Source of the DNA: Halobacteroidaceae bacterium
GTDB lineage: Bacteria > Bacillota > Halanaerobiia > B1SED10-174
Assembly: GCA_003554145.1 (NCBI GenBank)
Contig: PWFS01000062.1
Span: forward strand, 1 to 51,796
Reading direction: 5' to 3'
Length of the DNA: 51,796 bases
The position numbers and the translations under genes were made by a program. Under the pieces are notes generated by a model. It saw nothing but the letters and a program-made list of their open reading frames with translations, had not been told where the DNA came from and did not search any database. Positions within the stretch are counted from its first letter, which is position 1, and each line of letters starts with the position of its first letter. Shown here in pieces: positions 1 to 51,796 of the stretch.

Positions 1-549
1 CAGCTCCGCCGGGATAACCGGGAGGGAACCCTTTATAATCTGGTTGGCTTTCAAACCAGGTTGAAATGGCCTGAGCAGAAGAGGGTCTTTCGCCTGATTC
101 CTGGCCTGGAAAAAGCAGAATTTGCCCGCCTGGGGGTGATGCACCGCAACCTTTATATCAATGCCCCCCGGCTATTGCAAAAAACCCTGCAACTCCAGTC
201 CGATCCCCGGGTTTTTTTCGCGGGGCAGATCACCGGGGTGGAAGGTTATCTTGAATCAGCGTTAATGGGGGCCTGGGCCGGAATAAATGCCTGGCTACAG
301 GTAAAGGGGCAGGAGCCTTTAGCTCCCCCCCGGGAAACCGCCTCAGGCAGTCTTATTGATTATATTACTTCCTCGCATAAAAACTTTCAGCCAATAAACA
401 TGAATTTTGGGCTTCTTCCTGCCCCGGAGAAAAGGATAAAGAAAAAAGAAGAACGAAGGAAATATCAGGCTGATAAGGCGGGTACAATTATGGAGGAATT
501 TTTGCACAAAAATAAACTGCTCCAATCGTTCTGTGTCCCTGAAAAGTAA
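1..549 (+). CDS. trmFO: tRNA m5U54 methyltransferase TrmFO/Gid, 5'-truncated by the window edge
   Basis: Frame is open from base 1 ([23 protein letters not shown]); motifs [28 protein letters not shown]; canonical position upstream of hslVU-codY. Confidence 0.96.
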
Positions 550-579
550 AGGAAAATTTTTTCTGGGGAGGTCTGGACT

Positions 580-1113
580 ATGCATTCAACTACGATTATT
601 GCGATAAGAAAAAACGGAAACCTGGCTATTGCTGGTGATGGGCAGGTTACTGTGGGGAATACCATAATGAAAAAAGGGGCCAGCAAAATCCGCCGCTTTT
701 TTGAAGGAGGGGTGGTTGCGGGTTTTGCGGGTGCTTCAGCCGATGCCTTTACCCTTTTTGAAAAATTTGAGGGAAAACTCGAGAGTTATCAGGGAAATTT
801 AAAACGGGCTGCCGTTGAGCTGGCCAAAGAATGGCGTACAGATCGAACCCTGCGCCGACTGGAGGCCCTTTTAATCGTAGCTGATAAAAAAGAGATGTTT
901 ATAATATCTGGAACCGGGGATGTCATAGAACCTGATGACGATATTGCAGCCATAGGATCAGGGGGCCCTTATGCCCTGGCTGCAGCCCGAGCCTTAAGCA
1001 GGTTTGCAACAATGGATGCGGGGGATATTGCCCTGGAAGCCATGCGCATTGCAGCGGATATTTGTATTTATACTAATGATCAAATTGGGGTCGAGGTTGT
1101 GCCCGGGGATTGA
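580..1113 (+). CDS. hslV: ATP-dependent protease peptidase subunit HslV/ClpQ
   Basis: N-terminal [35 protein letters not shown]; SD GGAGG. Confidence 0.97.
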
Positions 1114-1230
1114 ACTGTTCAGTCCTGAATAGTTAATAACAATGAAGATCCGGGAACTGTCGATTTTTCCTTTTCCCGGAAAAAATCAATTTTCTGGATT
1201 TCAGAAGATTTTGTTCAAGGAGGTTTGATT

Positions 1231-2619
1231 GTGGAAGATTTGACTCCCCGCCAGACAGTGAATGAACTGGATAAATATATTATCGGGCAGGAACAGGCCA
1301 AAAAAGCGGTGGCCATTGCCCTGCGTAACAGGTACCGGCGGCGTCTTTTGGAAGATGAACTGCGGGATGAAATCCTACCTAAAAATATCCTGATGATTGG
1401 CCCTACCGGGGTGGGAAAAACGGAAATTGCCCGCCGCCTGGCTCGCCTGGTTAAAGCCCCCTTTATTAAAGTGGAGGTCAGCAAATTTACTGAAGTAGGT
1501 TATGTGGGCCGGGATGTGGAATCAATGATTCGTGATCTCCTGGAAACAGCCATCCAAATGGAAAAACAGGAAAAAATAAGAGAAGTAGAGGATAAAGCAG
1601 AGGAACTGGCTGAAGAACGCTTGATGGATTATTTGATGCCAGGACGAAAGAAGTCCAGTAACCCCCTGAATATGTTTTTGAGTTCTTCAGGCCGGGAAGA
1701 AGAAGGAAATGGAGAGGATAATGAAGCCAGGGAAAGAATGAAGTCCAGGCGGGAACGATTGCTGGAAAAACTTCGTTCTGGGGAACTGGAGGAGCCCCCC
1801 ATTGAAATTGAAGTGGAGGCCAGTCATTCCCCCATGCTGGAAATCTTTTCTGGGGCTGGAGTAGAAGAGATGGGCATTAACATGCAGGATCTTTTTGGGG
1901 GGATGTTTCCCCGGAAAAAGAAAAAAAGAAGGGTAAACATCGGGCAGGCCAGAGAAATCCTCAAGCAGCAGGAAGCCCAAAAACTGATTGATATGGATGA
2001 GGTTACTGAAACCGCCCGGGAAAGAGTTCAGGAGAGCGGAATTATCTTCCTGGATGAAATTGATAAAATTACTGGCAAAGATGAAAGTCATGGTCCCGAT
2101 GTATCCCGGGAGGGAGTACAGAGGGATATACTGCCCGTTGTGGAAGGCTCAACGGTAATGACCAAACATGGTCCGGTCAATACTGATCACATCTTATTTA
2201 TAGCTGCCGGGGCTTTTCACATGGCTAAACCTTCCGATTTAATTCCCGAACTGCAGGGGCGCTTCCCCATCAGGGTCGAATTATCCAGTCTCAGTGAGGC
2301 CAATTTCCGGGAAATTTTAACTGAACCTCAGAATGCTTTGATTAAACAGTACGTTGCCCTGCTCCAGGCGGAGGAAGTTGAAATTGAATTTTCGGATGAA
2401 GGAATTGCCCAGCTGGCCCGAATTGCCTTCCTGGCCAATGAACAGATGGAAAATATAGGAGCTCGGCGTCTGCATACCGTTCTGGAGAAATTGCTGGAGG
2501 AAATTTCTTTTGCCGGTCCCGAACTCAAGGGTCAGAAAATAATCATTGATGATGATTTTGTTAAAGATCAGCTGGAGGGGATTATAAAGGATAAAGACCT
2601 TAGCCGATATATTCTTTAA
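1231..2619 (+). CDS. hslU: ATP-dependent protease ATPase subunit HslU/ClpY
   Basis: Walker [21 protein letters not shown], Walker [11 protein letters not shown]-terminal DLSRYIL; GTG at 1231 fits SD AAGGAGGT better than TTG at 1225. Confidence 0.97.
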
Positions 2620-2736
2620 CTGGATAATTTTTGAGCAGACTCTACTAATTTGGGGGATGATTTTTCTCCGTTTAATCTGGATTGAAAAAATAAAAACACC
2701 TTTTTAAGGGTATTTGTTAAAAGGAGGCTGAAAACA

Positions 2737-3519
2737 ATGGAAAACCTATTGCAGAAAACCCGGCAGTTAAACAATCTTTTGCTGGGGGGAGCAGGAAAGG
2801 CAGTTAGTTTTAAAGAAATGGCCAGTGTTTTGAGTGAAGCCATGGATGCCAATGTTTATGTAATCAGCAAAAAAGGGAAAGTCCTGGGCCATCAACTCCT
2901 GGATCAATTTGAATGTGAAAAAATGATGGAAGAAGTGCTGGAAAAAAAACAATTTCCTGCAGATTTTAATGAAAAATTGTTGGGAATAAATGAAACCCGG
3001 GCTAACATCCAGCAGGAAGATGGTAAGTGTGTTTTTGAATTTCAGGGAGACTGTATTTTTACAACCAAGGTAACAACGGTAGTTCCGGTTAAAGGTGCCG
3101 GGGCTCGATTGGGCACCCTTATCCTGGCCAGATTCAGAAACAATTTTGAGGCAGGAGATTTAATTCTGGCCGAATATGCTGCTGCAGTAGTTGGCATGGA
3201 AATACTGCGATCCCGCAGTGAAAAAATGGAGGAAAAAGCCCGGCGTAAGGCCGCAGTACAGATGGCTTTGGACAGCCTTTCTTTTTCGGAAATGGAAGCG
3301 GTGGAGCATATTTTTGCGGAACTGGATCAAAAAGAAGGTTTGATTGTGGCCAGCAAAATTGCCGATGGAGCTGGAATTACCCGGTCAGTAATTGTTAATG
3401 CCCTGCGAAAATTTGAAAGTGCCGGGGTTATCGAGTCCCGGTCCCTGGGAATGAAAGGAACCTACATTAAAGTTTTAAATGAGTTTTTGCTGGAGGAAAT
3501 TGAAAAGATTGATCTTTAG
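2737..3519 (+). CDS. codY: GTP/branched-chain amino acid-sensing regulator CodY
   Basis: C-terminal wHTH ASKIADGAGITRSVIVNALRKFESAGVIESRSLGMKGT; N-terminal GAF-like domain; follows hslU. Confidence 0.98.
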   Translation: MENLLQKTRQLNNLLLGGAGKAVSFKEMASVLSEAMDANVYVISKKGKVLGHQLLDQFECEKMMEEVLEKKQFPADFNEKLLGINETRANIQQEDGKCVFEFQGDCIFTTKVTTVVPVKGAGARLGTLILARFRNNFEAGDLILAEYAAAVVGMEILRSRSEKMEEKARRKAAVQMALDSLSFSEMEAVEHIFAELDQKEGLIVASKIADGAGITRSVIVNALRKFESAGVIESRSLGMKGTYIKVLNEFLLEEIEKIDL

Positions 3520-3544
3520 ATATAAAGAGGAAGGAGCAATTTAA

Positions 3545-4189
3545 ATGGTCAATCCAATAGACAAGTTGACTCCTTTTCAAATTGATGCCCTGCGAGAGCT
3601 TGGGAATATTGGGGCGGGTAATACCGCTACCGCTCTGGCCCAGTTTCTGGAAAGAGAAATCCACATGGAAGTCCCTGCTGCTCGCATCCTGCCCCTGGAG
3701 GAAGTGCCCCAGATTATGGGGGTAGAAGAGCGGCGGGTGGGATGCGTACTGCTGCGGATACTCGGAGAAGCTCCGGGGAAAATGGTTTTTTTGATTGAAG
3801 AAGAGTGCCTGCGCCGGTTGTTAACCCTGGTTTTTGGGGAAGAACCTGATGACCTGGAGGGGGAACTGGAAAGGTCTGCCCTCCAGGAAATAGCGAATAT
3901 TCTCTCGGGCTCTTTTCTTAACTCTATTAATAAGATGACCGGTTTAAGTTGCGTACAGTCATTACCCAATTATGCCATGGATATGGCCGAGGCCATCCTT
4001 AGTTCAATTGCTGCTTATCAAGGGCAGTTTGGAGATCACGTTTTATTCCTGGAAACTTCTTTTTCTGAAGGCGATAATCAAATTTTTAGCAAGTTTTTTC
4101 TTATTCCCGAACCAGGAAGTCTGGAGCAGATCCTGGAAGCAATTGGAGCTGAATCTGATGAGCAAGATAATTCCGGTCCGAATGGGTGA
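3545..4189 (+). CDS. cheC: CheY-P phosphatase CheC
   Basis: Two intact phosphatase motifs DALRELGNIGAG and SALQEIANILSG; paired with cheD. Confidence 0.93.
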   Translation: MVNPIDKLTPFQIDALRELGNIGAGNTATALAQFLEREIHMEVPAARILPLEEVPQIMGVEERRVGCVLLRILGEAPGKMVFLIEEECLRRLLTLVFGEEPDDLEGELERSALQEIANILSGSFLNSINKMTGLSCVQSLPNYAMDMAEAILSSIAAYQGQFGDHVLFLETSFSEGDNQIFSKFFLIPEPGSLEQILEAIGAESDEQDNSGPNG

Positions 4190-4646
4190 ATTAAAAATAG
4201 ATAAAAAACCACAAAAACTGGGGTGTAATGGCCTGGGTTCCTGTATTGGCCTGATAATTTATGATGAGTTCAGGAAAATAGGGGGGCTGGCCCATATAAT
4301 ATTGCCCACAGGAAGAAAAAACGGAAATAATGAACAGAAACCAGGGAAATATGCGGACCTGGCTATTCCCCATTTAATTGAAGAACTGGGGTCAGCGGGA
4401 GCCCATCCACGCCGTTTATGGGCAAAAATGGCCGGGGGAGCCCACATGTTTTCCCTGGAATCAGATAATGATATCAGCCGCATAGGAGAACGCAATATTG
4501 AAGCAGTTCGGGAGATATTAAAACAGTACAAAATACCGGTAAAAGCCATGGATGTGGGAGGGAAATCCGGAAGAACAATTGTTTTTTATCTCAGCTCGGG
4601 AGAGTTAAAAATTAAAACCTTTCAAAAAGGTGAGAAAACATTATAA
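4158..4646 (+). CDS. cheD: Chemoreceptor glutamine deamidase CheD
   Basis: GLGSCIG (catalytic Cys), GGLAHIILP (His), KYAD, AKMAGGAHMF, IGERN; likely start ATG 4158 (MSKIIPVRMGE), overlapping the cheC end. Confidence 0.94.
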   Translation: MSKIIPVRMGELKIDKKPQKLGCNGLGSCIGLIIYDEFRKIGGLAHIILPTGRKNGNNEQKPGKYADLAIPHLIEELGSAGAHPRRLWAKMAGGAHMFSLESDNDISRIGERNIEAVREILKQYKIPVKAMDVGGKSGRTIVFYLSSGELKIKTFQKGEKTL

Positions 4647-4660
4647 AGGTTACCGGGCTA

Positions 4661-4689
4661 TTGATAAATAAGGGCTGCTGTGGTATACT
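4661..4689 (+). promoter_or_regulatory. sigmaA promoter of rpsB-tsf
   Basis: TTGATA (4661-4666), 17 bp spacer, TATACT (4684-4689) with extended -10 TG. Confidence 0.75.
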
Positions 4690-4702
4690 ACCTAAGGGTT
4701 AA

Positions 4703-4790
4703 AAACACATGATCCGCAACTCCAGGGGTGGTGCCCGCCAGGGTTCCCCGGGATGGGGATGACCGGATCAGAGGAAAAACCGAGAGGAGG
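4703..4790 (+). ncRNA. rpsB 5' leader (S2 autoregulatory / t44-like structure)
   Basis: ACAC start, TGATCCG (4710-4716) pairs with CGGATCA (4764-4770) enclosing GGGGTGGTGCCC, followed by GAGG; layout resembles known rpsB leaders. Confidence 0.6.
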
Positions 4791-4801
4791 AAATTTATCA
4801 A

Positions 4802-5605
4802 ATGGCAGTGGTTACAATGAAACAGCTGCTGGAATCGGGTGTTCACTTCGGACATCAGACCCGGCGGTGGAATCCCAAGATGAAACCCTATATTTTTACC
4901 GAGCGTAACGGGATATACATCGTCGATCTGCAGCAAACGGTTAAAATGGTTGAGGTGGCCCATAATTTTGTGCGGGACCTGGCCATGGAGGGTAAGGAAG
5001 TTCTTTTCGTGGGAACCAAGAAGCAAGCCCAGGAAACAGTAAAAAAAGAAGCGGAAAGATGTGGCATGCCCTATGTAAATCAGCGCTGGCTGGGGGGGAT
5101 GCTGACCAACTTTGCCACAATAAGTAAACGGATCCGTCGGCTGGAGGAACTGGAAAAAATGGATGAGGAGGGACTGTTTGAAGTCCTCCCTAAGAAAGAA
5201 GTAATTCAACTGCAAAAAGAAAAAGAACGCCTGAACCGTTTCCTGGGAGGAATTCGCCACATGAAAAGGTTACCCCATGCGGTTTACGTGGTGGACCCCC
5301 GCAAGGAAAGTATTGCAGTTGCTGAAGCAAATAAGCTGGGAATCCCGGTGGTTGCAATTGTTGACACTAACTGTGACCCCGATGTAATTGATTATATTAT
5401 TCCGGGTAATGATGATGCTATTCGAGCAGTTAAGCTCTTAACTGGAGTAATGGCTGATGCTGTATTAGAGGGTAATCAAGGGCGGGAAGTTCAAATGCCC
5501 GAAACCGATGAAGAAGTAGAAGCCGGAGAAGAGAGCTCTGTGGAGGGTGAAAAGGACCTGGAAGAGTTAAAAAAAGAAACTAATGAACAGGAAAAAGCTG
5601 AATAA
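4802..5605 (+). CDS. rpsB: 30S ribosomal protein S2
   Basis: [33 protein letters not shown]. Confidence 0.99.
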
Positions 5606-5620
5606 GGGGGGGGAATTTAA

Positions 5621-6220
5621 GTGGCAATTACCATGGAAACCGTAAAAAAACTTCGTCAGAAAACCGGGGCCGGGGTTATGGATTGCAAAAAGGCCCTGCA
5701 GGAAACCGGTGGCGATATAGATAAAGCTGTGGAGTACCTGAGGGAAAAAGGTATTGCTGCGGCTGAAAAGAAAGCGGGGCGAACTGCGGCTGAAGGATTG
5801 GTGGGCTCCTATATTCACATGGGTGGGAAAATTGGAGTTCTAATTGAAGTTAACTGTGAAACGGATTTCGTTGCCAAGACTGAAGAATTCAAGGCTCTGG
5901 TCCATAATCTGGCCATGCAGGTTGCTGCCAGCCAGCCTGATTATGTTTCCCGGGAAGACATTCCTGGGGAAATAATTGATAGGGAAAAAAGTATCCTCCG
6001 TCAGCAGGCGCTGGAAGAAAACAAACCGGAACATGTTATAGAGAAAATGGTAGAGGGCAGGCTGGAAAAGTTTTTTGAAAACGTCTGCTTGCTGGAACAG
6101 CCCTTTATCAAAGATACTGATCAAAAGGTCAGGGAACTTTTAAAAGAAAATATAGCTCAACTGGGTGAGAACATTGTGATCAACCGCTTTTCCCGCTTTG
6201 CGGTGGGGGAAGAGGAATAG
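5621..6220 (+). CDS. tsf: Elongation factor Ts (short ~200 aa type)
   Basis: [26 protein letters not shown]; follows rpsB. Confidence 0.98.
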
Positions 6221-6230
6221 TAAAAGATTT

Positions 6231-6260
6231 AAGAGAGCACCTCTGGTGTTCTCTTTTTTT
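6231..6260 (+). terminator. Intrinsic terminator after tsf
   Basis: AGAGAGCAC-ctctg-GTGTTCTCT stem followed by a T-tract. Confidence 0.7.
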
Positions 6261-6310
6261 GCAGGATTATGCTATTAAAAGGCGAAAAAAAATAAAATGG
6301 GGGACAGTTT

Positions 6311-7027
6311 ATGGCTAAAGCGCTTTTTTCCAGGGTTATTTTGAAGCTGAGCGGGGAGGCCCTGGCGGGAGAACAGGAATTTGGGATTGATGCCCGGTAT
6401 ATCAGTCTGATAGCCGGGGAGATAAGGAAGACTGTACGTGAAACCGGTGTTGAAATTGCTATTGTAGTTGGTGGGGGGAATATTTTCCGTGGTCTCGCCG
6501 GTAGTGCGGAAGGGATGGATCGGAGCACTGCTGATTATATGGGAATGCTGGCCACGGTAATCAATGGCCTGGCCCTGCAGGATGCACTGGAACATGAAGG
6601 ATTGCAAACCCGGCTGCAGACTGCAGTGGAAATGAGGCAAATTGCTGAACCTTATATCAGACGCCGGGCAATCAGACACCTGGAAAAGGGTAGAATTGTA
6701 ATCTTTTCCGGAGGGACGGGAAATCCCTTTTTCTCGACCGATACAACAGCTGCCCTGCGAGCTGCTGAAATTGGGGCCGATGCAATTTTAATGGCAAAAA
6801 AGGTTGATGGAGTGTACGATTCAGATCCGGTCAGCAATCCCGAGGCAACCAGGTATACAGAACTCACCTATATGGATGTAATAAAGAAATCCCTGCGAGT
6901 AATGGATTCTACAGCAGTTTCGCTCTGTATGGATAATGAAATTCCCCTTATAGTTTTTGGACTTGCCGATCTGGACAATATTAAGCGGGCGGTGATGGGC
7001 GAAAAAATTGGAACTTCTGTTTCCTAA
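6311..7027 (+). CDS. pyrH: UMP kinase
   Basis: [35 protein letters not shown]. Confidence 0.98.
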
Positions 7028-7041
7028 AAGGAGGCTTTGTT

Positions 7042-7599
7042 ATGTTTGATGAGGTGGTAAAAGAATCGGAAAACAGGATGCAAAAAGTTATTGAGAGGTC
7101 CAAAAAAGAATTTGCTACGATCCGAACCGGGCGGGCTACCCCTTCTCTTCTGGAGGGGATAAAAGCTGACTATTATGGTGTGCCCACTCCCCTTAATCAA
7201 ATGGCCAAAATTTCTGTTCCCGAACCACGGCAGCTTATTATTCAGCCCTGGGATAAAAATGCAATCAAGCCTATTGAAAAAGCAATTTTAAAATCCGATC
7301 TCGGTCTCAATCCTAATGTTGATAGTGACCTGATCCGGCTTGTTATCCCCCAGTTAACCGAAGAACGTCGTAAGGAGCTGGTTCGGGTAGTTCGCAAAAA
7401 AGCAGAGGAGCAGCGGGTTGGCATTCGCAATATTCGTCGTGAGGCCAATGAAACTCTCAAAGAAATGGAGAGTGACGGGGATATATCGGAAGATAATTAT
7501 CACCGGGGATTGGAAAATGTTCAGGAATTGACCAATGATTATATTGAAAAAATTGACGAACTCCTGGAGGAAAAAGAAGCTGAAATAATGGAGGTTTAA
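7042..7599 (+). CDS. frr: Ribosome recycling factor
   Basis: IRTGRATP, LTEERRKELV, IRNIRR. Confidence 0.98.
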   Translation: MFDEVVKESENRMQKVIERSKKEFATIRTGRATPSLLEGIKADYYGVPTPLNQMAKISVPEPRQLIIQPWDKNAIKPIEKAILKSDLGLNPNVDSDLIRLVIPQLTEERRKELVRVVRKKAEEQRVGIRNIRREANETLKEMESDGDISEDNYHRGLENVQELTNDYIEKIDELLEEKEAEIMEV

Positions 7600-7600
7600 T

Positions 7601-7813
7601 ATGGGCAGCCTTATAGGGATTACTGCAGGAGAGGCCAGGCAAATTCCTTCGAAAAAACCTATGGTATTTCAAATTACTGGTGGAGAAAAAAGCACCCGGT
7701 TCCGGGATGATTTGCGAATAATTCGAGTGATCAATTATCCAGAAAAAATTGAATGTGTTCTGGCTGACCCCTGTTATCCCCAGGACAAGACCCCCTCTTC
7801 TGGAGGGGGTTAG
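7601..7813 (+). CDS. Small hypothetical protein (70 aa) between frr and uppS
   Basis: ATG 1 nt after the frr stop with GGAGG SD inside the frr 3' end; fills the gap to uppS; no family recognised. Confidence 0.55.
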   Translation: MGSLIGITAGEARQIPSKKPMVFQITGGEKSTRFRDDLRIIRVINYPEKIECVLADPCYPQDKTPSSGGG

Positions 7814-7848
7814 CTGATAAGGGAGGAGTTAAAATCAATAGGGAAGAA

Positions 7849-8568
7849 GTGGAAAAATGGCAGGAAGAATTAAAAAAGGAAAAACTCCCCCGCCATGTAG
7901 CCATTATAATGGATGGAAATGGGCGCTGGGCTCAGAAAAAGGGCTTAAGCCGGAATAAAGGGCATCGTCAGGGGGTAGAAACCCTCAAGAAAGTGGTGCG
8001 AACCTGTGGAGAAATGGGGATCTCTTTTTTAACGGTTTTTGCGTTTTCAACGGAAAACTGGGATCGACCCCGCAATGAAGTTCTGTTTTTAATGGATCTT
8101 TTTCATCGGACTTTTAAAAAAGAGGCCCGGGAATTAATTGCCAACCGGGTCCGAGTTGTTTTTATTGGCTACCGCAGTGGCCTTTCCCGGGATCTGCAGG
8201 AAACCATGAACAATATAGAAAAAGATACTCGCTCCTGTGATGGAATTCAGTTGAATATTGCTTTGAATTATGGGGGCCGACAGGAAATAATGGAAGCCGC
8301 TCGGGCTTTAGTGGATAGGGGAGATAGGGATTTTTCCCAGGAAGAGTTCAGTGGAAATCTTTTTTCTGCTCCCTGCCCTGATGTGGATCTGCTGATTCGT
8401 CCGGGGGGAGAAATGCGATTGAGTAACTTCCTGCTCTGGCAGTCCGCTTATGCTGAATTATATTTTACACCGGTTTTATGGCCTGATTTTTCGGAAACCG
8501 ACCTGTACCAGGCGGTGCAGGATTTTCAAAAAAGGCAAAGGAGATTTGGCGGGGTGGGGGGTGAATAG
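7849..8568 (+). CDS. uppS: Undecaprenyl diphosphate synthase
   Basis: HVAIIMDGNGRWA, FAFSTENW, NYGGRQE, DLLIRPGGEMRLSNFLLWQ. Confidence 0.97.
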   Translation: MEKWQEELKKEKLPRHVAIIMDGNGRWAQKKGLSRNKGHRQGVETLKKVVRTCGEMGISFLTVFAFSTENWDRPRNEVLFLMDLFHRTFKKEARELIANRVRVVFIGYRSGLSRDLQETMNNIEKDTRSCDGIQLNIALNYGGRQEIMEAARALVDRGDRDFSQEEFSGNLFSAPCPDVDLLIRPGGEMRLSNFLLWQSAYAELYFTPVLWPDFSETDLYQAVQDFQKRQRRFGGVGGE

Positions 8569-8569
8569 T

Positions 8570-9376
8570 TTGCTGCAGAAAAGAATTTTAACCGGCCTTA
8601 TTCTGTTTGGCCTGGTAGCATTTTTGATCTGGCAGGGAGGATTGTGGATTGCCGGGGGGATCCTGGTCATAGTGCTTCTGGCCCTGTGGGAATATGGAGC
8701 CCTGATGAAAAAACTTCTGGAGGGAGTAGATACCTGGATTTTATTCCCCCCCGGGATAGGAATTATTGGGGCTGTGACCTGGAGAGTGGAAACAGGAGAG
8801 GATTATCTGCCGGTGGTTTTGTTTCTGGGGTTGTTGCTGATTCTTATTTTTAATATTAAGAGAGGACCCGCTGGATATTTTCTCCGGGTGGCTCTACTCG
8901 TTTTTGGACTTTTTTATATTCCTTTTACCCTGAGTCATGCCCTTTTATTAAGGGGTGGGGTGGCTATCAGCAGCTTTAATCCCTGGCATTTAATCTGGGC
9001 GCCCCTACTGGTAACCTGGGTAACTGATATTGCAGCTTTTTTTATCGGTTCGACCTGGGGCAAGACTCCCCTATCTCCGGCCATAAGTCCCAAAAAATCC
9101 GTGGAAGGGGCCCTGGGGGGAGGGATTCTGGGGATTGGAGTCCTTCTAATTCTGGCCCTGATTTTACAATGGCCTCTGCTTCCCTTTTTGGTCCTGGGAA
9201 TTTTAATGGTTATTACAGGACAACTGGGGGATCTGGTGGAATCCTGTATCAAACGCAATGCGGGGGCTAAAGATTCCGGAAATATTCTACCGGGGCACGG
9301 CGGTTTTTTGGATCGAATAGATAGCGTAATTATTAATTTGCCCCTGGCTTATTATTTTATGGTTTTTTTCCTTTAG
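8570..9376 (+). CDS. cdsA: Phosphatidate cytidylyltransferase
   Basis: ISPKKSVEG, GDLVESCIKR, KDSGNILPGHGGFLDRIDS; start TTG 8570 or GTG 8561 rather than 8450. Confidence 0.95.
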   Translation: MLQKRILTGLILFGLVAFLIWQGGLWIAGGILVIVLLALWEYGALMKKLLEGVDTWILFPPGIGIIGAVTWRVETGEDYLPVVLFLGLLLILIFNIKRGPAGYFLRVALLVFGLFYIPFTLSHALLLRGGVAISSFNPWHLIWAPLLVTWVTDIAAFFIGSTWGKTPLSPAISPKKSVEGALGGGILGIGVLLILALILQWPLLPFLVLGILMVITGQLGDLVESCIKRNAGAKDSGNILPGHGGFLDRIDSVIINLPLAYYFMVFFL

Positions 9377-9388
9377 GAGGGGAGAAAT

Positions 9389-10465
9389 ATGAGCAGAAAT
9401 ATTCCTCCATATGTTTACTTTGCTGCTGGGGTGGTTTTGTTTTTTGTTCTGGTTTATTTCTTTGTTTCTTATATCCTGACCTATATTCTGCCCTTTTTAT
9501 TCGCAATTATTCTGGCTGCACTTATTGAGCCCCTGGTAACAAGAATGCAGAGTATATTGCGGCTGGGGCGGGGGCTCAGTGTGGCCATCTGTCTGGCAAT
9601 TATTATTTCATTATTATTGCTTCTCCTTACTGCTGGTGTTTCCCGCCTCTTTTTTGAAATGGATCGTCTGGTGCGCTCTTTGCCCGAATATCAGGCGGCA
9701 CTGCAGCATTTTGAGGTGCTCTGGGATAATGAGAGGTTGCAGGAGGTTCTGGATAACTGGGAATTTTCTCCTCAACTGCGGACCTCGCTGGAAGAGGGAC
9801 TGGAAGAAATTTATGCCACGATCGAAGGTGCCATTAGGAATATTCTGGGGATTTTGCAGGATGGAGCCCGGCGGGTGGTTAATTTTGTAACTGTTACTTT
9901 TTTGAGCTTTCTGGCGGCTTATTTTATCAGTAAGGATAAAGAATACCTGGAAACTTCAATAATGGGTGCGGTTCCGGAAAAATGGCGGGAAGAAGCATTC
10001 AGTTTTAAAAAAGAACTTTCCGTAAGCATTATTGGCTATATCCGGGCTCTTTTTATTCTGATTTCCATTACCACTATTTTAACAATTATAGGACTGGAGA
10101 TTTTCGGGGTTAATTATGCCCTGGTAATTGGAATTATTTCAGGGATTCTCGATTTGATTCCAATAGTGGGGCCGGGGTTGATTTTTGTTCCCTGGATAAT
10201 TTTTTCTTTCTTCATGGGAGAAGTGCTCCTGGGATTTCAGTTGATATTACTTTATGGAACTATGGCTGTAGTGCGTTCCATTCTGGAACCCAAGGTAATA
10301 GGAAAAAACATTGGTGTTCATCCCGTGGCAACCCTGGTTGCCCTTTATGTTGGTTTAAGGGTTTTTGGTCCCACTGGCGTTATTATCGGGCCAGCCATTT
10401 TAATTATTACTATCGCCCTTATACGGGCCGGGATAGTTGCCAGGTGGAGACTGGAAAAGGGGTGA
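9389..10465 (+). CDS. ytvI: AI-2E family transporter / sporulation membrane protein YtvI-like
   Basis: Polytopic; PFLFA..LA..IEP, DLIPIVGPG, LEPKVIGKNIGVHP, FGPTGVIIGP. Confidence 0.85.
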   Translation: MSRNIPPYVYFAAGVVLFFVLVYFFVSYILTYILPFLFAIILAALIEPLVTRMQSILRLGRGLSVAICLAIIISLLLLLLTAGVSRLFFEMDRLVRSLPEYQAALQHFEVLWDNERLQEVLDNWEFSPQLRTSLEEGLEEIYATIEGAIRNILGILQDGARRVVNFVTVTFLSFLAAYFISKDKEYLETSIMGAVPEKWREEAFSFKKELSVSIIGYIRALFILISITTILTIIGLEIFGVNYALVIGIISGILDLIPIVGPGLIFVPWIIFSFFMGEVLLGFQLILLYGTMAVVRSILEPKVIGKNIGVHPVATLVALYVGLRVFGPTGVIIGPAILIITIALIRAGIVARWRLEKG

Positions 10466-10469
10466 TTAT

Positions 10470-11603
10470 ATGGCCGGAGTTTTGATTTTGGGTGCAACCG
10501 GTTCCATTGGTCAGCAGAGCCTGGAGGTTTTGCAAAACTTAAAAAACCGGGGTTATGATCTGGACTTAATTGGTATTACTGCGCATAAAAACCGGGTTTT
10601 ACTGGAGAAACAAAAAGAAAGATACAGGCCCCGGGTCGCAATTCTGACCGGCCAGGAGGCGGGTCCGGATCAGGGTATTGAGTATGGTTCAGGTGCCCTT
10701 TTGCAGTCAATATATCGGGATGATGTTGATATTGTTATCAATGGCCTGGTAGGGATCAGCGGCCTGGAACCCAGCCTGGCGGCAATAGAATCAGGGAAAA
10801 AACTGGCCCTGGCCAACAAGGAGAGCCTGGTGACCGGGGGGCCTTTAATTAACGAATTGCTGGCTAAAGAGGGGTCAGGGTCGTTAATTCCAGTGGATAG
10901 TGAACACAGTGCACTCTATCAGCTCCTACAGGGCCACGGGAAAGGGGACATTTCTTCTTTGATCCTGACCGCTTCGGGGGGGCCCTTTTTCTTTTCCTCC
11001 CGGGAGGAAATGGAGCAGATAACCCCGGAACAAGCCCTGCGGCATCCAACCTGGGCCATGGGGGGTAAGATTTCAATTGATTCAGCAACAATGATGAATA
11101 AGGCCCTGGAGGTTATTGAAGCCTACTGGTTATTTGGAGTTGATTATGATAAAATTGAAGTGCTCGTTCACCCCGAGAGTATTGTTCATTCCCTCATCCG
11201 CCTGGAAGATGGGGCGGTCCTGGGACATATGGGAATCCCGGATATGAAAGTTCCCATTCAATATGCTCTTACCTGGCCCCGGCATGAGGGTGGAGAGTTT
11301 GAGTCCCTGGATCTGGCCCGCGTGGCCCGGTTAAATTTTTATCAACCCCGCTGGGCGGATTTTCCCGCCCTGGAGTTGGGTTATGAAGCAGGACGCCGGG
11401 GGGCGAGTATGCCCGTTGTTCTCAATGGGGCTAACGAAGAAGCAGTAACTGCATTTTTGCAGGGCCGGATTTCATTTTTAGAAATTGCCAGTTCGGTGGG
11501 AGGAGTTATGGCCGCCCATGACCCTTATCCCCTGACAGATCTTCAAGCAGTTCTGGAAGCGGATAAATGGGCGCGGCAAAAATTTGAAGAGGAGGTTAGC
11601 TAG
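10470..11603 (+). CDS. dxr: 1-deoxy-D-xylulose 5-phosphate reductoisomerase
   Basis: ILGATGSIG, LALANKES, PVDSEH, TASGGPF, WAMGGKISIDSATMMNK; start ATG 10470. Confidence 0.97.
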   Translation: MAGVLILGATGSIGQQSLEVLQNLKNRGYDLDLIGITAHKNRVLLEKQKERYRPRVAILTGQEAGPDQGIEYGSGALLQSIYRDDVDIVINGLVGISGLEPSLAAIESGKKLALANKESLVTGGPLINELLAKEGSGSLIPVDSEHSALYQLLQGHGKGDISSLILTASGGPFFFSSREEMEQITPEQALRHPTWAMGGKISIDSATMMNKALEVIEAYWLFGVDYDKIEVLVHPESIVHSLIRLEDGAVLGHMGIPDMKVPIQYALTWPRHEGGEFESLDLARVARLNFYQPRWADFPALELGYEAGRRGASMPVVLNGANEEAVTAFLQGRISFLEIASSVGGVMAAHDPYPLTDLQAVLEADKWARQKFEEEVS

Positions 11604-12698
11604 GTGGAACTTATCCTGGCTTTTACTGGAGTACTATCTTTTTTACAAACTGCGGTAACCTTTATTATTGTAATCGGGTTGCTGATTTTTTTCCATGAAA
11701 TGGGACATTTCCTTGCGGCTAAAAGGAGTGATATCCTGGTAGAGGAGTTTGCCCTTGGTTTTGGTCCCGCCCTTATTTCCCGGAAGAGGGGAGAAACCAG
11801 GTATTCTTTGCGGGCCTTTCCCCTGGGTGGTTTTTGTAAGATGGCGGGGGAAATGCCCGAAGAAGAAGGGGAGGAAAGCGATAAGTATCTGCAGGCCCAG
11901 AAAGAAGGGCGCTGTTTTTTCCAGAAACCCGCCTGGAAGAGGTTTATCGTGGTGGCCATGGGTTCGATAATGAACTTTGTTCTTGCCGCCCTCTTATTCA
12001 GCCTTGTTTTCGTGTTTTATGGTTTGCCGGTGGCTCCGGCCGAGACAACTGATATCGGGGATGTAATCCCCGGAGCACCTGCAGCTGAGGCAGGACTCAG
12101 GGCAGGAGATCGGATCATTGAGGTGGAGGGTCAACCGGTTGCAGAGTGGGATGAAATGGCGGGACTGATTCGCCAGTATCCCGAACAGGAATTAGAAATA
12201 AAGGTGCAAAGACGGGATGAAGTTTTTTCAGTTGCTTTAAGGCCTGAGATCCAGGAAGATGGGCGGGCCGCAATAGGAATATTTCCCGACGTGGTCAGGG
12301 AACCCCTTTCCTTTTTAAATTCCCTCTGGATGGGAACCATCCAGACTTTTGAAGTTATTGGAGCCCTGTTTTTAGCCCTGCGGGATATGATTACCGGTGC
12401 TGCTCCTGCTGATGTTGGTGGTCCGGTTCGAATTGCCCAGATGGTAGGAGAAGCAGCCGAAGTTGGAATGTCCTATTTATTGAATTTTACCGCATTTATC
12501 AGCATTAACCTGGGAATAATCAATCTGCTGCCGATCCCCGCACTGGATGGAGGACGATTAATTTTCATTATTGTGGAAATGGTCCGGCGTAAAAGTCTGG
12601 ATCCAGAAAAAGAGGGATTGGTCCATTTTATTGGTTTTGTCTTCCTGTTAATTTTAATTGGAGTAATAATAATCCGGGATCTGACCCAGGTTTTTTGA
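11604..12698 (+). CDS. rseP: RIP metalloprotease RseP/RasP with one PDZ domain
   Basis: HEMGH zinc motif, PLGGFC, PDZ segment PAAEAGLRAGDRI, NLLPIPALDGG. Confidence 0.96.
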   Translation: MELILAFTGVLSFLQTAVTFIIVIGLLIFFHEMGHFLAAKRSDILVEEFALGFGPALISRKRGETRYSLRAFPLGGFCKMAGEMPEEEGEESDKYLQAQKEGRCFFQKPAWKRFIVVAMGSIMNFVLAALLFSLVFVFYGLPVAPAETTDIGDVIPGAPAAEAGLRAGDRIIEVEGQPVAEWDEMAGLIRQYPEQELEIKVQRRDEVFSVALRPEIQEDGRAAIGIFPDVVREPLSFLNSLWMGTIQTFEVIGALFLALRDMITGAAPADVGGPVRIAQMVGEAAEVGMSYLLNFTAFISINLGIINLLPIPALDGGRLIFIIVEMVRRKSLDPEKEGLVHFIGFVFLLILIGVIIIRDLTQVF

Positions 12699-12699
12699 G

Positions 12700-13761
12700 G
12701 TGGTAGGAGTGGGGGAAAAAAAGAAATCCGTCTGGCTGGGCAATATTGAGGTCGGTGGTCTAGCACCGGTTATTGTGCAATCAATGACCAATACATCCAC
12801 CGCTGATGTTGCGGCCACCTGTGCCCAGATTTCCCGGCTGGAGCGAGTGGGCTGCGAGATCGTGCGGGTTGCAGTCCCTGACCGGGAAGCGGTTCGGGCT
12901 CTGCCTGCAATAATATCCAGGAGCTCTATTCCGATTATTGGTGATATTCATTTTGATTATCGCCTGGCAGTGGAGGCCATAAAAGCTGGAGTGGCGGGGA
13001 TAAGAATCAATCCTGGAAATATTGGTTCCCGGCAGGGGTTGGAAGAGATAATTGCTGCCGCTAGGGATAAAAATATTCCCCTCCGAATTGGAGTTAATAG
13101 TGGCTCCCTGCCGGAGAAAACAATAAAAAGGTATGGTTCCCCCGGAGCTGAAGCTCTATGGGCGACCCTGGAGGAGTATATTGGGTTTCTGGAAAAGAAA
13201 TCTTTTTCAAATTTCAAGGTATCTCTAAAATCAACAGATGTTCTGACCACTATGGAGGCCAACCGACAGGCTGCTCAAAACCTGCCCTACCCCATTCACC
13301 TGGGGCTTACTGAAGCCGGTACCCTGCGGCGGGGTCTTGTCAATTCGGTAGCCTGTCTGGCTCCCCTGCTTTTGGAAGGGATCGGGGATACTATCAGAAT
13401 TTCCCTTACTGAAGATCCCGTAGAAGAAGTGCGGGCAGCCTGGGATTTACTACGGGCTGTTGGGTTAAGGCGGCGGGGCTTGAATATTTTTTCCTGCCCC
13501 ACCTGTGGGCGCTGCGAAATTGATCTGCAGAATCTGGCTAAAGAAATAGAAAGGGCCACCCAGGATATTAATAAAGATCTAACTATTGCAGTTATGGGTT
13601 GCCCGGTAAACGGACCTGGAGAAGCCCGGGAGGCAGACCTGGGCCTGGCCGGGGGCAAGGGTTTTGGGGTAATTTTTGCCCGGGGAAAACCGCTGGGAAC
13701 CTATCCCCAATCGGAACTCCTTTCAGTTTTTCTGGAGAAAATAAGAGAATGGCCGGGTTGA
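12700..13761 (+). CDS. ispG: HMBPP synthase IspG
   Basis: VQSMTNT, DIHF, RINPGN, RIGVNSGSL, CPTCGRC...GCPVNGPGE Fe-S ligands; start could be GTG 12709. Confidence 0.97.
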   Translation: MVGVGEKKKSVWLGNIEVGGLAPVIVQSMTNTSTADVAATCAQISRLERVGCEIVRVAVPDREAVRALPAIISRSSIPIIGDIHFDYRLAVEAIKAGVAGIRINPGNIGSRQGLEEIIAAARDKNIPLRIGVNSGSLPEKTIKRYGSPGAEALWATLEEYIGFLEKKSFSNFKVSLKSTDVLTTMEANRQAAQNLPYPIHLGLTEAGTLRRGLVNSVACLAPLLLEGIGDTIRISLTEDPVEEVRAAWDLLRAVGLRRRGLNIFSCPTCGRCEIDLQNLAKEIERATQDINKDLTIAVMGCPVNGPGEAREADLGLAGGKGFGVIFARGKPLGTYPQSELLSVFLEKIREWPG

Positions 13762-13787
13762 CATTAACTGCTTTTTTTTGCTAAAAT
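13758..13787 (+). promoter_or_regulatory. sigmaA promoter of the proS T-box leader
   Basis: TTGACA (13758-13763), 18 bp spacer, TAAAAT (13782-13787) with TG extension. Confidence 0.7.
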
Positions 13788-13799
13788 ACAATAACAAAA

Positions 13800-13999
13800 C
13801 AGAGTTCCAACTGCCGGGGAAGTATTAGGCTGGAAGAAAAGTTTCAGAGAACAGCCGCTGTGGTGCGAGGCTGTCTTTTCAACAGTTGAACCCGTCCCCC
13901 TTTAAAGGCAGACTTAAGAGTGTCCCTTGATGGGAAATCAGGGTGGTACCGCGGGTGGTTATACCTCTCGTCCCTAATCGGATGAGAGGTTATTTTTTT
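13800..13999 (+). ncRNA. T-box riboswitch (Pro specifier) with intrinsic terminator
   Basis: AGTA 13821, AGAGA 13846, GGTGCGA 13862, GAA-CCC-G specifier (CCC 13891-13893), T-box AATCAGGGTGGTACCGCG (13936-13953), terminator ACCTCTCGTCC/GGATGAGAGGT plus T-tract. Confidence 0.93.
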
Positions 14000-14010
14000 A
14001 GGAAAGGAAG

Positions 14011-15717
14011 ATGATCATGAAGATGTCCCAACTTTATATTCCCACTTTGAAGGAAAAACCAGTTGAAGCAGAAACCCCGAGCCATGAGCTGATGTTAAGG
14101 ACTGGTATGATCCGCCGGGTTGCTGCGGGTATTTATTCTTTTTTGCCCCTGGGTTATAAGGTAGTTAGAAAAGTAGAGAAGATAATCAGAGAGGAACTGG
14201 AAAAAGCGGGAGCACAGGAGGTTCATTTGCCCCTGCTGCACCCGGCTGAATTGTGGCAGGAATCGGGTCGGTGGGCGGAAATGGGAGATATGATGATTCG
14301 ACTCTGTGATCGGAAAAAGCGAGAATTCTGCATTGGACCTACCCACGAGGAAGTTATGACTGACCTGATCCGTTATGAGTTGAAGTCCTATAAAAATCTG
14401 CCCCAGAATTTTTATCAGATTCAAACCAAAGTCCGGGATGAGCTGCGGCCCCGGTTTGGGCTTCTTCGGTCCCGTGAGTTTTCCATGAAAGATGCCTACA
14501 GCTTCCATACCACCTGGGAATCCCTGGATCAGACCTATCAGGATATGCACGATGCGTATTGTGAAATTTTCCGTCGTTGTGGACTGAATTATCGAGTAGT
14601 GGAGGCCGATACCGGACCTATGGGAGGCACTGACTCCCATGAATTTATGGTTCTGGCCGATACCGGTGAGGACAGTGTTCTTTTTTGCAATCTTTGTGGA
14701 TATGCTGCCAATATAGAGAAGGCGGGCAGCAGGGTGGAATTCAAAGGGGAAAAAATTGATAATCCAGGAAAAGAGGAAATTTATACCCCCGGGATAACTA
14801 CCATTGAACAACTGGAAAAAGCCCTGGAACTTCCGGGAGAATATCTCTACAAAACTCTTTTGTACCGGGGAGAAAGTGGTTATTATCTGGCAATTGTGCG
14901 CGGTTCAGATCAGCTAAACGAAAACAAATTAATGGCTCTTTTGGGTGACCCCTTATTACACCTCGCCGAGGAAGGCTATGGCAACCTTCCGGCTGGCTTT
15001 TTAGGGCCACAGGGAGAACATGGCCTGAAAATTGTGGCCGATGAACTGGTTATGAATATGGACTGGGGGGTCGCTGGAGCCAACCGGGAGGATTATCATG
15101 TTAAGGGTATAGTGCCGGGAACTGACTTCACTCCTGCTTTTACCGGCAATATTCGTAATGCCCGGCCCGGGGAAAAATGCCTGGAATGCGATGGTAAACT
15201 TGAAGAAATCCGGGGTATTGAGGTGGGCCATATATTTAAACTGGGGAAAAAATATAGTGAGGCCATGGGCGCTAACTACCTGGATGAGAATGGCCACTCC
15301 CACCCCATGATTATGGGTTGCTATGGAATCGGGGTAACCAGGACTGTTGCTGCAGCCATAGAACAGAATCATGATAATTATGGGGTTAAATGGCCTCTGC
15401 CCCTGGCTCCCTATCAGGTGGTTCTCCTGACCCTGGGTGGAGATCAGGCCTTAAAAGAGGAATCGGAAAAATTATATCAGGGACTCCAGGAAATGGGAGT
15501 GGAAGTTCTCTGGGATGATCGGCCGGAGCGACCTGGAGTTAAATTCAATGAAGCAGATTTACTGGGGATCCCCCTGCGAATTACCATGGGTAAGAAGTTC
15601 CTGGAAAGTGGAAAACTGGAAGTAAAAGATCGGTTCCATGATCAGGATCATTTACTGGGGCAGGAACAGGTTCTGGATTGGATCCGGAATTACTGTATAA
15701 AGGAGGGGGTAAGTTGA
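14011..15717 (+). CDS. proS: Proline--tRNA ligase, bacterial type with editing insertion
   Basis: MKMSQLYIPTLKE, GPTHEE, RDELRPRFGLLRSREFSMKDAYSF, GIEVGHIFKLG, MGCYGIG. Confidence 0.98.
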   Translation: MIMKMSQLYIPTLKEKPVEAETPSHELMLRTGMIRRVAAGIYSFLPLGYKVVRKVEKIIREELEKAGAQEVHLPLLHPAELWQESGRWAEMGDMMIRLCDRKKREFCIGPTHEEVMTDLIRYELKSYKNLPQNFYQIQTKVRDELRPRFGLLRSREFSMKDAYSFHTTWESLDQTYQDMHDAYCEIFRRCGLNYRVVEADTGPMGGTDSHEFMVLADTGEDSVLFCNLCGYAANIEKAGSRVEFKGEKIDNPGKEEIYTPGITTIEQLEKALELPGEYLYKTLLYRGESGYYLAIVRGSDQLNENKLMALLGDPLLHLAEEGYGNLPAGFLGPQGEHGLKIVADELVMNMDWGVAGANREDYHVKGIVPGTDFTPAFTGNIRNARPGEKCLECDGKLEEIRGIEVGHIFKLGKKYSEAMGANYLDENGHSHPMIMGCYGIGVTRTVAAAIEQNHDNYGVKWPLPLAPYQVVLLTLGGDQALKEESEKLYQGLQEMGVEVLWDDRPERPGVKFNEADLLGIPLRITMGKKFLESGKLEVKDRFHDQDHLLGQEQVLDWIRNYCIKEGVS

Positions 15718-16379
15718 TTGGCGTTGAGGAAATACTACTCCGGTTGATAATTGCCGGGGCCCTGAGCGGTTTAATTGGCTGGGAACGGGAAATCCACGAA
15801 CGACCGGCCGGCTTTCGAACCCATATCCTGGTCTGCCTGGGTGCAACCCTGATTATGATCATCTCCCAGAACATCCATCATATTTATGGGGATGCTTCGG
15901 ACCCAGGCCGAATTGCGGCCCAGGTGGTCAGTGGTATTGGCTTTCTTGGAGCGGGAACCATAATCAGGGAGGGGGTAAGCGTAAAAGGTCTGACCACTGC
16001 AGCTTCCCTATGGGCCATTGCGGGGATCGGGCTGGCCATAGGCTCGGGTTTTTACCTGGGGGGAGTGGTCACAGCCCTCCTGGTATTTTTAAGCCTGTGG
16101 TTTTTATCCAAGGTGGAGTTTAGAGCCGCTGCCAAAGCCCGCTTCCGGGAGATAAAATTCCGGGTGAAAGATGTTCCCGGACTCCTGGGTAATCTTGGCT
16201 CCGTCCTGGGGGAATTTGAGGCCAATATTGTAAATGTGCGCATGGAATATGATCAAATTGACGGCGAATTGGAAATAATTATGCGGGTGGAATTGCCTGC
16301 CCAGGTGGATCGCAATCAACTGACGCAAAAACTGGCTCAGTGTAAAGGAGTGCATCAGGTCGAATGGGTGAACATTTAG
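15714..16379 (+). CDS. MgtC/SapB family membrane protein with C-terminal ACT-like domain
   Basis: IGWERE...PAGFRTH, DPGRIAAQVVSGIGFLGAGTI, GLTTAASLW; ACT-like DVPGLLGNL; TTG 15714 overlaps the proS TGA, SD AGGAGG. Confidence 0.92.
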   Translation: MIGVEEILLRLIIAGALSGLIGWEREIHERPAGFRTHILVCLGATLIMIISQNIHHIYGDASDPGRIAAQVVSGIGFLGAGTIIREGVSVKGLTTAASLWAIAGIGLAIGSGFYLGGVVTALLVFLSLWFLSKVEFRAAAKARFREIKFRVKDVPGLLGNLGSVLGEFEANIVNVRMEYDQIDGELEIIMRVELPAQVDRNQLTQKLAQCKGVHQVEWVNI

Positions 16380-19300
16380 AGCGAATTGCTATCCGGCCCC
16401 GGCCGGGCAATCAATTTATTCGGTTGTTATCCAGCCATTTTGGGCCGGGAATAAAGGAAAAAATTCTAATTAACAGGGTAGAAATTGATTCAGAAAAAAA
16501 CTGCATGATTTCTCTTGCGGTTGCCCCGGAAATCGGAACAGTAGAGATGGAGCAACTGCAAAAGATGCTGCGGAAAAGCCTGCCTGGATTGGGCCGACTG
16601 CGGGTCAAAGAGATTCCCTGGGACAATGCTGTCCAGGAAATTATGCTGGAGATTCTGGAGGGTGTAAAAGAAAGTTTCCCCCGTTTTAAAAGCTGCCTGG
16701 AAAATATGGAACTTATAATTGAACAGGACAGTGTTGTGTTTAAGCTACCCAGCCGGACCATGATCGATTTTTTAAGGGAAAAGAAACTGGATCAACAAAT
16801 TGCTCGAAGATTTGCCCAAAACGGTCTGCCGGCAGAGATCCAGATGGTCCAGATTCAGGGAGAGAAAAAAGCATCGATGAGGAAAAAAAAGCCAACAGCC
16901 CCTGATCCGGAGGAAAAAACAGTTCACCGGCAGATTAAAGGGAGATTTTTGCCTGAAGCTCCAGAAAGCCTGGATAAGGTCCTGGAGCAGGAGGGAGTTG
17001 TCGTGGTTGAAGGAGAGGTTTTCAGCGTTAATTCTCACCGGTCCAGCAGGGGAAAAACAATCCAAATTTTGAATATAACTGATGGAAAAGTTGCCCTGAC
17101 GGTAAAGATTTTTAATTTGAAAGAAGAATTGCAGCCCGGAAAATGGTACAAATTTCGGGGACCTGTCCAGTATGATGATTTTAGCGGGGAGAAAGTTCTT
17201 TTTGCCGGGGATATCCTGGAGGTGTCACCCCTGAAGAGAGAGGATAAGTCCTCTGATAAGAGAATAGAAATGCACCTGCACACCAAAATGAGTGATATGG
17301 ATGGAGTTATTGATATTGAAGAACTGGCCCAGACGCTCAAAAGGTGGGGGCATCGAGGTGCAGCAGTGACAGATCACGGCGTGGTTCAGGCTTTTCCCCA
17401 GGCCTATGCTGCTTTTAAAAAGGCCGGCTTGCAGTTTATTCCCGGCCTGGAAGTCAGTGTTATACCTGATCAGGAACAGATTTATTCGGGATCCTCCCGG
17501 GGCTCCTACAATGATTTTCCTCTGGTTTTTCTGGATATTGAAACTACCGGTTTCAGCCCCTGGCAGCATGAGATAATTGAACTGGGAGCGGTCCGCCTGG
17601 ACCGGGGGTCAACCCGGGAATTTCAGAGTTTGATAAAACCAGAAAAAGACCCATCTTCGGAGATCCTGGAATTAACCGGTATTGAAAAACGGGAACTGGA
17701 AAAGGCCCCTACCCTTAAAGAGGTGTGGCCGGAATTCATGAACTTTATTGCTGGCAGTATTGTCGTGGCCCATAATGCAGCTTTTGATTTGAATTTTTTA
17801 CGCTTCTGGGGAGAACGAGTAGGACACTCCCCTCCACTGGAACTGGGGAGCATTGATACCCTCAGCCTTTCCCGGGCTCTGAATAAAGATTTAAGGAGCC
17901 ACAGCCTGGGAGCATTGACCAGGAAGTTTAATATAAATCTGGATAATCATCACCGGGCCCTGGCTGATGCCCGGGCCACCTATCGGTTGTGGGAGATATT
18001 TTGCAGTAAGCTGGAAGCCCTGGAGATAAAAAAGCTGGAAGAAATCCAAAAAATGGCCCGGGAAATACCCTGGGAACTCAGATTTTCCTGGCACTGGACA
18101 GTATGGGCCTGGAATAAAGAGGGTCTTTTCAACCTTTATCGGCTGGTCAGTACTTCTCACCTGGAATATTTTCACCGCCAGCCCTTGATACCTCAAAACT
18201 GGCTGCAGGAAAACCGATCTGGTTTGTTTCTGGGCAGTGGCTGCCTGCAGGGCCCTCTATATCAGGTTTTGCTGGCTGGAGGGGCCCGGGAAGAAATGGA
18301 ATTACTGGGAACTAACTTTGATTATGTAGAAGTTCTGTCTCCCTCCTACTTGCTCCAGAATTCACCGCTGGAAGACCTGGAAACGGCCCGGGAAGTTACC
18401 AGAATCCTGGTGGAACTGGCTGAAAAGATGCAAAAGCCAGCAATAGCCATTTCCGATGGCCATTATCTGGAGCGAGAGGATCGGGTTTTTCGGGATGTTT
18501 TACTCCATCAAAAAGGGGGTCGAACCACGGGAGGTAATTCTCATTTATTAACCACGGAAGAAATGCTGGGGGAATTTGCCTTTTTGGGCGAAGAAAAAGC
18601 ACGGACCCTGGTCCTGGAAAACCCCCGGGCCCTGGCTGATAAAATTGAAACACTAAACCCGGTCCCTGAAGGGCTTTATCCACCCCGGGTTTCCGGGGCT
18701 GAGGAGCGGATAAAAAAACATACCCGGGAAAAAGCGACCCGATTATATGGGAAAAAGTTACCCCCTCTGGTCAAGAAAAGAATTGATCGGGAGTTGAACA
18801 GTATAGTTGGACAGGGCTTTGCGCCAATTTATGCAATTTCCCAGACCCTGGTGGGCAAATCTCTGGAAATGGGATACCTGGTGGGTTCCCGGGGTTCAGT
18901 AGGTTCTTCCCTGGTGGCTTTTCTCTGTGATATAACCGAAATCAATCCCCTACCCGCCCATTATCGCTGTTCAGAATGTAATTATTCCGAGTTTGAACCC
19001 CTGCAGGAGGTGGACTGTGGTCTGGACCTGCCTGACAGGGTTTGTCCACAATGCGGGAGCAATCTGGATCGAGATGGATTTGATATCCCCTTCGAAGTGT
19101 TTCTGGGTTTCCGGGGGGAGAAAGTTCCGGATATAGATTTGAATTTTGCCGGAGAAATTCAAAATAAGATTCACGGTCATACTGAAGAAATTTTTGGCCT
19201 GAAAAATGTTTTTAGAGCGGGAACTATTTCAACTATTGCCGCTAAAACAGCCTATGGCATGGTAAAGGGTTACCTGGAAGAAAATAATCTGGATGCCAAC

Positions 19301-20548
19301 AGAGCCCAGGTGGAGCGCTTAATTCGAGGTTGTAGCGGGGTCAGGCGCACAACCGGGCAGCATCCCGGTGGCCTGATGGTCTTGCCCGGGGACAAAAATA
19401 TTCATGAATTTACCCCCATTCAATATCCTGCCAATGATAGTTCTGCCGGGGTGCAGACCACCCATTTTGATTATCGGTCCATCAGCAGCCGTTTATTAAA
19501 GCTGGATCTCCTGGGTCATGATGACCCTACCGCCTTAAAACAGCTGGAAGAACTAACCGGTGTAAATGTTAAGGAAATTCCCTTTAACGACCCCCGGACC
19601 CTGAGTATTTTTTCTGGAACTGAGGCCCTGGGTTTAGAATCCGAAGAGGTGGGCAACAGGGTGGGGTCACTTGGTGTTCCCGAGTTTGGAACTCCTTTTG
19701 TTCGGGGAATGCTGGAAGAAACCAGGCCGGAGACCATGAGTGAATTGATCAGGATCAGCGGACTGTCCCACGGGGAAAATATCTGGCGGAATAATGCCCA
19801 GGATTTACTGGCGGCTGAGGAGGCCTCCCTGAGCCAGGTCATTTCTACCCGGGATGATATTTTAAATGATCTCATCCGCTGGGGAGTTGAGCCAGAAAAG
19901 GCTTTTCCCATCATGGAAAAAGTACGTAAAGGGCGGGGAATGACTTCCGGTGAAGAAAAGCTCCTGAAAAGCAAAGGGGTCCCCGCCTGGTATATTAACT
20001 CCTGCAAAAAGATAAAATATATGTTTCCCAAGGCGCATGCTGCTGCCTATGTGTTAATGTCCTACCGCATTGCCTACTTTAAGGTGCATTATCCCTCGGC
20101 TTTTTATGCCACCTATCTTTCCACAAAAGGAGCGGAGTTCGAGATCAGTTTTGTCCAGGAGGGATTGGACTATATTGGCCGTTGCCAGGAAAGGATCAGG
20201 GAGCGAGGCCGGCAGGCCAGCCCTAAAGAAAAAGCCACTTTTACTCTCCTGGAGATCCTGCAGGAAGCCATGCTGCGGGGAGTTGAATTCCTAAATGTAG
20301 ATCTCTATCGCTCCCATCCCCACCGGTTTTTACTCCAGGAAGGCCGTATTTTACCCCCTCTTACTGCGGTTCCCCACCTGGGTCAGAACTGTGCCGAACG
20401 GATAGTTAAAGCTCGAAGCAGCAGGAAATTTACTTCGGTGGAGGATTTTATAGAAAAAACTCAGGCTAATAAAAATGTGATTGATGCTCTGCGGGAGACC
20501 GGTGTTTTCAGGGGATTGCCTGCAAAAAACCAGCTATCCCTTTTCTGA
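16364..20548 (+). CDS. polC: DNA polymerase III PolC-type alpha subunit
   Basis: PHP HLHTKMSDMD/TDH, embedded exonuclease DIETTG/HNAAFD/HHRALADA, Zn-finger CSEC..CPQC, catalytic PDIDLNF, KLDLLGH, clamp-binding NQLSLF. Confidence 0.98.
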   Translation: MGEHLERIAIRPRPGNQFIRLLSSHFGPGIKEKILINRVEIDSEKNCMISLAVAPEIGTVEMEQLQKMLRKSLPGLGRLRVKEIPWDNAVQEIMLEILEGVKESFPRFKSCLENMELIIEQDSVVFKLPSRTMIDFLREKKLDQQIARRFAQNGLPAEIQMVQIQGEKKASMRKKKPTAPDPEEKTVHRQIKGRFLPEAPESLDKVLEQEGVVVVEGEVFSVNSHRSSRGKTIQILNITDGKVALTVKIFNLKEELQPGKWYKFRGPVQYDDFSGEKVLFAGDILEVSPLKREDKSSDKRIEMHLHTKMSDMDGVIDIEELAQTLKRWGHRGAAVTDHGVVQAFPQAYAAFKKAGLQFIPGLEVSVIPDQEQIYSGSSRGSYNDFPLVFLDIETTGFSPWQHEIIELGAVRLDRGSTREFQSLIKPEKDPSSEILELTGIEKRELEKAPTLKEVWPEFMNFIAGSIVVAHNAAFDLNFLRFWGERVGHSPPLELGSIDTLSLSRALNKDLRSHSLGALTRKFNINLDNHHRALADARATYRLWEIFCSKLEALEIKKLEEIQKMAREIPWELRFSWHWTVWAWNKEGLFNLYRLVSTSHLEYFHRQPLIPQNWLQENRSGLFLGSGCLQGPLYQVLLAGGAREEMELLGTNFDYVEVLSPSYLLQNSPLEDLETAREVTRILVELAEKMQKPAIAISDGHYLEREDRVFRDVLLHQKGGRTTGGNSHLLTTEEMLGEFAFLGEEKARTLVLENPRALADKIETLNPVPEGLYPPRVSGAEERIKKHTREKATRLYGKKLPPLVKKRIDRELNSIVGQGFAPIYAISQTLVGKSLEMGYLVGSRGSVGSSLVAFLCDITEINPLPAHYRCSECNYSEFEPLQEVDCGLDLPDRVCPQCGSNLDRDGFDIPFEVFLGFRGEKVPDIDLNFAGEIQNKIHGHTEEIFGLKNVFRAGTISTIAAKTAYGMVKGYLEENNLDANRAQVERLIRGCSGVRRTTGQHPGGLMVLPGDKNIHEFTPIQYPANDSSAGVQTTHFDYRSISSRLLKLDLLGHDDPTALKQLEELTGVNVKEIPFNDPRTLSIFSGTEALGLESEEVGNRVGSLGVPEFGTPFVRGMLEETRPETMSELIRISGLSHGENIWRNNAQDLLAAEEASLSQVISTRDDILNDLIRWGVEPEKAFPIMEKVRKGRGMTSGEEKLLKSKGVPAWYINSCKKIKYMFPKAHAAAYVLMSYRIAYFKVHYPSAFYATYLSTKGAEFEISFVQEGLDYIGRCQERIRERGRQASPKEKATFTLLEILQEAMLRGVEFLNVDLYRSHPHRFLLQEGRILPPLTAVPHLGQNCAERIVKARSSRKFTSVEDFIEKTQANKNVIDALRETGVFRGLPAKNQLSLF

Positions 20549-20559
20549 GGGTGTCTGGC

Positions 20560-20588
20560 TTGCATTTACCGGGTCCCTATGGTATACT
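20560..20588 (+). promoter_or_regulatory. sigmaA promoter of the rimP-nusA-infB operon
   Basis: TTGCAT (20560-20565), 17 bp spacer, TATACT (20583-20588) with TG extension. Confidence 0.75.
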
Positions 20589-20619
20589 AACTTTAGCTAC
20601 GATCAGATAGTCGCGGTTT

Positions 20620-20646
20620 AAGAGTGGGTTCCCAGCCCACTCTTTA
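20620..20646 (+). promoter_or_regulatory. rimP leader hairpin (attenuator-like)
   Basis: AAGAGTGGG-ttcccag-CCCACTCTT followed by only a short T run, between the promoter and rimP. Confidence 0.65.
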
Positions 20647-20681
20647 GCTTATATTCATCAAAAATGCAGGAGGAAATTATT

Positions 20682-21140
20682 GTGAGCCAGAAAGATACTC
20701 TTTTTAGCCTGATAGAGCCGGTCATCCAGGAAGAAGGACTGGAACTGGTAGACCTGGAATACCAAAAAGAAGGGAAAAGGTGGATGCTGCGGGTTTTTAT
20801 AGACGGTCCGCAGGGAATTTCCCACAATGAATGTGTGCGCGCTACTCGGGCCCTGGAACCGGTCCTGGAGGAGGAAGATCCTATTCCCCATGGATTTGTC
20901 CTGGAGGTTTCCTCTCCGGGTCTGGATCGACCTTTAAAGAAGGATCGTGATTTTGAGAGGGTTGTAGGGAAAAAAGTAGAGATAAAAACATTTATTCCCC
21001 TGGTGAAAAACGAAAAAACCCTGCGGGGGACTTTGCTGGGCCTGGCCCAGGATAGTTTGCGTCTGGAACTGGAAGATGGGTCCACAATCAACATTCCCCG
21101 GGAAAAAATTGCCCGGGCCCGGCTGCATTTTGAACTTTAA
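20682..21140 (+). CDS. rimP: Ribosome maturation factor RimP
   Basis: LEVSSPGLDRPL, LRVFIDG; GTG 20682 follows SD AGGAGG. Confidence 0.96.
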   Translation: MSQKDTLFSLIEPVIQEEGLELVDLEYQKEGKRWMLRVFIDGPQGISHNECVRATRALEPVLEEEDPIPHGFVLEVSSPGLDRPLKKDRDFERVVGKKVEIKTFIPLVKNEKTLRGTLLGLAQDSLRLELEDGSTINIPREKIARARLHFEL

Positions 21141-21155
21141 GGGAGGAGCAGGTAA

Positions 21156-22268
21156 ATGAACTTTGAATTTCTTCAGGCTTTATCTGAGATTGAAAGAGAA
21201 AAAAATATCCCCAAGGAGCAGTTGCTGGAGGCAGCTGAAGCTGCCCTTATTTCCGCTTATAAAAGGAATTTTGGGTCCGCCCAGAATGTTACCGCCAGTA
21301 TTGACCGCAATACCGGAAAAGTTGAAGTGATTGCTCGCAAAGAAGTGGTGGAAGAGGTTGAGGATAAATCCCTGGAAATCCCCCTGGAAGAAGCCCGAAA
21401 AATTGATCCCAATTTCGACATTGGTGATATTGTGGAATTTGAGGTAACCCCGGCTAATTTTGGCCGCATAGCTGCTCAAACTGCCAAGCAGGTTGTTGTT
21501 CAGCGCATCCGCGAGGCCGAACGGGGGATTATTTTTGATGAATTCAGCAATAGAGAAGGAGATATTATTACCGGGGTGGTTCAAAGGTACAGTAATAGAA
21601 ACATTATGATTGACCTGGGCAAGACCGAAGCCATTCTGGTTCAACCGGAACAGATGCCCACAGATAATTATAAACCGGGTGACAGGATTAAGCTTTTCAT
21701 AGTTGAGGTTAAACAAACCACTAAAGGACCCCGGATTCTGGTTTCTCGGACCCATCCCGGGCTGCTAAAAAGATTATTTGAATTGGAAGTCCCCGAAATC
21801 CAGGAAGGGATTGTAGAAATAAAGGCGGTAACCCGGGAGGCTGGCTATCGCTCAAAAATATCTGTTTATTCAGCAGATGAAAATGTTGACCCGGTTGGAG
21901 CCTGTGTGGGGCAGAAAGGGATGCGGGTCCAGGCCATTGTGGATGAAATTGGGGGAGAAAAAATTGACATCGTGGAATGGAGTCCTGATCCCACTGTTTA
22001 TGTGGCCAACGCTTTAAGTCCTGCCCGGGCGGTTTCCGTAGAGATTGAACAAGATGAGAAGGTAGCCAAGGTGGTTGTTCCTGATTATCAGTTATCCCTG
22101 GCTATAGGCAAGGAAGGGCAAAATGCACGCCTGGCAGCTAAATTAACCGGCTGGCGCATTGATATAAAAAGTGAAAGTCAGTCAGATGAAGAAGCCAGAT
22201 TAATTGAACCCACTACAGAAGGGGAGGTAATGCGAGATGAAGAGGAAGAAGAAAATACCTCTTCGTAA
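21156..22268 (+). CDS. nusA: Transcription factor NusA
   Basis: FGRIAAQTAKQV, S1 and KH domains, SLAIGKEGQNARLAAKLTGWRIDI. Confidence 0.98.
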   Translation: MNFEFLQALSEIEREKNIPKEQLLEAAEAALISAYKRNFGSAQNVTASIDRNTGKVEVIARKEVVEEVEDKSLEIPLEEARKIDPNFDIGDIVEFEVTPANFGRIAAQTAKQVVVQRIREAERGIIFDEFSNREGDIITGVVQRYSNRNIMIDLGKTEAILVQPEQMPTDNYKPGDRIKLFIVEVKQTTKGPRILVSRTHPGLLKRLFELEVPEIQEGIVEIKAVTREAGYRSKISVYSADENVDPVGACVGQKGMRVQAIVDEIGGEKIDIVEWSPDPTVYVANALSPARAVSVEIEQDEKVAKVVVPDYQLSLAIGKEGQNARLAAKLTGWRIDIKSESQSDEEARLIEPTTEGEVMRDEEEEENTSS

Positions 22269-22509
22269 ATGTGTGGGTTGTGATCAGCGCAAAGAAAAAA
22301 AGGAACTGATTCGAGTAGTCAGGTCCCCGGAGGGGGATGTGGATCTGGATACAACTGGCAAAAAGTCGGGTAGAGGTGCATATATCTGTCCCCATAGAGA
22401 TTGCCTGGAAAAAGCCTTTAAAAATCGTCGAATTGAGAAAAACCTGGAGATCAAGTTGCCGGATACGATAAAAATTAACCTAGAGGAAAAAATCGATGGA
22501 GAAGGATAG
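22237..22509 (+). CDS. ylxR: YlxR/RnpM family RNA-binding protein
   Basis: PLRKCVGC, KKELIRVV, GRGAYIC; follows nusA. Confidence 0.93.
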   Translation: MKRKKKIPLRKCVGCDQRKEKKELIRVVRSPEGDVDLDTTGKKSGRGAYICPHRDCLEKAFKNRRIEKNLEIKLPDTIKINLEEKIDGEG

Positions 22510-22810
22510 GGGCCTTCGGATTTTGGGCCTGGGTTACCGGGCCCGCGGGGTTAAAACAGGTTCGGTAAGTATTGAACAAAAAATAAAAAAGAGGCAGGGG
22601 TTTTTGCTCCTGCTGGCAGCGGATTGCGGTGATTCCACAAAAAGAAAATTAACTGAGCTCTGCGCGAAAAACAATATTCCCTGGAAAAAATGGGGCACCC
22701 GAGAGGAGTTTAGCCAGATTTTTCCCCGGGAAACGGTTGCTGTTCTGATTCTGGATGCCAATATTGCTAAACCTTTCTTGAACGGGAAAGGGAGGGTCCA
22801 TAATGATTAA
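22496..22810 (+). CDS. ylxQ: L7Ae family protein YlxQ
   Basis: LGLGYRARGVKTG, LLLLAAD, position between ylxR and infB; divergent sequence. Confidence 0.8.
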   Translation: MEKDRGLRILGLGYRARGVKTGSVSIEQKIKKRQGFLLLLAADCGDSTKRKLTELCAKNNIPWKKWGTREEFSQIFPRETVAVLILDANIAKPFLNGKGRVHND

Positions 22811-22827
22811 TTGATGGGGGTGTTAAA

Positions 22828-24795
22828 ATGGGAAAAATTAGGATATATCAACTGGCCAGGGAGCTGGATATCAAGTCCACAGAACTGGTGGATATGCTCA
22901 AGGAGCTGGGAGTTGAAGCTAAATCACACATGAGTACCCTGGAGGATGAAACAGCCGACCTGGTCAAAGAAATGCTTGCTGGTGATAGGGCAAGGGGCCC
23001 GGCCGAGGAACAGGAAAGCTCGGAGGCTGCAACCCCAATAAAAATCGGGGTCCCGGTTAATGTTAAAAAAATTGGGGAAGCCCTGCAAATTAATCCCAAT
23101 AAAATAATCAAGCAGCTAATTGAAGAAGGGATTATGGTCAATCTTACCCAGAACCTGACCGGGGAAGCTTTAGAACAGGTGGAACAGGTCCTGGATATTA
23201 AAGTTCAGGTGGAAGAAGAAGAAAAAACACCTGGAACTCAAAAGGAAAAAGCTGCCCGGAAAAAAAAGAAACAAAATCTGGTTCATCGACCTCCGGTAGT
23301 TACTATAATGGGGCATGTTGATCATGGAAAAACCCAGCTTCTGGACGTTATCCGGGAAGCCAATGTGGTGGCTTCTGAGGCAGGGGGTATTACCCAGCAT
23401 ATTGGAGCCTATCAGGTGGAAGTGAATGGTCGAAAAATTTCCTTCCTGGATACTCCAGGCCACGAGGCTTTTACCGCCATGCGAGCCCGGGGAGCCCAGG
23501 TAACTGATATTGCCATCCTGGTAATTGCGGCAGATGATGGGATTATGCCCCAGACTGTGGAGGCCATCAATCATGCCCAGGATGCAAAAATTCCAATTAT
23601 AGTTGCCCTGAATAAAATTGATAAAGAGAATGCCAACCCGGAACGAGTTAAGCAACAGTTAACTGAATATCACCTTGTTCCCGAAGAATGGGGAGGGGAA
23701 ACTGTAGTGGTAGAAATATCTGCGCTGGAGAGGATCAATATTGAGGAATTACTGGAAATGATCCTCCTGGTGGCGGATGTCGAAGATATTAAAGCAGATC
23801 CCGAGGAAAAAGCTGAAGGAGTAATTGTTGAGGCTGAACTGGATAAAGGTCGGGGTCCGGTAGCTACTGTTTTAATTAAAGAGGGGACCCTGCGAGTGGG
23901 AGAAGCCATTATTGCGGGAGTTGCTTACGGCCGGGTTCGAGCAATGATTAATGATAAAGGCGAACGGGTGAAAAAAGCAGGCCCATCTACCCCGGTGGAA
24001 GTTCTGGGGCTTTCTGATGTTCCTGTTGCCGGGGATTTAATGGAAACTGTGTCCAGTGAAAAAGAAGCCAAAAAGATTGCCGGGGGCAGACGGGAAAAAC
24101 AGCGGGAAAAGGAAATAAGCAGCGATCGCCCGGCCAATCTGGAACAGTTTTTTGCTCGAATGCAGGATGAAGAAGTAAAGGAATTGAAAATAATTATTAA
24201 AGGTGATGTTCAGGGATCAGTTGAGGCCCTTAAGGATTCTCTGAATCAGATAAAAAGTGAAGATGTTAATTTGAATATTATCCATAGTGGCGTGGGCGCT
24301 ATTTCCGAAAACGATGTTATCCTGGCTTCAGCTTCGCGGGCAATAATAATTGGGTTCAATGTTCGCCCCGATTCCAGGGCCCGCAGGATTGCTGAACAGG
24401 AAGGGGTAGATATTCGCACCTACCGGATAATCTATCAGGTCATAGATGATGTTAAAAAAGCCCTGGAGGGACTGTTAGATCCCGAGATCAGGGAAAAGGT
24501 CCTGGGCAGGGCTGAAGTCCGGGAGACTTTCCGGGTTCCCAAAGCGGGAACCGTGGCAGGCCTGTACGTTACCGATGGAAAAATAACCCGCAATTCAAAA
24601 GTCAGAGTTTTACGGGATGGGGTGGTCATTCATGAAGGTAGTATTGGTTCGCTAAAGCGTTTTCAGGATGATGTACGAGAAGTTGAAGCCAACTATGAGT
24701 GCGGCCTGAATGTGGAAGGATTTCAGGATGTAAAGGTTGGTGATGTTATTGAAGCATTTGTCTTTGAAGAAATTAAAAGAAAACTGACCGAGTGA
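22828..24795 (+). CDS. infB: Translation initiation factor IF-2
   Basis: [38 protein letters not shown]. Confidence 0.99.
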
Positions 24796-24847
24796 TTGAG
24801 ATCACTGCCGGCAGATTCCTGAATTATTAGCCGAGGAGTGTTGCAAG

Positions 24848-25198
24848 ATGAATTACCGAGCGAACCGTCTGGCTGAGGTTCTAAAAAAAGAACTCAGTGA
24901 TCTGTTCCAGAAAGAGGTAAAGGACCCCCGTTTAAATTTTTTGACCATTACCGCGGTGGAAGTAAGTGGAGATCTCAGTGTAGCCAAGGTGTATGTCAGC
25001 ACCCTCCAGGAAAAAAATGATCCAGCCCTGATGATGGAAGGCCTGGAAAAAGCTGTTGGTTATCTGCGTAAGGAGCTGGGCCAACGGATAGAGATCCGCC
25101 ACATTCCTGAGCTGAGGTTTATTTATGATCAGTCTATAGAGCGGGGACAGAGGATTCACAATTTATTAAATGAGATAAAAGGAGAAGAGAATGACTGA
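24848..25198 (+). CDS. rbfA: Ribosome-binding factor A
   Basis: VKDPRL, DLSVAKVYVS, RHIPELRF..D.S. Confidence 0.96.
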   Translation: MNYRANRLAEVLKKELSDLFQKEVKDPRLNFLTITAVEVSGDLSVAKVYVSTLQEKNDPALMMEGLEKAVGYLRKELGQRIEIRHIPELRFIYDQSIERGQRIHNLLNEIKGEEND

Positions 25199-26159
25199 TT
25201 GGGGCACTCTGCTTGCAGCTTTTCAATCCCAGAAAAATATTCTGCTTACCGGCCATTCGGATCCTGATGGTGATTGCCTGGGGGCTATTGCCGGGCTTTA
25301 TTATCTGGGAAAAAGTAAGAACAGCCGGTTAAAGTGTATAGTAGAAGGGCCGGTTCCCGACCGGCTCTCTTTTCTGTTACCTCCGGATATTATAATTATT
25401 GGGGATGATACAAAAGAACCGATCTCGAATGATTTTGACCTGGCGGTGGTGGTTGACAGCAGCGATTTAAAGCGGTTGGGTCGGGTTCAAAAAATTGTAG
25501 AGGGTCGGTCGGTAATAAATATTGATCATCACCCTGATAATGAATTTTTTGGTGATATTAATCTGGTGGAGGTTGCTGCTTCATCTGCCTGTGAAATTCT
25601 GGGTCTGGGGCTGCAGGATAGGGTTTTTTTGCCCCGCCCGGCAATTGAGGCCTGGGCAGCTGGAATTCTATATGACACCGGGGGGTTAAAGCATCCCAAT
25701 ACCCGGGCCCAGACCCTGCAACTATTAAGCTCCTGGATGGTCAGAGGTCTTGAATTGGCCCCTCTCCAGGAAAAATTGTTTGCCCGTCAGACCCCTGAAA
25801 CCCTGGCTCTTTATCAAAAAGCCCTGGAAAGATTAAAAATAGGAGCCCGGGGTCTTATGGCCTGGACTGTTGTTGAAGAAGGTCCTGATCTGGGTTCTGC
25901 CCGGGAAATTTCCCAGAAGGTTATTGATGAAATTCGGGGGATCAGAGGAGTTGAAGTGGCTGTCCTTTTTGTTGATCAGGGAAATGAAACCAGGGTTAGC
26001 TTGAGGAGCAAAAATTTCCCGGTCAATAAAATTGCAGCCCTCTGGGGGGGAGGAGGTCATACCCGGGCCGCCGGAATGAACCTTCAGAAACCCTTGATTA
26101 GTATCTATTCCGAAGTCTTAAATGCAGTGGAGGACAGGCTCCATGAATGGAATAATTAA
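25191..26159 (+). CDS. nrnA: DHH/DHHA1 phosphoesterase (NrnA-like oligoribonuclease / pAp phosphatase)
   Basis: GHSDPDGD, IDHH, YDTGG, SLRS, GGGH..AAG; usual position between rbfA and truB in clostridia-like genomes. Confidence 0.88.
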   Translation: MTDWGTLLAAFQSQKNILLTGHSDPDGDCLGAIAGLYYLGKSKNSRLKCIVEGPVPDRLSFLLPPDIIIIGDDTKEPISNDFDLAVVVDSSDLKRLGRVQKIVEGRSVINIDHHPDNEFFGDINLVEVAASSACEILGLGLQDRVFLPRPAIEAWAAGILYDTGGLKHPNTRAQTLQLLSSWMVRGLELAPLQEKLFARQTPETLALYQKALERLKIGARGLMAWTVVEEGPDLGSAREISQKVIDEIRGIRGVEVAVLFVDQGNETRVSLRSKNFPVNKIAALWGGGGHTRAAGMNLQKPLISIYSEVLNAVEDRLHEWNN

Positions 26160-27015
26160 TTTTTTAAAACCGCCAGGGATCAGTTCGGCCCGAGCCATTA
26201 ACCGAATAAAAAAGAGGTGGAATTGGAAAAAAGTTGGCCATGTGGGAACCCTTGATCCCATGGCGGCTGGTGTATTACCGCTTTGCGTTGGCAAAGCTAC
26301 CAAGGTTGCCAGTTTTTTACTCCTGGAGGATAAAACTTACTGGGGAGAAATATTTCTGGGACAGGAGCGGGATACCGATGATGCTTATGGGCAGGTCTTA
26401 ACTGAGTTTCCAGTGGATTGTTCTTCCCTTGAAGTCGAGGAGGAATTAAAAAGGTTTCGGGGGCTGATAACCCAGATTCCCCCCCGGGTTTCAGCGATTA
26501 AAGTCAGGGGAGAAAGAGCCTATCGACGAACTCGCAGGGGAGAAGATTTTGAAATTCCATCCCGCCAGGTCCAGGTGTTTGCTCTGCATCCCCTGGAGAT
26601 CAATCCGCCCCGGGTGCGGTTCTGGATTCATTGTTCTCGGGGAACTTATATCAGGTCCATTGCCCGGGATCTCGGTCAGGCCCTGGGAACAGGCGGGTAC
26701 TTAAATTTCCTTATTCGGACCAGCACTGGCCCCTTTGGCCTGAAAGATAGTATCAGCTGGGAGGAAATGGAAACAAAAAAACTGGAGGAGTTTTTGCAGT
26801 CTCCGGATCTGGCTTTAAAGCACATCCCTTTCCTGATTATTGATGAAGGGGGCCGCGAAAAAGTGCAATTTGGTCAGACCCTCAATCCTGAAGATTTCCT
26901 GAACCCTCCTGGGGAAAAGGCGGATTACTTCCGTCTTTATGATCGGGACCAGAATTTTCTGGCTTTATGCCGCCCCGAGGAAGACGGTTATCATCCCTTT
27001 AAAGTTTTTATATGA
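26143..27015 (+). CDS. truB: tRNA pseudouridine-55 synthase
   Basis: KVGHVGTLDPMAAGVLP, CSRGTYIRS; start ATG 26143 after GGAGG. Confidence 0.96.
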   Translation: MNGIINFLKPPGISSARAINRIKKRWNWKKVGHVGTLDPMAAGVLPLCVGKATKVASFLLLEDKTYWGEIFLGQERDTDDAYGQVLTEFPVDCSSLEVEEELKRFRGLITQIPPRVSAIKVRGERAYRRTRRGEDFEIPSRQVQVFALHPLEINPPRVRFWIHCSRGTYIRSIARDLGQALGTGGYLNFLIRTSTGPFGLKDSISWEEMETKKLEEFLQSPDLALKHIPFLIIDEGGREKVQFGQTLNPEDFLNPPGEKADYFRLYDRDQNFLALCRPEEDGYHPFKVFI

Positions 27016-27029
27016 GGTGAAGCGAGCTC

Positions 27030-27959
27030 ATGGAGGTATATCAAATATCATCCCAGGAAGAAATAAATGTTCGAGGGCTTTTTCTGGCCCTGGGAACCTT
27101 TGATGGTGTGCATATCGGCCATCAGAAGGTTATTGAAACAACCATACAAAGAGCAAGAGTTGAAGGTGTTCCTGCCGGTGTCTTTACTTTCTGGCCCCAC
27201 CCCCTTTCGGTAATAAATCCCCCAGGGGCTCCTACTCTCCTTACTTCCCTGGAGGATAAGCTGTTTCATATGGGTGCCCTGGGGGCTGATATTTGCCTGG
27301 TCCAGCAGTTCACTCCTGAATTTGCCCATATGCATTATCAGGATTTCCTGACAGAATACCTGGTTGAAAAGCTGGATGTGCGGGGAATTGTGGTGGGGAA
27401 AAAGTTTCGCTTTGGTGATCGGGGGCAGGGGGATACAGGAAAAATTAAGGAAGCCGGGACTACCTTTGGTTTTGAAACCCGTATTCTGGATCCAGTTACT
27501 ATTGATGGCTTTAATGTCAGCAGTACCCTTATTCGACGCCTCATAAAAGCAGGTAGGGTGGCAGAAGTTCACCGCTTCTTGGGTCGTGATTATAGTATCA
27601 AAGGGAGGGTGGAAAAGGGAGAGGGCCGGGGCAGTTCTCTGGGCTTTCCCACCGCCAATCTGGATTTTCCCTCGGGTTTAACGGTACCCCTGCAGGGAGT
27701 TTATGTTGTTCAGGCCCGGGTAAAAAATAAGGTTTTTCCTGGTGTTTTAAACCTTGGTTCCTGCCCTACCTTTGGTAAAGAACGGGAGGGAGTTGAGGTT
27801 CACCTGCTGGGACTGGAAGAGGAAATTTATGGGGAAGAAATTGCCGTATGGTTCAAAAATTATCTGCGACCGGTAAAACTTTTTGGGGATATTCAGGAGC
27901 TACAGGGACAGATAGAAAGGGATATTGAAACTGCCCGGGAAATCCTTAAAAGAGCTTAA
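27030..27959 (+). CDS. ribF: Bifunctional riboflavin kinase / FAD synthetase
   Basis: LGTFDGVHIGH, VSSTLIR, GFPTANL, EVHLL. Confidence 0.96.
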   Translation: MEVYQISSQEEINVRGLFLALGTFDGVHIGHQKVIETTIQRARVEGVPAGVFTFWPHPLSVINPPGAPTLLTSLEDKLFHMGALGADICLVQQFTPEFAHMHYQDFLTEYLVEKLDVRGIVVGKKFRFGDRGQGDTGKIKEAGTTFGFETRILDPVTIDGFNVSSTLIRRLIKAGRVAEVHRFLGRDYSIKGRVEKGEGRGSSLGFPTANLDFPSGLTVPLQGVYVVQARVKNKVFPGVLNLGSCPTFGKEREGVEVHLLGLEEEIYGEEIAVWFKNYLRPVKLFGDIQELQGQIERDIETAREILKRA

Positions 27960-27969
27960 ACCCCTATTC

Positions 27970-27998
27970 TTTACAGGGAGCGGGGTTTATGATAAAAT
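27970..27998 (+). promoter_or_regulatory. sigmaA promoter of rpsO-pnp
   Basis: TTTACA (27970-27975), 17 bp spacer, TAAAAT (27993-27998) with TG extension. Confidence 0.7.
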
Positions 27999-28004
27999 TG
28001 AGAT

Positions 28005-28091
28005 TGTCAAAATCGTATTCCCTTTTCTAGGATTGGAGATGCTCCGACTCCTCTCTTGGATTGGGGTTTAACCTAAAGAAGGAGGTCAAAC
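28005..28091 (+). promoter_or_regulatory. Probable rpsO (S15) autoregulatory leader
   Basis: ~85 nt leader with a TTGGAG-atg-CTCCGA hairpin between promoter and SD; S15 leaders are known at this position but I did not verify the fold. Confidence 0.45.
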
Positions 28092-28355
28092 ATGGATAAC
28101 GAAAGAAAGCAGGAAATTATTGCCCAGTACCAGACCAGGGAAAGTGATACTGGATCGCCAGAAGTACAGATTGCAATTCTCACTCACCGGATCTTTGAAT
28201 TAACTGATCATCTGAAGAATCATCCCAAAGATCATCATTCCCGCAGAGGATTGTTAAAGCTGGTTGGGAAAAGAAGAAAGCTTCTGCGATATCTCAGGAA
28301 TAAAGACCTGGATCGCTATCGGGACCTAATTACAGAACTTGGTATTAGGGGATAA
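28092..28355 (+). CDS. rpsO: 30S ribosomal protein S15
   Basis: [32 protein letters not shown]. Confidence 0.99.
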
Positions 28356-28368
28356 TAATAATTCTTAT

Positions 28369-28393
28369 TAGGAGCGGGTTGTCCCCGCTCTTA
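28369..28393 (+). other. Hairpin between rpsO and pnp (terminator or processing stem)
   Basis: GAGCGGG-ttgtc-CCCGCTC inverted repeat with no long T-tract. Confidence 0.5.
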
Positions 28394-28429
28394 ATTGTAC
28401 CTGGAGAAGATGTGAGGAGGAGAAAAATT

Positions 28430-30643
28430 ATGTTAAAAAAGTGGGAACTGGAACTTGGTCCAAGGGGAATTACCCTGGAAACAGGGAAATATGCCAAACA
28501 GGCTAATGGTTCTGTTTTGGTGAAAGGTGGGGATTCTGTCGTCCTGGTGACTGCAACCATGTCCGATCCCCGGCCCGGGGTGGATTTTTTGCCCCTGATG
28601 GTAAATTTTGAAGAGCGGGTTTATGCTATAGGGAGAATTCCCGGTAGCTGGAACCGCAGGGAAGGACGTCCCCGGGATATTGCTACTCTGAATTCGCGGC
28701 TGATTGATCGGCCCCTGCGCCCTCTTTTCCCCGAAGGATTCCGCAACGATGTGCAGATTATAGCTACTGTTCTTTCTTTTGATCCTGATTATGAACCTGA
28801 GATGCTGGCTTTTATTGGAGCGTCAGCTGCCCTGATAATATCCGATATACCATTTACCACCCCCATCGGCGGATTGAAGGTAGGTATGGTGGAAGATGAA
28901 CTGCTAATTAATCCTACTGAAGAAGAAAGGGAAAAAAGCTCCTTAGAATTAATTGTGGCTGGAACCAGGGATGAAGTTACAATGGTGGAGGCTATGGGCC
29001 ATGAAATTCCCGAGGAAAAAATGATAGAAGCCCTGGAATTCAGCCAGGATTATCTGCGGAAAATTGTGGAAATTCAGGAACAGATGCAAAAGGAAGTGGG
29101 CCAGGAAAAAATTGAATTTGAACCAGCCCAACCTGATGCGCAGATAGTTAAAGAAGTTCAAGCCTATTCCTCGGATTTAAATCAGGCCCTGCGGGTTGAG
29201 GATAAACTGGATCGAAAAGAGGCTGTGGATTCCCTCCAGGAACAGATCCTGGAACTCCTGATTCCCCGTTTTACAGAAGCAGGCGAGGAAGAGGAAGGGG
29301 AAAAAATTATTAAAAAAGAATTTGAAGCCATGCTCAAGGATAATGTCCGTCAGATGATAATTAAAGAAAAGAAAAGGCCTGATGGACGGGAACCTGGAGA
29401 CCTACGGGAATTGAACAGCGAAGTTTCCATACTACCCCGGGTTCATGGTTCAGCAGAATTTTCGCGGGGACAGACCCAGGCCCTTTCAGTCCTTACCCTG
29501 GGGGCCATTGGGGACAGCCAGATAATGTTTGACCTCGGGGAATTTGAGCAGAAGCGATTTATGCTCCATTATAATTTCCCTCCCTACTCGGTTGGAGAAA
29601 CATGGCCCATGCGTCCCCCGGGTCGCCGGGAAATCGGTCACGGAGCTTTAGGGGAAAAAGCCATTGAACCAGTTCTTCCCGATAATGAGGAGTTTCCCTA
29701 CACCATTCGCCTGGTCTCAGAAATCCTCGAATCCAATGGTTCTACTTCTCAGGCGAGCATATGTGCCAGTTCCCTGGCCCTGATGGATGGGGGGGTTCCC
29801 CTGAAATCCCATGTGGCGGGAATTGCCATGGGCCTGATGAAAGAAGGGGACGAGCATGCGGTCCTGACAGATATTCAGGGCCTGGAGGATTTTTATGGAG
29901 ATATGGATTTTAAGGTAGCCGGTACCCGCAAAGGGATAACTGCTTTGCAGATGGATATTAAGATTGCGGGAATCAGTCGACCGATTATGGAGCAGGCCCT
30001 GTTTCAGGCCCGTCAGGCCCGCCTGGAAATTCTGGATAATATGGAAGCCGCCATTTCCGAACATCGCGAAGAGCTTTCTCCCCATGCACCCCGGATGATT
30101 ACTCTGCAAATTGATCCGGAACAGATCCGGGAAATCATTGGCCCCCAGGGCAAAACCATTCGGAAAATAACCGAAGAAACGGATACCAAGATTGATATTG
30201 AAGATAGTGGAAAAATATTTATCCTGGGTTACAGCCGGGAAGATGTAGATAAAGCAATTGCAATGGTCGAAGAGTTAACCAGGGATGTTGAGGTGGGAGA
30301 AACCTATCTGGGCAAAGTAAAAAGACTTATGAATTTTGGTGCCTTTGTAGAGGTTCTTCCCGGAAAAGAAGGCCTGGTCCACATTTCTCGCCTGGCCGAT
30401 TATCGGGTAAAGAGTGTTGAGGATGTTGTAAGCGTCGGGGATGAGATCTGGGTTAAAGTTACTGAGATTGATGATAAAGACCGGATCAATCTTTCCCGGG
30501 AAGCTGTTCTAAAGGAAAAAGGTGAAGAGTGCCTGGAGGAAGAAAGCCGCAATCCCAAGCCTAAATCCAGCACAGGTGGTTCGGGTCGGAAAAATGGTTC
30601 CAGGGGTGGTCAGCGGGGAGGAAACCGCGACCGCCGCGGGTAA
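28430..30643 (+). CDS. pnp: Polyribonucleotide nucleotidyltransferase (PNPase)
   Basis: [36 protein letters not shown] and S1 domains, RGG-rich tail; start ATG 28430 after GAGGAGG. Confidence 0.98.
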
Positions 30644-30654
30644 AGGAGCACCTG

Positions 30655-31482
30655 ATGCGACTGGGAATTCATCTTTCGATGGGACGCGGGTTAAAGCGGA
30701 CCATGGAGGAAGCTCAGGAACTTGGTTGCAATACTGTGCAGATTTTTTCCAAAAATCCTCGCAGCTGGAAGGCGGGGAAATTTGATCAGGAGGGGGCGGA
30801 CCTGGTCTACCGGGAAAAACAGGACCGGGATCTTAGGCCCTGGGTTGTTCACGCCACCTACCTGATCAATCCCTGTTCTCCTGATGATGATCTTTATTAT
30901 CGTTCCCGGGAGGGCCTGGAATTAGAAATAGGGCGGGCCGAACTTATGGGGGCAGACTATTATGTTTTGCACCCTGGCAACCGCAAGGACAGCAGCCCTG
31001 AACAGTCAATTAAGCGCCTGCAGCACAATCTGGCTTATCTCCTGGAAAAATTTAATTCCATTAACCTGCTGGTGGAAGGAATGGCAGGACGAGGCAGTGA
31101 ACTGGGGGCCAGTTTTTTAGAATTGAGCAAAATTGTTGCCCCCTTTTCTCCAACCAGGGTTGGGATTTGCCTGGATACCTGCCATCTTTTTGCTGCAGGG
31201 TGGGATATTCGTACCGATAAGGGCTGGAGAAAAACATTGGATTTATTTTTTTCCCATATTGATTATCAACGCCTGCAGTTAATTCATGTTAATGATTCCG
31301 TTTATCCCCTTGGTTCTCGCCAGGATCGTCATACTCATCTGGGCCAGGGTAAAATTGGCAGGGAGGGGTTTCGAGCCATGATTAACCGGCCGGAATTGAG
31401 AGAGATCCCTTTAATCCTGGAAACTCCCGGTTCTGTCCGGGAGGAGGGGCGCAAAAACCTTGAATTTATGCGCAGGTTATAA
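30655..31482 (+). CDS. nfo: Endonuclease IV (AP endonuclease)
   Basis: Zinc ligands HATYLIN, LHPG, CLDTCH, IHVNDS, DRH, LETP all present. Confidence 0.93.
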   Translation: MRLGIHLSMGRGLKRTMEEAQELGCNTVQIFSKNPRSWKAGKFDQEGADLVYREKQDRDLRPWVVHATYLINPCSPDDDLYYRSREGLELEIGRAELMGADYYVLHPGNRKDSSPEQSIKRLQHNLAYLLEKFNSINLLVEGMAGRGSELGASFLELSKIVAPFSPTRVGICLDTCHLFAAGWDIRTDKGWRKTLDLFFSHIDYQRLQLIHVNDSVYPLGSRQDRHTHLGQGKIGREGFRAMINRPELREIPLILETPGSVREEGRKNLEFMRRL

Positions 31483-31491
31483 AGGGGAGTA

Positions 31492-33513
31492 ATGATGATT
31501 AATAATAAAGAGGTGGAGGACTTTTTCGCTCCCGGCGGGCTTTTGCAAAATAATTTCCCCCAGTTTGAAATTCGGGATTCCCAGTTGACTCTGGCCAGCA
31601 AGATTACCCGTGCTCTGAACGACAAAAGGTTTTTGATTGCTGAAGCGGGAACGGGAATTGGAAAAACCCTTTCCTATCTGGTTCCGGTAATGTTATGGGC
31701 CGGGAAAGAAAAAAAACCGGTTATTATTGCTACCTATACCAAAAACCTGCAGATGCAGCTCGCAGAAAAAGATATTCCCCAGGTTCAAAAAATCCTGGGA
31801 ACCGACCTGAACAGCACAGTTCTCATGGGGCGGGGGAATTATCTCTGTCAGACCCGGTTACGTTTACTGTCCCAAAAAAAAGATAGCTTTTCTGCCCGGT
31901 TGTTACCGGAAATATATTTATGGGCCGAAGAGACTTTAAATGGCACCTATGAAGAGTGGCCTTTTAGCGAATACCCTGAAATATGGCCTTTGATTGCTGC
32001 GGATGCTGATGGCTGTCATGGGCAATTCTGTCGTTATCAGGAAAAATGCTATCTTCAAAAAGCCCGCAGGCGCTGTCAGCAGGCAGATATTATAGTTGTG
32101 AACCATCATATTTTTTTCAGTGATCTGCAATTGCGGTGTAATGAGGAGCAGGGATTTCTTCCTGATTATAAGGTGATTATTTTTGATGAAGCCCATCATC
32201 TGGAACAGACCGGGATTGATTTTCTGGGGACCGATTTTTCCCGGCGGGAATTTGTGGAAACAGTTGGAGAAATGCGTGAACTACTGCAAAAGCTGCAGAA
32301 AGAAAAAAAAGACGCTCTGAATTTTGTCCAATTATTTTCTATCCTGCAGGGCCTGGAGGAAGAGGCCCAGGCTCTTTTCTTTGAAGTCAATCGGATTATC
32401 AGTTCTCAAGAACCCAGGTTTATTGAACCCTCCTGGTGGCAGAACCTGCAAAATTGCCCCGTGCGCCTCTGTGAGAAAATGGATGAAGTGTATCATAATA
32501 TAAAAACTGGAGAGGTTGAGTTTTCGGAGGAATTACAGGTTGCGCGGGGGGAAATATGTAATAGGTGGAAAAAAAATATTCAGTCCCTGGATTATTTTAT
32601 TAATTTGCCGGAAAGGGGATTTGTTTCCTGGCTGGAGGAAAGGGGGAGAAATTTGAGCCTGCGTTCTCTACCCCTTTCGGTGGACGATTTTCTCCAGAAA
32701 AGTTTTTATCCCCGTATGGACAGTATCGTTTTTACCTCGGCTACTCTTTCCATCAATGATAAGGGTCTCTATTATGCCCGCAACATGGGGTTATCCCCCG
32801 ATCGAACCGATACCCTGATTTTGGGTTCTCCTTTTGATTATGATCAGCAGGCAACCCTATTAATTCCAAGGGAAATACCGGCCCCCTCTGATAAAGATTT
32901 TGTGGATTGTAGTGGGGAGTATTTTAAAAAAATTTATCCCGCTCTTGGTCCCCGTTCCCTGCTTCTATTTACCTCCTATGAAATGCTGAATAGTTTCCAT
33001 TCCTGGATAGAAAAATTCTGTGACCGGGAGGGGATCGAAGTTTTTGTCCAGGGAAACAACGCAGTCAGCCGGATTATCTCTGAGTTTAAAAATAGCTCCC
33101 GGGGAATAATTCTGGGGACCGCCAGCTTCTGGGAAGGCATAGATTTACCAGGGGCGGATCTGACCTCGGTGCTGCTGTTTCGACTCCCTTTTCCTGTGCC
33201 CAGTGATCCCTGGATTAATGGGAAGGCCCTGGAACTCCAGCAAAAAGGGCATAATCCTTTCTTCGATTTAATGTTGCCCCGCGCCCTTATTCGTTTTAAA
33301 CAGGGTTGGGGACGTTTAATCAGGAGTTTTTCTGATCGGGGGATTTTAATTATTTTTGACCGGCGCTTATTGACCAAAAGCTATGGAAAAAATTTTTTGA
33401 ACACCCTGCCCGATCGTTTGCCTGTGCGGGAGGGAGAGGCCGAGGAACTCCTTCAGGCCGGAATTAAATTCTGGGATCGTGCAGGAGAAATATGGACCGA
33501 AGTGGAAAAATAA
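31492..33513 (+). CDS. dinG: DinG/YoaA family Fe-S SF2 DNA helicase without exonuclease domain
   Basis: EAGTGIGKT, GRGNYLC...C..FC...KC Fe-S cysteines, DEAHH, TSATL, FWEGID, QGWGRLIR. Confidence 0.9.
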   Translation: MMINNKEVEDFFAPGGLLQNNFPQFEIRDSQLTLASKITRALNDKRFLIAEAGTGIGKTLSYLVPVMLWAGKEKKPVIIATYTKNLQMQLAEKDIPQVQKILGTDLNSTVLMGRGNYLCQTRLRLLSQKKDSFSARLLPEIYLWAEETLNGTYEEWPFSEYPEIWPLIAADADGCHGQFCRYQEKCYLQKARRRCQQADIIVVNHHIFFSDLQLRCNEEQGFLPDYKVIIFDEAHHLEQTGIDFLGTDFSRREFVETVGEMRELLQKLQKEKKDALNFVQLFSILQGLEEEAQALFFEVNRIISSQEPRFIEPSWWQNLQNCPVRLCEKMDEVYHNIKTGEVEFSEELQVARGEICNRWKKNIQSLDYFINLPERGFVSWLEERGRNLSLRSLPLSVDDFLQKSFYPRMDSIVFTSATLSINDKGLYYARNMGLSPDRTDTLILGSPFDYDQQATLLIPREIPAPSDKDFVDCSGEYFKKIYPALGPRSLLLFTSYEMLNSFHSWIEKFCDREGIEVFVQGNNAVSRIISEFKNSSRGIILGTASFWEGIDLPGADLTSVLLFRLPFPVPSDPWINGKALELQQKGHNPFFDLMLPRALIRFKQGWGRLIRSFSDRGILIIFDRRLLTKSYGKNFLNTLPDRLPVREGEAEELLQAGIKFWDRAGEIWTEVEK

Positions 33514-33547
33514 TAAGGCACTACCTGTATGGCGGAGGAGGTATTTT

Positions 33548-34459
33548 ATGGAGCAAATCAAAGCAGCTAAGTGGGTATTACTTATCGTTGTGCTTGTTTT
33601 GTTAAGTACTTCTTCCGGACTGGCTTCAGGTTTTTTCCCGGATTTTTACCTGGTTTATGAGGTCAAAGAAGGAGATACTCTGAGCAACATAGCCCAGAAT
33701 TTTGGAGTCAGTGTTGCTGGCTTGCGGTGGGCCAATGGCCTACAGGGTGATATCATTCGTTCCGGCGATGAACTGATTATACCATCCAAACCTGTAAAAG
33801 ATTTTCCTGGTCTCAACCAAAAACTTGAACCTAATGGGTCAGAGGATCTGCGCCTGGAAAACCTGCCTCAGCCCGTTCATATTCGCCCAGCAATGCCCGA
33901 GGTTGATATTCCCCGGGATGAGCTAATTATCTATCAGGTTCGGAGAGGAGATCGTCTTTACGATCTGGCCCGAGATTTTAATACTACCGTGGCTTTTCTC
34001 CAGGCTTTAAATGAATTAGATAGTCCCCAGATCAGGGAGGGGCAGCGGGTTTATCTGCCCATAAAGAATCTTAGTCCACGTCAGGCACTGGAACGGACCA
34101 TAAGCTCAGATGAGAAAGATATCCTGGCCCGGGCAATTCACGCTGAAGCCCGGGGAGAGCCTTTTATGGGTCAGGTGGCAGTGGGAGCAGTAATTATCAA
34201 TCGGGTCCTCAGCCCCCACTATCCAGATTCATTCCGGGGGGTAATTTTTCAACCCGGTCAGTTTTGTGTAGTTCAGGATGGTCAAATCAACCTTCCCGCC
34301 AATCAGCAGGCATTTGATGCTGCCAGGGAAGCTTTAGAGGGAACAGACCCGACCCGGGGAGCAATTTATTACTTCAACCCTGATACTGCAACCAATACTG
34401 CCTGGACCAGAAGCCGGGAAATAACAGTTACTATTGGCAACCATGTTTTTGCGCGGTAG
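33548..34459 (+). CDS. Secreted 2xLysM plus SleB-like cell wall hydrolase
   Basis: Signal peptide; LysM YEVKEGDTLSNIA and YQVRRGDRLYDLA; hydrolase motifs AEARGE..GQVAVGAVIINR, GAIYYFNP, IGNHVF; start ATG 33548. Confidence 0.9.
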   Translation: MEQIKAAKWVLLIVVLVLLSTSSGLASGFFPDFYLVYEVKEGDTLSNIAQNFGVSVAGLRWANGLQGDIIRSGDELIIPSKPVKDFPGLNQKLEPNGSEDLRLENLPQPVHIRPAMPEVDIPRDELIIYQVRRGDRLYDLARDFNTTVAFLQALNELDSPQIREGQRVYLPIKNLSPRQALERTISSDEKDILARAIHAEARGEPFMGQVAVGAVIINRVLSPHYPDSFRGVIFQPGQFCVVQDGQINLPANQQAFDAAREALEGTDPTRGAIYYFNPDTATNTAWTRSREITVTIGNHVFAR

Positions 34460-34461
34460 AG

Positions 34462-34496
34462 AAAAAAAGGGGGCCCTGACGGCTCCCTTTAGTTTT
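34462..34496 (+). terminator. Hairpin / weak terminator after the LysM hydrolase
   Basis: AAAGGGGGCC-ctgac-GGCTCCCTTT then AGTTTT. Confidence 0.5.
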
Positions 34497-34517
34497 ATCA
34501 GGAGAGGAGAAGGGAAA

Positions 34518-34952
34518 ATGGAAATTCAAATTAAGCTTCTGGAAGAGAACTGGGAATGCCCGGCCTATCAACACCCCGGCGAAGATGCGGGGATGGATCT
34601 CCAATCCCGGGTAGATTGTACAATTAATCCCGGGGAATTTGTTCAGGTTCCAACTGGCATTGCCATTGCCCTGCCCCCCGGTCTGGTAGGCTATGTAAAC
34701 CCCCGCAGTGGCCTGGCCCGACTTTATGGTATTACAGTTTTAAATGCTGATGGGGTTATTGATTCAGGGTATAGGGGGGAAATAGCGGTGATTTTAATCA
34801 ATCATGGGTCCCGGCCATTTTCCATAAAAAAAGGAGATCGCATAGCTCAACTTATAATCCATCGTTTTGAACAGGTTCAGTGGCTGCCCGTAACCGAACT
34901 AACAACTTCTGCCAGGCAGGATAAAGGTTTTGGACAGTCGGGAAAGCAGTAG
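34518..34952 (+). CDS. dut: Trimeric dUTPase
   Basis: AGMDL, PRSGLA, GVIDSGYRGE, GDRIAQL, R.DKGFGQSG; start ATG 34518. Confidence 0.96.
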   Translation: MEIQIKLLEENWECPAYQHPGEDAGMDLQSRVDCTINPGEFVQVPTGIAIALPPGLVGYVNPRSGLARLYGITVLNADGVIDSGYRGEIAVILINHGSRPFSIKKGDRIAQLIIHRFEQVQWLPVTELTTSARQDKGFGQSGKQ

Positions 34953-35029
34953 TTATTCTTTAAAGACATTTGTTTTTTAGTCCAGGCAGGGAGTGGCGAA
35001 ATTTCAGGGCTATAAAATAGGGCTTTTTC

Positions 35030-35058
35030 TTGTTTTTTTAGAAACGCTGTTGTATAAT
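35030..35058 (+). promoter_or_regulatory. Probable sigmaA promoter of rnj
   Basis: TTGTTT, 17 bp spacer, TATAAT (35053-35058). Confidence 0.55.
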
Positions 35059-35109
35059 AGGTACGGTTTAATTGCTCCGGGACAATGTTTGGGAGGTGTT
35101 TTTTTATAT

Positions 35110-36765
35110 ATGGACAGTATTAAAGCCATTCCCCTGGGTGGGGTGGGCGAAATTGGGAAAAATATGATGTTGATCGAAAAAAATGGACGTATTCTGATTA
35201 TTGATGCCGGGGTCATGTTCCCCGAAGATGATTTGCTGGGAATTGACCTGGTGATTCCGGATATTTCCTACCTGGTTGAGAATAAAGAGCGAATAGATGG
35301 AATGGTTTTAACCCATGGTCATGAGGATCATATTGGGGCTATACCCTATATTATTGAAGAACTGGATATTCCTATCTATGGAACCCGCCTGGCTCTTGGC
35401 CTGGTCAAAGCAAAGCTTAAAGAATTCCACCTTTCCCGGGAGGTGAAGTTTAAGGAGGTAGCTCCCCGGAAAAAGACCAAAATAGGTACTTTTGAAGTGG
35501 AGTTAATTCGGGTCAATCACAGTATTGCTGACACCTGTGCTCTGGCCATAAAGACTCCTTACGGCCCTATCATCTATGCCAGCGATTTTAAGTTTGATCA
35601 AACTCCAGTTGATGGGATTGTTGTTGATTATCATAAATTGAGTCAATATGGGGATTCCGGTGTCCTGGCCCTTTTTTCAGACAGCACCAATGCTGAACGG
35701 GAAGGATTTACTAATTCGGAGCGGGTGGTCGGAGAAAAAATTGATGATGTTTTTTCCACTGCTCGGGGGCGAATTATTGTTGCTACTTTTGCTTCCAATA
35801 TTCACCGGATTCAACAGGTTTTTGATGCTGCTCGGCGATACCGGCGCAAGGTGGCTATAACCGGGCGGAGCATGGTGCATAACTGTCAGATTGCTTCAGA
35901 ATTAGGATATTTAGACATTCCCGAGGATAGCATGGTGGAATTAAGGGATTTACCGGCCATGGATCATGATAAAATTGCAATTTTAACAACAGGCAGCCAG
36001 GGTGAACCACTGGCGGCATTGACCCGCATGGCCAATGGGGAACCCCGGCAGGTAAATGTATGTGCTGGAGATACAGTTATGGTTTCTGCTTCTCCTATCC
36101 CCGGAAATGAAAGACTGGTGGGGGAAACAATAAATAAATTGTACCGGTTGGGTGCGGATGTTATATATCAGGCCATCTCCGGAGTTCATGTTTCAGGACA
36201 TGCCAGCAAGGAAGAACTGAAGCTGATGTGCAACCTGGTCCGTCCCCGCTATTTTATTCCTGTCCATGGGGAATACCGGCACCTGTACCATCATGCCCAA
36301 CTGGCAGAAAATATGGGTATTGAAAGGGACAATATCTTTGTTCTGGAACCGGGCTCAGTCCTGGAATTAAACTCTGAGCAGGGAAAAATTAAGGGCAATG
36401 TTGGAGTGGATCGGGTTCTGGTTGATGGCCTTGGTATTGGGGATGTGGGAACAGTGGTCTTGAGGGATCGCAGGCTCCTGTCCCAGGATGGAATTTTGAT
36501 TGTGGTAATGACCATTGATAGAAAAAACGGCCAGATGATTTCCGGCCCGGATATTGTTACCAGGGGTTTTGTTTATATGCGGGAATCGGAGGAGTTAATC
36601 CAGCAGGCCACTGATATCGTGGAAAGGACCATGGAAAAATGCCTTAATAATGGGGAAAAACAATGGTCCCGAATGAAAAACAGGGTTCGTGATGCCTTAA
36701 GTGGTTTTGTTTATCAGAAAATAAAGCGGCGTCCGATGATTTTACCCATTATCATGGAAATATAA
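35110..36765 (+). CDS. rnj: Ribonuclease J
   Basis: PLGGVGEIGKNM, THGHEDHIG, NHSI, SDFKFD, HVSGHA, PVHGEYR, RRPMILPII; start ATG 35110. Confidence 0.97.
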   Translation: MDSIKAIPLGGVGEIGKNMMLIEKNGRILIIDAGVMFPEDDLLGIDLVIPDISYLVENKERIDGMVLTHGHEDHIGAIPYIIEELDIPIYGTRLALGLVKAKLKEFHLSREVKFKEVAPRKKTKIGTFEVELIRVNHSIADTCALAIKTPYGPIIYASDFKFDQTPVDGIVVDYHKLSQYGDSGVLALFSDSTNAEREGFTNSERVVGEKIDDVFSTARGRIIVATFASNIHRIQQVFDAARRYRRKVAITGRSMVHNCQIASELGYLDIPEDSMVELRDLPAMDHDKIAILTTGSQGEPLAALTRMANGEPRQVNVCAGDTVMVSASPIPGNERLVGETINKLYRLGADVIYQAISGVHVSGHASKEELKLMCNLVRPRYFIPVHGEYRHLYHHAQLAENMGIERDNIFVLEPGSVLELNSEQGKIKGNVGVDRVLVDGLGIGDVGTVVLRDRRLLSQDGILIVVMTIDRKNGQMISGPDIVTRGFVYMRESEELIQQATDIVERTMEKCLNNGEKQWSRMKNRVRDALSGFVYQKIKRRPMILPIIMEI

Positions 36766-36777
36766 AATATTCAAGGA

Positions 36778-36822
36778 ACCCTCCTGCTCTGATCTGAATC
36801 CTGAACAGGAGGGTGTTTTTTT
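36778..36822 (+). terminator. Intrinsic terminator after rnj
   Basis: ACCCTCCTG ... CAGGAGGGT stem plus T-tract. Confidence 0.65.
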
Positions 36823-37038
36823 CCCAGGGTTAGGAGCAACCAATAAAAAAATTAAATTTCCTGTCGAAAAATTCCCATGAAGCTTAATATAAAAAGGAAT
36901 CCGGGGCCTGCTCATAGAAAGAAGGGTTAGTAACCCCGCCAAAAAAAATGAAGATAGATTATCTTCAATCAGGTTTAGGTAAATAACCGGCCAGTTTCTT
37001 CCGGCCTGCATTTAGCTGTGATTAGGAGGGTGTGGGGA

Positions 37039-38685
37039 TTGTCGTATTTTATGATTTTTGAGTTGCTGGGCGGCGTTGGCCTATTTATATTTGGCATGCG
37101 GCAGATGGGTGAGGGTCTTCAGAAGACTGCAGGAGATCGTCTGCAGCGGTTTATTGAACTTTTAACCACCAATCCCCTGGCTGGCATCCTGGTAGGCGCT
37201 GGAGTTACCGCAATTATCCAGAGCAGTAGTGCCACTACCATCATGACTGTCGGTTTTGTTAATGCCGGTTTAATGTCCCTGCGACAGGCAGTGGGGATAA
37301 TTATGGGAGCCAACATTGGCACAACCATAACCGCCCAGCTGATTGCTTTCGATCTGGGAAATTATTCTCTCCCCGCAGTGGCTCTGGGAGCATTCCTCCT
37401 GTTTTTTTCCAGGAAAAAGCGTTTTAAACAGATTGGGCAGGTGATTTTCGGATTCGGCCTTTTGTTTTTGGGGATGACTGTAATGCAGGATACCATGTTA
37501 CCCCTGGCTGAATCAGAAGCTTTCCGGGAGTTTTTTAAAACTTTTGGAGCCATGCCTGTCCTGGGGATCCTGGTAGGTGCGATGACTACTGCGCTGGTTC
37601 AGAGTAGCAGTGCCACCATTGGTATTCTGATCAGCCTTGCCTCGGTGGGAGCTATTGATTTTGCCATTGCTATTCCCATACTCCTGGGAGATAATATTGG
37701 AACCACCTTTACTGCCCTTCTTTCCAGTATAGGAGCAAAATTAGCTGCTCGTCGTGCTGCCATGGCCCACATGGTTTTTAATGTTCTGGGCACTGGGTTT
37801 TTTATTCTGGTTTTTTATTTAGTCCCGGGTTTCTCCGGTCACCTGGAAACTTTCTTCCAGAGTATCGCTGAGTACTTTGGTCATACCTGGAATGTGCAGC
37901 GCCTGGTAGCCAATACTCATACTGCCTTTAACCTGACCAATACCCTGCTCTGGTTTCCTTTTGTGGCCTTTCTAACCAATCTGGTGATCCGCATGATCCC
38001 CGGTAAGGAAGATATTTTACACAAAGGGCCCATTTACCTGGACGAAAGAATGTTAAAAACCCCGGCAGTAGCGCTGGAGCAGGCTCATAAAGAACTTTTG
38101 AGGATGGCCGACCTGGCCTATGTTAATGTGGGGGATGCCAGGCGGATATTTATGGATGAAGAAGAAAATCTCATGGATAATTTTTATGAAAGGGAAGAAG
38201 CCATTGACGCCCTGGAGACTGCTATTACTGATTATCTGGCCAAATTATCGCGTCAGCCCATGGATGAAAGCCATTCCAACCGATTGAATAATTTTTTCCA
38301 TCTGATTAATGATATTGAACGTATTGGGGATCATGCCGAAAACGTTGTTGAACTGGCTGAATATAAAATGGAGCACCGCCTCCCGTTTTCCGACAAGGCC
38401 GTTGCAGAATTAGATAATATGTTTGATCGGGTGATGCAAACTATTGATGAGGGGATCAGCTCTTTGAGTACCGGGGATCTGGCAACTGCAGTAAAAGTCC
38501 TACGCTTTGAAGATGAGGTTGATGAGCTGGAAAATGAATACCGGGAAAATCATATAAAGAGATTAAATGAAGGTTTGTGCTACCCCGGTTCAGGGATTGT
38601 TTTTGTTGATATTTTAAGTAATCTTGAGCGAATCGGGGATCATGTTTCCAATATTGCCAAGATAATTCTAAAGGATCGCAATTAA
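37039..38685 (+). CDS. Na/Pi cotransporter family protein with C-terminal PhoU-like domains
   Basis: Two QSSSAT repeats with GANIGTT / GDNIGTT; PhoU-like DIERIGDHAEN and NLERIGDH; start uncertain (TTG 37039 or ATG 37051). Confidence 0.93.
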   Translation: MSYFMIFELLGGVGLFIFGMRQMGEGLQKTAGDRLQRFIELLTTNPLAGILVGAGVTAIIQSSSATTIMTVGFVNAGLMSLRQAVGIIMGANIGTTITAQLIAFDLGNYSLPAVALGAFLLFFSRKKRFKQIGQVIFGFGLLFLGMTVMQDTMLPLAESEAFREFFKTFGAMPVLGILVGAMTTALVQSSSATIGILISLASVGAIDFAIAIPILLGDNIGTTFTALLSSIGAKLAARRAAMAHMVFNVLGTGFFILVFYLVPGFSGHLETFFQSIAEYFGHTWNVQRLVANTHTAFNLTNTLLWFPFVAFLTNLVIRMIPGKEDILHKGPIYLDERMLKTPAVALEQAHKELLRMADLAYVNVGDARRIFMDEEENLMDNFYEREEAIDALETAITDYLAKLSRQPMDESHSNRLNNFFHLINDIERIGDHAENVVELAEYKMEHRLPFSDKAVAELDNMFDRVMQTIDEGISSLSTGDLATAVKVLRFEDEVDELENEYRENHIKRLNEGLCYPGSGIVFVDILSNLERIGDHVSNIAKIILKDRN

Positions 38686-38773
38686 TCCCCCGCCATCGAA
38701 TTGACCGGAGGGCGGAGATGGGAGCAGGACAAAGCCCAGTAAGAGAGAAAATAATACATGAGGTGAAGCTCCC

Positions 38774-40834
38774 ATGAAAAGGCTTTCCGAAAAAAGAAAA
38801 AATGAAATTCTGGGCATTATTTTATTTATTCTTGGTTTAATTAACATTCTCCATCTGTTCTGGGGAGAAACCGGAAGGTTTGGAGAAAGAATGTTTGAAT
38901 TTATTGAGCTATTTATAGGCCAGGGAGTTTACCTGTTTCCGCTTTTTTTGTTTTATCTGGGTTACCAGTTAATTCAGAAAAAAAATATCCAGGTAAATAT
39001 TGCTCATCTGGGTATTACCATGGTTTTTCTGGTCTTTTTAGCCTTTTTTCATTCCGGGTTACCTGCGGGAGAAGAACTTTCTGAAGGCCTGCGGGGGCGT
39101 GGCGGGGGCATTATGGGCGGGAGCCTGATCTGGTTGCTCCGACAGTTTTTTGCTGATGTGATTGGCTATATTATACTGGTGGGACTGGGATTGATAGGAG
39201 TGCTATTGTGGTCAGGCCTGGATCTAAAGGACATGGGTAAAAAACCTTTTGAGATTTTTTCTCTTCGCCGTCGTAGCAAGAAGGCCCCTCCCAGAAAAAA
39301 AGCCCGTAAACCTCGACCAAAACGAATTAAAAAAGAGAAAGAAAAAATTCGGGAAGAGGATATTGTCGAAGAAGATGAAGAAGAGGGGGTTATTACTCCC
39401 CGGCCCCAGCAGGGATATCAATTACCCCCGCTGGATGTTCTCCGCTCCCATAACGGGGGTTCTGGAAAAAAGCCGGATGATCAGAGCAGGCTTTTGGAAA
39501 AAACCCTGGCCGATTTTGGAATAGAAGCCCAGGTGATAAAAGTTACCCATGGTCCCCGTATATCGCGCTATGAAATTCAGCCTGCTCCAGGGGTCAAGGT
39601 TAGCCGAATTGTTAACCTGGCCGATGATCTGGCCCTGGCTCTGGCTGCTCCTGATGTCAGGATTGAGGCCCCAATTCCCGGTAAAGCTGCTCTGGGAATT
39701 GAAGTTCCTCATAATGCCCAGCAGGTTGTTGGGCTGCGGGAAATTCTTTCCAGCACCGCTTATACTGATAATCCCTCTCTTTTAGCCCTGGTTTTGGGTA
39801 AGGATATCAGCGGGCAACCAGTAATTAAAGATCTGGGCAAAATGCCTCATCTGCTTATTGCCGGGGCAACGGGAACCGGAAAAAGTGTTGCTCTTAACAC
39901 ACTTATCCTCAGCATTCTGTACCGGGCTACTCCTCACGAGGTCAGATTGGTTTTGATTGATCCCAAGCAGGTGGAGCTGACCAATTTTAAAAATCTTCCC
40001 CATCTCCTGGTTCCTGTGGTCAACCATGTTAACAAGGCTGCAGGGGTATTACAGCAGATGGTAGAAGAGATGCAGCGCCGCTATGAATTATTTGCTGAAC
40101 TGGGAGTCAGGGGGATTGGGGAATATAATGAAATTCAGGAAACAGATGAACCGGAAAAGGTTTTACCCCTGATTGTAATAATAATAGATGAACTGGCGGA
40201 TCTTATGATGGCGGCTCCCAAGGAGGTTGAGGATTCTATCTGCCGCCTGGCTCAGATGGCCCGAGCTGCCGGAATTCATCTGATAATTGCTACCCAGAGA
40301 CCTTCAGTAGATATAATTACCGGTTTGATTAAGGTAAATATTCCCACGCGAATTTCCTTTTACGTTTCTTCCCAGACCGATTCCCGGACCATTCTGGATA
40401 TGGGAGGAGCCGAGAAACTAATGGGAGATGGGGATATGCTTTATTCGCCGGTAGGGGCTATTAAGCCGACGAGAATTCAGGGCCCCTTTGTTTCCACTGC
40501 AGAAGTAAAGAAAGTGGTAAAATTTGTCCGGGATCAGCAGGACCCTGATTATGAAATGAATCTGGAGGATATTGGTAGCGCAGAAACCAGGGTTTCTTCC
40601 GAGAAAAGGGATTCTCTGTACCCCGAAGCCGCCCGACTGGTGGTAGAAAGTGGCCAGGCATCTATATCCATTTTACAAAGGCGTTTAAATATAGGCTATA
40701 CCCGGGCTGCCCGGTTAATTGATACCATGGAACAGGACGGGATTATTGGTTCTTTTGCGGGAAGCAAGCCCCGCAAGGTCCTGCTGGGAGAAGAAGAGCT
40801 GGAGGATTTTCTTGAAGGAATTCAGGAAGGATAG
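38774..40834 (+). CDS. ftsK: DNA translocase FtsK/SpoIIIE
   Basis: N-terminal TM segments, MPHLLIAGATGTGKS, IIIDELADL, ATQRPS, gamma domain LQRRLNIGYTRAARLID. Confidence 0.97.
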   Translation: MKRLSEKRKNEILGIILFILGLINILHLFWGETGRFGERMFEFIELFIGQGVYLFPLFLFYLGYQLIQKKNIQVNIAHLGITMVFLVFLAFFHSGLPAGEELSEGLRGRGGGIMGGSLIWLLRQFFADVIGYIILVGLGLIGVLLWSGLDLKDMGKKPFEIFSLRRRSKKAPPRKKARKPRPKRIKKEKEKIREEDIVEEDEEEGVITPRPQQGYQLPPLDVLRSHNGGSGKKPDDQSRLLEKTLADFGIEAQVIKVTHGPRISRYEIQPAPGVKVSRIVNLADDLALALAAPDVRIEAPIPGKAALGIEVPHNAQQVVGLREILSSTAYTDNPSLLALVLGKDISGQPVIKDLGKMPHLLIAGATGTGKSVALNTLILSILYRATPHEVRLVLIDPKQVELTNFKNLPHLLVPVVNHVNKAAGVLQQMVEEMQRRYELFAELGVRGIGEYNEIQETDEPEKVLPLIVIIIDELADLMMAAPKEVEDSICRLAQMARAAGIHLIIATQRPSVDIITGLIKVNIPTRISFYVSSQTDSRTILDMGGAEKLMGDGDMLYSPVGAIKPTRIQGPFVSTAEVKKVVKFVRDQQDPDYEMNLEDIGSAETRVSSEKRDSLYPEAARLVVESGQASISILQRRLNIGYTRAARLIDTMEQDGIIGSFAGSKPRKVLLGEEELEDFLEGIQEG

Positions 40835-40845
40835 GACTGGATGGT

Positions 40846-41610
40846 ATGGATAGGTTTTATCTGGAGTATAAAATTCTGGTGAATCGGGTTGGGCTGCTGG
40901 GAGATGTTTCCTCCCTGATGGGAATGCTGGGGATTAATATTATCAGCATTGGAGGAATTCCTCCTGATCGCAGATGCTTCCTCCTTGAAGTGCCGGGATC
41001 CGAATACCTAACCCCGGTAAAAAGCTCGCTGGGACTTTCTCCGCACCTGGAATTACTGGAACTTCACCCTCCCACTTATATTGATTTGCTGACCATGCGT
41101 CATGGCCGCAAAATCTACTCTCAGGGAGATCCCCCCATGTTTCATTTTCAAAGGCAGGAGCTTCCCATTCTGGTGGATTTTATGGCTGAAACTATCCGGG
41201 AAAAAAGGTTGCCCCTGATAGGCATTCAGGGTTCACCCCGGGTGGGAAAAACTGAAGCTGCTATTGCTGCCTGTGTTCATGCCAGCAAAAAATGGATTCT
41301 TTTTTCCACTACTTTTATCCGCCAGATGGTCAGAGAGGAAATGGACTTTTCTGCCCTGGACGAGGACAGTGTAATTATTATTGATGCTCTTACTTCTCTT
41401 CACCGGTCCGGACCCCGCCACCGGCGGCTCCTAAAAGAAATCCTGCAACAGCCTCAGGCCAAGATTGTGGAACATCCCCGTGTATTTGTGGAGGAACTGG
41501 ATTATGAGTTTGAAAATTTTGATGCCCTGATTTTCTTAAAGAAAGATGCAGAGGAGAATGGAGAGGAAGAACTGGAACCAAATCCGTTTAATCATTTTGA
41601 TATAAGCTAA
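40846..41610 (+). CDS. ymfK: YmfK-like protein (ACT domain plus DUF3388)
   Basis: YLEYKI..NR.GLLGDVSSLMGML.INI, GSPRVGKTE, VEHP; precedes a rodZ-like gene as ymfK does in B. subtilis. Confidence 0.8.
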   Translation: MDRFYLEYKILVNRVGLLGDVSSLMGMLGINIISIGGIPPDRRCFLLEVPGSEYLTPVKSSLGLSPHLELLELHPPTYIDLLTMRHGRKIYSQGDPPMFHFQRQELPILVDFMAETIREKRLPLIGIQGSPRVGKTEAAIAACVHASKKWILFSTTFIRQMVREEMDFSALDEDSVIIIDALTSLHRSGPRHRRLLKEILQQPQAKIVEHPRVFVEELDYEFENFDALIFLKKDAEENGEEELEPNPFNHFDIS

Positions 41611-41618
41611 AAGGGTGG

Positions 41619-42047
41619 ATGCAAATGAATCAAATAGGAAAAGAATTAAAAGAGATCCGTGAAGAAAAGGGAATTTCCCTGGAAGAAGTGGCCGAGAAAA
41701 CAAAAATCCCTCTTCGTTTCCTACAGGCCATAGAAAACGGGAGATGGGAGGAATTGCCAGAAGAAGTGTACCTGCGGGGTTTCATAAAAACCTACGCCGA
41801 AGTTTTGGGGCTGGATGGCAAGAAATTTGTGGACAATTATAAACGGTCTCAGTCCCAGGAAGTTACCCCCGATGTTCCAGAAAAAGAAGCCGAGGTAGGG
41901 GAAGAGGAGGATCAAGATCAATTTCTCCATGTTCCCGAAGAAGACCTGGAAGAAGAAGATCAGGGACAGTTCCTTTTAATAATCATTATTCTGGTCCTGG
42001 TCGGGTTGGGGGTAATAGGTTTTCTGGCCTGGCAATTCTGGTTTTAG
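41619..42047 (+). CDS. rodZ: RodZ/YmfM-like HTH membrane protein ending at its TM helix
   Basis: IGKELKEIREEKGISLEEVAEKTKI...AIENG...LP..VYLRGFIKTYA HTH, acidic linker, single C-terminal TM helix. Confidence 0.75.
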   Translation: MQMNQIGKELKEIREEKGISLEEVAEKTKIPLRFLQAIENGRWEELPEEVYLRGFIKTYAEVLGLDGKKFVDNYKRSQSQEVTPDVPEKEAEVGEEEDQDQFLHVPEEDLEEEDQGQFLLIIIILVLVGLGVIGFLAWQFWF

Positions 42048-42057
42048 GAGCTAAAAT

Positions 42058-42759
42058 ATGACCTGGTACCAAATGATTTTTGTGGGGCTTCTTCTGCTGG
42101 CAATGGTGGTTGGTGGAAGAAGGGGGTTTTTCAGTTCCCTTCTTCGATCCATCAAGTTCCTGATCACCCCTGTTCTGATTTATTTCTGGTCTTTCCCTAT
42201 AGCTCGTTCTATAATTGATAGTTTAAACCTGAAGCAATATATGGAGTTGGGTTTGCAGGAGGTACTTAATCCAGTAACCGGAAAAGCTAAAGAACAGGTT
42301 ATTTCTTATCTGGAACAGCTCTCTGTTTCCAATCCCAGCCATTTTCTGGTGCGGGAATCTTTGCATACCGAAAAAGTTATGGGAACCGGGCTGGAATCAA
42401 TGGAAATCATTGAACTTCTGGCTGGTACCCTTGCTGTTGTTTTTGCCCTGCACGTTGCTTTTTTGTTAATTTTTATTATTGCTTTCCTTGCAGAAAAGAT
42501 TTTGATTTTACTGGTAGAAACAATTATTTCGCGAAATAGAATAATATCTCTCTGGTCCCGCCTCCTGGGAGGGCTATTAACAGCAGGACACGCCACAATT
42601 TTTCTGGCTTTCATTTTAATTCTTATTCAACCCTTATTTGATTTTTTCATTATTGATTTTCCCGAATATCTAAACCCTTATGGTTATTTTAAGTCCTGGC
42701 TGGAACCCTTCAGCCCCTGGCTGGTTGATCAAATCCGCAATTTTGTCCTGGGGGGTTAA
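42058..42759 (+). CDS. CvpA-like membrane protein
   Basis: N-terminal TM followed by G.RRGF, later SRLLGGLL; TM layout typical of the CvpA family. Confidence 0.6.
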   Translation: MTWYQMIFVGLLLLAMVVGGRRGFFSSLLRSIKFLITPVLIYFWSFPIARSIIDSLNLKQYMELGLQEVLNPVTGKAKEQVISYLEQLSVSNPSHFLVRESLHTEKVMGTGLESMEIIELLAGTLAVVFALHVAFLLIFIIAFLAEKILILLVETIISRNRIISLWSRLLGGLLTAGHATIFLAFILILIQPLFDFFIIDFPEYLNPYGYFKSWLEPFSPWLVDQIRNFVLGG

Positions 42760-43470
42760 ATGATGCGCCACGAAACCCGAGAACCGTTCAAGGTCTGGTG
42801 GGGACCAGGTGAACTTTTATTGGTTTTTATTGGGCCAATTCTGTTTTTTATTCTGGTTGATTTGTTTTTTGCTCCCCGGGGAATCTGGGCCCCCTTAATT
42901 TCCGGATTAATTCAGGGCCTCGGCATTTTGTTATTTTCCTGGCTTTTTGTAGGAACTGGTTATGGTTATAGTTTATGGGCCCAAAAGTTTTTGCCGGTTA
43001 AGGGCAGGGTTTTAAAGATAATCAAGTGGAGCCTGCTATTATGGTTGGGGGCTACTTTTTTAAATTTCGTTATGCAGGTTCTTCTGGCGGGCTTTCTGGG
43101 ATTATCCCCTGAACCCCAGGAAATGATAGTTTATATCGTGGAACAGGTAGAAGGGATCCACTTATTATTATATCCCCTGCTGGTTGTAATTCTGGCTCCA
43201 GTGGCAGAGGAGGTTTTTTTCCGGGGCCTCCTTTATAATTATCTTCGGGGGTTGTTGCCTCTGAGATGGGCTGCTATAATCAGTAGCGGGCTCTTCGCCC
43301 TGGCCCATGGTGAAATATGGGCCTTTTTCCCTACCTTCCTGGGGGGACTGGGGTTTGTCTACATTTTTGAAAAAGCCAAAAGTTTATGGGCACCGGTAAT
43401 TGCCCATATTATATGGAATGGCATGGGTTTTGTTCTGTTGTATGCCGGAAGATTTCTGGGCCTTTATTAG
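42760..43470 (+). CDS. CPBP (type II CAAX / Abi) intramembrane protease
   Basis: APVAEEVFFRG, FALAH, AHIIWN motifs. Confidence 0.9.
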   Translation: MMRHETREPFKVWWGPGELLLVFIGPILFFILVDLFFAPRGIWAPLISGLIQGLGILLFSWLFVGTGYGYSLWAQKFLPVKGRVLKIIKWSLLLWLGATFLNFVMQVLLAGFLGLSPEPQEMIVYIVEQVEGIHLLLYPLLVVILAPVAEEVFFRGLLYNYLRGLLPLRWAAIISSGLFALAHGEIWAFFPTFLGGLGFVYIFEKAKSLWAPVIAHIIWNGMGFVLLYAGRFLGLY

Positions 43471-43484
43471 GGGGGATAAAATTA

Positions 43485-44234
43485 ATGAAAATTTTATTAA
43501 CCAATGACGATGGTTTGTATGCACCCGGAATCAACTGTCTTTTTAATGTTCTAAAAGAAAAGCATACTGTTTATGCAGTTGCCCCCGAAAGAGAAATGAG
43601 TGCTACCGGCCATGCCATAACCCTGCACAAACCTCTAAGGGTTAAAGAGGTGGAATTGGAGGCAGGAATGGCCCAGGCGGTTAATGGAACTCCTTCGGAC
43701 TGTGTAAAACTGGCCCTGGAGGCCATCCTTCCTTCGCCTCCTGATCTTGTAATATCGGGAATTAATCGCGGTCCCAACCTGGGAAATGATGTTTTTTATT
43801 CTGGAACAGTTTCTGCTGCAGTGGAAGGATATTTTCTGGGGTTCCCTGCTCTTGCGGTTTCCCTGGTAATAAAAAATGACTTTGCTGATTTTGATTTTGG
43901 TGCCCGATATATTAATGATTTACTTTCTCGCCACGGGCAGAAAATAATTAACAGCAGGTATCTTTTGAATATTAATTTTCCTCCCGGAGGTCAGGAAGAA
44001 ATTAGGGGAACCAAAATTACCCGCTTAAGCAAGAGAAATTTTTCCAATATTTTTGATCAAAGAATTGACCCCCGGGGTGAAAAATATTACTGGATGACTG
44101 GAAGCATTGAAGAAAAGAAGGAAGAAGGTAGCGATACACTGGCTATTGAAGAGGGGTTTGTTTCTATTACTCCCCTTTGTGTGGATCTGACCCATCATGA
44201 GCAGTTAAAAGATCTGAAAAACCTGGACTGGTAA
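43485..44234 (+). CDS. surE: 5'/3'-nucleotidase SurE
   Basis: MKILLTNDDG, GTPSDCV, SGINRGPNLG, YSGTVSAA; start ATG 43485. Confidence 0.96.
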   Translation: MKILLTNDDGLYAPGINCLFNVLKEKHTVYAVAPEREMSATGHAITLHKPLRVKEVELEAGMAQAVNGTPSDCVKLALEAILPSPPDLVISGINRGPNLGNDVFYSGTVSAAVEGYFLGFPALAVSLVIKNDFADFDFGARYINDLLSRHGQKIINSRYLLNINFPPGGQEEIRGTKITRLSKRNFSNIFDQRIDPRGEKYYWMTGSIEEKKEEGSDTLAIEEGFVSITPLCVDLTHHEQLKDLKNLDW

Positions 44235-44268
44235 ACATCCTGCGATTAACAGGCTGGAAATAGTTTGT

Positions 44269-44296
44269 TTGATAATGTTCCAATCTATGTTATAAT
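44269..44296 (+). promoter_or_regulatory. sigmaA promoter of the degV-like gene
   Basis: TTGATA, 16 bp spacer, TATAAT (44291-44296) with TG extension. Confidence 0.6.
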
Positions 44297-44326
44297 CAAT
44301 TAAAATGAGATGGGGAGGGCTGAAAT

Positions 44327-45160
44327 TTGGGGAAAATTAAGGTTATTACTGATGGTGCTTCAAGCTTGCCCCGTTTTCTGACGGAAAAACTGAACATTGG
44401 GGTGGTAAATATCCCTGTTGTCTGTGAGGGTCAGGAGATTCCTACCGATACCATGGATGAATTTTATAATGTTCTGGAAAAAGGGAAAATGCCCAAAACT
44501 TCGGCACCTGCTCCCGGCGATTTCCTGAAAAAATTCCAGGAAACACTAAAAGAATATGATACCATAATTTCTATACACATCAGTGGGAAAGTTAGTGCTA
44601 CCTACCAGTCTGCCTGCCTGGCCCGGGAAATGCTTCCTGAGGAGGATATCCATGTGATTGATTCCAACAATATTTCCATGGCTACCGGGTTTATGGTGTT
44701 AACTGCTGCCAGGAAGGTTATTGAAGGCTTATCTGTTGAGGAAATCAAGGAACAGGTAGAAACTCTGAAAGAAAAGGTAGGAGGAATGGTGGTTTTGCCC
44801 ACCCTGAAATATCTGGCCCGCAGTGGTAGGGTTTCTCAGATTCAGGCGCTGCTGGGAAATATTCTTTCTATTAAACCCATTTTGATAATTAATTCCGGTG
44901 AGGTTAAGGTAATAGATAAAACCAGATCGGTTGGTGGGTCTCTTAACCGTATGCTTGAACTGGCCAGGAAACGAGTGGGGGAATCCCGCCTGCAGGTTGC
45001 GGTTATCCATTCCAATGCCGTGGAAAAAGCCAATAATTTTGTCGACCGGGTTTGGGAAAACTTAAATTGCTCCGATGTTTTTATCTCGGAAATGGGTCCC
45101 GGCCTTGCTGTGCATGGCGGCCCCACTATGATTGGTCTGGTCTGGATGAAAGAAAATTAA
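44327..45160 (+). CDS. DegV / FakB family fatty-acid-binding protein
   Basis: VITD, PKTSAP, SATYQSA, VIDS, LARSGR, IKPIL, VHGGP. Confidence 0.92.
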   Translation: MGKIKVITDGASSLPRFLTEKLNIGVVNIPVVCEGQEIPTDTMDEFYNVLEKGKMPKTSAPAPGDFLKKFQETLKEYDTIISIHISGKVSATYQSACLAREMLPEEDIHVIDSNNISMATGFMVLTAARKVIEGLSVEEIKEQVETLKEKVGGMVVLPTLKYLARSGRVSQIQALLGNILSIKPILIINSGEVKVIDKTRSVGGSLNRMLELARKRVGESRLQVAVIHSNAVEKANNFVDRVWENLNCSDVFISEMGPGLAVHGGPTMIGLVWMKEN

Positions 45161-45162
45161 AG

Positions 45163-45185
45163 AAAAGCCTTCCGAGGCTTTTTTT
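45163..45185 (+). terminator. Intrinsic terminator after degV
   Basis: AAAAGCCT-tccg-AGGCTTTT plus T-tract. Confidence 0.75.
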
Positions 45186-45466
45186 ATTAGGAATTCTGGA
45201 AAAATAGCTGGGGTTTACTTGGAGAAGCTTGGAAAAAGATGTTACCAGAAATCGTTCTTAATAAGGCGTTTTTCCCCGTATATGGAGGAAAGGATTAGTA
45301 GAGATGATTTCTTGACTGATTATAAAACTTGCTTTTTGGAAGAAAAAATGATAAAAATATCCTAGTAAATCTCCCGGGGAAATGGGGTTTTTTCTAATCG
45401 ATTAAAGGAATAAACCCTGGGAAAAGAGAAATATTAGGGAGAAAGAAATTACATGCAAAGGGAGGA

Positions 45467-46972
45467 ATGAAAATGGGAAAAAAGAAAAAGTTGACCTCTA
45501 TTCTGGGGCAACCAGTTGGTAACGATCAGGCTTCTTTAACTACAGGAAAACCACCCTTTACTCTCCTTGGTGATACTCACCTTATAGAAAAACTGGCTCA
45601 CTTTAACCGGGAGAGAATTCCCGAAAGGGTGGTCCACGCTAAAGGGGCAGGGGCCTATGGGTATTTTGAGGTTACCCATGATGTTTCAAAGTATACCTGC
45701 GCTTCGTTCCTGTCAGAAGTAGGAAAGAAAACGGAAGTTTTTGCTCGCTTTTCTACGGTAGGTGGAGAGAAAGGTTCGGCCGATTCGGAAAGAGATCCCC
45801 GGGGGTTTGCTGTTAAGTTTTATACTGATGAAGGGAACTATGATATGGTGGGTAACAATACCCCGGTATTTTTTATCAGGGACGCCATCAAATTCCCTGA
45901 CTTTATCCACACTCAAAAGAGAGATCCAGTCAAAAATACCAAGGATCCCGATATGTTCTGGGATTTCCTTTCCCTGACCCCGGAATCAATTCATCAGGTT
46001 ACCATACTTTTTTCCGACAGGGGAACTCCCGCCGGATACCGGAACATAAATGGCTATGGTAGCCACACCTTTATGATGTATAAGAATCAGGAGGATTATT
46101 GCTGGGTAAAAATTCATTTTAAAACGGAACAGGGCATAAAAAACCTTACCATGGAAGAGGCTGGCGAACTGGCCGGGAAAGACCCGGATCATGCCACCCG
46201 AGATCTGTTTGATAGTATCGAGCAGGGAGATTATCCTTCCTGGAAAGTATATATTCAGGTTATGACTCCGGAACAGGCTCGGGAATACAAGTTTGATCCT
46301 TTTGACGTTACCAAAGTCTGGTTTCAGTCCGAATTTCCCCTGATCCCAGTAGGAAGAATGGTTTTAAACCGTAACCCGGTAAATTATTTTACTGACGTGG
46401 AACAGGCTGCTTTTTCCCCTGGGAATTTTGTTCCCGGTATCTGGGCTTCGCCGGATAAAATGCTGCAGGGCAGGATGTTTGCTTACCCTGACACTCATCG
46501 TCACCGCCTGGGAGTTAATCATCATCAGATTTCGGTTAATGCTCCCCGGGCTGCAAATCCCCTATCCTATCAACGGGATGGAACAATGAGTAATTTCCAG
46601 GTTGGAGCTCCTAATTATTATCCCAATACTATGGAAGAAGTGGAAGTTTCCCCGGAAAAGCTACCTCCTTCACTGGAAGTCGGAGATGGCGTTCAACGCA
46701 GCGAGTATGAATTGAAAGAAGTCGATTTTGTTCAGGCCGGGGAACTATATCGGCGGGTAATGAGTGAACAGGATCGCAAAAACCTGGTAAAAAACATTGC
46801 CGCTCACTTGCAGAATGCCCAGGAAAGGATACAATATCGGCAAACAGCCCTCTTTTTTAAGGCTGATGAAAATTATGGGGCCGAAGTAGGCAAAGCCCTG
46901 GGAATCGATATGGACCGGGTAAAAAAACTGGCGGCCCTGGATCAAGAAGAGAGAGTGGCTGCTACAGAATAA
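45467..46972 (+). CDS. katA: Monofunctional small-subunit heme catalase
   Basis: [15 protein letters not shown] (distal His), [18 protein letters not shown] (proximal Tyr). Confidence 0.97.
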
Positions 46973-46990
46973 AAAAATAGGGCAATGAGG

Positions 46991-47026
46991 TTGGGCTGCG
47001 GGTTTAACTGCAGCCCAATTTTTTTT
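46991..47026 (+). terminator. Intrinsic terminator after catalase
   Basis: TTGGGCTGCGG ... CTGCAGCCCAA stem plus T8. Confidence 0.8.
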
Positions 47027-47051
47027 AAAAAGATATTAGTAAGCAAAAAAG

Positions 47052-47069
47052 ATTACCCCCGGGGGTAAT
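47052..47069. promoter_or_regulatory. Perfect 18-bp palindrome resembling a CsoR/RcnR-family operator
   Basis: ATTACCCCCGGGGGTAAT (TAC, C-tract, G-tract, GTA), just upstream of an extended -10 TGcTATATT (47089-47097). Confidence 0.5.
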
Positions 47070-47180
47070 GTTCATCCCATTTAATTAATGCTATATTGTA
47101 ACTGATAAGAGCAAATGCGTTTGTTTCCCGCAAAAGTGTATTCTGGGGTTGTAATTTGCATTAGGTGAAGGAGGTTTAAA

Positions 47181-47340
47181 TTGAGAGAGGAATATATTTA
47201 ATTAAGGGAATGGAGTTCAGTTAATGGCTTATACTTAAACCTGGCAATTTGAATAATACTTTAAATGAAAAGGAAAAAGTTGGTTCTGGATAAAGTGTTT
47301 TGATCTCTTTTTTTTCCAGAAAAAAGTATTTGTGTTAAAA
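47181..47340 (+). pseudogene. Possible decayed heavy-metal-associated (HMA; CopZ/CadA-like) gene
   Basis: Strong SD GAAGGAGGT plus TTG; after a one-base frameshift it reads IKGME-F-S-*-W, in register with G-M-x-C-x-x-C; several stops follow. Confidence 0.35.
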
Positions 47341-47504
47341 AAAAGGTGAGGAATAAAAGTTTGAAAAAGGGAGGGAGCTTACTAAGGCCCGAGGTTTGAT
47401 CATTAAAGATTTTGATACTGTTTTTAAAACGGAAAAATAAACTGGGAAATCGGCGGATTTTTCTCTTTCTTATTTTTAATTTCCAACAAAAAAGGGGGCT
47501 AAAA

Positions 47505-48008
47505 ATGAAAAAAGAAATGGTTATAGTCGTTCTGATCCTGATCTTCTTGGTTTCCTTATCTTCAGCAGCGGAAGCCAGGTTTTATATTGGGGGTATGTAT
47601 GCCCGGCAACTGGAACATGATGCTCCGGGCACCAGCTGGCTGGGGATAACCCTTCGTTCTCTGGGAAATGGTCTTTTTGGCTCCGACCTTGATTTCCGCT
47701 TTCATTCTGGGGATTATATGGGAGAAGACTATTTTATCTTAAGAATCAATCCCTTTCTCCATTTAAATTTAAAACTGGGACAATTAAACTTATATGGAGG
47801 TATCAGTCCCTTTACAGTTCAGTACCTATCCTATGGCGAAGGGGAATGGGAGTTTGATTTTCACCTTTTTTATGCAAAAGCTGGCGCCCAATACGATTTT
47901 GGTCCACTGGGAGTTTTTGCCCATGGGCTCAATCGTCTGGAACTTGATGATATTGAGGGGTCTTTACGGCAAATGGGGCTGGAATTTGGTGCGGCCTTTG
48001 GATTTTAA
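47505..48008 (+). CDS. Putative small outer-membrane beta-barrel protein
   Basis: Sec signal peptide ending AEA, alternating hydrophobic/polar segments rich in Gly and aromatics, C-terminal GLEFGAAFGF ending in Phe; start ATG 47505. Confidence 0.65.
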   Translation: MKKEMVIVVLILIFLVSLSSAAEARFYIGGMYARQLEHDAPGTSWLGITLRSLGNGLFGSDLDFRFHSGDYMGEDYFILRINPFLHLNLKLGQLNLYGGISPFTVQYLSYGEGEWEFDFHLFYAKAGAQYDFGPLGVFAHGLNRLELDDIEGSLRQMGLEFGAAFGF

Positions 48009-48095
48009 GAATTAGCCGGGGAAATAGTTTACAAAGTAAGAATTCCCCCTGGTATTTATCTATTTGGGGCTATGGACACAACAGGAGGGGTGGAA

Positions 48096-48485
48096 TTGGC
48101 CAAAAAGGATTTTAAAATTCTGTATTGTGATGATTCTTTGCTGGTTCGTAAACAGCTAAAGGAAATTTTGAACCAGGAGGGCTACACAAACCTTATAGAA
48201 GCCGCAGATGGTGAAGAAGTCGTAAAGAAGTACCAAAGCGAAAACCCTGATCTTGTTTTCTGTGATATTGTTATGCCTCGTCTGGATGGGTTGGAAGCTT
48301 TAAACAGGATTAAAGCCCGGGATCAGTCTGCCCGGATAGTAATGATTTCAACATCGGGGACCAGAGCTAACCTGATCAGGGCCCTGGATGAGGGAGCGGT
48401 GGATTTTGTGCAAAAACCCTTAAATCCGGAAAGGGTAAAAAAAATTGTTGCTCGGGAAATCAAAGGAGGCAGGGGCCTTGTTTAG
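48096..48485 (+). CDS. Single-domain CheY-like response regulator
   Basis: CDDS, phosphoacceptor DIVMP, MIST, QKP; no output domain; TTG 48096 after AGGAGG. Confidence 0.9.
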   Translation: MAKKDFKILYCDDSLLVRKQLKEILNQEGYTNLIEAADGEEVVKKYQSENPDLVFCDIVMPRLDGLEALNRIKARDQSARIVMISTSGTRANLIRALDEGAVDFVQKPLNPERVKKIVAREIKGGRGLV

Positions 48486-49341
48486 TCAATACCTGGGGAG
48501 CTATCTTTTGCGCAGGGAATTAATTTCTGCGGAAGAGCTGGGCTCATTATTAAAAAAGGAAAAAGAGCACCGAATAAAGCTGGGAGTTCTGGCCATTGAC
48601 CGGGGCTATATGACTGTAGATCAGGTTGAGGAGATCCATGCCCAGCAGAAAAAAATTGATCGCAGATTCGGAGAACTGGCAATAGATAAGGGTTATCTTA
48701 CTTCTTCAGCCCTGGAAAAATTGTTAACTGAACAGAAGGAGGCCCATGTTTCCCTGAGTGAGATTCTGTTGGATGAAGGATATTTTTCCCTGGCAGAAAT
48801 AGAAAAAATTGTTCGGGAGTACAAAGAGGATGCGGGCATATCTGATAGAGATATCAGAAGTTTACAGGAAGGCGATGTAGCAATTGCTGTTGATAGGTTA
48901 GTGGAGTTTAATAAAGCAGATGAGTTTTTTCGAAATTATGTCATCCTGTTTTTACGGAATTTAATCCGATTTGTTGACCCTCGCTCCCGAATTTTGAGTT
49001 CCCAGGAAAAAATAGAGATCCCCAAGGGGCTTGTTATTGAACAGGCAATCCGGGGAGAAGTTGATATTAATACTGCTGTAATGATTGATAGCAGGGATGC
49101 GGGTGAAATAGCTTCTCGTTTTAGCCGCCGGGATATTTCTTCTCCCGATCCCCTGATTTCGGAAACACTTAAAGAGCTTTTGAACCTACATAACGGGTTG
49201 TTTGCGGTTAATCTATCCAACCAAGGTGTTGAAGTTAATCTTAACCCTCCCGAGATTGCCCAGCAGGCCCCCTATAAATTTAGTGAGGAAATTGAGTTTC
49301 GAACCTCGGTGGGGGATATTAAGTTATTCCTTGGAAGCTGA
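48478..49341 (+). CDS. Four MshEN-like repeats fused to a CheX/CheC-like phosphatase domain
   Basis: 24-aa repeats with 5-aa linkers (e.g. RFGELAIDKGYLTSSALEKLLTEQ); C-terminal ELLN-x20-PP; TTG 48478 overlaps the receiver gene. Confidence 0.7.
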   Translation: MFSQYLGSYLLRRELISAEELGSLLKKEKEHRIKLGVLAIDRGYMTVDQVEEIHAQQKKIDRRFGELAIDKGYLTSSALEKLLTEQKEAHVSLSEILLDEGYFSLAEIEKIVREYKEDAGISDRDIRSLQEGDVAIAVDRLVEFNKADEFFRNYVILFLRNLIRFVDPRSRILSSQEKIEIPKGLVIEQAIRGEVDINTAVMIDSRDAGEIASRFSRRDISSPDPLISETLKELLNLHNGLFAVNLSNQGVEVNLNPPEIAQQAPYKFSEEIEFRTSVGDIKLFLGS

Positions 49342-49378
49342 TTGAAATTTGGCTGGTCAGATTAATAATGGGGAAATC

Positions 49379-49409
49379 AAAAAAGCGGGGTTAAAACCCC
49401 GCTTATTTT
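49379..49409. terminator. Bidirectional terminator between the CheX-like gene and tRNA-Thr
   Basis: A-tract, AAGCGGGGTT-aa-AACCCCGCTT, then ATTTT; lies between convergent genes. Confidence 0.75.
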
Positions 49410-49411
49410 CA

Positions 49412-49487
49412 TGGAGCTGGCGACCGGATTCGAACCGGTTACCTGGTGATTACAAGTCACCTGCTCTACCGTTTGAGCTACGCCAGC
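49412..49487 (-). tRNA. tRNA-Thr (anticodon UGU), CCA encoded
   Basis: Reverse complement GCTGGCGTAGCTCAAACGGTAGAGCAGGTGACTTGTAATCACCAGGTAACCGGTTCGAATCCGGTCGCCAGCTCCA, 76 nt, full cloverleaf. Confidence 0.98.
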
Positions 49488-49498
49488 CTGCCTGAACT

Positions 49499-49527
49499 AT
49501 TATAACTTAAAAGCCGCAAGTGGTCAA
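49499..49527 (-). promoter_or_regulatory. sigmaA promoter of tRNA-Thr
   Basis: TTGACC, 17 bp spacer, TATAAT on the minus strand. Confidence 0.8.
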
Positions 49528-49559
49528 GGTTAAACACCTTCTGTTCGGAAATAGAAGGA

Positions 49560-50837
49560 TCAAAAGGAAGGGAGAAAAAGGGTAACAATTTTCCCACCCC
49601 TATTGGTAACGTGTAGTAAATTGGGGTCATCATCGGAAGAAATGCTGGTAATTCTGCTCCGAACTGCAAGAGACCTTTTACCCAGAACCTCACCGCTATC
49701 TTTACAGAGAATAAAAACACTGCCATCATGGGTTCCAAAGTAGAGGTGATCTTCAAAGAAAGCAAAAGCAGAGGTCGGAGTATAAAGGGGTCTTTCCCAG
49801 GCTTTATCTCCCGTTTCTAAGTCAAAAGCGGTCATAACCCCCTGATTGTCACCCCAGACTAAAAGTTGGGAGGTCAGGAACAGATTGTTGAGGCCGGGAA
49901 CATCAAAACCATCCCAGAGCTCAGGACTTCCACTTTCCTTATCCCATAACAGTAGAGTATTTTCTTTTCCCACGGCTGCAAGCTTATTGCGGTTCTGAGC
50001 CACATCCATTATTTCCCCAATATCAAAGCCCTCAATCAGGGAAACTTCCCCGTCAGCAAGGTCAATAGCCAGCAGGTCTCCTTTTCGGGAGAGAACTACT
50101 GCTTCTCCCTCTCCCGAAAATAGGCTGCCACGAATCAGTTCCCTTTGGGGGTCGCTTTCCCAGAGTATATCACCTTCATAATCCAGGGCAATTAACTGGC
50201 TGCGGAAGGAAATTCCCAAAAGGCCTTGATCGGTAGCAAGCAGTTCGATCAGGCGCTCGGGAATAGAGGCTTCCCAGACAATGTTTCCTTCAGCCTGATC
50301 CAGGGCCAGAACGGGTCCATAGAATGAAGGAATAAACACCCTGTCCTCAGCAGTTACCGGCTGATAAAGAAAGGTTTCATTCTCTGCCTGAGTTTCCCAG
50401 ACTTTATCCTTACTTTTTTTATCAATTGCAAAAATACGCCCGTCGGTAGTTGGCAGATAAAGGTGTTCTTCGTGGGAAAAGCTCCCACCGGAGGTGGTAG
50501 CAATAACTTCAAAGTGGGGGCCTATTTCAATATCCTTATCCGAGAGATAGACAATAAGCTGGCGCTCACTCCCGGGATTAAACTGAAACAACCTGCTGTA
50601 GGTTTCATAACCTTCTTTTCCAACACTAACTTCTCTTAGACCCAGCTGGACTCCGGTAATCCGGTCGGGAGAGGTTCCTACCTCGCCACCGTCTATAAAA
50701 ATACGGGCTTCTTCTGGATAGGTGGTTACTTCCAGAACTCCCTGGGAAGCGGTAGCCGAATAATAAACATATCCGGCCGCACCCGCAATTACCAGGAGTA
50801 ATAACAACAACGCCCAGTGAATATTTGTCCGGCTAAT
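49560..50837 (-). CDS. Membrane-anchored PEGA domain plus PQQ/BamB-like beta-propeller protein
   Basis: N-terminal TM; PEGA GVLEVTTYPEEARIFIDG..VGTSP...VGKEGY; propeller blades DGRIFAIDKKSKDKVW, VLALDQAEGNIVW, MTAFDLETGDKAW; start uncertain (TTG 50810 or ATT 50837). Confidence 0.85.
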   Translation of the reverse strand: MSRTNIHWALLLLLLVIAGAAGYVYYSATASQGVLEVTTYPEEARIFIDGGEVGTSPDRITGVQLGLREVSVGKEGYETYSRLFQFNPGSERQLIVYLSDKDIEIGPHFEVIATTSGGSFSHEEHLYLPTTDGRIFAIDKKSKDKVWETQAENETFLYQPVTAEDRVFIPSFYGPVLALDQAEGNIVWEASIPERLIELLATDQGLLGISFRSQLIALDYEGDILWESDPQRELIRGSLFSGEGEAVVLSRKGDLLAIDLADGEVSLIEGFDIGEIMDVAQNRNKLAAVGKENTLLLWDKESGSPELWDGFDVPGLNNLFLTSQLLVWGDNQGVMTAFDLETGDKAWERPLYTPTSAFAFFEDHLYFGTHDGSVFILCKDSGEVLGKRSLAVRSRITSISSDDDPNLLHVTNRGGKIVTLFLPSF

Positions 50838-50855
50838 TTAAACCACACCCCTTAA

Positions 50856-51794
50856 TTAATCTCGCCCTTTTAGCTTGGGATCAAGGGCATCCCGCATGGC
50901 ATCTCCCAGGAAGTTAATGGAAAGAAGAGTGAGGAAGATGCAGAGTCCTGGCCAGACTGCCAGCCAGGGAGCAGTTGTTAAATACTGGCGGGCATTCATC
51001 AGCATGTTGCCCCAGGAAGGGGTTGGCGGTTGAATTCCCAGGCCCAGGTAACTGAGCTGCGATTCAGATAGAATTGCACCGGCAACCATCAGGGTCATGG
51101 CTACCAGAACTGGAGCCAGGGTGTTAGGAATAATGTGCCGTAATATGATTCTCCGGTTGGTTGCTCCTAAAGCACGCGCAGCTTCAGTAAAATCCTGCTC
51201 TTTCAAAGAAAGGGTCTGACTTCGAACCACCCTGGCTATAGACATCCAGCCCAGAATGGCCAGTGCTATAATCATGGTTTGAAAGCTGGGTCCCAGAATA
51301 TAGGTCAAGATCATCAGAATGGGCAGGGCGGGAATAGAAAGCAAAAAGTCAACAAAACGCATAATTATGCTATCTACAACTCCCCCGAAGTAGCCTGAGG
51401 TTGCACCGACTACTGTTCCCACTGTAACACAGACTATAGAAACGATAATCCCCAGAGAAAGTGATACCCGTCCCCCGGCCAGGATCCGGGAAAAAACATC
51501 CCGGCCCAGTTCGTCTGTTCCCAGGATGTGAATATCGGAAAAACCCTGAACCATTCGGGAGGAAGTAGTGCCGCCTGTTTCCAGGTTGATAATCCGGTGG
51601 CTTCCATTATTCCAAAAAGTTTCCACCCGGTGCTCTTCTCCGGCCCGGACAGAAATCAGTTGGCCGGAATCCTCTCTGTCCCAGATTACTTCGCCTTTTT
51701 CCGGGTCAAATCCCTTGGATAGTCCACCGCTAAAAGCAAGGAAAAGATATTCCTGGTGGTAATGAATTTTAACTGGTTCATCTGTTATTCCATT
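50856..51794 (-). CDS. Opp/Dpp-type ABC permease (OppC-like) with beta-propeller-like segment; 5'-truncated by the window edge
   Basis: HILGTDELGRDVFSRIL, EAA loop FTEAARALGA, PSWGNML, GDAMRDALDP; frame stays open upstream of GTG 51626 to the window end. Confidence 0.9.
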   Translation of the reverse strand, partial: NGITDEPVKIHYHQEYLFLAFSGGLSKGFDPEKGEVIWDREDSGQLISVRAGEEHRVETFWNNGSHRIINLETGGTTSSRMVQGFSDIHILGTDELGRDVFSRILAGGRVSLSLGIIVSIVCVTVGTVVGATSGYFGGVVDSIIMRFVDFLLSIPALPILMILTYILGPSFQTMIIALAILGWMSIARVVRSQTLSLKEQDFTEAARALGATNRRIILRHIIPNTLAPVLVAMTLMVAGAILSESQLSYLGLGIQPPTPSWGNMLMNARQYLTTAPWLAVWPGLCIFLTLLSINFLGDAMRDALDPKLKGRD

Positions 51795-51796
51795 GA

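Follow-up and report, generated by a model that had tools for sequence, protein, structure and literature searches.

The gene pair and its surroundings

The locus holds two overlapping genes, one for a stand-alone CheY-like receiver and one for a protein in which a row of MshEN-type motifs is fused to a CheX-type domain. The window referred to below is the whole stretch of DNA that was analysed, 51,796 nucleotides long, and the relevant features within it are the following.

48096..48485, forward strand: stand-alone CheY-like receiver gene, 129 aa from TTG 48096 (137 aa if it starts at ATG 48072)
48478..49341, forward strand: fusion gene, 287 aa, made up of four motifs of the MshEN type followed by a two-helix linker and a CheX-type domain
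48490..48561, forward strand: motif 1, residues 5-28, degenerate, with Tyr for Arg/Lys at position 1 and Glu at positions 10 and 24
48577..48738, forward strand: motifs 2 and 3, at residues 34-57 and 63-86 and separated by 5 aa that include D61; likely c-di-GMP pocket
48751..48822, forward strand: motif 4, residues 92-115, degenerate, with Ser at positions 1 and 3 and Tyr at position 24
48823..48909, forward strand: linker, conserved, about residues 116-144; the model shows two short helices (H123-130 and H134-141)
48910..49338, forward strand: CheX-type domain, spanning about residues 145-287 and containing E233-x2-N236-x3-G240 as well as P257-P258
49383..49404, no strand assigned: hairpin located between the gene pair and tRNA-Thr, G+C-rich and with T runs on each strand, from a consensus scan only
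49412-49487, reverse strand: tRNA-Thr

The receiver ORF stops with a TAG at 48483-48485 and thus overlaps the fusion gene by 8 nt, which bears out the overlap described in the original prediction, an earlier reading of this DNA. The receiver start at TTG 48096 has AGGAGG 7 nt upstream and agrees with the N-termini of homologues; ATG 48072 is an alternative. The fusion ORF, ending at 49341, has its TTG at 48478, 7 nt 3' of AAAGGAGG. The hairpin at 49383..49404 is likely the end of the two-gene transcript, on a scan by consensus in which such sites are as numerous in shuffled sequence as in the real one. A consensus scan upstream of the receiver gene, with counts not above those of shuffles, found no sigma-70-like promoter. 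As had been stated earlier, the window holds no kinase or receptor: matches to HATPase_c, CheW and MCPsignal are absent from the contig (C128). A cheC-cheD pair at 3545-4646 of the window had been overlooked.

The receiver

The receiver matches Pfam PF00072 (E 3.1e-30), and its top NCBIfam models are CheY and CheB receivers. The acidic pocket, the phospho-acceptor Asp, the Ser and the Lys are all present, and these catalytic residues (D12, D13, D57, S85 and K107) are invariant in 26/26 partner receivers, with F104 in the aromatic switch position. The complete set of residues invariant across the 26 is C11, D12, D13, S14, R18, D57, S85, G88, T89, F104, Q106, K107 and P108, among which S14 and R18 lie at the start of helix 1 and adjoin the active site. 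Two ordinary CheYs are found elsewhere in the genome, beside CheA on contig C27, and are the nearest paralogues of the receiver (E 4e-24 and 4e-20). The partner receivers carry the signature CDDS...R, DIVMP, SSxGT and DFIQKP; at these positions the two CheYs have VDDA, DITMP, SAMGQ and FIVKP. Judged by sequence, the partner receivers are a distinct and highly conserved subfamily, separate from the CheYs beside CheA.

Linkage, family and genomic background

Relatives of the fusion protein number 535 at E<=1e-3; those at E<=1e-30, clustered at 50% identity, leave 131 representatives. In 80/80 related loci from Bacillota genomes the receiver gene is directly upstream on the same strand, so the conservation of the pair, for which a survey had been proposed, is without exception in this set. 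The two genes lie -8 to +17 nt apart in 78 of the 80, and 28 have the identical 8-nt overlap. Beyond the pair, no gene of the neighbourhood is conserved across lineages. In two genomes (G030 and G117) a receiver of the same subfamily precedes a CheX-like protein of 212-215 aa that has no motifs 1-3. Since the pair persists there, the core of the module is receiver plus CheX. Fused forms longer than 503 aa were not found among relatives at E<=1e-10, which counts for little. In one 435-aa protein (P0235, a singleton on one 3.9-kb metagenome contig) MshEN-CheX is followed by a receiver of a different subtype at the C-terminus, and this is suggestive only. Another relative, of middle length (P0236), has a NIF3 domain after the motifs.

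The family is widespread in Bacillota and is held by 13 of the 301 genomes sampled from the phylum; culturable holders are found in Sporomusa, Cytobacillus, Lysinibacillus, Ureibacillus and Paenibacillus. It is absent from 8/8 genomes sampled from the same class, so the module is patchy and dispensable. CheW is present in all 13 holders, but 243 of the 301 genomes overall also encode it, and the co-occurrence is therefore weak and non-discriminating evidence. GGDEF proteins are encoded in 10/10 full-length holders examined. The genome to which the window belongs has a single CheA, CheW, 3 MCP matches and FliM, together with 16 GGDEF matches, only 4 proteins with an MshEN motif and 1 PilZ.

The CheX-type domain

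In the structural model, pLDDT is mostly 83-96 in the CheX-type domain, with two 10-residue blocks at 64 and 73. The fold is that of CheX: the best matches are 3hzh_B, which is Borrelia CheX in its complex with CheY3 (Z 16.7, with 139 residues aligned at rmsd 2.7 A), and 1squ_A (Z 16.6), and Foldseek gives 1squ_B with E 1.3e-7 and TM 0.71. The original prediction had read ELLN-x20-PP as the CheC/CheX/FliY phosphatase site, and this stands: E233, N236, P257 and P258 match, position by position, the E..N..PP stretch in the CheX of Thermotoga maritima (1squ, 1xko) and in that of Borrelia (3hzh_B). In 256 family members E233 is kept in 238 (Asp in 14), N236 in 253 and P257 in 226, while G240 is kept in 99%. 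We take E233, N236 and P257 to be the positions of the catalytic Glu, the Asn and the conserved Pro of CheX phosphatases. In Vibrio cholerae CheX, N94 is reported to be essential (PMC12799141).

Sequence profiles recognise the domain less readily. Pfam CheX (PF13690) matches the protein of the window with E 1.9e-4 and 21.9 bits against a cut-off of 27, and the NCBIfam CheX equivalog NF041094 gives 21.9 bits against 280. The same Pfam profile matches 26/26 C-terminal domains of the family at E<=0.01 (best 5.8e-7), and a PDB profile search returns CheC/CheX chains at E 0.0078-0.22. Of the HMM check suggested at the outset, the MshEN half holds, with profile NF053729 above its cut-off, and the CheX half is mixed, the protein itself scoring below the curated cut-offs and the C-terminal domains of its family matching the Pfam profile. 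The domain also has invariants specific to the family, namely Y154, N161, R164, F165 and Q189.

The MshEN-type head

The NCBIfam model NF053729 ('c-di-GMP_motif, MshE-related') matches the fusion protein in 2 stretches with 65.2 bits and E 3.4e-18 (cut-off 38), in agreement with the earlier assignment of the repeats to the MshEN type. The four 24-aa repeats described before are real, with 5-aa spacers at residues 29-33, 58-62 and 87-91, and each adjacent pair scores alone: 40.7 bits for residues 1-60, 38.2 for 30-90 and 36.7 for 59-120, values from which the register of the pocket cannot be read off. The label '4x MshEN' has to be corrected, as four motifs give at most two MshEN_N units.

Conservation over the 256 family sequences differs strongly between the inner and outer motifs. 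Motifs 2 and 3 have K/R at position 1 in 96% and 91%, Gly3 in 98% and 98% and Gln24 in 100% and 98%. In motif 1, position 1 is Y/F/L/I and basic in 0/256, with Gly10 in 52% and Gln24 in 49%; in motif 4, 5% agree with the relaxed motif at position 1, 39% have Gly3, and position 24 is Tyr in 80% and Phe in 17%. The ligand-contact signature of MshEN consists of a basic position 1, Gly3, Gly10, hydrophobic residues at 17 and 21, and Gln24 (Wang et al. 2016, PMC5013675). In the protein of the window motif 3 fits it fully and motif 2 at all but position 21, where His54 stands in place of Leu (His in 72% and Asn in 16% of the family). Motif 1 fails at positions 1, 10 and 24, and motif 4 at positions 1 and 3. 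The pair 2+3 thus passes apart from this His, and the pairs 1+2 and 3+4 are half-degenerate.

The structural comparison gives the same picture. In two AlphaFold models solely motifs 2+3 (residues 32-89) superpose on liganded MshE and PilF, and the MshEN_N four-helix unit is present there in both, an assignment that relies jointly on the HMM matches. Residues 32/33-89 match c-di-GMP-bound MshE (5htl_B) with Z 11.5-11.7 and rmsd 1.5 A over 57-58 residues at 30-31% identity, and liganded PilF GSPII-B with Z 10.2-11.3; for a short helical unit a Z of about 11 is within the range where a common helical arrangement is possible, and the case for homology is carried by the HMM matches. In the family profile residues 31-101 align to MshE 6-77. 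As motifs 1 and 4 have no basic residue at position 1, motif 4 is often without its Gly, and the models match over motifs 2+3 alone, the protein is more likely to have one canonical c-di-GMP pocket, formed by motifs 2+3, than two.

The linker that follows carries a conserved YK..S..Q.GD in the family alignment. Several other matches to the protein were set aside. Sub-threshold Pfam matches to DUF4388 (22.2 bits), FumaraseC_C (21.3) and EF-hand_like, and structural matches to fumarase/aspartase C-terminal domains (Z ~7), were judged to be general helical likeness and not function, and weak NCBIfam matches to EpsG, NfrB and PRK15489 are explained by MshEN-type segments of their own.

Proposed mechanism and alternatives

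From the domains, residue conservation, linkage and genomic background we reason towards ligand, substrate, kinase, direction of control and output. The pair may be a c-di-GMP-tuned phosphatase for a dedicated CheY-like receiver, a reading that we consider to have an even chance of being right. The receiver would be phosphorylated on Asp57, most probably by the single CheA of the genome, because, as an orphan, it is most closely related to the CheYs encoded next to CheA. The helix with Glu233 and Asn236 would enter the receiver active site and accelerate its dephosphorylation, in the manner of the complex between Borrelia CheX and CheY3. At the other end of the protein, the inner two of the four hairpins would form a pocket resembling the one in which MshE and PilF bind c-di-GMP. 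The bound nucleotide would act through the conserved two-helix linker or through dimerisation to alter phosphatase activity, and the cellular level of c-di-GMP would in this way set the lifetime of the phosphorylated receiver. As for the output, the receiver might have a target of its own, for instance the flagellar switch, or it might serve as a tunable phosphate sink that drains phosphoryl groups from motor-binding CheYs. A complex prediction of the full-length fusion protein with two c-di-GMP and the receiver scored 0.00, the ligands being carried but unscored, and this speaks neither for nor against the interaction. The genome already has a CheC and a FliY-like protein, which counts against the reading as a c-di-GMP-tuned phosphatase.

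A more specific form of the proposal is put forward tentatively. The pair could be a self-contained, c-di-GMP-gated phosphate drain on Bacillota chemotaxis, with CheA feeding a dedicated decoy CheY and a single inner pocket working through the degenerate outer hairpins and the linker as a clamp by which the CheX active site is opened or closed. If so, c-di-GMP would directly set the CheY-P level and the swimming bias without a PilZ brake or a transcriptional step, and a two-component pathway would for the first time have an enzyme regulated by MshEN.

It is also conceivable, if unlikely, that the MshEN-like head no longer binds c-di-GMP and serves instead as a helical scaffold, for dimerisation or to sense another ligand, which would make the protein a nucleotide-independent phosphatase of its partner receiver. 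The loss of position 1 in motifs 1 and 4 (fit 0% and 5%) and of Gly3 in motif 4 agrees with this, as does the fact that the short forms without motifs 1-3 are still paired with a receiver. So does the His or Asn at position 21 of motif 2, where MshE has a Leu that packs on the ligand, since comparable changes of Leu to other residues are listed among those abolishing binding in XpsE (Wang et al. 2016, PMC5013675). However, the K/R, Gly, Gly and Gln of motifs 2+3 are 90-100% conserved in 256 diverged sequences, and these motifs superpose on liganded MshE and PilF with an rmsd of 0.8-1.8 A, with 8pe0_A (2.3 A) as the one exception. Lys at position 1 is also found in PilF GSPII-B, which according to the structure titles was solved with c-di-GMP. 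The score of NF053729 above its cut-off and the GGDEF proteins encoded by every holder examined also argue for a binding head.

Alternatively, the phosphatase may act on the general chemotaxis CheYs, with the co-encoded receiver as a regulator, decoy or docking partner, comparable to CheD on CheC. CheX enzymes act on the motor CheY in several species. In Vibrio cholerae, too, the motor CheY is the target of CheX (PMC12799141), and the receiver is merely a distant paralogue of the CheYs beside CheA. We nevertheless regard this reading as improbable. The linkage is strict, with overlapping genes, the subfamily signature of the receiver adjoins the active site, and the pair persists where the sensor head is lost, a combination that an enzyme-substrate pair fits best; CheC and the FliY-like protein, moreover, are available for the ordinary CheYs. 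A third reading, in which the CheX-like domain is non-catalytic and merely binds the phosphorylated receiver, so that the protein would be a c-di-GMP-dependent adaptor or localisation factor, is very improbable: the FliM middle domain is a non-catalytic relative of CheX that the model also matches (Z 7.5-8.9), and the Pfam CheX match is sub-threshold, but CheX structures score far above FliM (Z 13.8-16.7) and 93-99% of 256 sequences have Glu233, Asn236 and Gly240 at the CheX catalytic positions, which is unexpected for a non-catalytic relative.

The preferred reading, a c-di-GMP-tuned phosphatase of the partner receiver, has practical consequences. The pair is small (287 aa and a 129-aa partner), soluble, widespread and always found with its presumed substrate, and the hypothesis is therefore testable with two purified proteins and one nucleotide. 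If true, it would add an effector in genomes that are rich in cyclases (the 16 GGDEF matches here) and poor in recognised receptors. The degenerate outer motifs also bear on how MshEN counts in genome censuses are to be read.

Comparison with known systems

Several routes from c-di-GMP to motility are known, including PilZ brakes, Cle proteins, MapZ-CheR1 and PlzC, which acts on CheX in trans. In CckA, MapZ-CheR1 and YcgR/MotI, c-di-GMP biases motility or tips a two-component enzyme towards phosphatase activity, and the Cle CheY-like proteins of Caulobacter are a c-di-GMP input to chemotaxis. To our knowledge none of Cle, CckA, MapZ-CheR1 and YcgR/MotI puts an MshEN sensor on a CheC-family phosphatase, and we know of no demonstrated case of a CheY-P phosphatase under the direct control of a fused sensor.

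The fusion is not new as an architecture. The original prediction had suspected that it might already be listed, and the CheX phosphatase is indeed named among MshEN-fused domains in the survey by Wang et al. (2016, Nat Commun 7:12481, PMC5013675). The listing there refers to Supplementary Table 4 and Fig. 3b, which may name family members or report ITC; the passages considered here do not mention an obligatory receiver partner or degenerate outer motifs (PMC5013675). A search of the literature on MshEN, CheX, c-di-GMP and chemotaxis, mostly outside subscription journals and without supplements, found no functional study of an MshEN-CheX fusion.

Compared with the CheX phosphatases of Thermotoga maritima (1squ/1xko), Borrelia burgdorferi (3hzh) and Vibrio (6vpw), the protein of the window has a common fold over the whole 140-residue domain (Z 15.6-16.7), and T. 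maritima CheX has a single E-x2-N site followed by x20-PP with equal spacing. It is, however, only 11-20% identical to known CheX and below the curated cut-offs, adds a 145-residue N-terminal putative sensor head and linker, has its family-specific invariants, and is encoded with its own receiver and not in a che operon. With the MshEN receptors (Vibrio cholerae MshE 5htl, Thermus PilF GSPII-B, E. coli NfrB) it has 24-residue motifs and 5-residue spacers in common, and motifs 2+3 form the same four-helix unit as in MshE and PilF at 30-34% identity, with K/R-h-G...G...Q kept. In contrast to these receptors, the fusion protein has four motifs in a row with the outer two degenerate, no MshEN_C, no ATPase or glycosyltransferase output, and His/Asn for the second Leu of motif 2, and ligand binding is here a prediction. 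A functional parallel is PlzC, a separate PilZ c-di-GMP receptor in Vibrio cholerae that controls CheX and hence swimming reversals (PNAS 2026, PMC12799141). There a c-di-GMP receptor protein is tied to a CheX phosphatase, as is proposed for the fusion family, but PlzC acts in trans and reportedly independently of c-di-GMP binding (PMC12799141), whereas the fusion family has its putative sensor in cis.

Gene pair and its surroundings

The observation of a CheY-like receiver gene followed by a gene for an MshEN-CheX fusion protein, with the domains named, is real and well above chance.

Features of the pair in the window
TTG 48096 (or ATG 48072) to 48485, + strand: single-domain receiver (Pfam PF00072, E 3.1e-30)
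48478-49341, + strand: 287-aa fusion protein, MshEN-type repeats N-terminal, CheX-type domain C-terminal
49383-49404: G+C-rich hairpin, 3' of the fusion gene

As originally predicted, the fusion gene overlaps the receiver gene, by 8 nt (TTG 48478 against TAG 48483-48485), and a Shine-Dalgarno-like AGGAGG is found ahead of both starts. The top NCBIfam models for the receiver are CheY and CheB receivers. Beyond the hairpin there is a tRNA-Thr on the opposite strand and then, convergent with the pair, a gene (49560-50810, - strand) whose 416-aa product combines a PEGA domain at the N-terminus with a PQQ/BamB-like beta-propeller. Directly 5' of the receiver gene lies a 198-aa ORF (47412-48008, + strand) with a hydrophobic N-terminal stretch, for which no Pfam match was found at E<=1, and no conserved counterpart in the neighbourhood of the pair in other genomes.

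The receiver partner

Related loci comprise at least 528 stretches in species-representative genomes, and the best 80 of these were analysed. All 80 are from Bacillota, the holders including Sporomusa, Selenomonadaceae, many Bacillaceae, Paenibacillus, Clostridia, Oscillospiraceae, Ruminococcus and Desulforudis. In this survey of the gene pair, which had been suggested with the original prediction, a receiver gene is located directly 5' and on the same strand in 80/80 loci, at a distance of -8 to +17 nt in 78 and with the identical 8-nt overlap in 28; among the 80, the surroundings hold no further gene that different lineages have in common. Among themselves the partner receivers constitute a close-knit subfamily with a mean column identity of 56%, in which C11, D12, D13, S14, R18, D57, P61, S85, G88, T89, F104, Q106, K107 and P108 do not vary. 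The two ordinary CheYs of the same genome, found beside CheA on contig C27, deviate at exactly these signature positions. A rival explanation is that the phosphatase acts on general CheYs.

In 10 loci, Sporomusa-type ones included, an MCP (4HB-HAMP-MCPsignal) is encoded upstream, together with a same-strand STAS gene in 8 of the 10. In the Sporomusa-type loci L002-L007, L023, L065 and L066 (~1350-5550, locus coordinates) the pair is preceded on its own strand by genes for the MCP (4HB_MCP, HAMP, MCPsignal) and for a STAS protein of 117 aa, and a DUF520 (YajQ-like) gene comes after it on the other strand. Binding of c-di-GMP has been reported for YajQ-family proteins. This neighbourhood is possibly a lineage-specific wiring of the module.

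MshEN-type repeats and the predicted pocket

The four 24-residue motifs with 5-residue spacers are genuine MshEN-type repeats, as had been proposed, since NCBIfam NF053729 ('cyclic di-GMP-binding domain, MshE-related', 53 positions, cut-off 38 bits) matches the fusion protein in two stretches (E 3.4e-18, 65.2 bits) and a profile of 25 family members, run against the PDB, picks up PilF (6f8l, E 2.8e-12) as well as MshE of V. cholerae (5htl, E 4.7e-7). The strict and relaxed motifs of Wang et al. 2016 (PMC5013675) served to score key positions in the window protein and in 255 of 268 retrieved relatives, namely those of 270-325 aa (the other 13 fall outside this length range). The four motifs are not equivalent in these 256 sequences. 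Position 1 is basic in 96% of sequences for motif 2 and 91% for motif 3, with Gly3 at 98% in both, Gly10 at 90% and 92%, and Gln24 at 100% and 98%. Position 1 of motif 1 is basic in none (Tyr 63%, Phe 21%), and in the window protein this motif also carries Glu at both 10 and 24; in motif 4, position 1 fits the relaxed motif in 5%, Gly3 is present in 39%, and Tyr or Phe occupies position 24. MshE has a guanine-packing Leu at motif position 21, whereas motif 2 of the fusion family has a near-invariant His (186/256) or Asn (41/256) there (residue 54, window 48637-48639), a family-specific change at the second ligand-packing Leu position.

AlphaFold2 models were made of the full fusion protein (pLDDT 81.4) and of residues 1-125 alone (pLDDT 87.5). 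With both, all MshEN-type chains in the top rows align to residues 32/33-89, i.e. motifs 2 and 3, the only slight exception being 8pe0_A in one search (residues 29-88). The match to c-di-GMP-bound MshE (5htl_B) has Z 11.5-11.7 and rmsd 1.5 A over 57-58 residues at 30-31% identity, and that to liganded PilF GSPII-B Z 10.2-11.3 and rmsd 0.8-2.3 A. Our reading of the models is a single canonical predicted pocket made of motifs 2 and 3, with degenerate hairpins on both sides. There may instead be two half-degenerate sites: NF053729 scores alike over residues 1-60, 30-90 and 59-120 (40.7, 38.2 and 36.7 bits), leaving the register unfixed by the HMM alone, and the family profile aligns to PilF over motifs 3 and 4, against the motif 2 and 3 register. 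Both models, however, place liganded MshE and PilF on motifs 2 and 3, favouring the single pocket. A further rival is that the MshEN-like head is non-binding; GGDEF is present in 10/10 full-length holders tested.

The CheX-type domain and its short forms

The ELLN-x20-PP signature had suggested a CheX-type C-terminal domain, and the modelled fold agrees. Foldseek returns only CheX and CheC-like chains as top matches (1squ_B, E 1.3e-7, TM 0.71; 6vpw_A, TM 0.74), and in VIA-align the domain superposes on CheX from the Borrelia CheX-CheY3-BeF3 complex (3hzh_B) with Z 16.7 (rmsd 2.7 A, 139 residues) and on CheX of T. maritima with Z 16.6, CheC, FliY and FliM being much lower (Z 7.5-9.5). The sequence evidence is weaker, as the window protein scores 21.9 bits with Pfam CheX against a cut-off of 27; at E<=0.01, 26/26 family C-terminal domains match. 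HMMER alignments match E233-x2-N236 to the E..N of CheX from T. maritima and from Borrelia, and P257-P258 to the PP of both, the 20-residue spacing being identical in T. maritima. The CheX literature describes residues of the E233/N236/P257 type as catalytic. A rival explanation makes the fusion protein a non-catalytic adaptor; of the 256 sequences, 238 retain E233 (14 have Asp), 253 retain N236, 253 G240 and 226 P257. In V. cholerae CheX the equivalent Asn, N94, is essential (PMC12799141).

In two other genomes the same receiver subfamily is followed by a 212-215-aa CheX-like protein without motifs 1-3.

Short forms (receiver gene overlapping the CheX-like gene; EELLN / EEFIN helix)
L098 (G030), 2084-3098
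L099 (G117), 1668-2718

Because of these short forms, receiver plus CheX is the core, and the MshEN head an added input. Another relative, P0235 (435 aa, on one 3.9-kb metagenome contig), is an MshEN-CheX protein with a C-terminal receiver (residues 317-427, PF00072 E 1.9e-24) whose subtype differs; as a singleton cluster, it is possibly an assembly or gene-calling artefact.

Genomic background and distribution

The assembly (2.1 Mb, 259 contigs, 94% complete) encodes CheW, CheA, three MCP matches, FliM and a FliY-like protein, and only 11 receiver ORFs. It has 16 GGDEF matches, but only one PilZ match and four MshEN-motif proteins, the fusion protein and three with open frames of 584, 574 and 429 aa (MshEN/PilZ contigs C243, C47, C169 and C192). 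No HATPase_c match was found on the window's contig, which bears out the remark that the window holds no kinase. Elsewhere in the window (2737-7599, + strand) the gene order is codY, cheC, cheD, rpsB, tsf, pyrH, frr.

The cheC-cheD genes (3545-4646)
3545-4189, + strand: cheC, two CheC motifs and a CheX match
3972-4646, + strand: cheD

In Bacillus subtilis the whole fla/che operon sits between codY and rpsB; here this interval holds cheC-cheD only, and the genes for CheA/CheW/CheY and FliM lie elsewhere in the assembly (contigs C27, C112, C90). The family is patchy, being found in 13/301 genomes sampled across the phylum and 0/8 in the same class. CheW is present in 13/13 holders, but also in 243/301 sampled genomes.

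Proposed mechanism and comparison with known systems

The original prediction of a c-di-GMP-gated phosphatase module is reasonable and supported in part, for the repeats, the CheX domain and the fixed receiver partner. In the best-supported model, all steps of which we infer, gating included, the CheX domain would remove the phosphoryl group from the CheY-like receiver dedicated to it, an activity that c-di-GMP at motifs 2 and 3 would modulate via the conserved linker. The receiver would most likely be phosphorylated by CheA, since it is an orphan of CheY type, and the output may come from the receiver directly or take the form of a tunable phosphate sink.

The architecture itself is already known, as had been guessed: Wang et al. 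2016 (PMC5013675) name MshEN fused to 'phosphatase CheX', and in some databases relatives go by the name CheX or by the misleading name phage N4 adsorption protein B. The window protein is an additional member of this listed family, on which the literature searched holds no functional study. As far as the literature searched shows, the obligatory receiver partner, the four-motif asymmetry and the short forms are new. In Bacillus subtilis, CheY-P promotes runs; if the same holds here, an activating effect of c-di-GMP would shift behaviour towards tumbling and settling.
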